From: Synergistales bacterium
Lineage (GTDB): Bacteria > Synergistota > Synergistia > Synergistales > JAFGMB01
Assembly (NCBI GenBank): GCA_963666205.1
Contig: OY762654.1
Coordinates: 2,560,001-2,624,000, forward strand
Length of the DNA: 64,000 bases
Direction: 5' to 3'
In this document: positions 1 to 64,000 of the stretch, piece after piece
Numbering within the stretch: position 1 is the first letter of the stretch
Layout of the letters: each line of letters begins with the position of its first letter
Position numbers and translations under genes: made by a program
The notes under the pieces: model-generated
Told to the model about the DNA's origin: nothing
Database searches by the model: none
Seen by the model: the letters and a program-made list of their open reading frames with translations, nothing else

Positions 1-1
1 C

Positions 2-427
2 AAGGGATCAATGGCCTCCATGATCTATCATTGTTACAGACAACTCAAAGACAGGGGGGAGATTCTGCTTTTTGAAGGCACAGGTGGTTTCGCAGATGGA
101 GAACAGAAGAGAGACTTCATCTCTGTAGAGGATGTGGTGAAGGTCAACCTGTTTTTTGCATCCCAGCCTCTGGTAAAGGGTGTCTTTAACGTGGGGACAG
201 GAAAGAGCAGAAGTTTCAATGATATAGCAGAAAACTTGATATCGTTAATGGGTAAAGGACATGTTCGCTATATTCCCATACCTGATTCAATAAAAGGCCG
301 TTATCAGAGTTTCACGGAAGCTGATGTTGATTCTCTGCGAGGGCAGGGCTACAGGGATGAATTTTTAAGCCTTGAGGATGGCATCAAGAAATATTACCAT
401 TGCCTGGTGGAAAGGGAACGATCCTGA
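2..427 (+). CDS. hldD: ADP-L-glycero-D-manno-heptose 6-epimerase, C-terminal part (5' truncated by window)
   Basis: GEQKRDFISVEDV, FNVGTG and YQSFTEAD motifs; directly upstream of gmhA and hldE. Confidence 0.9.
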   Translation, partial: KGSMASMIYHCYRQLKDRGEILLFEGTGGFADGEQKRDFISVEDVVKVNLFFASQPLVKGVFNVGTGKSRSFNDIAENLISLMGKGHVRYIPIPDSIKGRYQSFTEADVDSLRGQGYRDEFLSLEDGIKKYYHCLVERERS

Positions 428-1053
428 TGTCGGAACAGGGCAATGTTTTTCCTGATGATATGATTTCAAGAGAAAAATGGATTACTGATACCATTTCCCG
501 GCATCTGCTGGTTATAGAACAGCTTAATCACATTGTTCCTGAAATTGAAAATATAGTGCAGAGAATAGTGGATTCCTTATTAAAGGGAGGCAAGGTGATC
601 TGGATGGGTAATGGCGGAAGTGCAGCAGACAGCCAGCATCTTGCAGCGGAACTTGTAGGAAGGTTCAAAAGGGATCGGCAGCCGATTCCATCACTTGCTT
701 TGACATCAAACATGTCTATCCTGACTGCTGTGGCCAATGATATGGGCTATGATTCGATCTTCTCACGCCAGATAGGTGCCCTTTGCAGCAACGGAGATAT
801 AGTGATAGGCATCTCCACAAGCGGGGAAAGTCCTAATGTTTTAGAGGGTATCAGGAAAGCATCATCCATGGGGGCCTGCTGCATAGGATTTACGGGAAAA
901 GATGGCGGTATCCTCAAAGACATTGTAGATGAGTGTATTCTCATCCCTTCCGATGATACTGCCCGCATACAGGAGGCCCACATTCTTGTAGGACATATCA
1001 TCTGTGATCTTGTAGAGGGGGAGATCAGCAGGGATCATGAAAGTTCAATTTAA
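427..1053 (+). CDS. gmhA: Phosphoheptose isomerase
   Basis: GNGGSAADSQH, ISTSGES and ARIQEAH motifs; ATG at 427 overlaps the upstream stop. Confidence 0.95.
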   Translation: MSEQGNVFPDDMISREKWITDTISRHLLVIEQLNHIVPEIENIVQRIVDSLLKGGKVIWMGNGGSAADSQHLAAELVGRFKRDRQPIPSLALTSNMSILTAVANDMGYDSIFSRQIGALCSNGDIVIGISTSGESPNVLEGIRKASSMGACCIGFTGKDGGILKDIVDECILIPSDDTARIQEAHILVGHIICDLVEGEISRDHESSI

Positions 1054-2524
1054 AGAACCGGATAAAGTCATAAGATCGGTGCGGTCCCTTTTTCAGGATA
1101 CAAGGATCTTAGTAGCTGGAGATATAATGCTGGACAGATATCTCTGGGGTAACGTGGAAAGAATATCCCCGGAAGCTCCGGTTCCTGTGGTTAAACTCTA
1201 CAGGAGATCGTACATGCCTGGAGGAGCTGCGAATGTAGCCCTGAACCTTTCTTCACTTGGTTTTCAGGTGGATCTGGCAGGTTTTGTCGGAAATGACCGG
1301 GAAGGCACTATCCTTATATCGGAATTGGTCAACAGGGGAGTCAATGTAGAGAATGTTATCAGTCTTTCAGAAAGGCCTACAATAACAAAAACAAGAGTGA
1401 TCGGCGGGCACCAGCAGATGGTCAGGGTAGATGAGGAGGATCTTTCTCCATATGATCATTCGCACATTCAAAAACTGATTACTGATCTGGAGTCCTGTAT
1501 GGAAAACAGACCTGGAGCGGTTATACTTTCAGACTACGGAAAAGGAGTAGTCATCCCAGATCTGAGTCAGGGGGTCATTTCCAGGTGTAGAAACTCCGGC
1601 ATCCCCGTCCTGGTGGATCCCAAGGGGGCAGACTTCAGTAAATACAAGGGTGCAAGTGCAATAACTCCGAACATGAAAGAGCTTTCTGGTGCAGTTACAG
1701 TCAGCCTGGACAGCATTGATCGCATAATAGATTCAGGCAATATTCTTATGAGGGAACTTGGTTTCGATTTTCTGGTTGTTACAAGAGGAGAAAAGGGAAT
1801 GATCCTTCTGGAGGAAAAAAGTTCCCTTGAAATACCTACCCAGGCGAAGGACGTCTTCGATGTTTCCGGTGCAGGAGATACCGTGATAGCTACCCTTGCA
1901 GGGGCTCTTGCCTGTGGGCTTTCCCGGGAGGATTCAGTACGTCTTTCTAACCTGGCTGCCGGTATCGTAGTAGGAAAAGTCGGTACTGCCCCTGTAGAAA
2001 AAGCAGAGCTTCTGGAAGCTCTCTCAAGGGAAGAAGAACTCCCATTGCAGGGAAAGATCTACCTTCACCTTTCCAGCCTTCTTTTGAAGATGGAAAGGTG
2101 GAGAGATGAGGGTAAAACAATAGCTTTTACAAATGGATGCTTCGACATCATCCACTCCGGTCACATAACGTATCTCGAAAGATCGGGGCAGGAATGTGAC
2201 CGTCTTATAGTAGGGGTTAATTCCGATGACTCGGTCAGGAGGTTGAAAGGATCAACCCGGCCTGTCAATTCCCAGGAAGACAGGATGTCTGTTCTGGCAG
2301 CTCTTTCCTGTGTCGATGCCGTGGTTCTTTTTGAAGAGGATACCCCCCTGGATCTTATAGAAGCCATCCGACCTGATGTTATCATAAAGGGGGACGATTA
2401 TACTGAAGAGCAGGTGATCGGTGCTACTCAGGTAAGATCCTGGGGCGGCCGCGTCGTACTGGTGCCGGTTCTTCATGGCAGAAGTACCACAGGGATTATC
2501 GAGAGGATCCGGAATGCTGAATGA
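1037..2524 (+). CDS. hldE: Bifunctional heptose 7-phosphate kinase / heptose 1-phosphate adenylyltransferase
   Basis: RISPEAPVPV, PfkB-type DVSGAGDT, C-terminal FTNGCFDIIHSGH domain. Confidence 0.95.
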   Translation: MKVQFKEPDKVIRSVRSLFQDTRILVAGDIMLDRYLWGNVERISPEAPVPVVKLYRRSYMPGGAANVALNLSSLGFQVDLAGFVGNDREGTILISELVNRGVNVENVISLSERPTITKTRVIGGHQQMVRVDEEDLSPYDHSHIQKLITDLESCMENRPGAVILSDYGKGVVIPDLSQGVISRCRNSGIPVLVDPKGADFSKYKGASAITPNMKELSGAVTVSLDSIDRIIDSGNILMRELGFDFLVVTRGEKGMILLEEKSSLEIPTQAKDVFDVSGAGDTVIATLAGALACGLSREDSVRLSNLAAGIVVGKVGTAPVEKAELLEALSREEELPLQGKIYLHLSSLLLKMERWRDEGKTIAFTNGCFDIIHSGHITYLERSGQECDRLIVGVNSDDSVRRLKGSTRPVNSQEDRMSVLAALSCVDAVVLFEEDTPLDLIEAIRPDVIIKGDDYTEEQVIGATQVRSWGGRVVLVPVLHGRSTTGIIERIRNAE

Positions 2525-2576
2525 ATTTATCTCTGAAAAACAGCATATCTTGTCCATTCATAATCAGAAAGCATAA

Positions 2577-3641
2577 ATGCCTTTTTTAATACTTAACCAT
2601 AATTTCTCTACTGGAGTTTCCAGTCAGTTCAAAGATACTATCCGGACCTATCTTGAAAAGGAGGGCTATTCTCCTGCGGCCTTCTCTGGTTGTGAAGGGA
2701 TAACACCTCATAGGCTTGAGAAAATACCCCTTCTTTCGACATCTGGATTCTGTGATGAGGATGAGTATATTCTTTTTGACAGCAGGAGCATTTTTGATAT
2801 TGATCTGGATCTTTTTATAACAACCTGCCGTGTCCTTGAAGGAGAATTTGTATCAGCCCTAAGGTATACAGATGAGATCAAGGAAAAAGTATTATATGGA
2901 GTGGATGATAGATTCTCCCTTTACAGAATAGATTTTAACAGAGACCAGTATATTGATGGATACGAAGCTGGAGGTATATATTACTTCAAGGGTCAATTAT
3001 GGGACCGCTTTTTAACCTCTATTGATGCTTCGGGAGGTCCCAATATTATTTTAGACCCTGTACGGACTTTTGAGGATATTCCGTTTTCCCGGAGAATTAT
3101 CAGAGGGTTACCCATGGGGGGGCATTACCGGACTGCTATACAGCATGCTCAGGTAACATCAGGATCCTCAAAGGGCCGATCCGAAGAGAAGAGGGTTCCG
3201 GCTCTGTTCCTTGACAGGGACGGGGTGATCATCGAGGATACGGGATATGTACATGGGACTGAACTGAAGTTCATCGAACGGATATTTCCCCTGATCGAAA
3301 GGGCCAATAAGCATGGGGACCCTGTAATAGTTGTTACGAACCAGTCCGGAGTGGCAAGGGGATATTTTACCGAGACAGATGTGGCGGATACCCATTCCTT
3401 TATCAGGAAATACCTGGATGCCATTGGTCTGAGGATCGATGGATTCTATTGCTGTCCATTCCATCCTGAAGGAATTGGAGAATATAGTGGGAAGAGATCA
3501 TTCTGCCGGAAGCCTGAGCCTGGCATGATCCTAAGGGCCTGTGAAGATTTCAGCATAGATCTTTCAAGGTCTTTAATGGTGGGAGACATGGAGAGGGACA
3601 GGATAAAACTGCCTTACCTCGATTTTCGTATCTTTGGCTGA
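2577..3641 (+). CDS. gmhB: Heptose 1,7-bisphosphate phosphatase with N-terminal degenerate nucleotidyltransferase-like domain
   Basis: C-terminal FLDRDGVI, VTNQSG, CPFHP and CRKPEPGM motifs; extra N-terminal region of about 200 aa. Confidence 0.85.
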   Translation: MPFLILNHNFSTGVSSQFKDTIRTYLEKEGYSPAAFSGCEGITPHRLEKIPLLSTSGFCDEDEYILFDSRSIFDIDLDLFITTCRVLEGEFVSALRYTDEIKEKVLYGVDDRFSLYRIDFNRDQYIDGYEAGGIYYFKGQLWDRFLTSIDASGGPNIILDPVRTFEDIPFSRRIIRGLPMGGHYRTAIQHAQVTSGSSKGRSEEKRVPALFLDRDGVIIEDTGYVHGTELKFIERIFPLIERANKHGDPVIVVTNQSGVARGYFTETDVADTHSFIRKYLDAIGLRIDGFYCCPFHPEGIGEYSGKRSFCRKPEPGMILRACEDFSIDLSRSLMVGDMERDRIKLPYLDFRIFG

Positions 3642-3809
3642 GGCTGGATATCAAACTGTATCCTCATAAATAATCCGGGTAATATCAAGGTCAGAGAGTA
3701 CAAATGGGTCTGAAGCCCTATTGAATTGTGCACTTTCTCGGGATAACATAGCCATGGTTTATATTTTTCTGATCCTTGACAGTTTAACTTGGTTAAATTG
3801 CTTTTTACA

Positions 3810-4009
3810 TCCGTGAAGAGACCTGAAGGCAGGAAAGGAGGTGCCGACGACCCCCAGCCAACAAGGAAGAGCGGATGTTGAAGACGGACCGATATCACCA
3901 TAAGGAGAGGGATGGAATTTCAAAGGAAACGAGGAAACTTTGGAAAACCCCCGATCCAGGCAGATAAAGGCCGTATAAATACAGACAACCAAGGGGGTTG
4001 CATTTAATA
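3810..4009 (+). promoter_or_regulatory. Structured GGA-rich leader (or sRNA) upstream of the porin gene
   Basis: Four short hairpins with GGA-rich loops; AACCCCC (3946-3952) is complementary to the RBS region GGGGGTT (3993-3999). Confidence 0.55.
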
Positions 4010-5431
4010 ATGAAGAAATTTCTTGCACTTGTAGCAGTAGTCGCACTTGTAGCATTTGCCGCTCCGGCATTTGCAGCTAATCCTTTCATGGATGTTCCCA
4101 TGAACAGCTGGGCTTATGACGCAATCAGCCAGCTTTCCGCAGTAGGCGTAGTTTCCGGTTATCCCGATGGTACCTTCAAGGGCAACCAGCCCATGACCCG
4201 CTACGAGATGGCTTCCATCGTAGCTCGCGCTCTGGCCGTGGTAGACATGAACAAGGCCAGCAAACAGGATGTTGAGATGCTCAAGAAACTCGTTGTAGAG
4301 TTCAAGGACGAGCTTGATGCACTTGGCGTACAGGTTGACGAGCTTGACAGCCGCGTAGCAGTTCTCGAAGAGAACCTGGGCGGATGGAAGTTCTGGGGCG
4401 AGTTCCGTCTTGATGCGAAGTTTGCAGACGAGACCGATGGAGCTTACGGAGTAGGTGGAGACACCGATTTCACCCAGAGCCGTTACCGTATCTGGATGAG
4501 CAAGGTAATCGATGACAAAGTCAAGTTTATCGGCCGTGTAACAGGTCAGAGTCTTGCTTTCAGCCGTTACTACCTCGAAGTTGCCATGCCCATGGATATG
4601 ACCATGTGGGCAGGTCTGTGGTGCTATGACTGGGAAGGCGCCAATGGATTCTACAATGACAACGATGCATGGTTCGGCGATCAGGCCCTTCAGGGTTTCT
4701 ACTTCACAAAACCCTTCTCCATGGGTAATTTCTCCTTCTACGTTGCTCATAACGAAGGTGACTCTACTGATGAGTACTTCCGCTATGGCCTTGACGTAAA
4801 CTTCAACGTAGCCGAGAACTTCCGTGTCGGTATGGGTGCTCTTATGTTCGACTATGATTTCACCGATGATGGCGGCAGTGTTTACAACGTCAACTTCGGT
4901 TTCAACTTCACCGATGACATCGCCTTCAAGGGTATCTACTACATGGAAGATCAGGATGCTCCTATCGGAAACGACGACACTCCCAGCGCTTTCAGGGCAA
5001 TTGTTGACGTAAGCCAGAACGCTTTTGGCTTCACCAGTGTATGGCTTGAGTACGCTTCCGCTGATGAGGATTTCTACCTCTTTGATTTCTCCGGTTGCGA
5101 TGCTGATGGTATTGGACCCTATGACAACTACGGTGCTCCTATCACTCCTGGGCTTTCTAAAGAAGCAGACGGTGTCGAGACTGATATCCTCTTCGTGAAA
5201 CTGAACCAGAAATGGACCGACAAGTGGAGCACATTCCAGCGCTATGTTGATGTAAGCCATGATGACGGTTCTTCTGACGACCTTGATGTTACCAACTTCA
5301 CCTTTGGAGTTAAGTACTACTATACCTCCAACCTCAGCTTCGAGCTTGTTTATGACGATGTTGACTACGGTGATGACCTTCCTCTTAACGACGACAGCCT
5401 TGTCAGACTTCGTACCCACGTTTCTTTCTAG
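4010..5431 (+). CDS. SLH-domain outer-membrane porin (OmpM-like)
   Basis: Signal peptide, SLH domain (FMDVP...WAY...GYPDGTFKG...TRYE), coiled coil, aromatic-rich beta-barrel ending in Phe; biased codon use. Confidence 0.9.
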   Translation: MKKFLALVAVVALVAFAAPAFAANPFMDVPMNSWAYDAISQLSAVGVVSGYPDGTFKGNQPMTRYEMASIVARALAVVDMNKASKQDVEMLKKLVVEFKDELDALGVQVDELDSRVAVLEENLGGWKFWGEFRLDAKFADETDGAYGVGGDTDFTQSRYRIWMSKVIDDKVKFIGRVTGQSLAFSRYYLEVAMPMDMTMWAGLWCYDWEGANGFYNDNDAWFGDQALQGFYFTKPFSMGNFSFYVAHNEGDSTDEYFRYGLDVNFNVAENFRVGMGALMFDYDFTDDGGSVYNVNFGFNFTDDIAFKGIYYMEDQDAPIGNDDTPSAFRAIVDVSQNAFGFTSVWLEYASADEDFYLFDFSGCDADGIGPYDNYGAPITPGLSKEADGVETDILFVKLNQKWTDKWSTFQRYVDVSHDDGSSDDLDVTNFTFGVKYYYTSNLSFELVYDDVDYGDDLPLNDDSLVRLRTHVSF

Positions 5432-5463
5432 TTTAAGCTGAACCATATTTAACGCACCTTACC

Positions 5464-5500
5464 AAAGGGGCGGAGGGATTTATCCCTTCGCCCCTTTTTT
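5464..5500 (+). terminator. Intrinsic terminator
   Basis: AAAGGGGCGGAGGGAT/ATCCCTTCGCCCCTTT stem followed by a T tract. Confidence 0.9.
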
Positions 5501-5568
5501 ATTTATCCCATCCTGATGTATAATTCATGCCAGTGTTTGATAAAAAGAATATCAGGAGGCTCGGCTAA

Positions 5569-6324
5569 ATGAAGAGAAATAGAATTGCAGCATTACTCAT
5601 CTCCGCCCTTTGGGTCACGTTCTTTGCCATATCGGCAAATGCAGGTACTGAAGATATCCTGAACCGCTGGTCCAAGTCCAGACATTTCGAGAATGATCTT
5701 GGAAGCGAACTGGATATTACCGTTACCTATTACTCAAGTGAGTATATTGAAGCCCTTGTACAGAATGAAGCGGAAAAAAACCTCTGGACTGCAGATGAAG
5801 CTGAGAACTACAAGTATGAACTGCTGAAAGGACTTCAGCTGGATGAGTATGTACCAGTACATCTCGAATTTGACAGTAAAGGTCCGGCCATGCACATGGC
5901 CCCCTTCGACAGACAGATAGTGATCTGGATGGGAAATAAAAAATACACCCCTGTGGATTATGACAAGCGTTTCAATTTCAAGCTCATGGGTAAAAGGGAT
6001 GGTCTTGTCTATTTCCCCAGATTCGATGAAAAGAGCGGAAAATCTCTGCTTGAGAATGCAAAACGGGTAAAGGTAAGTATTTCGGGGAGTATAAGTTCTA
6101 CAACGGAAGGGATCGCCACTGTGGATTTCTCGTGGGATGTGGATAATGATGATCCAGCCAGGCTTTTGAAGGGTAAGGCAGCTGCCCAGCTCGAGATGGA
6201 CCGTCTTATCAAGCGGATAGAAAAGCTGAGTGGAGAGAAGTCTGTCCTTGAAGCCCAGCTTGCCGAGATCCAGGCGGAACTTGACAGGATCAACCAGAGG
6301 ATAGAAGAACTTAGAAAACAGTAG
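5569..6324 (+). CDS. Secreted hypothetical protein with C-terminal coiled coil; paralogue of 16363..17391
   Basis: AGGAGG RBS, signal peptide, heptad-rich C-terminus. Confidence 0.85.
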   Translation: MKRNRIAALLISALWVTFFAISANAGTEDILNRWSKSRHFENDLGSELDITVTYYSSEYIEALVQNEAEKNLWTADEAENYKYELLKGLQLDEYVPVHLEFDSKGPAMHMAPFDRQIVIWMGNKKYTPVDYDKRFNFKLMGKRDGLVYFPRFDEKSGKSLLENAKRVKVSISGSISSTTEGIATVDFSWDVDNDDPARLLKGKAAAQLEMDRLIKRIEKLSGEKSVLEAQLAEIQAELDRINQRIEELRKQ

Positions 6325-6345
6325 TTTCTTAGGAACCTGAAAATC

Positions 6346-6373
6346 AGGGCGGCACTGGTTGTCGCCCTTTTTT
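6346..6373 (+). terminator. Intrinsic terminator
   Basis: AGGGCGGCA/TGTCGCCCT stem followed by a T tract. Confidence 0.75.
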
Positions 6374-6405
6374 AGTCACCTTTAGTCCGAAGGGGGACTT
6401 GAATA

Positions 6406-7365
6406 ATGAAACGAATTGCAGTTCTTACGAGCGGGGGAGATGCTCCCGGCATGAACGCTGCTATCAGATCCGTTGTCAGAACGGGTCTTTACCATGGTCT
6501 TGAAGTACTGGGAGTACGCCACGGTTATAAGGGACTCATGGAGGGAGACTTTATTCCGCTGGATTCCAGATCAGTTGCCGGAATAATCCACAGGGGAGGT
6601 ACAATCCTTTACACAGCCCGGAGCGAAAGATTCAAGACCGTTGAGGGCATTGACGCCGCTCTCGATCAGTTAAGATCCGGCTCTGTGGATGGTCTTGTGG
6701 TAATTGGCGGGGATGGTTCCTATCGAGGCGCATTGAAGCTTGCGGAAAAAGGATTTCCCGTTATTGGTATTCCCGGTACCATAGATAACGATATTGCCGG
6801 TACTGATGAGACCATAGGCTATGACAGTGCCCTTAACACAGCCCTGGACTCGATCCGTAAACTTAGGGATACTGCAAGCAGCCATGACCGTCTTTTTATT
6901 GTTGAGGTCATGGGTAGGGAATCGGGATTCCTGGCCCTTGAAGTGGCATTGGCCAGCGGAGCTGAATGTGTGGTCCTTCCGGAAACGCAGTTCGACGAAT
7001 GTATGATCTGTGACCAGATCCACAGAGCCTGGGACAGGAAAAAAGACCATTTTTTCATCATCCTTGCCGAAGGTGTTATGGGAGCACATGAGCTGAAGGC
7101 CAGGCTGGAGGATACTGCAGGTTATACTGCCCGGTTCACTGTCCTTGGATATCTTCTAAGGGGAGGTAGCCCTACCTGTTATGATACCAACCTTGCAACC
7201 CGTATGGGGTCTTACTCGGTTGAGATGCTTCTTGGTGGGCATGAAGGAGTGATGATAGGTTGTGTAGATCACAAGATGATGATAAATCCCCTCGCTCTTG
7301 CCTGGGAACAGAAGAAACAGCTGAATTTCGATCTCCTGGAACTGATGAGGATAATGAACGTGTGA
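6406..7365 (+). CDS. pfkA: ATP-dependent 6-phosphofructokinase
   Basis: TSGGDAPGMN, GGDGS, PGTIDND and EVMGR motifs. Confidence 0.95.
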   Translation: MKRIAVLTSGGDAPGMNAAIRSVVRTGLYHGLEVLGVRHGYKGLMEGDFIPLDSRSVAGIIHRGGTILYTARSERFKTVEGIDAALDQLRSGSVDGLVVIGGDGSYRGALKLAEKGFPVIGIPGTIDNDIAGTDETIGYDSALNTALDSIRKLRDTASSHDRLFIVEVMGRESGFLALEVALASGAECVVLPETQFDECMICDQIHRAWDRKKDHFFIILAEGVMGAHELKARLEDTAGYTARFTVLGYLLRGGSPTCYDTNLATRMGSYSVEMLLGGHEGVMIGCVDHKMMINPLALAWEQKKQLNFDLLELMRIMNV

Positions 7366-8210
7366 GAAGTGCTTTTTCACGGATATCCGAACTCGTCTCC
7401 TGCGACAGGTCCGGGCGGGTAGTTTCAGTGTTGAACCGGCCAACCTTCTGGAAAAGGGCAGTGGAAAAGCTGAAACCTTCCAGAAGGGTTGCAATCGTTA
7501 CCGGCTTTATGGTTCCGGATACAAATAGCCCTGAAACAGATGGGCCTCCCGGTGCCGTTATACTGGGAAGGGCTATCCTGAGATCCGGGAGAGAATGTAC
7601 TATATTTACAGATCCACTATGTTATGAGGCAGTTTCCCTATGTTCTGACTCTGTAAAAGGGCCACTGGTTACAAGTGTTACAAGTTCTGCAGGGATATCA
7701 GAATGGCTTCCAGATATGGTGATCTTTATCGAAAGACTGGGGCGGGCAGGTGATGGTCGTTACTACAACATGAGATGCAGGGATATCACTGAGTATACCC
7801 TTCCCCTTGACGAAATACTTCTTCCTCCTGAAAAAGAAAAGTTTTCGACTATTGCCATTGGAGATGGCGGAAACGAGGCGGGCCTTGGTTTACTGAAAGA
7901 TAGAATCGTAGAACTTATACCGGAGTTTGCGAACTGTGTCAGTGTAACTGAAGCGGACATCGCTCTTCCCGTCGATGTCTCAAACTGGGGAGCCTATGCT
8001 CTTGCAGTTCTTCTTTCCATCAGTGAATCCATGTGGCTGGGTCATTCTCTGCCAGAGGAGGAGTTAATGCTCAGTTCCCTGATAAAATGCGGAGCAGTGG
8101 ACGGCGTTACGAAACGAGCCTCTCTCTCTGTAGATGGGTTTTCCCTTGAGTATGAGGAAGAAATACTCTCTTCTCTGAAAAATGTCTACTACGATTCCAT
8201 CTCGAAATAA
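7362..8210 (+). CDS. DUF4392 / D-glutamate cyclase-like domain protein
   Basis: ETDGPPG, IERLGR, IGDGGNEAG, VSNWG and GAVDG motifs; GTGA overlap with the pfkA stop. Confidence 0.8.
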   Translation: MRSAFSRISELVSCDRSGRVVSVLNRPTFWKRAVEKLKPSRRVAIVTGFMVPDTNSPETDGPPGAVILGRAILRSGRECTIFTDPLCYEAVSLCSDSVKGPLVTSVTSSAGISEWLPDMVIFIERLGRAGDGRYYNMRCRDITEYTLPLDEILLPPEKEKFSTIAIGDGGNEAGLGLLKDRIVELIPEFANCVSVTEADIALPVDVSNWGAYALAVLLSISESMWLGHSLPEEELMLSSLIKCGAVDGVTKRASLSVDGFSLEYEEEILSSLKNVYYDSISK

Positions 8211-8218
8211 GACCGTTT

Positions 8219-8734
8219 TTACTGTAGTTTACCCGAACCATTCCCCTGATTAGCGACAGAAGGGTTTATCCTTTTTCTCAAAACAGGGACAAGCACCAGG
8301 GCGAGGGCTGCTCCCATACCGGTCTGTATCAGATCAGTAACAAGTTCCACTGGCGCAGCTTTCCACCCATACAGGATCCCCGCCATTGTAGAATAACCGC
8401 ACATCATTACAAGGGCACCTGCCATTATGGCTTTTTTATGTCCCCTACCTCTTAACTTGCCGACGATATACCCTTCAAATCCTTTTATAATAAGTGTAAA
8501 TGGGGCCCATAACGGGTATCCTAGGATTATATCTCCAAGTCCGGCTCCCAATCCAGCACATATGCCTCCAAAACCTGGACCAAGAGTAAGAGCTATGGTG
8601 TAAATTATGCCTTCTCCCAGGTTGAAATAAAGCCTGAAACCAGGAACGGGCATGCTCAACATCGTGGCTACAGTTACGGAAGCGGATAACAGGGCGCCAA
8701 GGGCTATGTTTTTTGCAGAAAGTTCTCTGTTCAC
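8219..8734 (-). CDS. ECF transporter S component (HmpT/PdxU-like group)
   Basis: Hydrophobic 171 aa; YFNLGE...GDIILGYPLWAPFTLIIKG pattern. Confidence 0.8.
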   Translation of the reverse strand: MNRELSAKNIALGALLSASVTVATMLSMPVPGFRLYFNLGEGIIYTIALTLGPGFGGICAGLGAGLGDIILGYPLWAPFTLIIKGFEGYIVGKLRGRGHKKAIMAGALVMMCGYSTMAGILYGWKAAPVELVTDLIQTGMGAALALVLVPVLRKRINPSVANQGNGSGKLQ

Positions 8735-8932
8735 GAAATATCTCTCTCCTTTGATGTTATCTCAACGCATTTTTATGATATTATGTATCTTAAGTTGCAA
8801 ATTGCAGATCTATCCTATCCTTCTTCTGGATTAATGTTAATATCCAGAAATGGTTCCCCTGCATGTAAATTTGGTCGTATTTCACGGAACGTCAGCTTTT
8901 GTACTTGTCTTTTTCAGGGAGCGATAGGTATA

Positions 8933-9415
8933 ATGTCCAAGAATGGAAGGTCTTTCCTCCTGCTTGTTTCCTCAGGATTAATACTTCTTACAGTTTTGTC
9001 TGTTTGGACCATCAGGCATTGTGATAAAAAAAACACCTTTCGACTCGTCAGAACAGTTATATGTGATGAAGTTGATGAGGAATTCCTGCCTGTTGGTGCT
9101 GCAAGCAGGTTTACATATGGAACTCGTCAGCTCTGCCTGTGGTTCGAATATGATATGGCTTCACAGAACTGTGAAATTTCCGTCAAGTGGTACTTCAATG
9201 AAAAAATGGTATTTACTGAGAGAGTAGATCTGTCTTCAGTTAAAGGGAGAAAAACTCTCTGTCTGCTGAGGGAAGATGGTTCTCCCCTTCCCGTGGGAAA
9301 CTATCATGTGGTACTTGATCTTAATGGCAAAGAAACCGGCAGAATGGTTTTTGCTGTAGTGAAAAATTATGTTTCCTGCTTTGACTTAAATGAAAGAAAA
9401 AGGAAGAAGGGATAG
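8933..9415 (+). CDS. Membrane-anchored hypothetical protein with beta-sandwich-like domain
   Basis: N-terminal hydrophobic helix, VKWY...GNYHV pattern; stop codon 3 nt before tal. Confidence 0.65.
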
Positions 9416-9417
9416 GT

Positions 9418-10077
9418 ATGATCTTTTTTCTCGATACTGCTAATCTGGAAGAGCTTCGAGAGGCAGCATCCTGGGGAGTTGTTTCGGGTGTCACTACCAA
9501 TCCTTCCCTTGTCGCCAGAGAGGGGAAGGTTGACTTCGGTTCCCATATCAGGGCCGTAACGGAGATTGTCGATGGTCCGGTAAGCGTGGAGGTCATTTCA
9601 ACGGAAACGGGTCCTATGATAGAAGAGGCCCGATCTCTGGTTCCCATTTCACCCAATGTGGTAATAAAAATACCCATGACCCCTGCAGGTATGGGAGCTG
9701 TCAAGGTCCTTTCGTCCGAGGGTGTAGCCGTTAATGTTACCCTTGTGTTCACCCCTCAGCAGGCCCTTCTTGCTGCAGCTGCGGGAGCTGCCTATGTCAG
9801 CCCCTTTGTTGGTCGTCTTGATGATATCGGGGAAGATGGTGTGGGTGTGGTTGGTGATATTTCCCAGATATTCAGCATGCAGGATATCGGGACGAAGGTC
9901 CTTGCTGCAAGTATTCGACATCCTGCTCACGTCGTTCAGTGTGCCCTTGCAGGAGCGGATGTCGCAACAGTCCCTTTCAAGGTCTTGAAACAGCTTTTTC
10001 ATCATCCCCTTACAGATAAGGGAATTGAGAAATTCCTTGCCGATTGGGAAGGATACAATAAAAATCATGGGAGATAA
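9418..10077 (+). CDS. tal: Transaldolase (TalC/FSA family)
   Basis: DTAN, TTNPS and VIKIP motifs; Glu in SVEV and Phe in SPFVGR are transaldolase-type rather than FSA-type. Confidence 0.9.
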
Positions 10078-11455
10078 ACAAGTGGATACGAAAATAGATA
10101 CTAACAGCGAAAAAGAAGTTACACAGGAAAAAAACAGCAGCACCGCGTCAAATGGATCAGAAGGGACCATATCGCCCAACGGAGAAGTGAAATCAGTTCC
10201 CAAACCAAGATACTCCTTCACCAGGTTATCTGCTCTCACCATAAGTGATCTGAAGAAAATTGCAAAAGAGATTGGTGTTAACGGGATAACCTCCCTTAGA
10301 AAAGATAACCTCATCCTTGCCATGTTGAAGAAGCAGGCAGAGAATATGAAATATCGCTTTGGTGGCGGAACTCTTGAAATATTGAACGAAGGTTACGGAT
10401 TCCTCCGCCCTGAAGGTCTTCTTCCCAGCGACAACGATATCTACGTATCTGCCTCTCAGATAAGGCGTTTTGGCCTGAGAAACGGTGATGTGGTATGGGG
10501 CCTTATACGTCAGCCCAAGGAACAGGAACACTACGAGGCTCTCCTCAGGGTTGAAATGGTAAATTTCTCTGACCCGGAAGCAGCAAGAAGAAGACCTCAT
10601 TTTGGCCAGATCACACCCATATTCCCTGATGAAAGACTTACTCTGGAAACATCTCCCAGAGAAATATCTACCCGTTTGGTTGACCTGTTTTCCCCTATAG
10701 GCAAAGGACAGAGAGCGCTTATAGTGTCTCCTCCCAAAGCTGGAAAGACGACCCTTCTTAAAAATATTGCCCACGGAGTGACAACCAATCATTCAGATAT
10801 AATCCTTATGGTTCTTCTCATAGATGAGAGACCCGAAGAAGTTACTGACATGTCGAGATCTGTAGACGGAGAGATAATCGCTTCTACTTTCGACAGACCA
10901 GCTGAAGAACATCTTAGAGTTGCGAATTTAGCCCTGGAAAAAGCCAAGAGACTTGTGGAAGTAGGAAAGGATGTAGTTCTGCTTCTGGATTCCATAACCC
11001 GTCTGGCAAGGGCCTCTAATCTTGTGGTGCCCCCTTCTGGAAGGACTCTTTCAGGAGGTATGGATCCTGCTGCCCTCTATTTCCCTAAAAGATTTTTCGG
11101 AGCTGCCAGAAATATTGAGGAGGGAGGCAGCCTGACCATAATCGGTACGGCTCTTGTGGACACCGGAAGCAGGATGGACGATGTTATCTACGAGGAATTC
11201 AAAGGAACCGGTAATATGGAACTCCACCTTTCACGCAAACTTTCTGAGCAGAGAATATTCCCGGCTCTTGATATAATCAAGTCCGGAACGAGGAGAGAAG
11301 AACTTCTTCTCTCAGAAGATGAACTCGAAAGGATGTGGCTCCTTCGGAGGCGCATTGTTAATGTTGATGAGGCAGGGGCACTGAACCTTATCATCGATAA
11401 ACTTAAACAGGCAAAAACGAATAGTGAATTTCTGAAGACAATCAAGAAATCTTAG
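10067..11455 (+). CDS. rho: Transcription termination factor Rho
   Basis: [23 protein letters not shown] and [10 protein letters not shown] motifs. Confidence 0.97.
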
Positions 11456-11542
11456 TATTTTTCATACAGGAATTTTCAGTTATAATGTCAAGGGTTATTC
11501 TAGAGTCATACATTTCTGCATACGTAGTCAGGAGGTAGGGAT

Positions 11543-13027
11543 TTGAAGATCTCTCCAGGTCATCTCTTTGGTCGGATCAAGGGCCGGACAGGGTTTATGG
11601 TTGCAATTATATTAATGCTCAGCGCCACCCTTTTTCTCTCCATCTCTTGTACCAACAGGGCTGCAGGAACAGGCTGGCAGGGATCGATCAGCCTGGATCC
11701 GGCACCGGATGAAAAACTCCCTACAGGATTTATCGTTATAGAGATGGAGAAAGCCTATCTTTATGATGCTGAGAATATTTCAGACACTACCGGGGAAGAG
11801 ATCCTCGGAATAGGCCCCCTTCCAGCAGATGCATCCTTTGCCAGTGAAGGAATTGTCCTGAAGGAACTTCTGCCGCAGGGAGAAAATGAGAATAATGATC
11901 AGGGTGATCCCAAGGTTTATTCTGATGAGATGGAAAAACCGGATGTCGTACTGGAAGAAATGAGTTTTGATGTAGTCGCTCAGGATCAGCCTGATGAAGA
12001 TATCCCTGACCCCGATGACGTTGTTGAAGTTACTCTGGAGGAAAAAACTCCCCAATGGGTGGAACATGTTGTAAAACCTGGTGATAACCTTACGGATATT
12101 TCCAGAAAACATGATCTCAGGCCTCAGAATATCGTTGATGCTAACGGTCTGCATAATCCCGATATGCTCAGGGAGGGCCAACTGCTTCTGATCCCCCTGT
12201 CTGAAGAAGATGTCACTGCTGTTCAGCTAGAGGTAGAAAGACGCAAGGCAGAAGAACTGGAGAAACGTAATCGTGTAGTGCCCCTTAAGGTAACCACCTA
12301 CGTGGTAGCAGATGGAGATAGTCTCTGGTCCATAGCCAATACATTCAATCTTTCTATAGATACCCTTTTTGGAAGCAATAATCTTAAAAACCCTGATTAT
12401 CTGAAGCCGGGTCTTACCCTAAGGGTTCCCAACCAGGACGGAATTTTCTACAAGATCAAAAAAGGTGACACTCTGAGTGGCATAGCAAAGAAATACAAGC
12501 TTGATCCGGAAAGGATCAACGAAACCAATTCTGAACATGACTATTCAAGCCTGGAGGTAGGCGGGGAGATATTTATTCCAGGGGCGTCTCCGGCTGCATC
12601 TGTCTACTCGAGCAGTTCGTCCGGGACCTCGAAGTCGTATTCCAGATCATTCCGTTGGCCTGTGGTGGGGAAGATCAATAGTCCTTTTGGATGGAGAAGA
12701 CACCCCATAACCAAGAGAAGGTCCTTCCATACGGGTATAGATATCAAGGCTGGTACAGGGGTACCTATCAGGGCTGCAAAGGCCGGCAGAGTCGCCTATT
12801 CCGGATGGATGGGGGGATATGGCCGTGTTGTCGTTATCAATCACGGGAGTGGCTATTCTACCCTTTATGCACACTGCAGCAGGCTCATGGTCAGAAAGGG
12901 TGCCAAGGTGTCTTCCGGACAGGTAATAGCCAAGGTCGGTTCCAGCGGCAGAGTTACTGGTCCGCACCTTCATTTCGAAGTTCGAAGTAACAATAAGGCA
13001 ATTAATCCCTTAAGGGTTCTTCGTTGA
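11543..13027 (+). CDS. LysM-repeat M23 family peptidoglycan endopeptidase
   Basis: Three LysM repeats; HTGID and HLHFEV zinc-binding motifs. Confidence 0.9.
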   Translation: MKISPGHLFGRIKGRTGFMVAIILMLSATLFLSISCTNRAAGTGWQGSISLDPAPDEKLPTGFIVIEMEKAYLYDAENISDTTGEEILGIGPLPADASFASEGIVLKELLPQGENENNDQGDPKVYSDEMEKPDVVLEEMSFDVVAQDQPDEDIPDPDDVVEVTLEEKTPQWVEHVVKPGDNLTDISRKHDLRPQNIVDANGLHNPDMLREGQLLLIPLSEEDVTAVQLEVERRKAEELEKRNRVVPLKVTTYVVADGDSLWSIANTFNLSIDTLFGSNNLKNPDYLKPGLTLRVPNQDGIFYKIKKGDTLSGIAKKYKLDPERINETNSEHDYSSLEVGGEIFIPGASPAASVYSSSSSGTSKSYSRSFRWPVVGKINSPFGWRRHPITKRRSFHTGIDIKAGTGVPIRAAKAGRVAYSGWMGGYGRVVVINHGSGYSTLYAHCSRLMVRKGAKVSSGQVIAKVGSSGRVTGPHLHFEVRSNNKAINPLRVLR

Positions 13028-13072
13028 TCCAGGTTAAAATAACTTAATCGATTTTTGAAGAAATTATAATAC

Positions 13073-13105
13073 TTGGGCCAGGGTAATTCCCCTGGTCCAA
13101 ATTTT
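13073..13105 (+). terminator. Probable intrinsic terminator
   Basis: TTGGGCCAGGG/CCCTGGTCCAA stem followed by ATTTT. Confidence 0.6.
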
Positions 13106-13215
13106 GTTTAAACAGGTTCTGATAAGCAAAATTAATGAGGCACTCAACGTCTGCTCGAGTGTATAATGGTTTCTAAGGATAATCAATAAAATCCAGCTTC
13201 CTTAACGAGAGTTAG

Positions 13216-14877
<1,662 letters not shown>

Positions 14878-14897
14878 TCAACGAAGGAGGGCTTGTT

Positions 14898-15911
14898 ATG
14901 AAAAAAAATCTGGTGTTTTTAGTTTTAATTATGGTATTTCTTTCAGTTTCTCTGACTGCCTTTGCTGTAGAGGATCTTAATAGTGCCTCGACTTTCCAGA
15001 CCATGGAAAGGACGGAATCTATTGTATTTGGCCAGACAAGGACAGGGGGTCTGATCGCAAGGCTGAGTGAACTTGAGGTAGCATTGTTTGGCAGAGAACT
15101 TCCAGGGAGTATTGCAGCAAGACAGAGTGCCCTTCTGAATTTCCTTGAAAAAGGGAATATTGACCAACCCTCAATGCTCTTCAAACTTGGAGTGGCTGAA
15201 TGGGCTTTATCACAGGAATCAGATTCTTATGGACCTGTTGAAGAAAGAATAGCCTTTCTTGAAAAAAGTCTTGAAGGAGAGACAATGGAGAATAAGCCCC
15301 TTGCGATGAGATTGGAGCGTCTTCTTTCCCTCCTTCTGACCGATGATATTACCTGGGAAGATGTGGAGATACCGGCTGATACTGTTATGAAGTCCACTCT
15401 CCTTGAAAATCTGGCACCGGCGACTGCAAAAGCAGGTGATACTGTCAGAATGTATCTGACTGAAGACCTCACCCTGGGTACTTATCTTATTGCTCCAAAG
15501 GGCAGCCGGATTATGGGTCATGTTGATAAGGTCACGAAGCCCAAGAGTTTTGGAAGACCTTCGGAGATCGCTATTTCCTTTGATTCCCTTGTTCCCCTTG
15601 GACCGGAATTGATCCCTCTGTCAATGGGAGAGGCTTCTGAAAAGGCAACAAAAGCGGAGAAAGCACAGATGGCAGCAGTAGGCACCAGTTTTATAGGTGC
15701 CATTCTGCTTGGTCCGGTAGGTTTAGCTGGAGGATTGCTTATTAGAGGAGATGCCAGGGATATTCCTGAAGGTACGACATTCTTCATTCAGACTCCTGAA
15801 ATAGTCAGAGTGTCTGGTTTCCCTGTTCCTGCGGGCTTGCAGGGGATGCTTTCCCATAGTGCTGTTACGGAAGATTCCGGCGACCTATTGAGGGAGGCTG
15901 GTTCTCAATAA
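14898..15911 (+). CDS. Secreted protein with helical repeats and a TrbI/VirB10-like C-terminal domain
   Basis: GGAGG RBS, signal peptide, IPADT...PKGSRIMG...IPEGT pattern enclosing a hydrophobic Gly-rich segment. Confidence 0.7.
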   Translation: MKKNLVFLVLIMVFLSVSLTAFAVEDLNSASTFQTMERTESIVFGQTRTGGLIARLSELEVALFGRELPGSIAARQSALLNFLEKGNIDQPSMLFKLGVAEWALSQESDSYGPVEERIAFLEKSLEGETMENKPLAMRLERLLSLLLTDDITWEDVEIPADTVMKSTLLENLAPATAKAGDTVRMYLTEDLTLGTYLIAPKGSRIMGHVDKVTKPKSFGRPSEIAISFDSLVPLGPELIPLSMGEASEKATKAEKAQMAAVGTSFIGAILLGPVGLAGGLLIRGDARDIPEGTTFFIQTPEIVRVSGFPVPAGLQGMLSHSAVTEDSGDLLREAGSQ

Positions 15912-16348
15912 TGAAATCTATCAAAATTAAAAGGTTCACCGCTATCATACTTGTAGTGGGGGCCCTTTTTTCAGGGGCGGCTTTTGCCGTTGATCTCAAG
16001 GACCTTCTCGGGGTTGTTGGCGGAGGATTCCTTGTTTCGGCTGTTGCTGGCCCTCTGAATGATTTTATCAACACCGTAACTTTCAACAAGGGAGCAAAAG
16101 TGGAAGGACATACCAAGGTCGTCCCTATTGTTTCTCTTGGGAGCGGGACAAGGATAGGGGCGGCACAGGTTGCCGGACCCAAGGGGGATGTTGTGGCAAG
16201 CACCAAGGCGGTGGCCCAGATAGAAACAACTTTTAAGGATAAGATAAGAGTTGAGATACTTGTCCCGATTGATTCGGAAAACCCGTTACAGCGATTCAAG
16301 AGAGTCCAGGGTGTGGGTGTTTCAGCAATAATCGATTACAGACTCTAG
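15911..16348 (+). CDS. Small secreted hypothetical protein
   Basis: Signal peptide (AFA), TAATG coupling to the upstream gene. Confidence 0.8.
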   Translation: MKSIKIKRFTAIILVVGALFSGAAFAVDLKDLLGVVGGGFLVSAVAGPLNDFINTVTFNKGAKVEGHTKVVPIVSLGSGTRIGAAQVAGPKGDVVASTKAVAQIETTFKDKIRVEILVPIDSENPLQRFKRVQGVGVSAIIDYRL

Positions 16349-16362
16349 GGAAATTGCCTGTC

Positions 16363-17391
16363 ATGAGATCATTAAAGCTGACACTGGTTTTCCTGATACT
16401 GGTTTTATGTGCCTCGGCAAGCTTTGCTTTGACCTCTCTCCAGGAGGCGAATATGGTTCTGGATAAATGGACATCCTTTCACTGGGGCAAGGATTGCTTC
16501 GTATGGATAGTTCATTATTCTGAGGATCTAGTGGATCCTTGGGTTCGTGCTGAGTCAGAGAAGCAGGGAATGTCTCCTGAGGATGAAGGTCTATACAGAC
16601 AGACCTTTCTCGATGAATTAAAAATAAATGAAACTGAAGCTTTTCTTTTTTCTTTCTACTCTTTTGGTCAGAATGATATGGATATGTCTCCATTTTCAGA
16701 TAAGATCAGTCTGAGAACTAAAAGTGGAAAAGTCTCTGCTCCTCTTTCCTATGACCCTTCCTTCGACTTGCCAATGAAAGGCATTGTTCAGGGAATCGTT
16801 TTTTTCCCGAAACAGGAAGAAAGGGCGTTCAGCATTATCGTAAAAGGTCTTGGAATAGAAACAGGTTTTTTCTTCCCGATGGATTTCCAGATCATTCTGC
16901 CAGAAAAGAATGATCTGGAAAGGGTTCCCGGGCATCCGATAACAAAAGGTGAAGTTCTGGTGGTTCCTTCCATGGGCTCTGTTGATGAAAAAAAGCCCTT
17001 GCAGCAAAAACCTGTTTCAGAGGATATAATTCCAGAAGAGAAAAGAGAAGCATTCAGCCCTGAGCCGGAACTTGATCTCGATTCAGCGGATCATCTTTCA
17101 AAGGATGAAGTCCTTTCCACCTTCATCGACAGATGGGTTGAAGGTGATTATGCTGCTATGTATGATCTACTTTCCAGTGAATCAAGGGGGAAATACTCGC
17201 AGAATGCCTTCACAGCGAGTGCTATGCAGTCTCCGTTCCGATTGGTTCTGCAAAATGGATATGAAGTACACTGGATCGATGAGTTTCAGGCAGAGATTGT
17301 TGCCAGAACAGATCTTATGATTATGAAGACCTTCAAAAGAAAGATCTTCAGAATGGTGGAAACAGGAGATGTCTGGCGTATCTCGTGGTAA
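16363..17391 (+). CDS. Secreted hypothetical protein with C-terminal NTF2-like domain; paralogue of 5569..6324
   Basis: Signal peptide; FIDRWVEGDYAAMYDLLS resembles NTF2-like (MecA_N-type) domains. Confidence 0.75.
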   Translation: MRSLKLTLVFLILVLCASASFALTSLQEANMVLDKWTSFHWGKDCFVWIVHYSEDLVDPWVRAESEKQGMSPEDEGLYRQTFLDELKINETEAFLFSFYSFGQNDMDMSPFSDKISLRTKSGKVSAPLSYDPSFDLPMKGIVQGIVFFPKQEERAFSIIVKGLGIETGFFFPMDFQIILPEKNDLERVPGHPITKGEVLVVPSMGSVDEKKPLQQKPVSEDIIPEEKREAFSPEPELDLDSADHLSKDEVLSTFIDRWVEGDYAAMYDLLSSESRGKYSQNAFTASAMQSPFRLVLQNGYEVHWIDEFQAEIVARTDLMIMKTFKRKIFRMVETGDVWRISW

Positions 17392-17917
17392 ACTATCTGT
17401 CCTTTTGATCCTGCTTGCGGGTTCTTTCTTTGCATGGAACATAGTGAAGGATCTTGGTCTTGAAAAGAACATTACCGTGACAAAAGAAGAAAATCTTCCT
17501 GAAGTTACAGTAGAGGATCTGGAATTTTCAAGGGAAATCTCTGGAGATAAGTGGCTTATCACTGTGAGTGAGGCTATTAAAGCTGGTGTTACTTACTCCC
17601 TTGCCGATATCCGTATGAATGGAGCAATGGATAACGGGAATATATGGACAGTGGATTCTCCGGAAGGAATTTATAATGAAACAGATGACTTGTGGTTACT
17701 TAAGCAACCACAAGGTATTTTTCGTGGAGAAAAAGAACCGGTGCATTGGATTGCTCCAGAGGCACATATATATACTTCCCGGGGGCAGATCAGCTTTGAA
17801 AGCGGGATCAGGATAGAACAGAATTTTCTTGTTATTGATGGTCGATCAGGATTTGCAACGTTTGATGGTCTTTTCATCCTTTCCGAGGGGGCAGATGCGC
17901 TGTGGAGTATAAAATGA
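17369..17917 (+). CDS. LptC-like LPS export protein
   Basis: Single N-terminal TM helix, beta-rich domain of LptC size, directly upstream of an lptD-like gene. Confidence 0.6.
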   Translation: MSGVSRGKLSVLLILLAGSFFAWNIVKDLGLEKNITVTKEENLPEVTVEDLEFSREISGDKWLITVSEAIKAGVTYSLADIRMNGAMDNGNIWTVDSPEGIYNETDDLWLLKQPQGIFRGEKEPVHWIAPEAHIYTSRGQISFESGIRIEQNFLVIDGRSGFATFDGLFILSEGADALWSIK

Positions 17918-19587
17918 AGAAACGGGAAATATACCTGTTATTATTCACCTTTGCCTTATCAATGCTGTATCCGGCCATTGCTTTTTCTGCAGGAGAAGGC
18001 ATGGATTCTCCTGTCACAATGGAGGCTGAAAGGATCTCCTATGATCAGGCAACCAATCGAGCCACTGCATCAGGACAAGTTAAAGTCAAATACGAAAACC
18101 TTAGATTCTTTGCTCCGAACCTTGAGATGGACAGTCTTCGGCAGCATCTTTGTGTCACCTCCTCCGAAAAGGAGAAAGTAACCCTTCTGTATGGAAATAA
18201 AAGAATAACAGGAGATAGACTGGAATATGATTTTGGAACAAGAGAAGGAATAATAACCAATGCCAGGGCTTCTTCCCCGCTGGAGAATGGAACTGTATTT
18301 CTACAGGGAAATAAAGTAGAGGTAGTAACAGCAGAAAATGCTCTCAGTAAGGGATGGGTAAGCAGGAAATCATTACAGGCTGTTTCTGATGATGAAATGG
18401 TAGGAAAATGGGAAAACTCCATGGTTACAACATGTCCTCTGACTAATTCCCACTATCGCCTTGAAACCAGAAAACTGGTATTCATTCCTGGCAAAAGGGT
18501 TATCGCAAAATCACCGGAAGTGTTTCTCGGAGAGTCCAGGGTCTTTAAATACCCCTTTGATTATGTCGTAAGGCTTGATGAAAATACCAGGGAAAGCAGT
18601 TTTTTCCCTCTTCTGAATTATACATCTGCTAAAGGCTACGGCCTGGGAATTACGGGGCCCTATGTATGGGATGAAGGTAAAATTGATATAACCCTTCTTT
18701 ACTGGTCCGATATCGAGCTTGAGGGGGCCATCGAAGCCGAGCACAAATTTGATGACCTTACTCTGTTTGCAGGAACCGTATATGAATATGATGAAACCAC
18801 TGGAGAAAAACTGTACAGACCTTCATGGGGTCTGAAGTATTTTGATCAGGGATGGCAGGCCCAGCTTCTCTGGACTCAGAGAGAGTATATTGAAACAGAA
18901 AAACAGGCAGGTTCGAGATTTAAGGGAACTCTCTGGCGAGACCCGGAGGTTACTTTTTCCAGTCCATGGGAAAGAGATAATACTTCTGAGAATTCCTTCT
19001 GGAGAATTTTCGGAACATGGGGAAATTATATAGAAGATTCGCGCTCCACCGATCGCTGGGGCGGTGGTGCTGAGATCTATGGATGGATAAATGGAACAGG
19101 TCTGGTTCCATTCTGGCGGGCCCGTTATTCATATTATGATTATGACAGGGATGATCTTGACCAGAAAATCACCGATGCCGTTCTGGGTCTTAAGTGGACA
19201 TGGGGGAACTCTGATTGGGGCACAGCTTATGTAAGACGCTGGGTTTCCGGCGGGTCACCGATGCTCTGGGATGATTTTTCCTCTGACGAGGTTGAAGAAA
19301 TATATCAGCAGGTGAGTTTCAATATTTCTCCTGTTTGGGGTCTTATGCTTAGAGGAGCATATGATCTGGAAGAAAGCCAACTGGATGAAATGGTGTATAA
19401 AATAACTCTGGATAATCATTGTTGTTTAGGGTGGGAATTTGCATACAGGGACGACAGGGGTAATGACAACGATGATTGGGCAAGTCTTAAACTTGTGATC
19501 AAGGCATTCCCTGATGATCAACTTAAACTGGGAGATCCGGAATTATATGATCCATTTAAAGTTCCCGATGGAATTATGAAAAAATGA
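17914..19587 (+). CDS. lptD: LptD-like LPS assembly outer-membrane protein
   Basis: OstA-like N-terminus (AERISYD...ASGQV), TTCP...HY motif, aromatic barrel with HCC near the C-terminus. Confidence 0.75.
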   Translation: MKKREIYLLLFTFALSMLYPAIAFSAGEGMDSPVTMEAERISYDQATNRATASGQVKVKYENLRFFAPNLEMDSLRQHLCVTSSEKEKVTLLYGNKRITGDRLEYDFGTREGIITNARASSPLENGTVFLQGNKVEVVTAENALSKGWVSRKSLQAVSDDEMVGKWENSMVTTCPLTNSHYRLETRKLVFIPGKRVIAKSPEVFLGESRVFKYPFDYVVRLDENTRESSFFPLLNYTSAKGYGLGITGPYVWDEGKIDITLLYWSDIELEGAIEAEHKFDDLTLFAGTVYEYDETTGEKLYRPSWGLKYFDQGWQAQLLWTQREYIETEKQAGSRFKGTLWRDPEVTFSSPWERDNTSENSFWRIFGTWGNYIEDSRSTDRWGGGAEIYGWINGTGLVPFWRARYSYYDYDRDDLDQKITDAVLGLKWTWGNSDWGTAYVRRWVSGGSPMLWDDFSSDEVEEIYQQVSFNISPVWGLMLRGAYDLEESQLDEMVYKITLDNHCCLGWEFAYRDDRGNDNDDWASLKLVIKAFPDDQLKLGDPELYDPFKVPDGIMKK

Positions 19588-19615
19588 GAAGGAAGTTATT
19601 ATCGGCTTCCCCAGT

Positions 19616-19643
19616 AAAGGGACGACTTGCCAGTCGTCCCTTT
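19616..19643. terminator. Bidirectional terminator between convergent lptD and greA
   Basis: AAAGGGACGACT/AGTCGTCCCTTT perfect inverted repeat. Confidence 0.8.
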
Positions 19644-19658
19644 GGGTATTCGGTTTAG

Positions 19659-20156
19659 TTACATTACTTTGATGTCAAGTATCTTGAGCTTTCGGGTCCC
19701 CTTTGGAACCTTCACGGCGATCTCCTCGTTTACAAGTTTCCCCATCACTGCCTGTCCTACTGGACTTGAGGAGGATATTTTGTTCTGTCGGGGATCAGAT
19801 TCCTCGGATCCGACAATGGTGTAATCAAAGATCTTTGAAGTTTCGATATCCTGGATAGTCACGGTCGTTCCAAGAGTAACTCTGCTGCTGTCGATATTTG
19901 ATGAGTCGATGATCTTTGCTTTGCTGAGCTGGTAGTCCAGCCACTGGATTCGGCTTTCCAGTTTTTCCTGTTCATCTTTGGCGGCGGCATACTCAGCGTT
20001 TTCTGACAGATCACCAAAGGATCGAGCTTCTTCAAGCTGTCGAGAGATCTCTGCTCTGCCTTCGCTTCTGAGCTGGATCAGTTCTGTTTTTAGCTTTTCG
20101 TAGCCGCTTTCGGTGATAAGAACGATATCATTATAGTTCTTGTTTTTTGTGACCAA
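19659..20156 (-). CDS. greA: Transcription elongation factor GreA
   Basis: GDLSENAEY and ISSSSPVG motifs; TTG start chosen after a G-rich RBS (ATG at 20183 is an alternative). Confidence 0.95.
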   Translation of the reverse strand: MVTKNKNYNDIVLITESGYEKLKTELIQLRSEGRAEISRQLEEARSFGDLSENAEYAAAKDEQEKLESRIQWLDYQLSKAKIIDSSNIDSSRVTLGTTVTIQDIETSKIFDYTIVGSEESDPRQNKISSSSPVGQAVMGKLVNEEIAVKVPKGTRKLKILDIKVM

Positions 20157-20201
20157 ACTTTTCAACCCCCCGGAGGTAATCATGAATGTCTGTGAAATGG
20201 A

Positions 20202-20230
20202 ATTCTAGCAGAGATTGTCAAGGCAGGCAA
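20202..20230 (-). promoter_or_regulatory. Sigma70-type promoter of greA
   Basis: TTGCCT-17 nt-TAGAAT with extended TGn on the minus strand. Confidence 0.6.
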
Positions 20231-20336
20231 GAATTTAGATGTATATCGACAGAATATTAAAAGAAAAAGGACAGTAAAACTTGACAATATCTCAATTCCG
20301 TAAAATTATATCAAACCTTTCGAGGGAGGTGTAACT

Positions 20337-22064
20337 TTGGCTGGAAATAGCAAAAGTTCCAGAAGTGGTAAAAATAGATTTCCAAGGGCCCGTCAGGGAA
20401 CGTTGAGGTTTATTCCCCTTGGTGGTCTGGGTGAAATCGGAAAGAATATGTTTGTCCTCGAATATGGGGATGATATCCTCGTAGTAGACTGCGGATTGAT
20501 GTTCCCCGATGAGCAGATGCTGGGAATAGACTTTGTGATCCCGGACATTACCTATCTGCAGGATAACAAAAGTAGAATAAAGGGCATCATTATTACCCAT
20601 GGACATGAAGATCATATCGGGGCACTTCCCTTTGTACTGCCCAAACTCGATGTGCCTGTTTATGGGACGCGTCTTACAATGGGAATGGTAAAAAAGAAAA
20701 TGGACGATTCTGCATCCGGATATTCTCCGGATATGAGGGAAGTAGTTACAGGTGAAACGGTCTCCATAGGGTTGTTCAGTGTCAAGTTCTTTGCTGTATG
20801 CCATTCTATTCCTGATGGTGTTGGTCTCAGGATCGAAACGCCGTTGGGTCTTGTTATGCACACAGGTGATATAAAACTTGATCCGACACCCATAGATGGC
20901 AGGTTGACGGATTATGCTGTCTTTGCAGAAGCTGGAGAAAAGGGTGTCCTTCTGATGCTTTCCGACTCAACGAATGTGGAGAGAAAGGGTTTCACTCCTT
21001 CGGAGAAAATTGTGGGGGCTACAGTGGACAATCTTTTCAGGCTTAACCGTACCCGGAGGATCATTATTGCTGCTTTTGCAAGTAACCTCCATAGGGTTCA
21101 GCAGGTTATCAATACAGCTGCCAGATTCAACCGTAAGATAGCCTTTCTGGGAAGAAGTATGGTTGCGAATGTGGAACTTGCAAAGGATCTGGGCTATCTG
21201 GATGTGGATGATCGAATGGTAATATCCCCTGGTGAAGCAGAAAACCTCCCTCCAAATAAAGTTGTTGTCATGACCACGGGGAGTCAGGGAGAACCCTTTT
21301 CCGGACTTGTTCTCATGAGTATGGGGCAACATAAACATATTAATCTCGGACCTAAAGATCTGGTAGCTGTTTTTGCCACTCCCATTCCTGGAAACGAGCG
21401 CCTGGTAAGCAATACGATAAATCGTCTTTTTGCCTGCGGATGTGATGTTGTTTACGAAAAGGACCGGGAGATCCATGTTTCCGGACATGCCTCGAGAGAG
21501 GAACTGAAAATGCTTCTGAACATGGTAAGACCCAAATACTTCGTTCCTGTCCACGGAGAATACCGCCACCTTGTAAGACATTCCCAGCTTGCACAGGAAG
21601 TTGGAATCCCTGCAAGAGATACTTTTGTTCTTGAAAAGGGAGATGTCCTTTCTATTACGAAAAGACAGGCCAGAGTACAGTCCAGGGTCCAGGCGGGAGG
21701 GATTCTCGTTGATGGGATAGCCCTTGGAGAACTTGAGGGAAGTGCCATGAGTGAAAGACGGGACCTTTCAGAAGAGGGTATGGTTGCAATATCAATATGT
21801 ATAAATCAGAAAGGGAGTCTCATCGCTGAACCCATGTTTGAGAGCAAGGGATTCATTCATATGGAGGAGGCTTCTGTCCTTAAATCCGAGATGACGGCCA
21901 TGGTAAAAAAAGTGACCAGAGAATTTTCAAACAAAAAAACTTATGATCTTGATACCCTGAAGAATCGCTTGAGGACAGGAGGAAGGGAAGTGATAAGAAA
22001 ATACAGTACATCTAAACCAATTATCATTCCCCTTATTACGATCATTACCTCAGGGCAGGTATAG
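20337..22064 (+). CDS. rnj: Ribonuclease J
   Basis: PLGGLGEIGKNM, THGHEDHIG, HVSGH and PVHGE motifs. Confidence 0.95.
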   Translation: MAGNSKSSRSGKNRFPRARQGTLRFIPLGGLGEIGKNMFVLEYGDDILVVDCGLMFPDEQMLGIDFVIPDITYLQDNKSRIKGIIITHGHEDHIGALPFVLPKLDVPVYGTRLTMGMVKKKMDDSASGYSPDMREVVTGETVSIGLFSVKFFAVCHSIPDGVGLRIETPLGLVMHTGDIKLDPTPIDGRLTDYAVFAEAGEKGVLLMLSDSTNVERKGFTPSEKIVGATVDNLFRLNRTRRIIIAAFASNLHRVQQVINTAARFNRKIAFLGRSMVANVELAKDLGYLDVDDRMVISPGEAENLPPNKVVVMTTGSQGEPFSGLVLMSMGQHKHINLGPKDLVAVFATPIPGNERLVSNTINRLFACGCDVVYEKDREIHVSGHASREELKMLLNMVRPKYFVPVHGEYRHLVRHSQLAQEVGIPARDTFVLEKGDVLSITKRQARVQSRVQAGGILVDGIALGELEGSAMSERRDLSEEGMVAISICINQKGSLIAEPMFESKGFIHMEEASVLKSEMTAMVKKVTREFSNKKTYDLDTLKNRLRTGGREVIRKYSTSKPIIIPLITIITSGQV

Positions 22065-22146
22065 TTATATCGGCTGGTTCCATGAATATTTCTGTGCCTC
22101 AATCGGTAATACTTTTTCTACCTTAAATTAGCTGGGAGTAAAATAT

Positions 22147-22959
22147 ATGATAAATTCATTGATCCTTGGTGTGATACAGGGGCTGACCGAATTCCTTCCT
22201 GTGAGCAGTTCTGGTCATCTGGCCCTCTCCCAGATGATCCTGGGCTGGCCTGAAGCCCCACTTGTATTTGACGTAATTCTCCATTTTGCTACTATGCTGG
22301 CAACACTGGTTTTTTTCTGGAATGATATCTGTAAATTATTTTCAGAGTGGTCCCATGGTCTCTTCAACGGAAATGCACGTAAAGAAGAAGGATGGATCTA
22401 TGGTTGGTCTATCATTGGCGGTACCCTCTTGACAGTTGCTGTTGCACTGATTCTGAAGCCTGCCGTTGAATTCTGGATGACATCATTTATGCTGGTGGGA
22501 ATATCCCTATTGTTCACTTCAACTATTCTTTGGTTTGCATCTCTTATTTCTCCTGGAACTGGAAAGATCTCCCTCAAAAAAGGATTTTACCTTGGGATTG
22601 CTCAGGGCATCGCCGTTATTCCAGGAGTATCCCGATCAGGTCTTACCATAGTGTCTGGGTTAAAACTGGGACTTGATCCAGAAGGAGCATTCAGATTCTC
22701 TTTTTTACTGTCTCTGCCGGCTATTCTTGGAGCTAATATTCTGGAGATAGCTGACCTGTCTCTTGAATCAACGGGTTCCTTTCTGAACTACATGCCCGAT
22801 GGCTGGATCCTTGGGTTTTTCTCTGCCTTTATCTCTGGTTATTTCGCATTGATAGTGTTCAGGAAAATGGTGACCCTGGGGAAATGGAAAATATTCTCTA
22901 TATACTGTGCCCTTACAGGAACAGTATCTATCATTTTTTCTTTATGGGGAGGTAGATGA
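22147..22959 (+). CDS. uppP: Undecaprenyl-diphosphate phosphatase
   Basis: QGLTEFLPVSSSGH and PGVSRSG motifs. Confidence 0.95.
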   Translation: MINSLILGVIQGLTEFLPVSSSGHLALSQMILGWPEAPLVFDVILHFATMLATLVFFWNDICKLFSEWSHGLFNGNARKEEGWIYGWSIIGGTLLTVAVALILKPAVEFWMTSFMLVGISLLFTSTILWFASLISPGTGKISLKKGFYLGIAQGIAVIPGVSRSGLTIVSGLKLGLDPEGAFRFSFLLSLPAILGANILEIADLSLESTGSFLNYMPDGWILGFFSAFISGYFALIVFRKMVTLGKWKIFSIYCALTGTVSIIFSLWGGR

Positions 22960-23210
22960 TACTGGCTATACTATCAGGAAGCAGAAAGAAATGGTGGCTC
23001 CTTGTCCTGATCGTTATTCTCGGTACTTTACTTGGAATTTACCTCAGGAGGTTCAGTATTACTGAACCATACTTCAGAAACTTCTTTTCCCCTGGTTTTA
23101 ATATAGGTGAAGTGGACCTTGCAGTTGCCGATTTTGCCATCAGGTTTTACTTCCACTGTAATCTGGGCACCATAGTTGGAGGGATCCTGGGAATATGGAT
23201 AATACTTTAA
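22956..23210 (+). CDS. Small membrane protein, DUF4321-like
   Basis: 84 aa, two hydrophobic segments, NLGTIVG, located before maf. Confidence 0.6.
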   Translation: MILAILSGSRKKWWLLVLIVILGTLLGIYLRRFSITEPYFRNFFSPGFNIGEVDLAVADFAIRFYFHCNLGTIVGGILGIWIIL

Positions 23211-23812
23211 GAAACGCTGAAAACTTTCCTGAAATAATACTTGCTTCAGGAAGTCCCAGGCGCAGAGAACTACTTCGTTCTCTAGGGTGGAAATTTAGAG
23301 TTATAGTACCTGAGATCGATGAAAGTATTGGAAAGGAATCTCCTCTGCAAGCTGTAGAAAGACTTGCTATGGAAAAGGCGCGTGCAGTTTCCGGGCTGTT
23401 CCATGAGGATCTTGTGATCGCGGCAGACACCATAGTCGTTATTGAGGGTCGGATCCTGGGAAAACCGGAGAACAGCTCTCAAGCCATTGAGATGCTCAGT
23501 ATGCTTAATAACAGGACCCATGAAGTAATAACCGGACTGGCGGTATGTTGGGGAAATTCCCGATCGGTTTCGTCGGAGATAACGAAAGTTTCTTTTCGAA
23601 AAATGAATACTGGAGATCTTTCTACCTATGTTTCAACAGGTGAGGGATTAGATAAAGCCGGAGCCTACGCCATACAGGGAAGAGGATCTCTCCTTGTAAA
23701 GAATATTTCCGGCTGTTACTTCAATGTAGTTGGTCTACCCCTCTTCAGATTGAGTAAGATAATGGAGGATATGGGCCTTAGTCTTTCCATTCAGTGGAGG
23801 GAAATACCATGA
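23195..23812 (+). CDS. maf: Maf/YhdE nucleoside triphosphate pyrophosphatase
   Basis: ILASGSPRR, ADTIV, DKAGAY and NVVGLP motifs. Confidence 0.93.
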   Translation: MDNTLRNAENFPEIILASGSPRRRELLRSLGWKFRVIVPEIDESIGKESPLQAVERLAMEKARAVSGLFHEDLVIAADTIVVIEGRILGKPENSSQAIEMLSMLNNRTHEVITGLAVCWGNSRSVSSEITKVSFRKMNTGDLSTYVSTGEGLDKAGAYAIQGRGSLLVKNISGCYFNVVGLPLFRLSKIMEDMGLSLSIQWREIP

Positions 23813-25722
23813 AGATCAGCAGACATAAAATATATGTTGTTACTCTTGTTTTTATCCTTCTGTTGTCCGGTTATGCCCTTGTTCCGCGCTGGCAGACGGA
23901 GCAGAATAACCGATCTGCTGCCATTGTTATGGATCAACAGGATCTGACCTGGATAGCGGAGCAGAGCTCTGAAACACTGGATTTTGTCAAGGATCAGTAT
24001 GTCGCGAGTGGGCTTGTTGCTCTTATGATAAGGGAGTTTACCGGTGAGAATCTGGATAAGGGAGGTCTCCCCGTTCAGTATGGCAGCCTGGCTTCCGGTA
24101 GCGAGTATAGCTCCTATTTTGCCCCTGAAAAGGTAACAAGAGCTCTCCTTGTCATTCCGTCAGAATGGTGGGCTTCAGAAATGGCAGATAATTATCTGAT
24201 GAAGAAAATGCCCGGAACTGAAAAAGTCAGATTACAGGATCGAAATTTGTATCTTTTTCCTGCCACATGCACAGATCTGGAACTTTCGGGGATTCTTCCG
24301 GACTTTGATGGATTGGAATTTGCCCGTAAGGCAGTTCTTCCGGTTATCTACCGTCCTGCCCCATCTCCAGGGATTAGCGAGAACAACATTGTCCAGGCAC
24401 TTGAGCTGGTACTCGATGAATTTCCGGGGATCAAGGGTATTGCTCCTTCCGGAGAAGTGGTATCTTCTTACCCAAGACTGAAGAAATTGGCAGAAATCAT
24501 TAAAACGAGAGGACTTGCCCTTGCCCAGGTCGAATTTTCCAGACAGATAGGAGCCGTTCAACTGAACTGGATGGTCTATCCCAATATTCTTCCATTGCAT
24601 AGCGTGACCGATGATGAGATCCTTTCAAGAAGAATCTCAAGACAGGTTCTTTTTGAAAGGATGCTCAGGGCAGCCAGGGAAAGATCAGTCAGACTTCTCG
24701 TTATGAGACCTTCCCGACTAAGCAGCGTGGACTCCCTTCTGGACGATTTTGGCGCTGAACTTTCAAGACTTTCCAATGCCCTTGTAAGTAACGGTATATC
24801 ATCTCAATGGCCTGAACATGGAATGGAAGGTAGACGATCCTTACCGGGAACTCTGGCATTCGTACTGCTATTTCTGCTGGTATTCTTTTCACAGAAAAAC
24901 CGACTTTTTTCAAGGACAGTTTCTGTCGGGTATTTTGAGCTTGGATTATTTGTAATTCTTATTCCGGTACTTGTTCTTATTCTATTGAAAATTTCTTTCG
25001 CAGGGAGACTGGCTGGAGCATTAGGGGCAGGTCTCCTGGCTTCTGAAGCATCCCTTCTGGCCCTGGATGGGTGGAAGAAACCCATATTGGGTATTCTGGG
25101 GGGATTCTTTGTTGCAATAATAGGAGGGCTTGCCATTGCTGCTTTTTTCAGTACGCCCTTTTACATGTTGAGATTGAGAAGCTTCTCAGGTGTAAAATTG
25201 ACCCTCTTGCTTCCCCTTGTTCTGGTCCTGTTCCATGACCTCAAAAAAAGAGTGCATCCTGAAAGTCTTGGTCAGATACTCAAAAGGCCTCCTCTCTGGG
25301 GTGAACTTCTCCTCATTGGGATATTACTTTTAGCTGCAGCCCTGGTTCTTTTCAGGAGCGGAAATGTACAGTTCGTATCTGGCTGGGAAATCAAATTCAG
25401 GGATATGCTTGAAAGGTTGCTTGTTGCCAGACCAAGGAATAAGGAAATCTTTGCTGGTTATCCATGCCTGTTGCTATGGTACCTTTTCAGGAGAAAAGAC
25501 TTGTGGAAAAATTACAGGGAGATCCTGAGGCTTGGATCTACCCTTGGATTTTCGTCTGTAGTTAATAGTTTCTGCCATTTTCACACCAGATTGTATTTTA
25601 TTCTTCTCAGAGAATTTAACGGTTTGTGGACGGGTATGGTCACAGGTCTGATGGCAATAGCTATCTTTTTACTGATACTGTTACCTTTATGGAAACGTTT
25701 CAGGGGAGTGATACTTGATTGA
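23809..25722 (+). CDS. DUF5693-like membrane protein
   Basis: Periplasmic domain (RAARERSVR) plus multiple TM helices with FSGVK, RPRNKE and NSFCHFHT; precedes csaB. Confidence 0.75.
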   Translation: MKISRHKIYVVTLVFILLLSGYALVPRWQTEQNNRSAAIVMDQQDLTWIAEQSSETLDFVKDQYVASGLVALMIREFTGENLDKGGLPVQYGSLASGSEYSSYFAPEKVTRALLVIPSEWWASEMADNYLMKKMPGTEKVRLQDRNLYLFPATCTDLELSGILPDFDGLEFARKAVLPVIYRPAPSPGISENNIVQALELVLDEFPGIKGIAPSGEVVSSYPRLKKLAEIIKTRGLALAQVEFSRQIGAVQLNWMVYPNILPLHSVTDDEILSRRISRQVLFERMLRAARERSVRLLVMRPSRLSSVDSLLDDFGAELSRLSNALVSNGISSQWPEHGMEGRRSLPGTLAFVLLFLLVFFSQKNRLFSRTVSVGYFELGLFVILIPVLVLILLKISFAGRLAGALGAGLLASEASLLALDGWKKPILGILGGFFVAIIGGLAIAAFFSTPFYMLRLRSFSGVKLTLLLPLVLVLFHDLKKRVHPESLGQILKRPPLWGELLLIGILLLAAALVLFRSGNVQFVSGWEIKFRDMLERLLVARPRNKEIFAGYPCLLLWYLFRRKDLWKNYREILRLGSTLGFSSVVNSFCHFHTRLYFILLREFNGLWTGMVTGLMAIAIFLLILLPLWKRFRGVILD

Positions 25723-26741
25723 CATATGAGTTTGAAGCTGTTCTGTGCGGGTATTATGGATTTGCGAATCTGGGAGATGAGCTTCTTGCACAGGAGATGC
25801 TTTCCCTGTATGAAAAAAACTGCATTTCAAGAGAGAGGATCGCGATCCTTTCTGCAGATCCTGAAAAAAGTTCTGCAGATCTGGGAATCCATTCTGTTAA
25901 TAGATGGGATGTCCTGGATGTCTGGAAGCTGCTTCGGAAGAGCAGGACTCTCCTTCTTGGAGGAGGAGGTCTTTTTCAGGACAGCACCAGTATAAGATCC
26001 TGCTTCTATTACTGGGGAGTTATCCGGATGGCTCTTCTTGCCGGCTGCAGGATCTGGATGTTCGGCCAATCTATTGGTCCCTTGAACAGCAGGCTTGCCA
26101 GATTTCTTGCCAGGGATGCTATTGGAAGATGCAAAGTCAGGGTGGTTCGTGATAGCCCTTCTATTGATATACTTTCTGAATGGGGACAGCATGCTCAAAT
26201 GGTCCCTGACCCGGTACTTGGCCTGGCCATTAATAGAACTGAAATTTCCGAGGGTAGATATCTTCTTGTGAACATAAGACCATGGGTCGATCCAGATATT
26301 CCAGAAAGGGTTCTTTCATGTGCCCTGGAAATATCCTCCAGAGAGGGGATACCTCTTCGTATCGTAGCCATGGCTCCTGAAGATGAAAAACTAGCACAGC
26401 ATTATATTTCGATGAAAGGTATTCAGAATATGAAGATCGAAAGTGCCTGGGACTTGAAGGATGTCTCCAGGATATGGAAAGGAGCAAAATTCGCTTTTGG
26501 AATGAGACTCCATTTTTGTATCCTGTCCCGTTTAAATGGTATCCCATGTCTTGCTGTCCCATATGACCCCAAAGTAGAAGGTTTTTGTTCTTCCCACGCC
26601 ATGTCAATGTGGGATATGCAGAACTATCCGGATCTGAAAACCTTGCAGGGAGAGCCTTCTCAAGGTATGCTCTTTGCTGAGAGTAGAGCAATAGAAGAGA
26701 TTTTTTCCAGATCTCTGAAGGAGGTTGGGGATCTCCAATGA
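25719..26741 (+). CDS. csaB: Polysaccharide pyruvyl transferase
   Basis: GYYGFANLGDE, GGGGLFQDSTS, GMRLH and YDPKV motifs. Confidence 0.88.
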   Translation: MTYEFEAVLCGYYGFANLGDELLAQEMLSLYEKNCISRERIAILSADPEKSSADLGIHSVNRWDVLDVWKLLRKSRTLLLGGGGLFQDSTSIRSCFYYWGVIRMALLAGCRIWMFGQSIGPLNSRLARFLARDAIGRCKVRVVRDSPSIDILSEWGQHAQMVPDPVLGLAINRTEISEGRYLLVNIRPWVDPDIPERVLSCALEISSREGIPLRIVAMAPEDEKLAQHYISMKGIQNMKIESAWDLKDVSRIWKGAKFAFGMRLHFCILSRLNGIPCLAVPYDPKVEGFCSSHAMSMWDMQNYPDLKTLQGEPSQGMLFAESRAIEEIFSRSLKEVGDLQ

Positions 26742-27601
26742 TCGACGATAAAATGAATAAACGGTTGCAGCTTATTGCTGCTACTGTCCGTAAGGATGTG
26801 GTAAGGATGATAGGTCTTGCAAGGGCCGGGTATGTTGCTTCGTCCCTGTCAATTGTGGATATCCTGACAGTCCTTTACTGGTGTGAAATGAAAATCTTTC
26901 CGGAGGAACCGCATTGTCCCTCACGAGACAGGTTTGTGCTTGGAAAGGGGCACGGTTGTCCGGCCCTTTATTCAGTTCTTGCTCACAGGGGTTTTTTTGG
27001 CAGGGAAGAGCTTTGGAATTACTGTAAACTTGGAGCTATGCTTCAGGGACACCCGGAGGGTGGAAGAACGCCAGGAGTTGATTCTTCTTCCGGTTCCTGC
27101 GGTACGGCTCCTGGAATTGCTGCAGGGATGGCTCTTTCCCTCAAGAAAGAGAAAAACCCACCCAGAGTGTATTGTCTCATTGGTGATGGAGAGCTACAGG
27201 AGGGATCAACATGGGAGTCAATCCTTCTTGCTGCTCATTTCTGCCTTGATAATCTGGTCCTTATAGTAGACAGGAACCATTTCCAGATGGATGGGACTGT
27301 TGAATCGATAATGTCCATTGAACCCCTTGATGCAAAATTCAGTTCCTTTGGATGGAAAGTATTTCATTCAGATGGACATGATGTTAGCAGTTTTTCTGAT
27401 TCCCTTGTAAAAGCGGGGGAAAACAAGAACTCGCCTTCTGTAATAATTTCCGAAACCCGACTTGGTAAGGGAGTTTCCTTTATCGAAGAAGCCATGAACA
27501 AGGGAAACAGTATAATTCTCTCAAGGGAAAAGATAGACCTTGCACTGAAAGAGATTTCCCGGGCTGCTGGAGAAGTTGATGGTATTCCCAATGCAGAATG
27601 A
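26738..27601 (+). CDS. Transketolase-like protein, N-terminal (ThDP-binding) subunit, atypical active site
   Basis: DRFVLGKGH, LQGHP and GDGE...N ThDP motif. Confidence 0.88.
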   Translation: MIDDKMNKRLQLIAATVRKDVVRMIGLARAGYVASSLSIVDILTVLYWCEMKIFPEEPHCPSRDRFVLGKGHGCPALYSVLAHRGFFGREELWNYCKLGAMLQGHPEGGRTPGVDSSSGSCGTAPGIAAGMALSLKKEKNPPRVYCLIGDGELQEGSTWESILLAAHFCLDNLVLIVDRNHFQMDGTVESIMSIEPLDAKFSSFGWKVFHSDGHDVSSFSDSLVKAGENKNSPSVIISETRLGKGVSFIEEAMNKGNSIILSREKIDLALKEISRAAGEVDGIPNAE

Positions 27602-28541
27602 AAAGAGAAGTACCGGTGAAGCTTTTGCCCCTGCTCTGATCGATATGGGGAAGACCCAAGATGACATTGTACTTATAGAGGCCGATTCAGGTTCTTCTAC
27701 AGGTGGATATGTTTTTGGTGAGTCCTTTCCAGAAAGATATTATAATGTTGGAGTTGCAGAACAGAACCTTATGCTTACTGCAGCAGGTTTTGCTCTTACT
27801 GGAAGAAGGGTTTTCGCTTCATCCTTCGGTTCTTTCCTTGTAGGGAGAGCATATGATCAGATAAGAAGCTCCATTGCCATACCGGCCCTGCCTGTAAGAC
27901 TCATATCTACTCATTGCGGGGTGACAGTAGGAGAAGACGGCTCTGCTTACCAGATGCTTGAGGATATATCTCTTATGAGAGCTCTGCCCAATGTTACTGT
28001 TCTTGTACCTTCTGATCATAATTCAGCTTTCAGGTTGATACAAGTCGTTGGTGAATATGAAAGGCCGGTTTATATTCGACTTGGATCTTTCCCCTTGCCT
28101 TCTATATACGAAGTTTCTGATACCGATTTTATTCCCGGAGGAGGTCGTCTCCTTGTAGAGGGAACAGGAGTAACCATATGTGCCTGTGGTATCATGGTTC
28201 ATGAAGCTCTTAAAGCAGCAGAGATACTTGCCCAGCAGGACCTGAGTGCCGAAGTTATCGATTGTTACAGTATAAAACCACTGGCGGCTCAGGTTATTCT
28301 GGCATCTGTAAGAAGAACAGGATGTTGTGTTGTGGCAGAGGAACACTCCTGTAGAGGAGGCCTGGGGGAAGCTGTAGCCTCACTTGTTTCCAGGAATTAT
28401 CCTGTGCCGGTGAAATTTGTTTCCGTAGAGGACCGCTTTGGTCAGAGTGGGGCCCCTGAAGAACTGCAGGAATACTATGGTCTTACAGGTACCGAGGTCG
28501 TCAGTGCGGCTGTGCAGGCCTGGACCATGCGCAGGAGGTAG
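27579..28541 (+). CDS. Transketolase-like protein, C-terminal subunit
   Basis: GVAEQN, RAYDQIR, GEDG and EEH motifs; start could also be 27591. Confidence 0.88.
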   Translation: MVFPMQNEKRSTGEAFAPALIDMGKTQDDIVLIEADSGSSTGGYVFGESFPERYYNVGVAEQNLMLTAAGFALTGRRVFASSFGSFLVGRAYDQIRSSIAIPALPVRLISTHCGVTVGEDGSAYQMLEDISLMRALPNVTVLVPSDHNSAFRLIQVVGEYERPVYIRLGSFPLPSIYEVSDTDFIPGGGRLLVEGTGVTICACGIMVHEALKAAEILAQQDLSAEVIDCYSIKPLAAQVILASVRRTGCCVVAEEHSCRGGLGEAVASLVSRNYPVPVKFVSVEDRFGQSGAPEELQEYYGLTGTEVVSAAVQAWTMRRR

Positions 28542-28549
28542 TGGTTGTA

Positions 28550-29245
28550 ATGGATATTCGTATGGCTGGCATTACAAAGACATTTAAACCTGATATCGTT
28601 GCTCTTGAAGATGTTTATCTCAATATAGACAGAGGGGAATTCGTATATCTTGTTGGAGCCACAGGGTCAGGCAAAACAACCCTTCTCAGGCTTATAACGA
28701 GAGAAATTGTCCCATCCAGAGGGCAGATAGTAGTTGCTAAAAGAAACCTGCGGAAACTGAGGTCTTCACACCTTCCCTATTACAGGAGAGATCTTGGAGT
28801 TGTCTTCCAGGATTTCAAGCTCCTTCCCCATCTTACAGTCTATGAGAATGTTGCTTTTGTACTTGAAGCCATGGGAATTCCTTCAAGGATAGTTAAAGAA
28901 AGAAGCGAACAGGTCATAGATGAAGTGGGTTTATGGAGAATGCGTAAGAATTATCCCCTGCAGCTTTCGGGGGGTGAACAGCAGAGAGTTGCTATAGCAA
29001 GGGCCATGGTCAATTCTCCTGCCATCTTTCTTGCGGATGAACCTACGGGTAATCTGGACTTCCATACCTCTGAATCTATAATGAAACTTCTCCTTTCAAT
29101 AAATGCTGCAGGTACAACTGTTATCGTTGCAACCCATGATCAGTATCTTGTCGATGCCTATCGCCAGCGAGTGGTAGAATTGCATGAAGGAAGGATCAGG
29201 AGAGATGAAGAAAAAGGACGGTATTTCGTAGATGGCGAGCTTTAA
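28550..29245 (+). CDS. ftsE: Cell division ATP-binding protein FtsE
   Basis: [24 protein letters not shown] and ADEPTGNLD motifs. Confidence 0.93.
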
Positions 29246-30116
29246 CTATGCGCTAAGGGATACGTTCAGGTTAATATTTCGCCATTGGGGTTTGAGTATT
29301 CTTACCCTGGTAACGGCGGTTTCTCTTTTCTTTCTTCTTGGTTCTTCTGCCCTTTTTTCCCTTAACGTGAAAAACATTGTGGCGGATGTGGAAAATGACC
29401 TTGTGATAACTGTTTTTATGAGGGCTGGAGAGGATGTCGTTCCTCTGCTGTCAACCCTTCAGGATGCAGAATTTATTGATGACATAAAGGCTATTTCCCC
29501 GGAGGAAGGTTTATCAATTCTGAAGTCCAAATTGGGAGATCAGGCCAAGGCAGTTTCCCTACTTGGAGAGAATCCTCTTCCATGGAGTGTCCAGATTATG
29601 GTAAAGAGGGCCGATTACGCTACCCCCCTTGTCAGGGATCTTATGTCATTCCCCTCAGTGGAAGAGGTAGTTTACGCCGGTCAGCTTGCAGAAAAACTGT
29701 CAAGGGCTTCCTATATGATGAACAGGGTATCCCTTGCAGTTCTGGCTCTTGCGATAACCATAACTGCCCTGGTACTATACAATACTGTAAAAATAGCCAT
29801 TTATTCAAAGAGACGGGAAATATCAGTTATGCTTCTTGTTGGTGCCACAAAATCTTTTATCGCCTTTCCCTTCGTGCTTCAGGGGATGTTTCTCAGTACA
29901 ATTGGAGCTTTGTCCGCTGTTGCACTTCTTGCCATAGCTTACCCGGTAATTGGGAATATGATTCATAATACCCTGATGTTCATAAATGTACTTGATGATC
30001 GGGATCTCCTCTTAAGACTTTACCTTATCCTGGTGGGAACTGGAATGACTCTGGGGTGGTTGTGCAGCTGGTTTGCAGTTCATCGCTATATCGTGAGCGC
30101 AGGAAGCCCTGATTGA
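29232..30116 (+). CDS. ftsX: Cell division permease FtsX
   Basis: Four TM helices, GENPLP, NTVKIAIYSKRREI...LVGAT. Confidence 0.9.
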   Translation: MASFNYALRDTFRLIFRHWGLSILTLVTAVSLFFLLGSSALFSLNVKNIVADVENDLVITVFMRAGEDVVPLLSTLQDAEFIDDIKAISPEEGLSILKSKLGDQAKAVSLLGENPLPWSVQIMVKRADYATPLVRDLMSFPSVEEVVYAGQLAEKLSRASYMMNRVSLAVLALAITITALVLYNTVKIAIYSKRREISVMLLVGATKSFIAFPFVLQGMFLSTIGALSAVALLAIAYPVIGNMIHNTLMFINVLDDRDLLLRLYLILVGTGMTLGWLCSWFAVHRYIVSAGSPD

Positions 30117-30136
30117 TCGTAAGTGGGGGTATATAT

Positions 30137-31360
30137 ATGAAGAATGCAAGGAAAGTCACTTTCTCTTTCTTGGCTATACTATTAGTCTTTTATGCTCTTT
30201 CCCTTCCGGTCCAGGCCGCATACGGCGAGGCTACCGGTTCTCCCCTTGATGGAAAGATCTCCAGGGAAGAAAAGAATATGGAACGCCTGGAAAAGCAGGT
30301 GAACTACCATAAGAAAGCAGTTGTAGACACTCAGAAAAAGGAGAAAAGCGTTCTGGAACAGCTCTCCGTCTATGACCAGAAACAGAAACTTGCCCAACAG
30401 AAGATCAAACTTCTTGAATTAAAACAGGAAAAGGTCAGTAATACTATTACGGAACTGACGGATCAGATAAGAACAGCAGAATCGGATATACTTGTGATGA
30501 AAGATGCTCTTAGAGATAGAATGATCGCAATTTACAAGTACGGTGGTTTGACAGAGCTTAATCTCCTTGTGACTGCTAAAAGTTCCCACGAGGCCCTTAC
30601 CGCATCCTATCTCCTCTCACAGATAGCAAAACAGGACCAGGAAATGATCGAAAGTATGGCTCGAGAAAAAGAACAGTTGGAAAACGCAGCAGAAACCCTT
30701 CTTCATCAGAAGACCACCCTGAAGGAGCAGTCCAGTGAGCTTGTAATCCAGAAGGAATCTCTTTCCCGTGAAACATCCAGCAGGAATGCCCTTCTACAGA
30801 AACTTCGCAAACAGAAAGCCCTTCACCTTGCTGCTGCCAAAGACCTTGAACGTTCTCAAAAGGAGATAGAAAAGAAGATATCCCTTCTTTTGAACAAGAA
30901 GAGACAGGCAGAAGCCCAGAGGAATGCTTCTACCGGGAAAACAAGGACTAATATAACCTATATGAATTCCGGCGGTAAATTTTCGTGGCCTACTCAGGGT
31001 AAGATAACCAGCAGGTTTGGAACAAGGATTCATCCTGTGTTTAAAACAAAGATAATGCATACCGGGATCGATATCTCTACAAGAAAGGGTACCCGTGTCA
31101 AGGCTGCAGAATCCGGAGAGATCCTTTATTCCGGCTGGCTTAGAGGTTATGGCCAGATAATAATTATCGATCACGGACATGATTTGACCACTGTTTATGC
31201 CCACCTGGATTCCATTGCAGTAGATGAGGGTATGGGTGTTAAAAAGGGACAGGACATCGGAACCGTAGGAAGCACCGGTGTTGCAACCGGACCCCACCTT
31301 CACTTTGAAGTGAGATTCAATGGAGAAGCCAGGGATCCCTTAAAGTATCTTTCCAGATAA
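30137..31360 (+). CDS. EnvC-like coiled-coil M23 murein hydrolase (activator)
   Basis: Long coiled coil plus M23 domain (HTGID, HLHFE); follows ftsEX. Confidence 0.88.
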   Translation: MKNARKVTFSFLAILLVFYALSLPVQAAYGEATGSPLDGKISREEKNMERLEKQVNYHKKAVVDTQKKEKSVLEQLSVYDQKQKLAQQKIKLLELKQEKVSNTITELTDQIRTAESDILVMKDALRDRMIAIYKYGGLTELNLLVTAKSSHEALTASYLLSQIAKQDQEMIESMAREKEQLENAAETLLHQKTTLKEQSSELVIQKESLSRETSSRNALLQKLRKQKALHLAAAKDLERSQKEIEKKISLLLNKKRQAEAQRNASTGKTRTNITYMNSGGKFSWPTQGKITSRFGTRIHPVFKTKIMHTGIDISTRKGTRVKAAESGEILYSGWLRGYGQIIIIDHGHDLTTVYAHLDSIAVDEGMGVKKGQDIGTVGSTGVATGPHLHFEVRFNGEARDPLKYLSR

Positions 31361-31383
31361 AATAGATATTGGAGGAACCAGTT

Positions 31384-32586
31384 TTGAAGATTACCAGAAA
31401 AAACAATATCATAAAGTTCTTTGTAGTTTTACTACTTATCTCCACCGCAGGACTTATTCTGGCAGCCAATGCAGGAGATTTTACAGACCTCTCAAGAATA
31501 ACCCCCTTTCAACCAAAGTCCCTTTGGTTGATGAAACAGGCCAGGGCTATTATAGAGACCTATCATGTGGATGCCGAAAGCGAAGATGTTACTGAGGACG
31601 ATCTTGTCTATGGGGCGCTTAAGGGAATGGTTTCAGCCTGGGGTGATCCCTATACCCGTTTTGTTGACCCCCAGAGTCTCAAGGATGAAGAAATAGAGAT
31701 GAAGGGTGAGTATGGTGGACTGGGGATCTATATAGGTCAGAGAGATGGAATGACCATTGTCATCAGCCCCATTGAAGATACTCCGGCAGATAAGGCTGGA
31801 CTCAAGCCTAAAGATCAGATCGTTAAGATCGAAGATGAAATGATTCTGGGCTGGGATTCCCATGAAGTTGTAAAACGGTTAAGAGGCAAATCGGGAACAA
31901 AGGTCACTATATGGGTGAGGAGAGAAGGAGAGGATTCTCTTCTTCGTTTTGATATTGTGAGGGAAATCATCAAACTGCGATCCGTAAGATTCGAAATGCT
32001 TGAAGACAAGATAGGTTATGTACGACTCAGTCAGTTTAAAATGCAGACAGCAGAGGATGTCAAAACCGCTCTTAATGATCTTCAGAGCCAGGGAGCCAGG
32101 GGTATCGTCCTTGATCTGAGGAATAATGGAGGAGGTTTACTTGACTCTGCCGTTGATATTTCCAGCCTTTTCCTGGATGGAGGACTTGTTGTGGGAATGA
32201 AAGGAAGGGTACAGCGGGCTAATGATGAACTTTTTGCAAGGCCTGGACGGCTGTGCAAATTACCCATGGTTGTTCTTGTGAATGAAGGTAGTGCCAGTGC
32301 ATCCGAAATTGTTGCAGGAGCTTTGAAGGACCGTCAGAGGGGAACCCTGGTAGGACAGAAAACCTTTGGTAAAGGGTCAGTGCAGACCCTGTTTAACCTT
32401 CCGGACGGTTCTGGAATGTATGTAACGATTGCCCGTTACCATACTCCCTCCGGAAAAGTGATAGATCACGTAGGCCTTGATCCGGATATTGAAGTTGAAG
32501 GAGAACTTATTAAGGATCACACAAAGGACGAACAGTTGAAAAAAGGCATCGAAGTTCTTAAAAAACAGCTGCCTCAAAATAGCTGA
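31384..32586 (+). CDS. ctpA: C-terminal processing protease, S41 family
   Basis: PDZ domain, DLRNNGGG, SASASEI and TFGKGSVQ motifs. Confidence 0.92.
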   Translation: MKITRKNNIIKFFVVLLLISTAGLILAANAGDFTDLSRITPFQPKSLWLMKQARAIIETYHVDAESEDVTEDDLVYGALKGMVSAWGDPYTRFVDPQSLKDEEIEMKGEYGGLGIYIGQRDGMTIVISPIEDTPADKAGLKPKDQIVKIEDEMILGWDSHEVVKRLRGKSGTKVTIWVRREGEDSLLRFDIVREIIKLRSVRFEMLEDKIGYVRLSQFKMQTAEDVKTALNDLQSQGARGIVLDLRNNGGGLLDSAVDISSLFLDGGLVVGMKGRVQRANDELFARPGRLCKLPMVVLVNEGSASASEIVAGALKDRQRGTLVGQKTFGKGSVQTLFNLPDGSGMYVTIARYHTPSGKVIDHVGLDPDIEVEGELIKDHTKDEQLKKGIEVLKKQLPQNS

Positions 32587-32607
32587 TACTGATTAACGCT
32601 GTCTGAG

Positions 32608-34894
<2,287 letters not shown>

Positions 34895-34908
34895 GATCAT
34901 ATAACAAT

Positions 34909-34946
34909 ACAGGACCGCCCCCTATGGGGTGGTCCTGTGGTTTTTT
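34909..34946. terminator. Terminator between convergent purA and tRNA-Val
   Basis: ACAGGACCGCCC/GGGTGGTCCTGT stem, T tract on the + strand. Confidence 0.8.
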
Positions 34947-34948
34947 AA

Positions 34949-35023
34949 TGGTGGGCGACACAGGGTTCGAACCTGTGACCTCTTCCGTGTGAAGGAAGCG
35001 CTCTTCCACTGAGCTAGTCGCCC
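34949..35023 (-). tRNA. tRNA-Val (anticodon CAC)
   Basis: 75-nt cloverleaf GGGCGAC...GTCGCCC-ACCA, anticodon arm CTTCC-TTCACAC-GGAAG, GGTTCGAAC T-loop, encoded CCA. Confidence 0.97.
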
Positions 35024-35036
35024 ATTGACTGCGGGT

Positions 35037-35065
35037 ATTATATCTGCAGCAGGAATTTAATGCAA
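35037..35065 (-). promoter_or_regulatory. Sigma70 promoter of tRNA-Val
   Basis: TTGCAT-17 nt-TATAAT on the minus strand. Confidence 0.8.
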
Positions 35066-35241
35066 GTGTTAAAACTTTCAAAAAAGGTGTGATTTCATTC
35101 GATTCCCAGCCTTTTCCCTTCGGTAGATCCAGTAGGGAGTGTTATTTTATAGACTGATTTAAGAAGATGTGATAATAGGTATAGTTCATATAATTATCTT
35201 CACTTTTAATGTGTATGGTGTATAATGTGCGCGTATGAGGA

Positions 35242-35703
35242 GTGTTGTTTTTGTCTGATTATTCTGTTTTGACAACAGTCCCGGATTTCTGGACCTACTG
35301 GGGTTTTGAACCTTGGGAATACTCGGGTATGAAGGGCTTTTACAGAAAGGTGACTTTCGTTAAGGATAGTATCATGGGTGAGATTGCCCGATATTATGCC
35401 TATGATTATATTGTTCTTGTCCACAGGGGAAATATCGACGCAGACATTATCTACAGGAACTGGAAACCAGGTCCGGATGTAATGCTGCAGAGGTTTATAT
35501 TTGTAGAGGAAAGAGCTGTGGATAAAAAAAAGATAAAATCCTTTTACATGGGGTTCAGGGGATTCCTTGAAATATATCACTATTCTGCAAATACGAACTA
35601 TGATAAAAAAATAAAAGACCTTGCTCCATTGGTCGATAAAGCTTGGGAATTGATACAGAAACAGAAAACTGACCTATATGGAGGTGATTCCGGAAAAGAG
35701 TAG
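35242..35703 (+). CDS. Hypothetical protein (aromatic-rich, cytoplasmic)
   Basis: 153-aa ORF filling the gap between tRNA and cstA; GAGGAG near the start, exact start uncertain. Confidence 0.65.
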   Translation: MLFLSDYSVLTTVPDFWTYWGFEPWEYSGMKGFYRKVTFVKDSIMGEIARYYAYDYIVLVHRGNIDADIIYRNWKPGPDVMLQRFIFVEERAVDKKKIKSFYMGFRGFLEIYHYSANTNYDKKIKDLAPLVDKAWELIQKQKTDLYGGDSGKE

Positions 35704-35758
35704 CATTCGGAATTTTTTTTGTTATTAATTATTATTAATATCATTTGGAGGTGTAAGT

Positions 35759-37381
35759 ATGTTTGCTGCAATGTTTATCGGTGCCATAGTGGTTTTTGGC
35801 ATAGCGTACAAAGTTCATGGAACCTTCATGGAGAATGTGTATGGTCTGGATGATAGTAACAAGACTCCTGCTGAAACGATGTATGACGGCATAGACTATT
35901 GTCCCGCCCATCCGGCTGTCCTTGTAGGTCACCACTTTGCGTCCATAGCGGGCGCTGGTCCCATAGTAGGTCCTATAGTTGCCGCATCAATGTTCGGCTG
36001 GCTTCCCGCATACCTGTGGTGCCTGATAGGTTCCGCCTTCCTTGGCGGTCCCCACGATATGGGAGCCCTGGTTTCATCAATGAGGCACGATGGCAAGTCC
36101 ATCGGTGAGGTTGTAGACCGCTGGATCGGCAGGAGCGGCAAGGTACTCTTCCTCTGGTTCACCATTCTTGCCCTTATCCTCGTAGTGGCTGTTTTTCTTG
36201 TCCTTTCCGCCAATACCTTCGCAGCAGATCCCATTGTTGCCTTTGTTGGATGCCTTTACATAGCCATGGCAGTCATTTCCGGTCTTCTTATCTATAAGTG
36301 GCATACTCCTCTCTGGATCGTAACGGTAGTGATGCTTGCCATTGTTGGTTTTGCCACAGTCAAGGGTGCAGATTCCGCCTGGATCATGTCTACCTTCAAG
36401 GTTCCTGCGGGCAACTGGAACTGGATACTTGGTGTATATATCCTCCTTGCTTCAGTTCTTCCCGTATGGCTTCTTCTTCAGCCCAGAGATTACCTTGCTT
36501 CCTACTTCCTTTATTTTGCTGTTATCCTTGGAGCAATAGGTATGCTTTTCGGAAGTAAATTTGATTCCGGTCAGATCCCTGTATGGGGCGGCGGATTTGT
36601 CGTCAATGGACAGCCCATGTGGCCCATGCTCTTTGTCATCGTAGCCTGCGGAGCCATTTCTGGTTTCCATTCCCTTGTAGGTTCCGGAACGACAGCCAAG
36701 CAGATCGCCAAAGAAAAAGACGCCAAGATAGTAGGATATGGTTCCATGCTTATAGAGGGTATTGTAGCTACAATAGCCATAGGAACCGTAATGGTAACCG
36801 GATCGGTTCTCAAGGGTGGCCCGGTAGTAACCTTCTCAACCGGAATTGGCCAGTTTGCCAGTATTATAGGTATCGATCCCAAACTTGGAATGAGACTTGG
36901 AGCCATCGCGATAAACTCTTTCCTTCTTACATCTCTTGATACCGCGACCCGACTTACCCGTTATCAGATCCAGGAACTTTCAAACATGAAGATCAATAAG
37001 TATGTTGCAACCATTATTGCGGTCGGCGCGGCTATTGCCCTTGTCTATATGCCCGCTCATGATCCGGCAGGTAACGTTATTCCTGCATGGAAGGCTATAT
37101 GGCCCATCTTTGGAGCTGCAAATCAGATGGTAGCTGCTCTTGCCCTTCTTTCTATCGGCGTTTGGGTTATCAAGGGGCTCAAGAAGAGCGGGACTTTCCT
37201 TATCGCTCCTTTCTGGTTCATGATAGCCACAACAGCAGCCGCTCTTGTTCTCCTTATCAAGAATTCAATGGCTGGAGAGCACCCCAACTACCTGCTGGCT
37301 GGAGTAGCCTCGATCCTTATGGTTCTTGGTCTTATGCTTGCCGTTCAGGCATTCAGGGCTATCAAGGGAGAAAAAGCTTAA
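35759..37381 (+). CDS. cstA: Carbon starvation protein A family transporter
   Basis: GHHFASIAGAGPIVGP, LLQPRDY, ACGAISGFH and TSLDTATR motifs. Confidence 0.93.
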   Translation: MFAAMFIGAIVVFGIAYKVHGTFMENVYGLDDSNKTPAETMYDGIDYCPAHPAVLVGHHFASIAGAGPIVGPIVAASMFGWLPAYLWCLIGSAFLGGPHDMGALVSSMRHDGKSIGEVVDRWIGRSGKVLFLWFTILALILVVAVFLVLSANTFAADPIVAFVGCLYIAMAVISGLLIYKWHTPLWIVTVVMLAIVGFATVKGADSAWIMSTFKVPAGNWNWILGVYILLASVLPVWLLLQPRDYLASYFLYFAVILGAIGMLFGSKFDSGQIPVWGGGFVVNGQPMWPMLFVIVACGAISGFHSLVGSGTTAKQIAKEKDAKIVGYGSMLIEGIVATIAIGTVMVTGSVLKGGPVVTFSTGIGQFASIIGIDPKLGMRLGAIAINSFLLTSLDTATRLTRYQIQELSNMKINKYVATIIAVGAAIALVYMPAHDPAGNVIPAWKAIWPIFGAANQMVAALALLSIGVWVIKGLKKSGTFLIAPFWFMIATTAAALVLLIKNSMAGEHPNYLLAGVASILMVLGLMLAVQAFRAIKGEKA

Positions 37382-37420
37382 TAAACAGATAATCAGAAGC
37401 ATTCTGGTTTATGATACTCC

Positions 37421-37451
37421 GAGGGGGACCGTATAACGGTCCCCCTTTTTT
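37421..37451 (+). terminator. Intrinsic terminator
   Basis: AGGGGGACCGT/ACGGTCCCCCT stem followed by a T tract. Confidence 0.9.
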
Positions 37452-37644
37452 ATTGGGAGATATAGATAAGATTTCCAGTCTATTTCATTGACCCTGTAAA
37501 TAATCTCTCCTTCAATGACCTGTACCGTTTTTCCCCTTTACCGTTCTGTAGTATACTTAAGCATAGTAATTAGACAAAGAGTCATTCTGATCTTTTTCTT
37601 TGCTCAAAACAGAGCCTGGCTAGTATGAAGGGGGGTCCTATCTA

Positions 37645-39372
37645 TTGGTTACTTACAGAGAGCATGGTGCATGTGACTTTTCTGTCGTCTTGTGCGGGGC
37701 TGCAGGACAGGGCATAAAGACTGTAGAAACACTTGTAGTTAAGGTAATGAAAAGAGCCGGATATAACGTATTTGCGAGCAGGGAATATATGTCTAGGGTA
37801 CGGGGAGGTAATAATTCTACGGAGATAAGGATCTCCTCCGTTAGAGTATCAGCATTTGTGGACAGAATAGATATGCTTCTTGCCCTCAACGGAGGAATAA
37901 GAAAAAATATAAGAGATAGAATATCTGATTCAACAGTTATTGTTGCTGACAGAGATGAACTTGGTGGAGAAGTCGATTCCCTTTCAGGACAATTTTATAA
38001 TGTAGACCTTATAAGACTTGCAAAAGAAGCGGGAGGGGCCGTTTATTCCAATGTGGTTGCAGCTGGCATAGTGTTCGGGCTCTGTAAAGTACCAATTCAG
38101 GAAGTAACACAGTTCTTTAACGCCTTTTTCATTTCCAAAGGAGAAGGGGTGGTTAAGAAGAATCTTGTTGCAATGGAAAAGGGGTTTCTGATCGGAGAGC
38201 GGATGGGATCTTCGGGTCTTATTCCCATTGATCTTGAACCTGATCCTGATGTAAAGGAAGAGCTCCTGATGGATGGAAGCGAAGCCGTATCCCTTGGTGC
38301 GATCGCTGGAGGATGTAATTTTATTGCCTCATACCCGATGTCACCTGCAACAGGGGTCCTTACTTTTTTATCTAAAAACGCAAAATCTTTTGGAATCGTG
38401 GCAGAACAGGTAGAGGATGAGATAGCTGCCATCAATATGGCAGTTGGAGCCGGATATGCAGGTGCAAGGGCTATGGTTTCCACCTCTGGCGGCGGATTTG
38501 CCCTGATGAGTGAGGGATTGAGCCTTGCGGGTATTATGGAAACACCTGTAGTGATCCACCTGGGACAGCGGCCTGGGCCAGCTACAGGTATGGCAACCAG
38601 GACAGAACAGGGAGACCTTGAACTTGCTCTTTACTCGGGACACGGAGAATTCCCCCGTATAATCCTGGCACCTGCAACGATAGAGGATGGGTTCTGGCTT
38701 ACCCAGAAAGCTTTTAATCTTGCAGATAAATTTCAGACCCAGGTCATAATACTTACAGATCAGTATTTCCTTAATTCCTTTTATAATATTCCCGCCATAG
38801 ACACAGAAAAGATCTTTATTGACAGATATATCGTAGAAGCAGATAAAAATTACAGACGATACATTATGTCAGAGAACGGAATATCCCCTCGCTCTGTTCC
38901 TGGTTATGGCAGAGGAATAGTCGGAGCAGATAGCCACGAGCACGACGAATGGGGACATGTCCAGGAAGATTTTGAACTCAGGGTCAGAATGGTTGATAAA
39001 CGGTTGAGGAAGATGAGAGAGATCGAAAAAGAAACTGTTGAGCCACTCTTTTTTGGATCGACGGATTTCACAAACCTGGTTCTTTCATGGGGATCTACAT
39101 ATCCTATGGTCATGGAAACAGCAAAACTGCTCCCATCTGCCGACACGGCCTTTCTTCATCTGAGACAGATATGGCCTCTTTCCGGGGAAGTGCGAGAGAT
39201 TCTTTCAAGGGCATTAAAGGTCATAGTTCTCGAGGGTAACGCTACCGGTCAGTTTTCTAAACTTATCAGAAGAGAAACTGGAATTGAGGCTGACCATCTG
39301 GTTCTTAATTACAGTGGATTGCAATTCTCTTCGGAAGATGTTTACAGATATCTTCACAAGATTCTGGATTAG
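37645..39372 (+). CDS. 2-oxoacid:ferredoxin oxidoreductase alpha subunit (gamma-alpha fusion)
   Basis: GAAGQGI, SRVRGG, YPMSP, EDEIAA and QRPGPATG motifs. Confidence 0.92.
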
Positions 39373-39383
39373 GAGGTGAAAAG

Positions 39384-40244
39384 ATGGATCCCAGTATTTT
39401 TGACCTTCAGAATATCGATATCCAGTGGTGTCCGGGTTGTGGCGATTTCAAGATATTGGATGCCTTAAAAGGAGCCCTGGCTGAGCTCGATTTTCCTCCG
39501 GAGGAAGTGGTAATCGTATCGGGAATTGGCCAGGCTGCTAAAATGCCCCATTTCATGAAATCCCATTTCTTCAATGGTCTTCATGGAAGAGCCCTGTCCA
39601 ATGCTACTGCCATAAAAGCCTCCAATCCCTTTCTTAAAGTAATAGCTATAGGAGGAGACGGGGATATGTACGGGGAAGGTGGTAACCATTTTATTAATAC
39701 CATAAGACGTAATACTGATATAACCAATATTGTCTGTAACAATATGGTCTATGGACTTACAAAAGGGCAGGCATCCCCTACCAGCCCGATAGGTTTCAGG
39801 ACTTCTGTTCAGGTCGATGGTGTGATCAACGAGCCCTTTAATCCTCTTTCCATAGCTATTGCCCAGAAAGCTTCATTTGTTGCAAGGGCTTTTGCCGGAG
39901 ACCTTGAGAAAACCAGGGAAATAATAAAAAAAGCGATCCTCCACAAGGGTTATTCTCTGGTTGATATTTTCCAGCCATGTGTTTCATTCAACAAGGTAAA
40001 TACTTATAAGTGGTTTATGGAGAATACATATTATCTTGATGACAATCATGATTCGGAAAACAGGGAAAAAGCGATACTTCTTGCATTGAAGGAGGACAAA
40101 TATCCTCTGGGTGTCATCTACGAAGAGAATCTCAGAAACTCTTTTGAAGAGAATCTGGGCATCTACGGGGAAGATAAGCGTCCTCTTTACAAAAAAGATT
40201 TTGATATGGATAAATTCAGAGAGTTACTTGATATGCAAAAATAA
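39384..40244 (+). CDS. 2-oxoacid:ferredoxin oxidoreductase beta subunit
   Basis: WCPGCG, LHGR, GGDGD...N and YGLTKGQ motifs. Confidence 0.92.
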
Positions 40245-40266
40245 GAGATTTTAAGGAGGCCGAAAA

Positions 40267-40857
40267 ATGGGAGAAATTATTGACCTGGGTTTTGAAGCGC
40301 TGGATTTCAGTCTGAAAGATCAGAATAATGAAGAAGTAAGACTATCTGATTTTAAGGGAAGGAATATTCTCCTCTCTTTTCACCCTCTGGCATGGACAAA
40401 AATATGTACTGAGCAGATGAACAGGCTGGATGTAAGGATGGACCTTTTCGAAAAACTCAATACCATTCCCTTTGGGTTGAGTGTAGATACAGTACCTTGC
40501 AAGAAAGCATGGGCAAAAGAAATAGGAATCGAAAAACTTCGTCTGCTTTCTGATTTCTGGCCCCATGGTGAAATTGCTGGTGCTTTTGGACTCTTCAGGG
40601 ATAAGGATGGCTTCTCCGAAAGAGCGAACATACTCCTTAATGAAAAACATGAGGTGATATTCACAAGGGTATATGATCTTGGAGAACAGCCCGATCTAAG
40701 GGAAATAGAGGAGTTCCTTATCGATTATGGTAATACTTCAATTGATCTGGAGGTAGAGATCAAAAAATGCCTTATCGACAATAAGGGTAAACTCCTGTGC
40801 ATGCAGGATCTTTCCGCTGTAGGGATCCATGCTACGCCAAAAGTAGATTTCGACTAG
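40267..40857 (+). CDS. Peroxiredoxin, AhpE-like, with C-terminal extension
   Basis: FHPLAWTKIC, LLSDFWPHG and SERA motifs. Confidence 0.88.
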   Translation: MGEIIDLGFEALDFSLKDQNNEEVRLSDFKGRNILLSFHPLAWTKICTEQMNRLDVRMDLFEKLNTIPFGLSVDTVPCKKAWAKEIGIEKLRLLSDFWPHGEIAGAFGLFRDKDGFSERANILLNEKHEVIFTRVYDLGEQPDLREIEEFLIDYGNTSIDLEVEIKKCLIDNKGKLLCMQDLSAVGIHATPKVDFD

Positions 40858-40907
40858 AGAGTATATTTTCTTTAAACGCGATATATGGAAAACCGGAGGA
40901 ATCAACA

Positions 40908-41381
40908 ATGGATATTATCGGGAAGAAAGCACCTGTTTTCTGCCTTGAAGATCAGTACGGCAAAGAGGTCTGTCTGGAAGATATGAGGGGTAAAATGGTA
41001 GTTCTATTCGTATATGTAAAAGATTCTACCCCTGGGTGAACTAACGAGGCCAGAGATTTTCAGGACAGGTTGTCCTCTTTCAGAGAACTGGGAGCAGAAG
41101 TTATAGGAATAAGTCCGGATCCAGTAAAAAGCCACATCCGTTTTGCGGAAAAACTTTCTCTTGACTATAAGCTTCTCAGTGATCCGGGTCACAAGTTAAT
41201 AGAAGATTATGGGTTCTGGCAGTTAAAAAAAATGTATGGCAAGGAATATATGGGTGTAGTAAGATCTACTGTTCTCATAGATAAGGACGGTAATGTCGAA
41301 TACTTGTGGGATAAGGTTAAAGTTAAGGGGCATGCTGAGGAAGTTCTTACAAAGATACAGGAATATACCAATAAAATGTAA
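40908..41381 (+). CDS. bcp: BCP/PrxQ peroxiredoxin, predicted selenoprotein (UGA at codon 44, 41037-41039)
   Basis: GGAGG RBS; two same-frame ORF fragments join as KDSTPG-UGA-TNEA, matching TPGCT; 157 aa. Confidence 0.88.
41040..41091 (+). promoter_or_regulatory. Candidate bacterial SECIS element
   Basis: AGGACA-GGT-TGTCCT hairpin at 41062-41076 with a G-led loop 28 nt after the UGA. Confidence 0.65.
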
Positions 41382-41436
41382 TGAAACTTTAATGGCAAGG
41401 GGGGAGAAGCTGTTTCAGTGCGCTTTGTCCCCCTGG

Positions 41437-42195
41437 TCATTCCCATTCAAAGTCAAGTATCTTTTCCCATGTGAAATTAAGGATGGCTTCCTTTGATGGC
41501 ATCCGGCCTTCGGTCATTCTCTGGTAATCGTCACAGATATTTTCATACACAAGTCTGAGTTTGGGGTCGGCTTCGTTCACTATAACCATGCGGCTTATTT
41601 TGGTCAGCTGTTGATATATTTCCGGAACGGATACAAGGGCTGGACCGTCGGGTGTTATGGCTATGGTGTAGACAAATGAAAGTATATCATTACCCCTGTA
41701 GGAGCTTATACCTCTGTATTCAGGTGTAGTAGGTGAAACATACAGGATAATATCCTCGGGGACTTCGATATCAAGAGGCAGGTTGTTCCATCTGGTCTCT
41801 CCCTCCGGAGTCAAAATAATCCACCCGAGTTTAGCAGTTGAGAGTGTAGTAACCCACATGGTCAGCACATTACCTTTCAGAGGGTCTTCCAGTTCAATGT
41901 GCCAGACAAGATCATTGATGTTGTCACTGTCTGCATTAACCAGCGAGTAGGATGAATCCCGGTAGATTAGTCCTTCCATTTCGTAAAGTCGGTATAACTC
42001 TGTCGAGGTTCTGAAAAATGCTTTTCTGATTTCTCCAGCCTCATATTTATGCTGTTCAATGGAAATAAAAAAAGGTTGCTCGGGGACGGATAAAATCCTG
42101 TTGAAGGCCCATACCGGTGACATGGGATAAATGACAAAATGTAAGATGAAAAGAAATGATAGAAAAAACCGAATAAGGTATGGCAATGATTTCAC
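41437..42195 (-). CDS. Secreted or membrane-anchored hypothetical protein
   Basis: 252-aa ORF, GAGGTG RBS, hydrophobic N-terminus. Confidence 0.8.
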   Translation of the reverse strand: MKSLPYLIRFFLSFLFILHFVIYPMSPVWAFNRILSVPEQPFFISIEQHKYEAGEIRKAFFRTSTELYRLYEMEGLIYRDSSYSLVNADSDNINDLVWHIELEDPLKGNVLTMWVTTLSTAKLGWIILTPEGETRWNNLPLDIEVPEDIILYVSPTTPEYRGISSYRGNDILSFVYTIAITPDGPALVSVPEIYQQLTKISRMVIVNEADPKLRLVYENICDDYQRMTEGRMPSKEAILNFTWEKILDFEWE

Positions 42196-42199
42196 CTCG

Positions 42200-42691
42200 C
42201 TATAATTGGACGATGCGTACCATGGTCTGATCCATGTCTTGAAGTTTTTCTTTCAGATCTCTTATGGTTCTTCCTATTACAGGATGGACCCAGTCAGGAG
42301 TTAACTGTTCCAGGGGTATAAGAACAAAAGATCTTTTATGAAATTCAGGGTGGGGAATGGTAAGATCATTTTCATCGATTACGTAGTTATCGTAAAGGAG
42401 TATGTCCAGGTCAATTTCTCTGGGACCCCATTTCTCCCGGTGGATCCTTCCTATCTGTTTTTCAATGTCCTTGAGCTGGATAAGAAGAGACTGCGGAGAA
42501 AGTTGAGAATCAATTATGACGCAGGCGTTCAGAAATCGATTCTGGTCCTGTGGCCCTAGAGGATGGGTTTCAAAAATATCGCTTCTGCCGGTTATATCTA
42601 TTCCTTTGAGTTTTAGAAGACGCAGGGCTTTCCTTAAATTTCCGAGTCTATCTCCAAGGTTACTTCCCAATGCTATGGCTACTCTTGTCAA
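42200..42691 (-). CDS. folK: Hydroxymethyldihydropterin pyrophosphokinase
   Basis: ALGSNLG, WGPREIDLDIL and IPHP motifs. Confidence 0.95.
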   Translation of the reverse strand: MTRVAIALGSNLGDRLGNLRKALRLLKLKGIDITGRSDIFETHPLGPQDQNRFLNACVIIDSQLSPQSLLIQLKDIEKQIGRIHREKWGPREIDLDILLYDNYVIDENDLTIPHPEFHKRSFVLIPLEQLTPDWVHPVIGRTIRDLKEKLQDMDQTMVRIVQL

Positions 42692-43902
42692 AGTTGGGCC
42701 TCCTTAACTGCATTAATAGTATTGATGACTCTAATGTTTTTCTCAATGTCATGTACTCTGATGATCTGAACATCCTGAAATGCACAAAGAGCAGATATGG
42801 CTAGAGTACCTTCGAGACGGTCTTCAGGGTCCGTCTGATGGTTAATCGTACCGAGGAAACTCTTTCTGGAATGGCCGATCATGATAGGAAAGCCCAACCC
42901 TTTTAGAGCTGTGAGATGCTTGAGTATAAGCAGATTATCACTCATTCTCTTTCCAAAGCCTATTCCCGGATCAAGGATAATACTGTTTGGATCTATTCCC
43001 GACCTGAGTGAAAAATCTATTCTTTCACGGAAATGATCTGTTAACTCACCAATGATGTCTTCATAGAATGGGTTGTCCTGCATATCTGCCGGAGTTCCCT
43101 TAACATGGTTGATGATTATGGCGGCTCCAGAAGTGGCTATAACTTCAGCCATTGCAGAATCATAGGTCATACCTGATATGTCATTAATTATATGCGCGCC
43201 CTCCAGAACAGCTTCTCTGGCTACCTCTGATTTGTAGGTATCTACTGAAAGGATGGTGTTGGGAAGACTTTCGCGCAATATCCTTATCGCCGGAATGATC
43301 CGTTCCATCTCCTTGTCCAGACTGATCTTTTCAGCGCCAGGCCTTGTCGATTCTGCACCGATGTCCAGTATTAAAGCACCATTGTTGACCAGGCCTATCG
43401 CCCTATTTCTTAGTTCTGTGTCTGAACCTATTCTGCTTGCTGGATAGAATGAATCTTCAGTTAAATTCATTATTCCCATTATGATGGTTTTGTTTCCCAG
43501 AGCAAGGGATTCCCTTCCTGGAAGGGGGATAGTCCATTTTTGTATGAAAAAGGAACTTAGAAAATCATCAAGCTGAGCCTTGACCATCTCCAGACCCCAA
43601 TAGGGCATTTGTTCAAGTTTTGCAGAGAGCAGACCATACTGTTTTTCTGTTCCAAGCAGTATAACATCAGTCTTGTCAATCTGCCGGTCAATAGAATTTT
43701 TATGAACTATAACATCGCCATCTCTTGAAAGCATTTCCTGTTTAAGGACATTTGCTGCTCGTGTGTCAACATCAGAAATGAACAGAGATAATATTTCCTT
43801 CTTGGAGTTAAAGAATGGAATGCTTCGCGGGTCGGCCCCGATTTTCATTACTGCCTGGGCCAGTTCCTGCGGAGTCGTGATTTTATATAGATATGAGGGC
43901 AT
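42688..43902 (-). CDS. folP: Dihydropteroate synthase with N-terminal extension
   Basis: GIMNLTEDSF, DIGAESTRPG, DPGIGFGK, SRKSF and RVHD motifs. Confidence 0.93.
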   Translation of the reverse strand: MPSYLYKITTPQELAQAVMKIGADPRSIPFFNSKKEILSLFISDVDTRAANVLKQEMLSRDGDVIVHKNSIDRQIDKTDVILLGTEKQYGLLSAKLEQMPYWGLEMVKAQLDDFLSSFFIQKWTIPLPGRESLALGNKTIIMGIMNLTEDSFYPASRIGSDTELRNRAIGLVNNGALILDIGAESTRPGAEKISLDKEMERIIPAIRILRESLPNTILSVDTYKSEVAREAVLEGAHIINDISGMTYDSAMAEVIATSGAAIIINHVKGTPADMQDNPFYEDIIGELTDHFRERIDFSLRSGIDPNSIILDPGIGFGKRMSDNLLILKHLTALKGLGFPIMIGHSRKSFLGTINHQTDPEDRLEGTLAISALCAFQDVQIIRVHDIEKNIRVINTINAVKEAQL

Positions 43903-44022
43903 GAGAACTACCTCCGTGAAAAGGTTGTAGGACCAGAAGAATAATAAGCCCAACGATAGTGGGGGTCAAGAAATCAGGTCTTATAGTGTATTCAGCACAT
44001 ACCCATGCGCCATAGATAGAGA

Positions 44023-44673
44023 CTAGGTCCACTCTACATTCAGCTCTGAAAGATGTTTTGTCTCGTTAAGCCTGTACAGGCAGAAGCCTCTTTCCTTATG
44101 ATAGATCATTATGGAATAGGAAGCAGTATCAATATGGATTTTCCAGAAATATGGTTCCGGGATAGCAAGACTGGCTGCTATAAGAGGTTTCAGGGTGGTA
44201 CGGTGAGAAACCAGAACAATCGTTTTATGGGCATGGGTTTCGGCGATTCTGCATAGAGAATCAAAGGCCCTTTTCTGGACTGACTGGAAGGTTTCAGCTC
44301 CATCGAGACGGAGCTTTTCAGGATTAGTAAGCCATGTCTGCCAATCTTCGGGATACTCTCTGGATATTGTCGATTTTAGCCTACCTTCCCAATTGCCCAG
44401 GGAGATGTTATTTAAGCCTTCATCAGGTACTATTTTGAGGGAAAGCATTTCTGCCAGGGGAGTGGCTGTCTCAATGGCTCTTTTTAAAGGGCTGCTGTAG
44501 ATAAAATCCGGGATTAGTTCCTTCAGTTCTGAGGCCAGTTCAAGCGCCTGTTTACGTCCCCTTTCATTCAGTGGATAATCTTTCCTTCCTCTAAACCTGT
44601 TTTCAATATTTCCCTGGCATTCACCATGTCTGACCAGGATTATTCTTGTATGAGCAGGTACATTCACTCCCAT
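44023..44673 (-). CDS. Histidine phosphatase (phosphoglycerate mutase-like) family protein
   Basis: LVRHG, SSPLKRA and VSH motifs. Confidence 0.9.
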   Translation of the reverse strand: MGVNVPAHTRIILVRHGECQGNIENRFRGRKDYPLNERGRKQALELASELKELIPDFIYSSPLKRAIETATPLAEMLSLKIVPDEGLNNISLGNWEGRLKSTISREYPEDWQTWLTNPEKLRLDGAETFQSVQKRAFDSLCRIAETHAHKTIVLVSHRTTLKPLIAASLAIPEPYFWKIHIDTASYSIMIYHKERGFCLYRLNETKHLSELNVEWT

Positions 44674-44772
44674 GTTGGCCTCCTGAAAAGAGTATGTCTT
44701 TTGTGTTCCAGGTTTCAGTATATCAGTTTTTCCATCTGGTGCTAATTCTATGGCCGGTTTATCTGACCAGTC

Positions 44773-44801
44773 TTGACAATAAGCCCTGAGATTGTTAATC
44801 T
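44773..44801 (+). promoter_or_regulatory. Sigma70 promoter of the hrcA operon
   Basis: TTGACA-17 nt-TAATCT with extended TGn. Confidence 0.75.
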
Positions 44802-44819
44802 ACCATGGGATAAAAAGAA

Positions 44820-44846
44820 TTGGCACTCGATGTAAAAGAGTGCTAA
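44820..44846 (+). promoter_or_regulatory. CIRCE operator (HrcA site)
   Basis: TTGGCACTC-N9-GAGTGCTAA, one mismatch to TTAGCACTC-N9-GAGTGCTAA. Confidence 0.95.
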
Positions 44847-44867
44847 TAAGCCGAGGGAGTTTTGACC

Positions 44868-45878
44868 TTGCTTACTGAGAGACAGCTTGAGGTGGTCCTG
44901 GCGGTTGTATATGAATACATAGAATGCGGTGAACCTGCTGGTTCCAGAACTATTGCCAAAAAATACCTCAGAGGATGCAGTCCGGCTACGATAAGAAATG
45001 AAATGTCAGATCTGGAAGAAATGGGATATCTCTACCAGCCCCACACTTCTGCTGGCAGATTGCCTACTCCCATGGCTTATAGACTTTATGTAGATGCTAT
45101 AATGCAGCGAAGAAGGAACCCTCACCCGGGTGTTAATGGTTGGCTTGATGATATACGTGATCAGCGAAGGGATATGGAGTCTGTTCTGGCATATGCTTCC
45201 CAGCTTCTTGGAAAGGTAACCAGTTATGTGGGTGTAGCGGCAATTGCTCCCCTGGAAGACGTGGCTATCCACAGGATCGATTTCCTCCGGCTTGGAGGAG
45301 AAACTGTTCTTATGGTTATAGTGCTTAATGGGGGGCTGGTCCATTCCAGGACTATTCTACTCCCTGCAGATATTTCCCAGGACATGCTGGATAACATTTC
45401 AAGGAGTATAAATACAATTGCCTCTGGAAACCCATGGGGCCAGGTAAGGGAAGTAATATATTCATATCTTGTCCAGGAGCTTGAGCAGATCTTCCATTCC
45501 TGCAGGGAGGCCATCGATCAGATGGATCTTATCCTTTCGAGCAGAAAGTACAGATTGTTCACAGGTGGGGCAAGATATATCCTGGCTCTTCCTGATTTTC
45601 AGGATATGGGAAAACTTAAGGCCATATTGTCCCTGCTCGAGGAAGAAAAGAATCTGGCTGCAATTGTTGAAAAATGTTCACAGAAAGAAGGGGTCAGGGT
45701 GACCATCGGTGATGAGAACCCTGTGCCTGGTATTAGCTCCTGTTCAGTGGTTACCGTTGCCTCTTCGACAAAAGGACAAAGGGCAGTGCTTGGTCTGATC
45801 GGACCTATGAGGATGGATTATGAGCGTTCCATAGCCTTGTTGGAAACCATGCTGAAAGGGCTTTATGAAGATTTTTAA
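44868..45878 (+). CDS. hrcA: Heat-inducible transcription repressor
   Basis: LTERQ, SPATIRNEM, QPHTSAGR and GPMRMDY motifs. Confidence 0.95.
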   Translation: MLTERQLEVVLAVVYEYIECGEPAGSRTIAKKYLRGCSPATIRNEMSDLEEMGYLYQPHTSAGRLPTPMAYRLYVDAIMQRRRNPHPGVNGWLDDIRDQRRDMESVLAYASQLLGKVTSYVGVAAIAPLEDVAIHRIDFLRLGGETVLMVIVLNGGLVHSRTILLPADISQDMLDNISRSINTIASGNPWGQVREVIYSYLVQELEQIFHSCREAIDQMDLILSSRKYRLFTGGARYILALPDFQDMGKLKAILSLLEEEKNLAAIVEKCSQKEGVRVTIGDENPVPGISSCSVVTVASSTKGQRAVLGLIGPMRMDYERSIALLETMLKGLYEDF

Positions 45879-45890
45879 GGGGGTCCTTTA

Positions 45891-46541
45891 ATGAAAGATC
45901 CAAAGAATCACTTATCTGAAAAAGAAAATACAGAATCTCCTGTTTCCGAGGTGCATATGAAAAATTCTCAAATTGAGGGTTCCATTGAGGAACACCGGTC
46001 ATCTCACTCAAAAGCGCAGCTTCTGGCGGAACTTATCGAAAAGGATATAAAAATGGAAGAGCTTTTCTCTCAATTGGAAGGACTAGAAAAAGAAAAAGAA
46101 GAACTTAAAGAATGTGCAGCCCGATCTAAGGCGGACCTTTATAATTTCAGACAAAGGATCGAAAGGGAAAGGGCGCGGGAGAAAAAACTAGCCCTCGAAT
46201 CAAGTGTTCTGAAAATCCTTCCTGTTCTTGATAATCTTGATCGAGCGCTGAGTTTTCCGGAAGGGACTGATCCTGCATCAGTTCTTGAAGGAGTGGTTAT
46301 GGTCCAGAGACAATTCATAAATGTTCTTAATGCCATGGGAGTAAAGGATATACCTACAGTGGGGGAAGCTTTTTCTCCAGAGTATCATGAGGCTGTCGCA
46401 TTGAAGGAAGTTATCGATCCAGATCAGGATGGACTCATCGTGGAGGAATTCATGAAGGGATATATTATTGCCGATAAAGTAATCCGTCCAGCAAGGGTTC
46501 AGGTTGCAAAGTATGTACAGCCTGTTGAAAGTAGAGAATAA
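45891..46541 (+). CDS. grpE: Nucleotide exchange factor GrpE
   Basis: LPVLDNLDRA, FSPEYHEA and IRPARV motifs. Confidence 0.93.
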   Translation: MKDPKNHLSEKENTESPVSEVHMKNSQIEGSIEEHRSSHSKAQLLAELIEKDIKMEELFSQLEGLEKEKEELKECAARSKADLYNFRQRIERERAREKKLALESSVLKILPVLDNLDRALSFPEGTDPASVLEGVVMVQRQFINVLNAMGVKDIPTVGEAFSPEYHEAVALKEVIDPDQDGLIVEEFMKGYIIADKVIRPARVQVAKYVQPVESRE

Positions 46542-46603
46542 AAAAAGATCAGAAAGTAAGAATCTGGATTTTGAGATATATCACATAGAAGAGGTGAACT
46601 TTT

Positions 46604-48430
46604 ATGTCAAAAGTTGTAGGAATCGACCTGGGAACCACAAATAGTTGTATCGCAGTAAAAGAAGGGGATAACATTACTATTATTCCCAATGCCGAAGGTA
46701 GCAGAACTACCCCTTCGGTGGTAGCCTTTGCAAAAGATGGAGGAGAACGTCTTGTCGGGCAACTTGCGAAAAGGCAGGCTATCGTAAATTCAGACAGGAC
46801 CATTATGTCTATCAAGAGGGATATGGGAACGGACAGAAAAGTGGAGATTGATGATAAAAAATATACTCCACAGGAAATCTCCGCCATGATTCTCCAGAAA
46901 CTGAAGAGGGATGCTGAAGATTATCTTGGAGAACCCGTTACCAGGGCTGTCATAACAGTACCTGCATATTTCACTGATTCCCAGCGTCAGGCAACCAAGG
47001 ACGCCGGTACTATAGCAGGTCTTGAGGTTCTGCGGATCATCAATGAGCCGACTGCCGCATCTCTTGCCTATGGGGAGAATAAACAGGGAGAACACAAGAT
47101 ACTTGTTTTTGACCTTGGGGGAGGTACCTTTGATGTCTCCATTCTTGATGTAGGAGAAGGTGTCTTTGAAGTCCTTGCTACTGCTGGGAATAACCGTCTT
47201 GGCGGTGATGACTGGGATATGAAGGTTGTTGACTGGATTGTGGCTGAGTTTAAAAAGGCTGAGGGGGTGGATCTCAAGAATGATCGTATGGCTATGCAAC
47301 GCCTCAGAGAAGCTGCAGAAAAGGCAAAAATTGAGCTATCTTCCATGGCAGAAACAACCGTTTCTCTCCCATTTATAACTGCAACTAATACAGGACCGAA
47401 ACATCTCGAGCTAAATCTGAGCAGAGCTAAATTTGAAGAGCTGACGAGAGATCTACTTGAAAAGGTAATAGAACCTACCCGTCGTGCCCTTAAAGATTCA
47501 GGCCTTTCTCAGCAGGAAATAAACAAAGTTCTTCTTGTAGGCGGATCCACAAGAATGCCTGCAGTTCAGAAAAAGATAAAAGAGATAATTGGCCAGGACC
47601 CGACCAAGGGGATCAATCCGGATGAATGTGTCGCTTATGGTGCAGCTATCCAGGGGGCTATAATGACTGGAGAACATAAAGATATAGTTCTCGTTGATGT
47701 TACACCCCTTTCACTTGGCCTGGAAACCCTTGGAGGAGTATTTACCAAGGTAATAGAGCGCAATACGGCTATCCCGGTGTCCAAGAGCCAGATCTTTTCT
47801 ACTGCTGCAAACAATCAGCCAGCCGTGGATATAAAGGTTTTCCAGGGTGAGAGGGCAATGGCAAATGATAACGTTCTTCTTGGAAACTTTGTCCTTGACG
47901 GTATCCCTCCTGCACCCCGCGGAATACCCCAGATAGAAGTTACCTTCAATATCGATACTAATGGAATTCTCAACGTCAAGGCCAGGGACAAGGGGACGTC
48001 CAAAGAACAGCACATAACAATTCAGTCTTCCAACCTTTCCGAAGATGAAATAAACAAGATGAAACATGAATCAGAGATTCATGAGGAAGAGGACAAAAAA
48101 CGGAAAGAGACGGCTGAAGCGAGGAATGAAGCGGATACCCTTATATATAGTACCGAGAAGCTGATTTCCGATCTGAAAGAAAAGATCTCTGATAATGAGA
48201 AAGCTAAACTTAACGCAGAGATAGAAGAAGTCAGGACTGCCATGTCTTCTGACGATGTCCAGGCCATAAAGGCAGCATGCGAGAAACTGACAGGTAGTCT
48301 ACAGGAGTTCTCTTCAAGACTTTACAGCCAGGCTGGAACCGGTGAAAGTGAACAGGATACAACAGATACATCCGGAACTGAGCAGGAAGAAACGGTAGAC
48401 GCCGAGTTCAGTGACCAAGGGGAAGTTTAA
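46604..48430 (+). CDS. dnaK: Chaperone DnaK
   Basis: [19 protein letters not shown] and LVGGSTR motifs. Confidence 0.98.
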
Positions 48431-48443
48431 GAGGTGACCGCTG

Positions 48444-49577
48444 TTGACCCCTCCTGGAAATAATGATTATTACAAGATACTGGGTGTTTCGAGGGATGTT
48501 GATGCTGCTGAGATTAAGAAGGCCTATCGTAAACTGGTAAGACAGTATCATCCTGACGCGAATCCAGGGAATAAGGATGCGGAAGAACATTTTAAAAAAG
48601 TTAATGAGGCCTATGAAGTCTTGAGCGATTCTCAAAAGAGAGCCCAGTATGACCAGTTCGGTTACGTTGGAGATATGCCGGGAGGGAGCCCTTTTGAAGG
48701 TTTCAGCGGCGGAGTAGGGGATATCTTCGGAGATATTTTTGAGAATATTTTTGGTGGTACCGGAAGGAGAAGGACCGATCCCAATGCCCCTGTGAGAGGG
48801 GGGGATCTCGAGTCTGAACTTAGAATATCCCTTGAAGAGGCAGCAAAGGGTACCAGGAAGACCGTGGAAATACCAAGGTGGGAACCCTGTGACCGGTGCG
48901 GAGGAAATGGTTCAGAACCCGGTACTTCTCCGGAAACGTGTTCTACATGTGGAGGAACAGGTCAAGTTGAAACTCAACAGAGGACACCCTTCGGTCAGTT
49001 CGTTTCCATCAATTCCTGTCCGTACTGTAATGGGAAAGGCAAAGTTATCAAATCTCCATGTAAAACCTGTAAAGGTGAAGGGCGGGTAAGAAAAAAGCAT
49101 TCAGTAGAAGTATCCGTTCCAGTTGGAGTAGATATGGGTACAAGATTAAGGATATCTGGTGAAGGCCAGGCTGGTGTTAACGGCGGACCTCCTGGAGACC
49201 TCTATCTCGTGATGAACGTAATGGAAAACAAGATCTTTAAAAGGGATGGGGTGGATCTTCACAGGAAGCTGTCAATTGCGTTTCCTCAGGCAGCCCTTGG
49301 TTCAGAAGTGACGGTCTCAACTCTGATCGATGGTGAAAAAGATCTTGAGATACCTGCAGGAACGCAGCCGGGCAAGGTTATGAAACTTCGGGGCCTGGGC
49401 ATGCCATCTCTGCGAGGATCCCTTAGAGGTGATCTTTATATACATCTTACTGTGAAAGTTCCCAGCAAACTGACAGATAAGGAGAGGGCTCTCCTTGAAC
49501 AGCTTGCCGTGGAAATGGATGTAAAGGTCAAAGGAACAGGTGTTCTGGGGAAATTCAAAAGTCTTTTCGGTGCCTGA
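48444..49577 (+). CDS. dnaJ: Chaperone DnaJ
   Basis: HPD J-domain, G/F-rich region, four CxxCxGxG repeats. Confidence 0.97.
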   Translation: MTPPGNNDYYKILGVSRDVDAAEIKKAYRKLVRQYHPDANPGNKDAEEHFKKVNEAYEVLSDSQKRAQYDQFGYVGDMPGGSPFEGFSGGVGDIFGDIFENIFGGTGRRRTDPNAPVRGGDLESELRISLEEAAKGTRKTVEIPRWEPCDRCGGNGSEPGTSPETCSTCGGTGQVETQQRTPFGQFVSINSCPYCNGKGKVIKSPCKTCKGEGRVRKKHSVEVSVPVGVDMGTRLRISGEGQAGVNGGPPGDLYLVMNVMENKIFKRDGVDLHRKLSIAFPQAALGSEVTVSTLIDGEKDLEIPAGTQPGKVMKLRGLGMPSLRGSLRGDLYIHLTVKVPSKLTDKERALLEQLAVEMDVKVKGTGVLGKFKSLFGA

Positions 49578-49618
49578 TGTGCCAAAAGTCCCGTTTGATG
49601 TTAGACTGATTATTCAGA

Positions 49619-49646
49619 AGGGGAGGCTGATAAGCCTCCCCTGTTT
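49619..49646 (+). terminator. Terminator-like hairpin after dnaJ
   Basis: AGGGGAGGCT/AGCCTCCCCT stem followed by GTTT. Confidence 0.7.
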
Positions 49647-49688
49647 AAATTAGCTTGAGTCTGTAAAGTAGAACAGGGAGGGAACAGT

Positions 49689-50555
49689 ATGCCTGTATTG
49701 GATAGTTTCTGGTGGTACGTAACTATGGAGGGGGAGAAAGTTCCCGAAGAAGTGATGGCATCCCTTGCTGATCTGTCTGGCAGTATTGGCACTGAACAAC
49801 ATGATCAGGGAGAGAAGATAAGGATCAGAGCATACTACAGGAGTTCCCAGGACCTTGGTTTCTGGATGCAAAGGATTAAACAGACCCTTGATCCCTGGCC
49901 TGAAATATCAGTTGTTGATACGGGCAAAATAGAAAATCAGAAATGGCATACTGAATGGAAAGAGGCTTTTCCCCCTCTTGAGGTGGGAAAAACTTTCATC
50001 GTGATGGCTCCATGGCATAAGGGTAAAGAACCCGCTGGGAGAATTCCCTTGTATATTTATCCAGGTAGTGCTTTCGGGACAGGCTATCATGAGAGCACAC
50101 AGATAGTGCTTTCCCTGCTTGAAAGACATTTGCGTCGGGGAGATGTTGTTGCAGATATAGGAACAGGTTCAGCCATCCTTTCCATCGCTGCTTTGAAAAT
50201 GGGAGCATCTCATGTTTTTTCAAGGGATATCGATCCGGCTGTTAGCGAAGAAGTTTATAGAAACCTCAACCAGAATTCCATATCCCATGAGCTTGTCGAT
50301 TTTAAAACCGGGAACCTTTTGCAGGGTTTTGACCACAAGGTAGATCTTCTCCTTGCAAATATAGTCGTAGAACCCTTGAAGAGGATGATCCCGGATGTGA
50401 AAACTATTCTCACCGAAAAAGGTAGAGCAATCTTTTCCGGTCTGGTAACAAGGGAAAAAAATGATTTTATCCAGATTCTGGAGTCAAACGGCCTGCTGGT
50501 GACAGATGAAATAACCTGTTCTGACTGGTGGGGAGTTCTTGTTGAAATAGCCTAG
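49689..50555 (+). CDS. prmA: Ribosomal protein L11 methyltransferase
   Basis: PGSAFGTGYHEST, DIGTGSAIL and LANI motifs. Confidence 0.92.
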   Translation: MPVLDSFWWYVTMEGEKVPEEVMASLADLSGSIGTEQHDQGEKIRIRAYYRSSQDLGFWMQRIKQTLDPWPEISVVDTGKIENQKWHTEWKEAFPPLEVGKTFIVMAPWHKGKEPAGRIPLYIYPGSAFGTGYHESTQIVLSLLERHLRRGDVVADIGTGSAILSIAALKMGASHVFSRDIDPAVSEEVYRNLNQNSISHELVDFKTGNLLQGFDHKVDLLLANIVVEPLKRMIPDVKTILTEKGRAIFSGLVTREKNDFIQILESNGLLVTDEITCSDWWGVLVEIA

Positions 50556-50599
50556 GAACAGAGGCAACCCAAGATTCTGACAGACTGCTATCCTGGAGA

Positions 50600-51952
50600 G
50601 TGAATCGTTTGTATAGTTCTCTATGTGACAAAAAGATCTGGATCCATGCCCTCGGTTGCAGAACAAATCAATATGAGTCAGAGGCCCTCGCTTCGATGCT
50701 CTCCTTCAAAGGTGCAGAAATAAGTACAGATCCTTCGGGTGTAGATGCTGCAATTATACTTTCGTGTACAGTCACATCTGCAGCAGATAGAAAATGTAGA
50801 CAACTATCCAGGAAGGTCAAGCGTCTTTCCCCTGGTTGCACCCTTGTGGTATGTGGTTGCTGGGCTCAGCGAATAAGCGAAAGCGAATCCAGGTCTCTTG
50901 GTATAGATATCCTCGTTGGAAGCAGGAATAAATCATGTATTCCTGAAATGCTGGAACAATATCTCAAACATGAATCCAGACTGGGATACTCAATGGAACG
51001 TAGAGAGATAATGGAAAATGATCAGTGGGATCCGCTTTTTCTCGAAAAACCCTTACTTCATACGAGAGCATTTCTTAAAGTTCAGGATGGGTGTAATCAT
51101 TTCTGCAGTTACTGCATAATTCCCTATGTCAGAGGATATCCTGTCAGCAGGGACCCCGACGATATCATAAGTGAAGCCAGCCATGTTGTTTCCGCAGGAT
51201 GTCATGAGGTAGTGCTTACTGGTGTTCACCTCGGCCTTTACGAAAAATATGGTTCCATTTCCCTTGGTGATCTGGTAAAGAAACTTTCCTGCATATCCGG
51301 ACTATGGCGGATACGTTTTGGATCCCTTGAACCTTTCGCGCTTAGTGAAGAATTGCTTATAGCCCTTTCTGAAACCCCTGCATTCTGCCGACATCTCCAT
51401 CTTCCTCTACAGAGTGGTGATGATGATGTGTTATCCCGAATGAAAAGGGGATATACCAGAGAGGATTATCTCAGAATGATTGAAATGGTAAGATCCCATC
51501 TTGGAGAAGATGTCCATATAAGCACGGACATAATTGTTGGATTTCCAGGTGAAGATGATAAAGCTTTTCATAACACCATCGATCTGCTTGATAAAGCGGA
51601 TTTTGGAAAACTTCATGTTTTTCCCTTCTCTCCACGGGAAGGTACACCAGCATATGAAATGGTTCCTTCAGTTCCTTCTGAAGTTATCAGTAAACGGGTT
51701 CATGAGGTTTTGAAATCCGGAGAAAAAAGTCTTGCCAGGTACTGTAAAAGGTGGATAGGAAGGCCTGTTGAACTTCTTTTAGAGAAAAAAGAGGGTTCCT
51801 CTCTTGAGGGGCTTACACGGGAGTTCATAAGGGTTCAGGCTTTGGGCGATTCACAGGTAAATCATATTGTAAAAGTTATCCCCAGGTCCATTTTCCCAGG
51901 TGGGCTAAACGCTGATATTATAACTCCTTCAGGTAATGAAGATATTTCTTGA
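50600..51952 (+). CDS. mtaB: tRNA t6A37 methylthiotransferase
   Basis: LGCRTNQYE, TRAFLKVQDGCNHFCSYC and HVFPFSPREGT motifs. Confidence 0.88.
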   Translation: MNRLYSSLCDKKIWIHALGCRTNQYESEALASMLSFKGAEISTDPSGVDAAIILSCTVTSAADRKCRQLSRKVKRLSPGCTLVVCGCWAQRISESESRSLGIDILVGSRNKSCIPEMLEQYLKHESRLGYSMERREIMENDQWDPLFLEKPLLHTRAFLKVQDGCNHFCSYCIIPYVRGYPVSRDPDDIISEASHVVSAGCHEVVLTGVHLGLYEKYGSISLGDLVKKLSCISGLWRIRFGSLEPFALSEELLIALSETPAFCRHLHLPLQSGDDDVLSRMKRGYTREDYLRMIEMVRSHLGEDVHISTDIIVGFPGEDDKAFHNTIDLLDKADFGKLHVFPFSPREGTPAYEMVPSVPSEVISKRVHEVLKSGEKSLARYCKRWIGRPVELLLEKKEGSSLEGLTREFIRVQALGDSQVNHIVKVIPRSIFPGGLNADIITPSGNEDIS

Positions 51953-52311
51953 GAAAGAAACAGATATAGGTCGAACTGTATGTCTTTTGGTCATTCAGAA
52001 GTTTTGGAAGCAAGGTCTTTTCGATGGTGAAATTGCCGATTCCGGAAGTTATCTTCAAATCAGTCATATTTTTAGTTCAGGAAACACAGACCGGATTATA
52101 TTAATCGAGGTATGAGTAAAAAGTTAAAGGACAGGTTCTGTAAAATAATGAATATACTCTACGATGGATCTCAATTTATCGATAAATAATCAAGAACTGC
52201 GAATCCTTGATCATGAAATATTATTGAGGAACAGGGATCCTGATCGGTGTATATATTCCCAATAATATGATAGGATTAAATTAAAATAAATAACAGGAAT
52301 TGATCGATGGC

Positions 52312-52653
52312 ATGAACAGAAAATGTATTTTTTGTGAGATAATCAAGGGCAATCAGAAGGCAGACATCGTGTGTGAGGATGAAGATATTCTCGTGATAAG
52401 GGATATTTCCCCTCAAGCTCCTATTCACCTTCTGGTAATTCCTAAAGAGCATATTCCTTCAGCGAGTCAAGTTGATGATCCCTATATCTGGGCAAAATTG
52501 ATGAATAATGCTACAATAGTCGCTCGTAATCTTGGCTTGGATGAGGATGGATACCGATTGGTTGTAAACTGCGGTTCCATGGCCTGCCAGACTGTACCAC
52601 ATCTGCATATACATCTTCTGGCAGGAAGGCAGTTCCATTGGCCCCCAGGTTAA
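52312..52653 (+). CDS. Histidine triad nucleotide-binding protein
   Basis: CIFC, HLHIH and C-terminal WPPG; start could also be TTG 52300. Confidence 0.92.
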   Translation: MNRKCIFCEIIKGNQKADIVCEDEDILVIRDISPQAPIHLLVIPKEHIPSASQVDDPYIWAKLMNNATIVARNLGLDEDGYRLVVNCGSMACQTVPHLHIHLLAGRQFHWPPG

Positions 52654-52689
52654 AGAGCGGTTTTTTCCCAATGAAAGGGGGGAACGTAT

Positions 52690-52872
52690 ATGACTACTGT
52701 CGTTCGCAGAGATAACGAGTCCCTTGAAGATGCATTGAAAAGATTTAAACGCGAAGTTTCTAAAGTTGGTACCCTTCGCGAGGCAAGGCGCAGGGAACAC
52801 TATGAAAAACCAAGCGAAGTAAAAAAACTGAAAAAAGCGGCTGCTAAAAGAAAGAAGAACAAGACCAGGTAG
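52690..52872 (+). CDS. rpsU: 30S ribosomal protein S21
   Basis: [12 protein letters not shown]...HYEKPS. Confidence 0.95.
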
Positions 52873-52884
52873 GGGGTATAAAGC

Positions 52885-53346
52885 TTGTCTGACCTAGAGA
52901 AAAAAATTCAGTCAGATTTGGTAGAATCCATGAAAGCCAGGGATGAACTCCGTCTTTCAACCCTACGAATGTTAAAAGCCGAGATCCAGAAGGCGAAAAC
53001 AGCTAAGGGAAGTTCTCACGAGATTTCCGACGAAGATATCCTTGGGCTTGTCCAGCGATCGATCAAGCAACGCAGAGAAGCGGCAGACCAGTATCTTGCG
53101 GGAGGAGCCAGAGACAGGTCTGAAAGGGAACTGCAGGAAGTTGAGGTCCTTAATCAGTATCTCCCGGTACAGCTTTCGACTGAGGAAATTGATTCAATAA
53201 TCAGCAAGGCTGCTGATGCAGTCCGTCCCCAGGGACCTAAGGATATGGGTATTCTCATGGGAAAAGTGATGCCTATGGTAAAAGGTAAGGCTGATGGTAA
53301 CATGGTCCGTAAGAAAGTTTCTGACTTTCTCAACAAACTGCAATAA
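52885..53346 (+). CDS. GatB/YqeY domain protein
   Basis: MKARD...LRML, YLP and DMG..MG motifs; follows rpsU. Confidence 0.9.
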   Translation: MSDLEKKIQSDLVESMKARDELRLSTLRMLKAEIQKAKTAKGSSHEISDEDILGLVQRSIKQRREAADQYLAGGARDRSERELQEVEVLNQYLPVQLSTEEIDSIISKAADAVRPQGPKDMGILMGKVMPMVKGKADGNMVRKKVSDFLNKLQ

Positions 53347-53358
53347 GTACAAACCTTC

Positions 53359-53384
53359 AAGGCCGGGAATTCTCCCGGCCTTTT
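53359..53384 (+). terminator. Intrinsic terminator
   Basis: AAGGCCGGGA/TCCCGGCCTT stem followed by Ts. Confidence 0.85.
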
Positions 53385-53424
53385 CCTTTATCTTTTCAGC
53401 CTTTTGATTCGATTTGTTTTATAC

Positions 53425-53476
53425 TTGTACTCTATATGTTGAGTTATTATAATAAACCATATCCTATATATGGAGG
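53425..53476 (+). promoter_or_regulatory. nrdR promoter overlapped by tandem NrdR boxes
   Basis: TTGTAC-17 nt-TATAAT; boxes ACTCTATATGTTGAGT (53429-53444) and ATCCTATATATGGAGG (53461-53476), starts 32 bp apart. Confidence 0.8.
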
Positions 53477-53483
53477 TCTTTCT

Positions 53484-53960
53484 ATGAGATGCCCGGAGTG
53501 CGGTGCCATGGAAACCAGGGTTATCGAAACCCGAACTGCTGATGAGGGAAGGGTTGTTCGCCGAAGGCGGGAATGTCCGGTTTGTTTTGCCCGCTTCACT
53601 ACTTATGAAAGAGTTGAAGAGAAAAGAGTGCTTTGGGTTCTGAAAAAAGATGGGCGAAGGGAGGCCTTTGACAGATCAAAACTTTTGAGAGGTATCAGTA
53701 AGGCCTGCGAGAAGCTTCCCGTCTCCCTTGAACAGATAGAGGATATCACATGCAGGATAGAAGATAAGCTCAGAATGCAGGGCTATGGAGAGGTGTCAGG
53801 TAACGATATAGGAGAATTAGTAATGTCTGAGCTTAAGGAACTCAATAAAGTTGCCTATGTCAGATTTGCATCGGTGTATAGGGAATTTACCGATATTGCA
53901 AGTTTCCAGAAAGAACTTGCAAGGCTCTCTTCAGAAAGAGAGGAACATCGGGATAGCTGA
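53484..53960 (+). CDS. nrdR: Transcriptional repressor NrdR
   Basis: MRCPEC, RRRRECPVC, RFTTYE, ATP cone and AYVRFASVY. Confidence 0.96.
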   Translation: MRCPECGAMETRVIETRTADEGRVVRRRRECPVCFARFTTYERVEEKRVLWVLKKDGRREAFDRSKLLRGISKACEKLPVSLEQIEDITCRIEDKLRMQGYGEVSGNDIGELVMSELKELNKVAYVRFASVYREFTDIASFQKELARLSSEREEHRDS

Positions 53961-54117
53961 CAATCAATGACTTCAGAGGGCTATGCTCTCCTTTCTGTTT
54001 CTTCCCGGATTCACCTTTCTGTGCCGACAGTTCCTGTGAACTATATTTTTTACATTTCCATGGTGCTATGATTATTACCATAGTTCTGACTTTATATTTA
54101 AGGGGGAATTGAGACTA

Positions 54118-55302
54118 ATGGCAGTAGCAATGACTTTCCTGAAGGAAGAGGTCCAGAGGCTCAAGGAAGAAGGCCTGTATACGAATATCCGCACTATTGA
54201 CGGTCCCCAGGGTGCCTGGGTTAACATTGAAGGGAAGAAATACCTTAATATGTGTTCCAATAACTACCTTGGCTTATGTAGCGAACCAAGGCTGGTTTCC
54301 AGGGTAAAGGAACTCATAGATCGTTTTGGGGTGGGTCCCGGTGCTGTAAGAACTATTGCCGGTACTTTGAGTATACATATAGAACTGGAGGATAAACTGG
54401 CTGAATTCAAGGGTACTGAGGCTTCTGCCCTTGTCCAGTCAGGTTTTTGCGCAAACCTTGCAGCGATTCCTTCCCTTGTAGGGAAAAACGACCTTATTTT
54501 CAGTGATGAACTTAACCATGCCTCCATAATTGATGGTTCCAGACTCAGCGGAGCTAAAATTGTTCGTTTCAGTCATAGTGATCATAATGACCTTGCCTTG
54601 AAGTTGGAGGAATATAAAGATCAAAACTGTAAAAAACTTGTCGTGACAGACGGAGTTTTTTCTATGGATGGAGATATTGCACCCCTGCCTGATCTTGTGG
54701 ATGTGGCGGAAAGATACGGCGCAATGATAATGGTTGATGACGCACACGGGGAAGGAGTGCTTGGAAGAGGTGGCCGGGGTATAGTTGATCATTTTGGTCT
54801 TCATGGCAGAGTTGATGTTGAAGTTGGAACTCTTTCGAAAGCTTTTGGCGTGGTGGGGGGATTTATTGCAGGCAGCAGAGACCTTATCGAATACATGAGG
54901 CAGAAGGCTCGCCCCAACCTTTTCAGTAGTGCCCTGACCGTTCCTGATGTTGCAGCTTGCCTTGCTGCTGTCGAAATACTTCAGGAAAGCGATGAGCTTG
55001 TAACAAGACTCTGGGATAATGGGAAATACCTTAAGGAAGAATTAAAAAAACTGGGATTCAACACAGGGAACAGTGAAACTCCCATAACTCCGGTTATCAT
55101 TGGAGAAGAGGTCGCGGCTAAAAAATTCAGTTCAAGGCTTTTCGATGAAGGGATTTTTGCAGGGGCTATCGCCTTTCCGACTGTTCCGAGGGGAAGGGCT
55201 AGAATTAGAGTGATGGTTTCTGCAGCGCACAGCAGAAAAGATCTTGATTTTGCTGTGGATAGATTTGCTCTTGTCGGAAGGGATCTTGAAATTATAGGTT
55301 AA
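54118..55302 (+). CDS. kbl: Glycine C-acetyltransferase / AON synthase family PLP enzyme
   Basis: [28 protein letters not shown] and ARIR motifs. Confidence 0.85.
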
Positions 55303-55403
55303 AAGATTCACTAGATTTTATCAGCATCATATCTTCTGAAAACTTTTCTTAGTGTATAATAATTCTAGCTTTGTTTCATCTATTTGAAGGAGGGGAAAGG
55401 TGT

Positions 55404-56537
55404 ATGAAGTTACGTAATGTTTTACTTGCAGGGCTCTTGGTTATGGTATTTGCGGGGATGGCTATGGCTGCAGATGTAATCAAAATTGGTGTATATGAGC
55501 CCATGACAGGACAGATGGCTTTTGGCGGGCAGCTGACAGTTGATGGTATGAAGCTTGCTCAGGAACAGGCACCAGAAGTGCTTGGGAAAAAGATCGAACT
55601 TATTATCGTTGATAATAAATCAGATAAGGTTGAGGCAGCTAATGCGGTCAAACGCCTGATTGATAAGGAAAAAGTAGTTGCGATCATAGGGAGTTACGGA
55701 TCTTCCCTTTCCATGGCAGGAGGAGAAGTGGCAGAAAAGGCTGGGATCCCTGTTATTACTGATTCCGCAACAAATCCTCTTGTAACCCAGGGGAAAAAAT
55801 ATTATTTCCGTATGTGTTTCATCGATCCATATCAGGGTGCTGCAGCTGCAACATATGCCTATGAGAATCTTGAGGCCCGCAAAGCTGCTCTTCTTGTTGA
55901 CGTAGCCCAGGATTACTCTGTCGGTCTGAGCAAATTCTTTAAAGATTCCTTCACCAAAAAAGGAGGGGAAGTACTTCCTCTTTATAAATATCAGTCTGGC
56001 GACCAGGATTTCACAGCTCAGCTTACTGATATGATCAGTAAGGGTGCCGATTTCCTCTTCATTCCTTCTTATTTTGCTGAGGGAGCCATTGTTATGAAAC
56101 AAGCCAGAGAACTTGGTTTTGAGGGAGACATCATGGGTGGAGATGCCATGGATAACCCGGATCTTGTAAAGATAGCCGGTGATTCCGCTGAAGGTTTCAG
56201 TTTCACCACCTTCCCCTATGCTCCTGAAATGCCTGATATGAATCCTGTAGCCAAGAAATTTACGGAACTCTGGAATGCCAAATACCCCGATCAGCTTCCC
56301 AATGCCAATTCCGCTCTTGGTTATGACTGCTACATGTTTGTCAGGGATATGATAGAAAAGGCCGGTTCAACAGATCCTGAAAAGATCACAGAAGCCTTCG
56401 CTTCTGCCAAGGATTGGCTTGGTGCAACTGGTTCAACTACAATCAATGAGAGCCATGATGCTGAAAAACCTGTGGGCATCAAGACCATAAAGAATGGCAA
56501 ACAGGTTTATGCTGCATCCATCAAACCGGAACTTTAG
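55404..56537 (+). CDS. Branched-chain amino acid ABC transporter substrate-binding protein
   Basis: Signal peptide; SATNP, FRMCFID and DQDFTAQL motifs. Confidence 0.9.
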   Translation: MKLRNVLLAGLLVMVFAGMAMAADVIKIGVYEPMTGQMAFGGQLTVDGMKLAQEQAPEVLGKKIELIIVDNKSDKVEAANAVKRLIDKEKVVAIIGSYGSSLSMAGGEVAEKAGIPVITDSATNPLVTQGKKYYFRMCFIDPYQGAAAATYAYENLEARKAALLVDVAQDYSVGLSKFFKDSFTKKGGEVLPLYKYQSGDQDFTAQLTDMISKGADFLFIPSYFAEGAIVMKQARELGFEGDIMGGDAMDNPDLVKIAGDSAEGFSFTTFPYAPEMPDMNPVAKKFTELWNAKYPDQLPNANSALGYDCYMFVRDMIEKAGSTDPEKITEAFASAKDWLGATGSTTINESHDAEKPVGIKTIKNGKQVYAASIKPEL

Positions 56538-56580
56538 AATCTCTCTTCAGATATACATTTAGCCGTAAAGGAAGTTATGA

Positions 56581-56616
56581 AAGGTAAAGGGGGAGTTTAA
56601 GCTCCCTCTTTACCTT
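56581..56616 (+). other. Intercistronic stem-loop (likely mRNA stabiliser)
   Basis: 16-bp stem AAGGTAAAGGGGGAGT/GCTCCCTCTTTACCTT without a U tract. Confidence 0.65.
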
Positions 56617-56640
56617 AATCAATCTGAGAGGTGTGCTTAC

Positions 56641-57534
56641 ATGACATTGACCATGTTCATCCAGCACTTTTTCAACGCTCTCACCCTGGGGAGCCTCTAT
56701 GCCCTTATCGCCATAGGTTATACAATGGTGTATGGCATCTTGAGGCTCATCAACTTTGCCCATGGTGATGTGTTTATGCTGGGCGCTTACTTTATTTTTT
56801 ATACGGGTACCATATTTCACCTTCCATGGATCGTCGGTGTTACTCTGGCAATAATCCTTACATCATTCTGTGGTGTTCTTGTCGAAAGGGCTGCTTACAG
56901 GCCTCTTCGGGAAGCTCCCAGGATATCGGCCCTTATAAGTTCCATAGGAGTTTCCTTTTTTATAGAAAATCTTGCCATAGTTGTTTTTACAGGTATTCCC
57001 AAGCCCGTTGTCAGGCCTGACTGGCTGGTTAAAATAATAGAGATTCGTGGAGTGAGAATCCTTCCTCTTGCAATAGCTGTCCCCATAATGTGTTTAATAC
57101 TTGTAACAGGTTTATTATTCATAGTATACAAAACCAAGCCTGGTCTTGCTATGAGAGCCATTTCCAAGGATATCGAAACAACGAGGCTCATGGGCGTTTC
57201 AGTGAATAAGATAATTTCATTGACCTTTGGCCTGGGGTCGGCTCTTGCTGCTGCAGGCGGAATAATGTGGGCTCTCCGCTATCCGCAGATCCAGCCTCTT
57301 ATGGGGCTTATTCCCGGACTGAAGGCTTTCATAGCGGCTGTTCTTGGTGGGATAGGATCAATTCAGGGGGCAGTTATAGGAGGTCTGCTTCTTGGTTTTA
57401 TTGAGATCATGATAGTGGCTTTTTTCCCTGGCCTGTCAGGGTATAAGGATGCTTTTGCCTTTATCCTGCTGATTGCGATATTGCTTATTAAACCCACTGG
57501 GCTTATGGGTGAGAAAATAGAGGAGAAAGTATGA
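56641..57534 (+). CDS. livH: BCAA ABC transporter permease
   Basis: GYTMVYGILRLINFAHG and KAFIAAVLGGIGS motifs. Confidence 0.92.
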   Translation: MTLTMFIQHFFNALTLGSLYALIAIGYTMVYGILRLINFAHGDVFMLGAYFIFYTGTIFHLPWIVGVTLAIILTSFCGVLVERAAYRPLREAPRISALISSIGVSFFIENLAIVVFTGIPKPVVRPDWLVKIIEIRGVRILPLAIAVPIMCLILVTGLLFIVYKTKPGLAMRAISKDIETTRLMGVSVNKIISLTFGLGSALAAAGGIMWALRYPQIQPLMGLIPGLKAFIAAVLGGIGSIQGAVIGGLLLGFIEIMIVAFFPGLSGYKDAFAFILLIAILLIKPTGLMGEKIEEKV

Positions 57535-58577
57535 TGGCCAGTAAACTGAGAAATCAGATTCTTACACTTCTTGCGATAGCAGCCCTGGGTGTGTTCCTTT
57601 GGTGGGCCAATACAAATCTGGATGGTTACAAGATACAGATCCTTAACCTTATAGCCATAAATGCCATTCTTGCTGTCAGCCTGAATCTTATTTATGGATT
57701 CACTGGAATGTTTTCTCTTGGCCATGCCGGGTTCATGTGTGTAGGAGCCTATGTATCCTCTCTATTGATACTGCCGCAGCTCCAGAAGGATGCTATTTTT
57801 ATCCTGGAACCGATGGCCAGACCAATTTATGCGGCCCATGCACCCTTCCTTGTTGCTGTTCTCCTTGGAGGTCTTGTAGCCTCGTTGTTTGGTCTCTTTA
57901 TTGCACTTCCTGTTCTGCGTCTTGGTGGAGATTATCTTGGTATAGCTACTCTTGGATTTGGCGAAATAATAAGAGTCTTTGCCAATAACCTTGTTCCCAT
58001 AACCAATGGAGCACTTGGTCTCAAGGGTATTCCAGCTTATGCGAATCTTTGGTGGAATTACGGATTTATGGTCTTTACCTTCTACTTCATATGGAGGATC
58101 GTGAACAGCAATTTCGGGAATGCTTTAAAGGCAATACGGGATGATGAAGTCGCAGCCCGTGCTATGGGAATAAACACCTATAAATACAGAGTTATTTCAT
58201 TTACTGTAGGTGCTTTCTTTGCCGGAATAGGCGGAGCACTCCTTGCAAGCCTCCTGACCACCATAGACCCGAAGATGTTCCTTTTTGTAATGACCTTCCA
58301 GGTTCTGATGATTGTAGTAACGGGAGGTCTGGGATCCATTACAGGGAGCATTTTCGGTTCGTTCATTATAACTGCACTCCTGGAATGGCTCCGTTTTGTG
58401 GAAAATCCGATGAATATCCTGGGACTTGAGATACCTGGTGTTCCTGGAATGAGAATGGTTATTTTTTCTCTTTCTCTGGTTCTGATAATAATTTTCAGAC
58501 GTGAAGGTGTAATGGGAATGAGAGAGTTTACATGGGATGGACTTTTCAGTCGTTTTTCAAAGAGAGGTGAGGCCTAA
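57531..58577 (+). CDS. livM: BCAA ABC transporter permease
   Basis: FSLGHAGF, GDYLGIATLGFGE and AIRDDE motifs. Confidence 0.92.
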   Translation: MMASKLRNQILTLLAIAALGVFLWWANTNLDGYKIQILNLIAINAILAVSLNLIYGFTGMFSLGHAGFMCVGAYVSSLLILPQLQKDAIFILEPMARPIYAAHAPFLVAVLLGGLVASLFGLFIALPVLRLGGDYLGIATLGFGEIIRVFANNLVPITNGALGLKGIPAYANLWWNYGFMVFTFYFIWRIVNSNFGNALKAIRDDEVAARAMGINTYKYRVISFTVGAFFAGIGGALLASLLTTIDPKMFLFVMTFQVLMIVVTGGLGSITGSIFGSFIITALLEWLRFVENPMNILGLEIPGVPGMRMVIFSLSLVLIIIFRREGVMGMREFTWDGLFSRFSKRGEA

Positions 58578-59366
58578 ATGTCAGACAGAAGGATAATTCT
58601 TAAAACTCCAGGTCTTACCATGAGATTTGGCGGCCTTACAGCTGTTGATAACTTTGATATCGAGGTCCAGGAAGGTCGTATAGTCGGCCTCATAGGACCC
58701 AACGGTGCCGGAAAAACTACATGCTTCAACATGATAACCGGTTATTACAATCCTACCGAAGGTAAGATAATTTTCTACGATGATGATATTACAGGGATCC
58801 CTACGCACAAGGTTTGCCAGAAGGGCATAGCAAGAACATTCCAGAACATAAGGCTCTTTTATAACGAAACAGTTCTTCAGAATGTTATGATAGGGGCCCA
58901 CTTGAGACAGAAGAGCAAGTGGTGGTATGCTCCCTTCCATATTCCATCCTGTGCAAGGGAAGAGAAAGAGGTCAGGGATAGATCCATGTTTCTTCTTGAG
59001 ACTGTAGGGCTCGGAGATCTGGCCAATGAACAGGCCAATAGTTTGCCCTATGGTGAACAGCGTAGACTGGAGATAGCAAGGGCTCTTGCCACACAGCCCA
59101 GGTTTCTTCTACTAGACGAGCCTGCTGCCGGGATGAACCCTCAGGAATCCTGGGAGTTAATGCATTTCATACAGAAGACCAGGGAGGATTTTAACCTCAC
59201 GATACTTTTGATAGAACATGATATGAAGGTAGTCATGGGAGTCTGCGAACATATCTGGGTTCTGGATTATGGAAAGTTGATAGCGGAAGGAGCACCTGAG
59301 GAGATCCAGGCCAACTCCAAAGTTATTGAAGCTTATCTTGGAGAGGAGTACGTCCAGAATGCTTAA
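58578..59366 (+). CDS. livG: BCAA ABC transporter ATPase
   Basis: GPNGAGKT, RTFQNIRLF, LPYGEQR and EHDM motifs. Confidence 0.93.
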   Translation: MSDRRIILKTPGLTMRFGGLTAVDNFDIEVQEGRIVGLIGPNGAGKTTCFNMITGYYNPTEGKIIFYDDDITGIPTHKVCQKGIARTFQNIRLFYNETVLQNVMIGAHLRQKSKWWYAPFHIPSCAREEKEVRDRSMFLLETVGLGDLANEQANSLPYGEQRRLEIARALATQPRFLLLDEPAAGMNPQESWELMHFIQKTREDFNLTILLIEHDMKVVMGVCEHIWVLDYGKLIAEGAPEEIQANSKVIEAYLGEEYVQNA

Positions 59367-60075
59367 GGTCGAAGGTCTTCATGTCTACTACGGTGGCATT
59401 CATGCGGTCAAAGGGATCAATATCGAAGTTCCCAGGGGCAAGATAGTAACCCTTATCGGAGCTAATGGTGCTGGAAAGAGCAGCACCATCAGAGCTGTTT
59501 CCGGTCTTTTGAAACAGGCTAAAGGTACCATATCTTATAATGGCAACGGTGAAAGCAGAAATATTCTCGGACTATCTCCGGAGGACATAGTCCGTAGAGG
59601 AATAGTAATGTGTCCAGAAGGAAGAAGGATCCTTCCTCATCTTACAGTCTTTGAAAACCTGATGCTTGGTGCCTATACAAGAAATGACAAAAAAGCCATC
59701 AGGAAGGATCTGGACTGGGTTTATGAGCTTTTCCCAAGAATGAAGGAACGAACCTGGCAGAAAGGCGGGACCCTTAGCGGAGGAGAACAGCAGATGCTTG
59801 CAGTCGGTCGTGCCATAATGAGTGCCCCCGAAGTGATAATGCTGGATGAACCTTCTCTGGGATTAGCCCCCCTTCTTGTTAAAGAGGTTTTTGATATTAT
59901 TGGACAGATCAATGCAGAGGGCAAGACGGTGCTTCTGGTTGAACAGAATGCCTATGCTGCATTAAAGATTGCAGATTACGCCTATGTTCTGGAAGTCGGG
60001 AACATTGTCCTTGAGGGGCCGGGAAAAGAATTGCTGGAGGATCAGCGGGTGAAGGAAGCCTACCTTGGTGGATGA
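59359..60075 (+). CDS. livF: BCAA ABC transporter ATPase
   Basis: GANGAGKS, PEGRR, LSGGEQQM and VEQN motifs. Confidence 0.93.
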   Translation: MLKVEGLHVYYGGIHAVKGINIEVPRGKIVTLIGANGAGKSSTIRAVSGLLKQAKGTISYNGNGESRNILGLSPEDIVRRGIVMCPEGRRILPHLTVFENLMLGAYTRNDKKAIRKDLDWVYELFPRMKERTWQKGGTLSGGEQQMLAVGRAIMSAPEVIMLDEPSLGLAPLLVKEVFDIIGQINAEGKTVLLVEQNAYAALKIADYAYVLEVGNIVLEGPGKELLEDQRVKEAYLGG

Positions 60076-60101
60076 TCCAGCCTGAAAGAGTTTGTTTGTT
60101 G

Positions 60102-60151
60102 AATAATAAAGATTCTGGGCCGGCAGATGCCGGCCCGGAATCTTTATTATT
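60102..60151. terminator. Long inverted repeat / terminator after the liv operon
   Basis: AATAATAAAGATTCTGGGCCGGC-AGAT-GCCGGCCCGGAATCTTTATTATT, 23-bp stem with one G-U pair. Confidence 0.8.
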
Positions 60152-60200
60152 GGTATATACTATAATCTGGTTTTTTATTTCTAAAGGAGGGGCTCTTTAT

Positions 60201-60773
60201 ATGGCTGCCATGAATCTTCCAAATCTATTGAGTTTCTCGAGAGTATTTTTAGCGCCTCTGGTAATGGTTTTTCTGACCATGAAGATCAACATAGGGGTTT
60301 TCCCCCTTGAGGAATTGGGAGTAGATGTCAGTTACGGAGATATTCTTGCAGGAATAGTATTCATCATTGCGGCCCTTACGGATACAGCAGATGGTTATAT
60401 AGCCCGTAAAAAGGGGATTGTGACTAACCTCGGGAAATTTATCGATCCACTGGCAGACAAGATCCTTGTCATAGCTGCCCTTATATCTCTTGTTGAACTT
60501 CAGAGATTACCCGCATGGATCGTGGTTGTGATAATCTCCAGGGATATGATGGTAACAGGTCTGAGGATGGTGGCTTCTGCTGAAGGCATTGTAATAGCTG
60601 CTTCGAGATTGGGAAAATGGAAAACAGTAAGTCAGATAGTTGCCATATGTCTCATGATATTCAACTTCCCGGGAGGGCTTGCTGCCATGTGGTTTGCCAT
60701 GATAATGACAGTGTGGTCCGGTGTTGATTATCTCATTAGAGGGAAAAATATCATTTTTAACACAAACTCTTAA
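60201..60773 (+). CDS. pgsA: CDP-diacylglycerol--glycerol-3-phosphate 3-phosphatidyltransferase
   Basis: NLPNLLS, DTADGYIAR...GKFIDPLADK and GKWKT motifs; AGGAGG RBS. Confidence 0.93.
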   Translation: MAAMNLPNLLSFSRVFLAPLVMVFLTMKINIGVFPLEELGVDVSYGDILAGIVFIIAALTDTADGYIARKKGIVTNLGKFIDPLADKILVIAALISLVELQRLPAWIVVVIISRDMMVTGLRMVASAEGIVIAASRLGKWKTVSQIVAICLMIFNFPGGLAAMWFAMIMTVWSGVDYLIRGKNIIFNTNS

Positions 60774-60796
60774 CCGATGGAGAAGAGATACTGGAC

Positions 60797-61215
60797 ATGT
60801 CCGCAATCTTTTCTGAGGTCATGTCCCTTAAGGATGAAATGGTCAGGGTCTTACCTTTCCTGGTGTCCTGTCCAGGTCTTGTTCCTCTTAAGAGAGGGGA
60901 GGGAGAACTCCTGAACGCTGAACATCTTGCCCTGGTTCTTAAGCAATCAGGCCCCTCCGACATTACCTGGTATAGCTCTAAGGATAATTGAGTCCCCCTG
61001 GATATAGACCTGGCATTACAGTCAAGATTTCTGGGAAAGATATTCAGGGATCTGACATTCAGGCGCTTGTATGGGCACAGAAAGCTTATGTTGCCGATAT
61101 TCCCAATGAATATGCTGTTATAGAGTATATGGTAAACGAAGCCAATGTCTTTGTCCTGATGATGTCGGGGATAGGAATTGATCCGGAGATTCTTATCCTT
61201 CCCCTTCATGTTTAA
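60797..61215 (+). other. Two short abutting hypothetical ORFs (60797..60991, 60988..61215), or one frameshifted gene
   Basis: ORFs overlap at TTGA; one extra base at about 60988 would fuse them. Confidence 0.45.
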
Positions 61216-62365
61216 GTAGTGGCCAGATCCAGAGCCTGAGAGAAAATAGATAAAGTATTATTAAGACTGAAATAAACTGAAGCATCCATCCATAGCTGCG
61301 GAATTGAGCCAGGCCTGCTGCAGCCAGAGGAGCCAAAACCCAGACAGCATCGATAAAAGTGTTAAAAAGTGTAAACATTGGTGTCATCAGCTCTCTTGGT
61401 GTGAGTCTGGAAATTTGAGCAAAGAGAAGGGGATATAGTATCCCTGTCCCAAGGCCGAAAAGGATCCCCCCTGTGATCAGTGCTCCAGTAGACATTCCCC
61501 AGCATGCTGTAGTAAGACCCGTTGCTGCGCAGTAAAATCCGGGTTTCAGAAGTCTGGTTTCAAAGCTGTCCACCAACCTGGAGATGAACAGCCTTACCAG
61601 TAGTGATACCCCTGATGCCGGTAAAAGGAAAGCGCTGCCATAGGATCCCCATTCTTTTGCCCCATTGGCCATATAGGGAAGAACCGGTGCGGAAAGCATT
61701 GCAAACGCACTTGCCGAGAGAAGGATGGCTCGTATATTTCCGTTTTTCCACGCCATATTCAGAACGGTAAGCAGGGGGATTCGAGGCGTTGTCTTTTCAT
61801 TCTGTCGAGATAGTCCATTAGCCAGGAATGAAGATATTAAACAAGCCATAAGGGCAATAAAGACTGTCAGTTTCAGATAGCCCTCCAGTACCAGCCACTC
61901 AGCCAAAGGGAAAAAAGTCAGTTGTGGAATAATTGGAGCGAGGCCTGCGAGGCCGAATCCGGCACCTCTTATTTCAGGGGGAAGAATCTTTGCATTGTGA
62001 ATATTGTTTGCAAGGATAAATAGGCCCCAACCAGTTCCCTGGATCAATCTGCCAATAAGTATGAGATAAAATGGTGGCATCATGTTGAGGATCGTGATCC
62101 CTGATGCCATAATAAGACCCCCTGCCAGCAATCCCTTTCGTGTTCCGTATCTGTGAAGGAATGCATTGCTCCAGGGTCTGCTTCCTATAAGCGCTATTTC
62201 AAAAGATATCCATGCAAGTCCCACCGAGAGAGGTGAATAACCCTTCAAGCTAAGGATCAGCGGATACAGGAAAAAAATGGCCATTGATGTGTAACAGGCA
62301 AAGGAACTAAAAAGACATGTAAGAAATTCTTTCGGAAGTGAATCTATCCGGGATCGTATTTTCAT
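61193..62365 (-). CDS. MFS transporter
   Basis: About 12 hydrophobic segments, GRLIQGTG, AGGAG RBS. Confidence 0.85.
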   Translation of the reverse strand: MKIRSRIDSLPKEFLTCLFSSFACYTSMAIFFLYPLILSLKGYSPLSVGLAWISFEIALIGSRPWSNAFLHRYGTRKGLLAGGLIMASGITILNMMPPFYLILIGRLIQGTGWGLFILANNIHNAKILPPEIRGAGFGLAGLAPIIPQLTFFPLAEWLVLEGYLKLTVFIALMACLISSFLANGLSRQNEKTTPRIPLLTVLNMAWKNGNIRAILLSASAFAMLSAPVLPYMANGAKEWGSYGSAFLLPASGVSLLVRLFISRLVDSFETRLLKPGFYCAATGLTTACWGMSTGALITGGILFGLGTGILYPLLFAQISRLTPRELMTPMFTLFNTFIDAVWVLAPLAAAGLAQFRSYGWMLQFISVLIILYLFSLRLWIWPLLKHEGEG

Positions 62366-62492
62366 CTTCTCCTGTCAGTAAAATTACGGGTATTCTTTGA
62401 CCCGATCTTGTACAAAAGCATATAATATATCCCTTAGTAAGAACTATATGTCAAGAAAAATATCCGCATAAACCTTTTGAGGTGAAAAATAT

Positions 62493-64000
62493 ATGTTGAA
62501 AAGTTTAAAGAAAGCCTTTGGTCTGGATCCGAATGAACGAGCCCTGAAAAGATACAGGGAGATTGCAGACATGATCAACTCTATCGAAGAGGAAGTAAGT
62601 TCTTTATCGGATTCGGAACTGGTATCTCACATGACTCTGTTCAGGGAACGCATTGCCAATGGAGAAACTCTGGATGATCTTCTGGTGGATGTCTTTGCAG
62701 TCGTCAGGGAAGTTTCCGTAAGAACCATGGGTATGCGCCATTTTGATGTCCAGTTAATGGGAGGGATTGCCCTTCATGAAGCGAATATTGCTGAAATGAA
62801 GACTGGGGAAGGCAAGACTCTTGTTGCTACCCTTGCGGTGGTCCTTAACTCGCTGGAAGGCAAAGGAGTTCATCTCATTACGGTCAATGATTACCTTGCA
62901 AGAAGAGACGCCGAATGGATGAAACCCATCTATTCCTTCCTCGGGCTTTCCGTAGGGGTGATATACCCTTCAATGAGCAATGAAGAAAGGGTTGCCGCCT
63001 ATAAGGCCGATATCACCTATGGGACTAACAGCGAGTTCGGCTTTGATTATCTTCGTGATAACATGGTGATCTCTGCTGCCCAGATGGTTCAGAGAGGCCA
63101 TCACTTCTGTATTGTTGACGAAGTGGACTCTATCCTTATTGATGAGGCCAGAACCCCGCTGATAATCTCTGGTCCTTCAGAGGACAGCACGGAACCCTAC
63201 GTTAAGGCGGACAGACTGGCGAGGCAGTTAAAAAAAGATGTAGATTTTGAGGTGGATGAAAAAGAAAAGAATCTTGCACTGACAGAAGATGGAATAACGA
63301 GGTGTGAAAATATCCTTTCTGTACCGACTCTTTTCTCGGATATCTCCTATTCTGATCTTGCCCATAGGATAATACAGGCTCTTAAGGCTCATGTCCTTTT
63401 CCAGAAAGATGTCCACTATGTTGTAAAGGACGGGCAGATAATTATTGTTGACGAGTTTACCGGTCGTCTTATGGTCGGAAGGCGTTACTCGGATGGACTG
63501 CACCAGGCTATAGAGGCAAAGGAAAAGGTTCAGATAGGAAAGGAAAGCCAGACCCTTGCGACTATTACTCTTCAGAATTACTTCAGGATGTACGGTAAAC
63601 TGGCTGGAATGACAGGTACTGCGGTTACTGAGGCGGAAGAGTTCAAAGATATTTACGGTTTAGGTGTGGTGGTTATACCTACCAATGAACCGATGGTGAG
63701 GATAGATAATCCTGATGTTATTTTCAGGAGCAGGGAAGAGAAGTTCATTGCAGTTGCAGAAGAAGTGGAGGAAACACACGAACAGGGATGTCCTGTACTG
63801 ATAGGTACTACCTCAATTGAAAGTTCTGAAAAAGTCAGCAGACTTTTAAAAGCCAGAAAAATCCCCCATCAGGTCCTTAATGCTAAACATCATGAAAAGG
63901 AAGCCCAGATAGTAGCTCAGGCTGGGCACCTTGGAGCTGTTACTGTTGCTACTAACATGGCTGGAAGAGGAACAGATATAATGCTCGGAGGTAACCCTGA
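62493..64000 (+). CDS. secA: Preprotein translocase SecA (3' truncated by window)
   Basis: Absent from the ORF track; manual translation gives [36 protein letters not shown] and [11 protein letters not shown]. Confidence 0.97.

What the first reader, a model, noticed from the sequence alone, without database searches (positions are those of the whole stretch)
3810..4009. Array of GGA-loop hairpins (CsrB/Rsm-like architecture) in front of the SLH porin gene
Seen: 11 GGA triplets in 3832-3944 and four short hairpins with similar purine-rich loops: GGCA-ggaaaggagg-TGCC (3828-3845), CAACA-aggaagagcgga-TGTTG (3859-3880), CCAT-aaggagaggg-ATGG (3898-3915) and TTTCAAAG-gaaacgaggaaa-CTTTGGAA (3918-3945). 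AACCCCC (3946-3952) or CAACC (3986-3990) can pair with the RBS region (3993-4000). Known: CsrA/RsmA binds GGA in hairpin loops; multi-GGA sponge RNAs are mainly described in Gammaproteobacteria; S-layer and porin mRNAs often have long stabilising leaders. Inference: an undescribed cis-regulatory RNA or mRNA-borne protein sponge on an abundant transcript, or SD-like decoys that block 5' decay by RNase J.
Basis: partly seen in the sequence, partly recalled or inferred. Interest (0 to 1): 0.75.

Follow-up and report, generated by a model that had tools for sequence, protein, structure and literature searches.

The report
Known SLH-motif leader of porin mRNA
The GGA-rich stretch is the long folded leader of the messenger RNA for the cell's main outer-membrane porin; it belongs to an RNA motif that was published in 2019 but never characterised, and it is very unlikely to be a CsrA sponge.

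Summary
Only hairpin 4, and the inner 3 pairs of hairpin 1, are conserved. The region is the roughly 230-nt 5' UTR of an OmpM-type SLH porin gene (4010-5431). Metatranscriptome contigs cover it from 3782 into the coding sequence.

Orthologous leaders from about 10 families of Synergistales share six helices, five of them with compensatory changes. They also share a loop holding an 11-nt perfect complement of the 16S rRNA 3' end (an SD mimic) beside a C-run complementary to the unusual GGGGG Shine-Dalgarno. A further shared part is the hairpin AAGGAAACGWGGANACUU. That hairpin also precedes OmpM or porin genes in Negativicutes, Halanaerobiales and Riflebacteria.

The element is homologous to the seed of the published orphan "SLH motif" riboswitch candidate (Stav et al. 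2019), which is not in Rfam 15. It is therefore a new member of a known kind.

The CsrA reading fails on three counts: the leader persists in genomes with no csrA hit, the SD has no GGA, and no separate sRNA is seen.

My best mechanism is inferred: the SD is sequestered, and a 30S subunit is captured at the SD mimic (standby plus 5' stabiliser). A ligand riboswitch or a protein partner remains possible.

The parts
3760..3765 (+). Possible -10 box TATATT. It would put the transcription start near 3772.
   Evidence: Inference from the sequence and from relatives with clear -10 boxes at a similar position relative to the conserved leader. The consensus scan did not list it.
3772..4009 (+). 5' UTR of the porin mRNA; a member of the SLH motif.
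   Evidence: RNA contigs of 4 metatranscriptome runs from 2 studies cover 3782 onwards. Depth is zero in 3696-3769 in 4/4 runs. Contigs bridge the leader into the CDS. It is homologous to the published seed IGR.
3776..3781 (+). TTGACA, part of a conserved YC(A/T)TGACA box near the 5' end of the RNA. It is probably not a -35 box.
   Evidence: In relatives the box lies downstream of good -10 boxes, or only about 12 nt before helix P1. An RNA contig starts at 3782.
3807..3878 (+). P1. Arms 3807-3814 and 3871-3878. It closes the 5' domain.
   Evidence: RNAalifold. 94.8% of cells paired; 4 of 5 pairs show changes on both sides.
3822..3866 (+). P2. Arms 3822-3824 and 3864-3866.
   Evidence: 97.3% of cells paired; 3 of 3 pairs show changes on both sides.
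3828..3859 (+). P3. GGC 3828-3830 pairs with GCC 3857-3859. Invariant, so unproven.
   Evidence: 96% paired with no variation. Hairpin 1's inner 3 bp can pair in 25/26 leaders.
3833..3843 (+). SD mimic GAAAGGAGGUG in the apical loop. No start codon follows it.
   Evidence: It is an 11-nt perfect complement of this genome's 16S 3' end, CACCUCCUUUC. Duplex energy is -22.4 kcal/mol, against -11.5 for the real SD. GGAGGUG is at least 90% invariant in A1 and is present in other phyla.
3848..3855 (+). Anti-SD CGACCCCC (C-run 1), next to the SD mimic in the same loop.
   Evidence: It pairs with 3993-4000 in the single-sequence MFE fold, at -16.6 kcal/mol. Loop-to-SD duplexes are -13 to -18 in 25/26 leaders. 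In other phyla the segment at the same place is complementary to that leader's own, different SD region.
3884..3974 (+). P4. Long-range helix: ACGG-A-CC (3884-3890, with A3888 bulged) pairs with GGCCGU (3969-3974). It encloses P5.
   Evidence: 81.2% of cells paired; 5 of 6 pairs show changes on both sides. It is present in the MFE fold.
3918..3945 (+). Stem UUUCAAAG/CUUUGGAA, loop GAAACGAGGAAA. This is the cross-phylum core of the motif.
   Evidence: 29/29 orthologous loci carry it. The outer stem covaries across 79 sequences from several phyla. The loop has an unpaired probability of 1.00. It is the only hit of model R1 in this genome.
3946..3952 (+). AACCCCC (C-run 2), a second SD-complementary segment. 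In the fold it pairs with the G-run 5' of P5.
   Evidence: C-runs follow P5 in leaders of other phyla as well.
3986..4000 (+). P6. Local hairpin CAACC/GGUUG holding the Shine-Dalgarno AAGGGGGUU (3991-3999).
   Evidence: 78.5% of cells paired. The outermost pair varies: CG 6, UA 5, AU 3. GGGG is invariant.
4010..5431 (+). OmpM-type porin gene: signal peptide, SLH domain, coiled coil, barrel.
   Evidence: Pfam SLH, 1.6e-11. Residues 2-180 match PDB 8bys/8bym at 2.7e-31 and D. radiodurans SlpA at 1e-15. Single copy in the genome.
5464..5497 (+). Intrinsic terminator-like hairpin followed by a T-run.
   Evidence: 15-bp stem. RNA contigs end near 5453-5471.

Best explanation
What it is (shown, about 0.9). 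The stretch is the 5' UTR of a monocistronic mRNA for the single OmpM-type SLH porin. It runs from about 3772 to 4009. It is a member of the published, uncharacterised SLH motif RNA.

Architecture:
- A 5' domain (P1-P2-P3) whose apical loop carries an invariant Shine-Dalgarno mimic, GAAAGGAGGUG, directly followed by a C-run.
- A long-range helix, P4, that encloses the strongly conserved hairpin P5 (AAG-GAAACGAGGAAA-CUU) and a second C-run.
- A small hairpin, P6, that holds the unusual GGGGG Shine-Dalgarno.

How it most likely works (inferred, about 0.4).
1. In the resting fold the real SD is paired, mainly with the C-run in the 5' loop. The resting mRNA is therefore poorly accessible.
2. The neighbouring SD mimic is single-stranded. 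It fits the 16S rRNA 3' end far better than the real SD does, so it captures a 30S subunit that cannot initiate there.
3. The bound subunit shields the 5' part of the mRNA from 5'-end-dependent decay, as STAB-SD does.
4. It also sits as a standby ribosome beside the SD:anti-SD helix, ready to take over the real SD when that helix opens. The result would be a long-lived, heavily translated mRNA whose output follows ribosome availability.
5. P5 is the binding site of a further, unidentified conserved partner.
For: Transcript.
- RNA contigs in 4 of 4 runs laid (2 studies) cover 3782-5453 at word depths of 10^2-10^3, against 0-11 over the upstream gene and 0 in 3696-3769.
- One contig begins at 3782 directly after what I recall to be Illumina adapter sequence.
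- Contigs span 3838-4200, 3872-4200 and 3903-4230.
- No + strand terminator-like site lies between leader and CDS.

Conservation.
- 37 of 41 related genomes have the porin.
- Of the 29 loci with upstream DNA, 29 have P5, 26 have the SD mimic and 27 have a G4+ SD.

Structure on 26 leaders.
- 87.6% of cells are paired, against 75.3% in shuffles (0/500 reach it) and 34-50% when partners are slid.
- 16 of 28 pairs have changes on both sides.
- The P5 outer stem covaries in 79 sequences from several phyla (78.2% against 62.5%, 0/500).

SD mimic.
- It is an 11-nt perfect complement of the genome's own 16S 3' end. Duplex energy is -22.4 kcal/mol against -11.5 for the real SD.
- No ATG, GTG or TTG lies at initiation distance behind it.
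- GGAGGUG stays invariant across phyla while the adjoining segment and the SD region change together.

Anti-SD.
- Of 57 non-redundant leaders with GGAGGUG, 47 have a C-run within 14 nt (mean duplex with their own SD region -15.4).
- Of the other 10, 7 carry a different segment that fits their own SD region. At most 1 of 56 other SD regions and at most 2 of 200 shuffles fit as well.

Supporting context.
- RNase J, Y and E/G are all encoded in this genome.
- STAB-SD precedent: passages of PMC4113751, section 3.2.
- Membership: passages and a supplementary table row of PMC6429828, plus alignment to the seed IGR.
Against: - There is no experiment of any kind. RNA contigs cannot show true ends, strand or half-life.
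- Within Synergistales the loop:SD pairing rests on conservation. Only 1 of 8 pairs shows changes on both sides, and 435/500 shuffles match that count.
- The local hairpin P6, a 5'-proximal CUUGGUU and C-run 2 compete for the same SD region.
- Of the 10 leaders without a C-run, L105 shows no complementarity, and L123 and L062 show only moderate complementarity.
- Leaders in Selenomonas, Veillonella and Phascolarctobacterium have P5 but no SD mimic. The mimic cannot be the universal core.
- P5, the most conserved part, is not explained by the ribosome model. I found no consistent complementarity of its loop to the genome's rRNAs.
- The authors who described the motif rated it a riboswitch candidate.
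Confidence: 0.42

Rival explanations
1. Metabolite or second-messenger riboswitch, as proposed by the authors of the SLH motif (they suggest c-di-GMP). A ligand would bind a pocket formed by P5 and/or the 5' domain and shift the balance between the SD:anti-SD pairing and an open SD.
For: The architecture is complex, multi-helix and covarying. The P5 loop is highly conserved and unpaired across phyla. An SD/anti-SD pair of the kind seen in riboswitch expression platforms is present. The published assessment is in passages of PMC6429828.
Against: All downstream genes I saw with a signal peptide are envelope structural proteins, OmpM or porin-like. None are enzymes or transporters, so nothing points to a ligand. 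The invariant 5' loop sequence is explained more simply by the 16S 3' end. No ligand test is reported in the only paper found.
Confidence: 0.25
2. Leader bound by a conserved RNA-binding protein other than CsrA, at P5. Examples would be an autoregulatory or envelope-stress factor, or an RNase. The protein would control decay or translation of the major OMP mRNA.
For: The P5 loop holds two GGNNAC half-sites about 8 nt apart and is conserved at sequence level in at least 4 phyla. It has no RNA partner that I could find. The motif is usually single-copy per genome and tied to OMP genes.
Against: No candidate protein was identified. No conserved neighbouring gene was examined. The same data fit a ligand or a ribosome contact.
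Confidence: 0.2
3. CsrA-controlled leader or mRNA-borne CsrA sponge. CsrA dimers would bind GGA in the hairpin loops.
For: fliW and csrA are adjacent in this genome. Conserved GGA lie in the SD-mimic loop and twice in the P5 loop. GGA density is in the extreme tail of the genome.
Against: The CsrA family is found in 27 of 41 relatives. The full leader is present in G025, G027, G030 and G033 (97-100% complete) with no hit, and in G004 and G036. There is no hit in 3 of 5 motif-bearing genomes of other phyla, whose completeness is unknown. The SD is GGGG(G), without GGA, in 26/26 leaders. Only 4 of 11 GGA are conserved. No separate sRNA and no CsrB/Rsm Rfam match were found.
Confidence: 0.05
4. 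Passive stabilising leader only. A stable 5' structure, as in E. coli ompA or S-layer mRNAs, would prolong half-life without any switch or specific partner.
For: It is a long, structured 5' UTR on a very abundant transcript. The fold z-score is -2.68.
Against: Passive structure does not explain sequence invariance of single-stranded loops across phyla. Nor does it explain co-variation between the anti-SD and the SD.
Confidence: 0.08

Closest known systems
SLH motif RNA, an orphan riboswitch candidate (Stav et al. 2019, BMC Microbiol 19:66, PMC6429828; I read passages and one supplementary table row)
   Same: Same genomic context: upstream of SLH-domain genes. Same taxa: Synergistia, Negativicutes, Clostridia. 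The window's leader aligns block for block with the intergenic region that seeded the motif.
   Different: I could not see the published consensus drawing or alignment, so I cannot say which of my helices it contains. The paper offers no mechanism beyond a guess at c-di-GMP.
STAB-SD 5' mRNA stabiliser of Bacillus thuringiensis cry3A (Agaisse and Lereclus 1996; read as described in PMC4113751, section 3.2)
   Same: An SD-like sequence in a long 5' UTR that does not start translation. It is complementary to the 16S 3' end and is proposed to hold a 30S subunit that blocks RNase J. RNase J is encoded in this genome.
   Different: Here the SD-like sequence sits in the loop of a conserved multi-helix domain, about 60 nt from the RNA 5' end. 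It lies beside an anti-SD and forms part of a larger motif that includes P5. Stabilisation is untested.
E. coli ompA 5' UTR and long leaders of S-layer mRNAs (recalled, not read here)
   Same: A long structured leader on the mRNA of a very abundant envelope protein. It is thought to set half-life and translation.
   Different: No sequence or structural homology. Those leaders are not conserved across phyla at sequence level.
CsrB/RsmZ sponges and CsrA-repressed leaders such as B. subtilis hag (recalled)
   Same: GGA in hairpin loops. csrA-fliW are present in this genome.
   Different: It is not a separate sRNA. There is no GGA at the SD. The motif persists where no csrA is found. There is no Rfam match.
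Ribosome standby sites (de Smit and van Duin model; recalled)
   Same: A 30S-binding site outside a structured RBS that would let a waiting subunit capture the SD when the structure opens.
   Different: Known standby sites are mostly unstructured tails. Here the candidate is a perfect SD mimic in a loop. Untested.

Membership tests
SLH motif RNA (Stav et al. 2019) | Lies directly upstream of a gene for an SLH-domain protein, on the same strand. | tested here: met
   Pfam SLH, 1.6e-11, at residues 25-68 of the ORF 4010-5431. The leader ends at the start codon.
SLH motif RNA (Stav et al. 2019) | Homologous to the seed intergenic region NC_016148.1/613490-613841. | tested here: met
   The interval comes from the supplementary table row. 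In handle G012 a second SLH gene starts at 613842. The 250 nt before it align with the window leader through the SD-mimic loop, P1, P5 and the SD. That G012 holds the same region rests on the matching coordinate, not on a name.
SLH motif RNA (Stav et al. 2019) | Taxonomic range: Synergistia, Negativicutes, Clostridia and environmental DNA. | tested here: met
   Record titles of pattern hits followed by SLH or porin-like ORFs name Synergistales, Selenomonas, Veillonella, Phascolarctobacterium and Halanaerobiales, and also Riflebacteria.
SLH motif RNA (Stav et al. 2019) | Fits the published consensus sequence and structure (Fig. 3e and its Stockholm file). | not testable with these tools
   Figures are not held. 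No alignment is among the 11 supplementary files. The motif is not in Rfam 15: no match on the window, or on L007, L045, L072 and L123.
CsrB/Rsm-type sponge or CsrA-regulated leader | Separate small RNA with its own terminator (sponge). | tested here: not met
   No + strand terminator-like site in 3782-4010. RNA contigs run from the leader into the CDS.
CsrB/Rsm-type sponge or CsrA-regulated leader | A GGA site overlaps the Shine-Dalgarno (repressed leaders). | tested here: not met
   The SD is AAGGGGGUU. GGGG is invariant in 26/26 aligned leaders.
CsrB/Rsm-type sponge or CsrA-regulated leader | Many conserved GGA motifs presented in hairpin loops. | tested here: not met
   4 of 11 GGA are conserved in at least 19/26 leaders. 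Three of them lie in two loops and one lies in helix P4.
CsrB/Rsm-type sponge or CsrA-regulated leader | Co-occurs with csrA. | tested here: not met
   The leader is present with no CsrA-family hit in G025, G027, G030 and G033 (97-100% complete), and in 3 of 5 genomes of other phyla.
STAB-SD-type 5' stabiliser | An SD-like sequence in the 5' UTR that is complementary to the 16S 3' end and is not used for initiation. | tested here: met
   GAAAGGAGGUG against CACCUCCUUUC of the genome's own 16S, at -22.4 kcal/mol. No start codon lies 4-12 nt downstream.
STAB-SD-type 5' stabiliser | Lies close to the 5' end of the stable transcript and blocks RNase J. | tested here: inconclusive
   It lies about 50-60 nt from the observed or inferred 5' end. 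RNase J is encoded. The effect on stability is not testable here.

The most novel reading that the evidence does not exclude
The SLH motif is not a metabolite riboswitch but an ancient ribosome-sensing leader. An invariant 16S-complementary SD mimic and a co-varying anti-SD share one loop, so a free 30S subunit docking on the mimic both protects the mRNA and opens the real SD. This would tie synthesis of OmpM, the outer-membrane tether of diderm Terrabacteria, to ribosome availability. The universally conserved P5 hairpin would add a second, still unknown input. The arrangement would predate the split of Synergistota, diderm Bacillota and Riflebacteria.
Probability: 0.25. Interest if true: 0.75.

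Novelty: new member of a known kind. Interest (0 to 1): 0.42.

Why it matters
OmpM is the main porin of the diderm Terrabacteria and the tether between their outer membrane and the cell wall. How its very high expression is controlled is unknown. The leader found here belongs to a motif that has had one paragraph in print and no experiments.
- direct RNA evidence that the motif is a highly expressed 5' UTR;
- a helix-by-helix model with covariation;
- a clear negative for the CsrA idea;
- a testable mechanism, an SD mimic beside a co-varying anti-SD.

If that mechanism holds, an 'orphan riboswitch' would become a ribosome-binding control element shared across phyla. If it does not, the finding is simply one more instance of a known orphan motif.

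Tried and rejected
- **Rfam 15.** E-value scans of window 3000-5000 and of L007, L045, L072 and L123 gave only chance-level hits: sno_ncR4 at E 1.4 and mir-1255 at E 0.1.
- **CsrA partner.** Rejected on the phyletic pattern.
- **Leader peptide behind the SD mimic.** No start codon at initiation distance in the window or in the leaders of other phyla that I read.
- **P5 loop pairing with rRNA.** The best duplexes with the genome's 16S fall at different sites for different loop variants. A regex for the complement of the invariant loop positions found nothing in 16S plus the 3.6 kb that follow it.
- **TTGACA (3776-3781) as a -35 box.** No acceptable -10 lies at 16-19 nt. In relatives the box lies inside the transcript or about 12 nt before P1. 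An RNA contig starts at 3782.
- **Sigma-54-like reading of CTTGG..GC.** The spacing is wrong (by eye).
Not conserved.
- **Further copies in this genome.** Regex and model R1 find only this one.
- **Earlier scan notes.** Look-ups by place and by sequence returned nothing.
- **Depth differences in the RNA contigs.** Differences between leader and CDS, and the parts without cover, were not interpreted beyond what allows.

Full report
**Observation.** There are 11 GGA triplets on the + strand in 3832-3944. Only 13 places in the 2.95-Mb genome, counting both strands, reach that density; the mean is about 2.4 per 113 nt. The four arm pairs and the C-rich segments are at the stated coordinates. The gene behind the region is ORF 4010-5431. 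It starts at ATG 4010, has a signal peptide and a Pfam SLH domain, and is single-copy in the genome. Its first 180 residues match solved SLH-domain proteins 8bys/8bym at 2.7e-31 and D. radiodurans SlpA at 1e-15. I saw the OmpM structure paper PMC10628300 only in a search listing. This makes it an OmpM-type porin and tether. Heptose-pathway genes lie upstream.

**Is it RNA?** One run search found metatranscriptome runs that hold the stretch. I laid four of them, from two studies of marine sediment, all as assembled contigs. All four cover the leader and gene at word depths of 10^2-10^3. Depth is zero in 3696-3769 in 4/4 runs and 0-11 over the upstream gene. One contig starts at 3782 directly after a loose end that I recall as Illumina adapter sequence. 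Another ends at 5453 in the same way, just before a terminator-like hairpin at 5464-5497. Contigs span 3838-4200, 3872-4200 and 3903-4230, so leader and coding sequence are contiguous. Contigs cannot prove ends or strand. Relatives have clear -10 boxes at a similar position relative to the conserved leader, and the window has TATATT at 3760-3765. I therefore infer a start near 3772.

**Conservation.** The porin is found in 37 of 41 related genomes.
- Twenty-nine loci had DNA upstream of the start. L028 was dropped because its contig begins inside the gene.
- All 29 carry the hairpin AAGGAAACGAGGAAACUU or a close variant. 26 carry GGAGGUG or a one-letter variant further upstream. 27 have a run of four or more G as their SD.
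- I aligned 26 of the 29. L019, L027 and L032 lack the 5' domain and were left out (A1).
- RNAalifold found P1, P2, P3 and P5. I added the long-range P4 and the SD hairpin P6 after a column scan.
- Over all 28 pairs, 87.6% of cells are paired. The figure is 75.3% in shuffles (0/500 reach it) and 34-50% when partners are slid. 16 pairs show changes on both sides.
- P3 never varies and so remains unproven.

- Hairpin 4 is P5.
- Hairpin 1 keeps its inner three pairs in 25/26 leaders, changing by wobble only. It excludes P3.
- Hairpin 2 is 48% paired. Its loop contains the 3' strands of P1 and P2.
- Hairpin 3 is 41% paired.
- Only 4 of the 11 GGA are conserved.

**Beyond the order.**
By my arithmetic about 140 chance matches are expected in the whole collection, so context decides.
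- By a crude rule, 82 of the 124 are followed within 21-136 nt by an ORF with a signal peptide. 67 of those have an SLH-like N-terminus. At least four of the 82 look like false positives: L066, L094, L145 and L152.
- Record titles name many Synergistales. They also name Selenomonas, Veillonella, Phascolarctobacterium and other Negativicutes, a Halanaerobiales MAG and Riflebacteria MAGs. Sporomusaceae-type records carry porin-like genes without SLH.
- In a gapless alignment of 79 hairpins (18 orthologues plus 61 pattern hits), the loop is fixed by the way the sequences were found. The outer stem is free, and it covaries: 78.2% paired against 62.5% in shuffles (0/500). Pair 16-35 reads GC 26, AU 18, UA 8, CG 6.
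- A covariance model of this hairpin hits 88 of 151 genomes sampled from the phylum, mostly once per genome, and hits this genome once. The model is biased towards the commonest loop, so misses in families with variant loops are expected.

**What it is called.**
- A full-text search led to Stav et al. 2019 (PMC6429828). I read passages and one row of a supplementary table.
- The paper describes an 'SLH motif' riboswitch candidate found in the Thermovirga lienii intergenic region NC_016148.1/613490-613841. It reports 80 unique examples in Synergistaceae, Negativicutes, Clostridia and metagenomes, about 60% of them upstream of SLH-domain genes. It guesses at c-di-GMP as ligand and reports no experiment.
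- In handle G012 a second SLH gene starts at 613842. The 250 nt before it align with the window leader through all conserved blocks.
- The window's element is therefore a member of that motif.
- Searches for 'SLH motif' with 'riboswitch candidate', and for 'SLH riboswitch', found no other paper in the library. The motif is not in Rfam 15.
- I could not see the consensus figure or any alignment. I cannot say which of my helices are in print.
It agrees on distribution but missed the paper.

**CsrA.**
- The genome has adjacent fliW and csrA.
- The CsrA family is found in only 27 of 41 relatives. The full leader is present with no hit in G025, G027, G030 and G033 (97-100% complete), and also in G004 and G036.
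- Three of five motif-bearing genomes of other phyla have no hit; their completeness is unknown.
- The SD has no GGA, and there is no separate sRNA. I put this reading at about 0.05.

**Mechanism (inference).**
- The apical loop of the 5' domain holds GAAAGGAGGUG. This is an 11-nt perfect complement of the genome's own 16S 3' end. Its duplex energy is -22.4 kcal/mol, against -11.5 for the real SD. No start codon follows it.
- Six nucleotides further on comes CGACCCCC. In the single-sequence fold it pairs with GGGGGUUG of the SD at -16.6 kcal/mol. The same loop-to-SD duplex is -13 to -18 in 25/26 leaders.
- Within the order this pairing is supported by conservation more than by covariation.
- Across phyla the picture is stronger. 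Of 57 non-redundant leaders with an exact GGAGGUG, 47 have a C-run within 14 nt. Of the other 10, seven carry an unrelated segment at that place (for example CUCUGGAA, CCUUAGGU or UAGGUA) that is complementary to their own, equally different SD region. At most 1 of 56 foreign SD regions and at most 2 of 200 shuffles fit as well. L123 and L062 are intermediate, and L105 shows nothing.
- So the mimic stays fixed, as expected of a partner of the universal anti-SD, while the anti-SD and the SD change together.
- I read this as SD sequestration combined with capture of a 30S subunit next to the sequestering helix. That is a STAB-SD-like shield (definition read in PMC4113751; RNase J, Y and E/G are encoded) and also a standby site.
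- Weak points of this reading:
  - Several other segments can also pair with the SD region: P6, C-run 2 and a 5'-proximal CUUGGUU.
  - Leaders of Selenomonas, Veillonella and Phascolarctobacterium lack the mimic.
  - P5, the universal core, is unexplained. Its loop shows no consistent complementarity to rRNA.
- A ligand riboswitch (0.25) or a protein partner at P5 (0.2) therefore remain serious rivals.

**Verdict.** It is a new member of a known, uncharacterised motif. Interest is moderate, because the motif controls the outer-membrane tether of diderm Terrabacteria and now has a concrete, testable mechanism.

Noticed in passing
window 3776-3781, and L004, L008-L011, L013-L015, L017, L018, L024, L029, L030: A box YC(A/T)TGACA is conserved near the 5' end of the leaders. 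It looks like a -35 hexamer, but in several relatives it lies inside the transcript. Its role is unknown.
   Followed up: partly
window 3788-3794 against 3987-3993: CUUGGUU near the RNA 5' end is complementary to AACCAAG just before the SD. Similar CCUUGGU/ACCAAGG pairs occur in L017, L018, L029 and L030. This may be a helix joining the RNA's 5' end to the SD region, competing with P6.
   Followed up: partly
L061-L064, L087, L106 (two contigs of one Synergistales MAG); L058/L059; L098/L099; G012 612119 and 613842: Tandem arrays of SLH-porin paralogues about 1.8 kb apart. Each paralogue has its own copy of the leader.
   Followed up: no
L107, L118, L125, L141, L151, L156: In Sporomusaceae-type Negativicutes the P5 hairpin precedes genes for signal-peptide proteins without an SLH N-terminus. 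They look porin-like. The motif therefore follows major OMP genes rather than the SLH domain as such.
   Followed up: partly
window 4387 to 5192: RNA contigs of two runs of one study join 4387 to 5192, skipping 804 nt inside the porin gene (depths 466 and 163). This may be a shorter paralogue or variant in related strains, or an assembly join. Unexplained.
   Followed up: no
window 1037-3641: An hldE-like bifunctional kinase/cytidylyltransferase and a HAD/PNK3P-like phosphatase fusion, apparently ADP-heptose pathway genes, lie directly upstream of the porin gene. They are barely represented in the RNA contigs.
   Followed up: no
window 21747-22040: The C-terminal domain of the genome's single RNase J match lies in this window.
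   Followed up: no
window 5569-6324: A 251-aa ORF just after the porin terminator has only a weak, below-threshold coiled-coil Pfam hit (JIP_LZII). Its function is unknown.
   Followed up: no
A2 columns 19-24 and 27-32: The P5 loop reads as two GGNNAC half-sites. In the unbiased orthologues the first is always G-GNAA-C (GAAA, GGAA or GCAA), which is GNRA-like.
   Followed up: no
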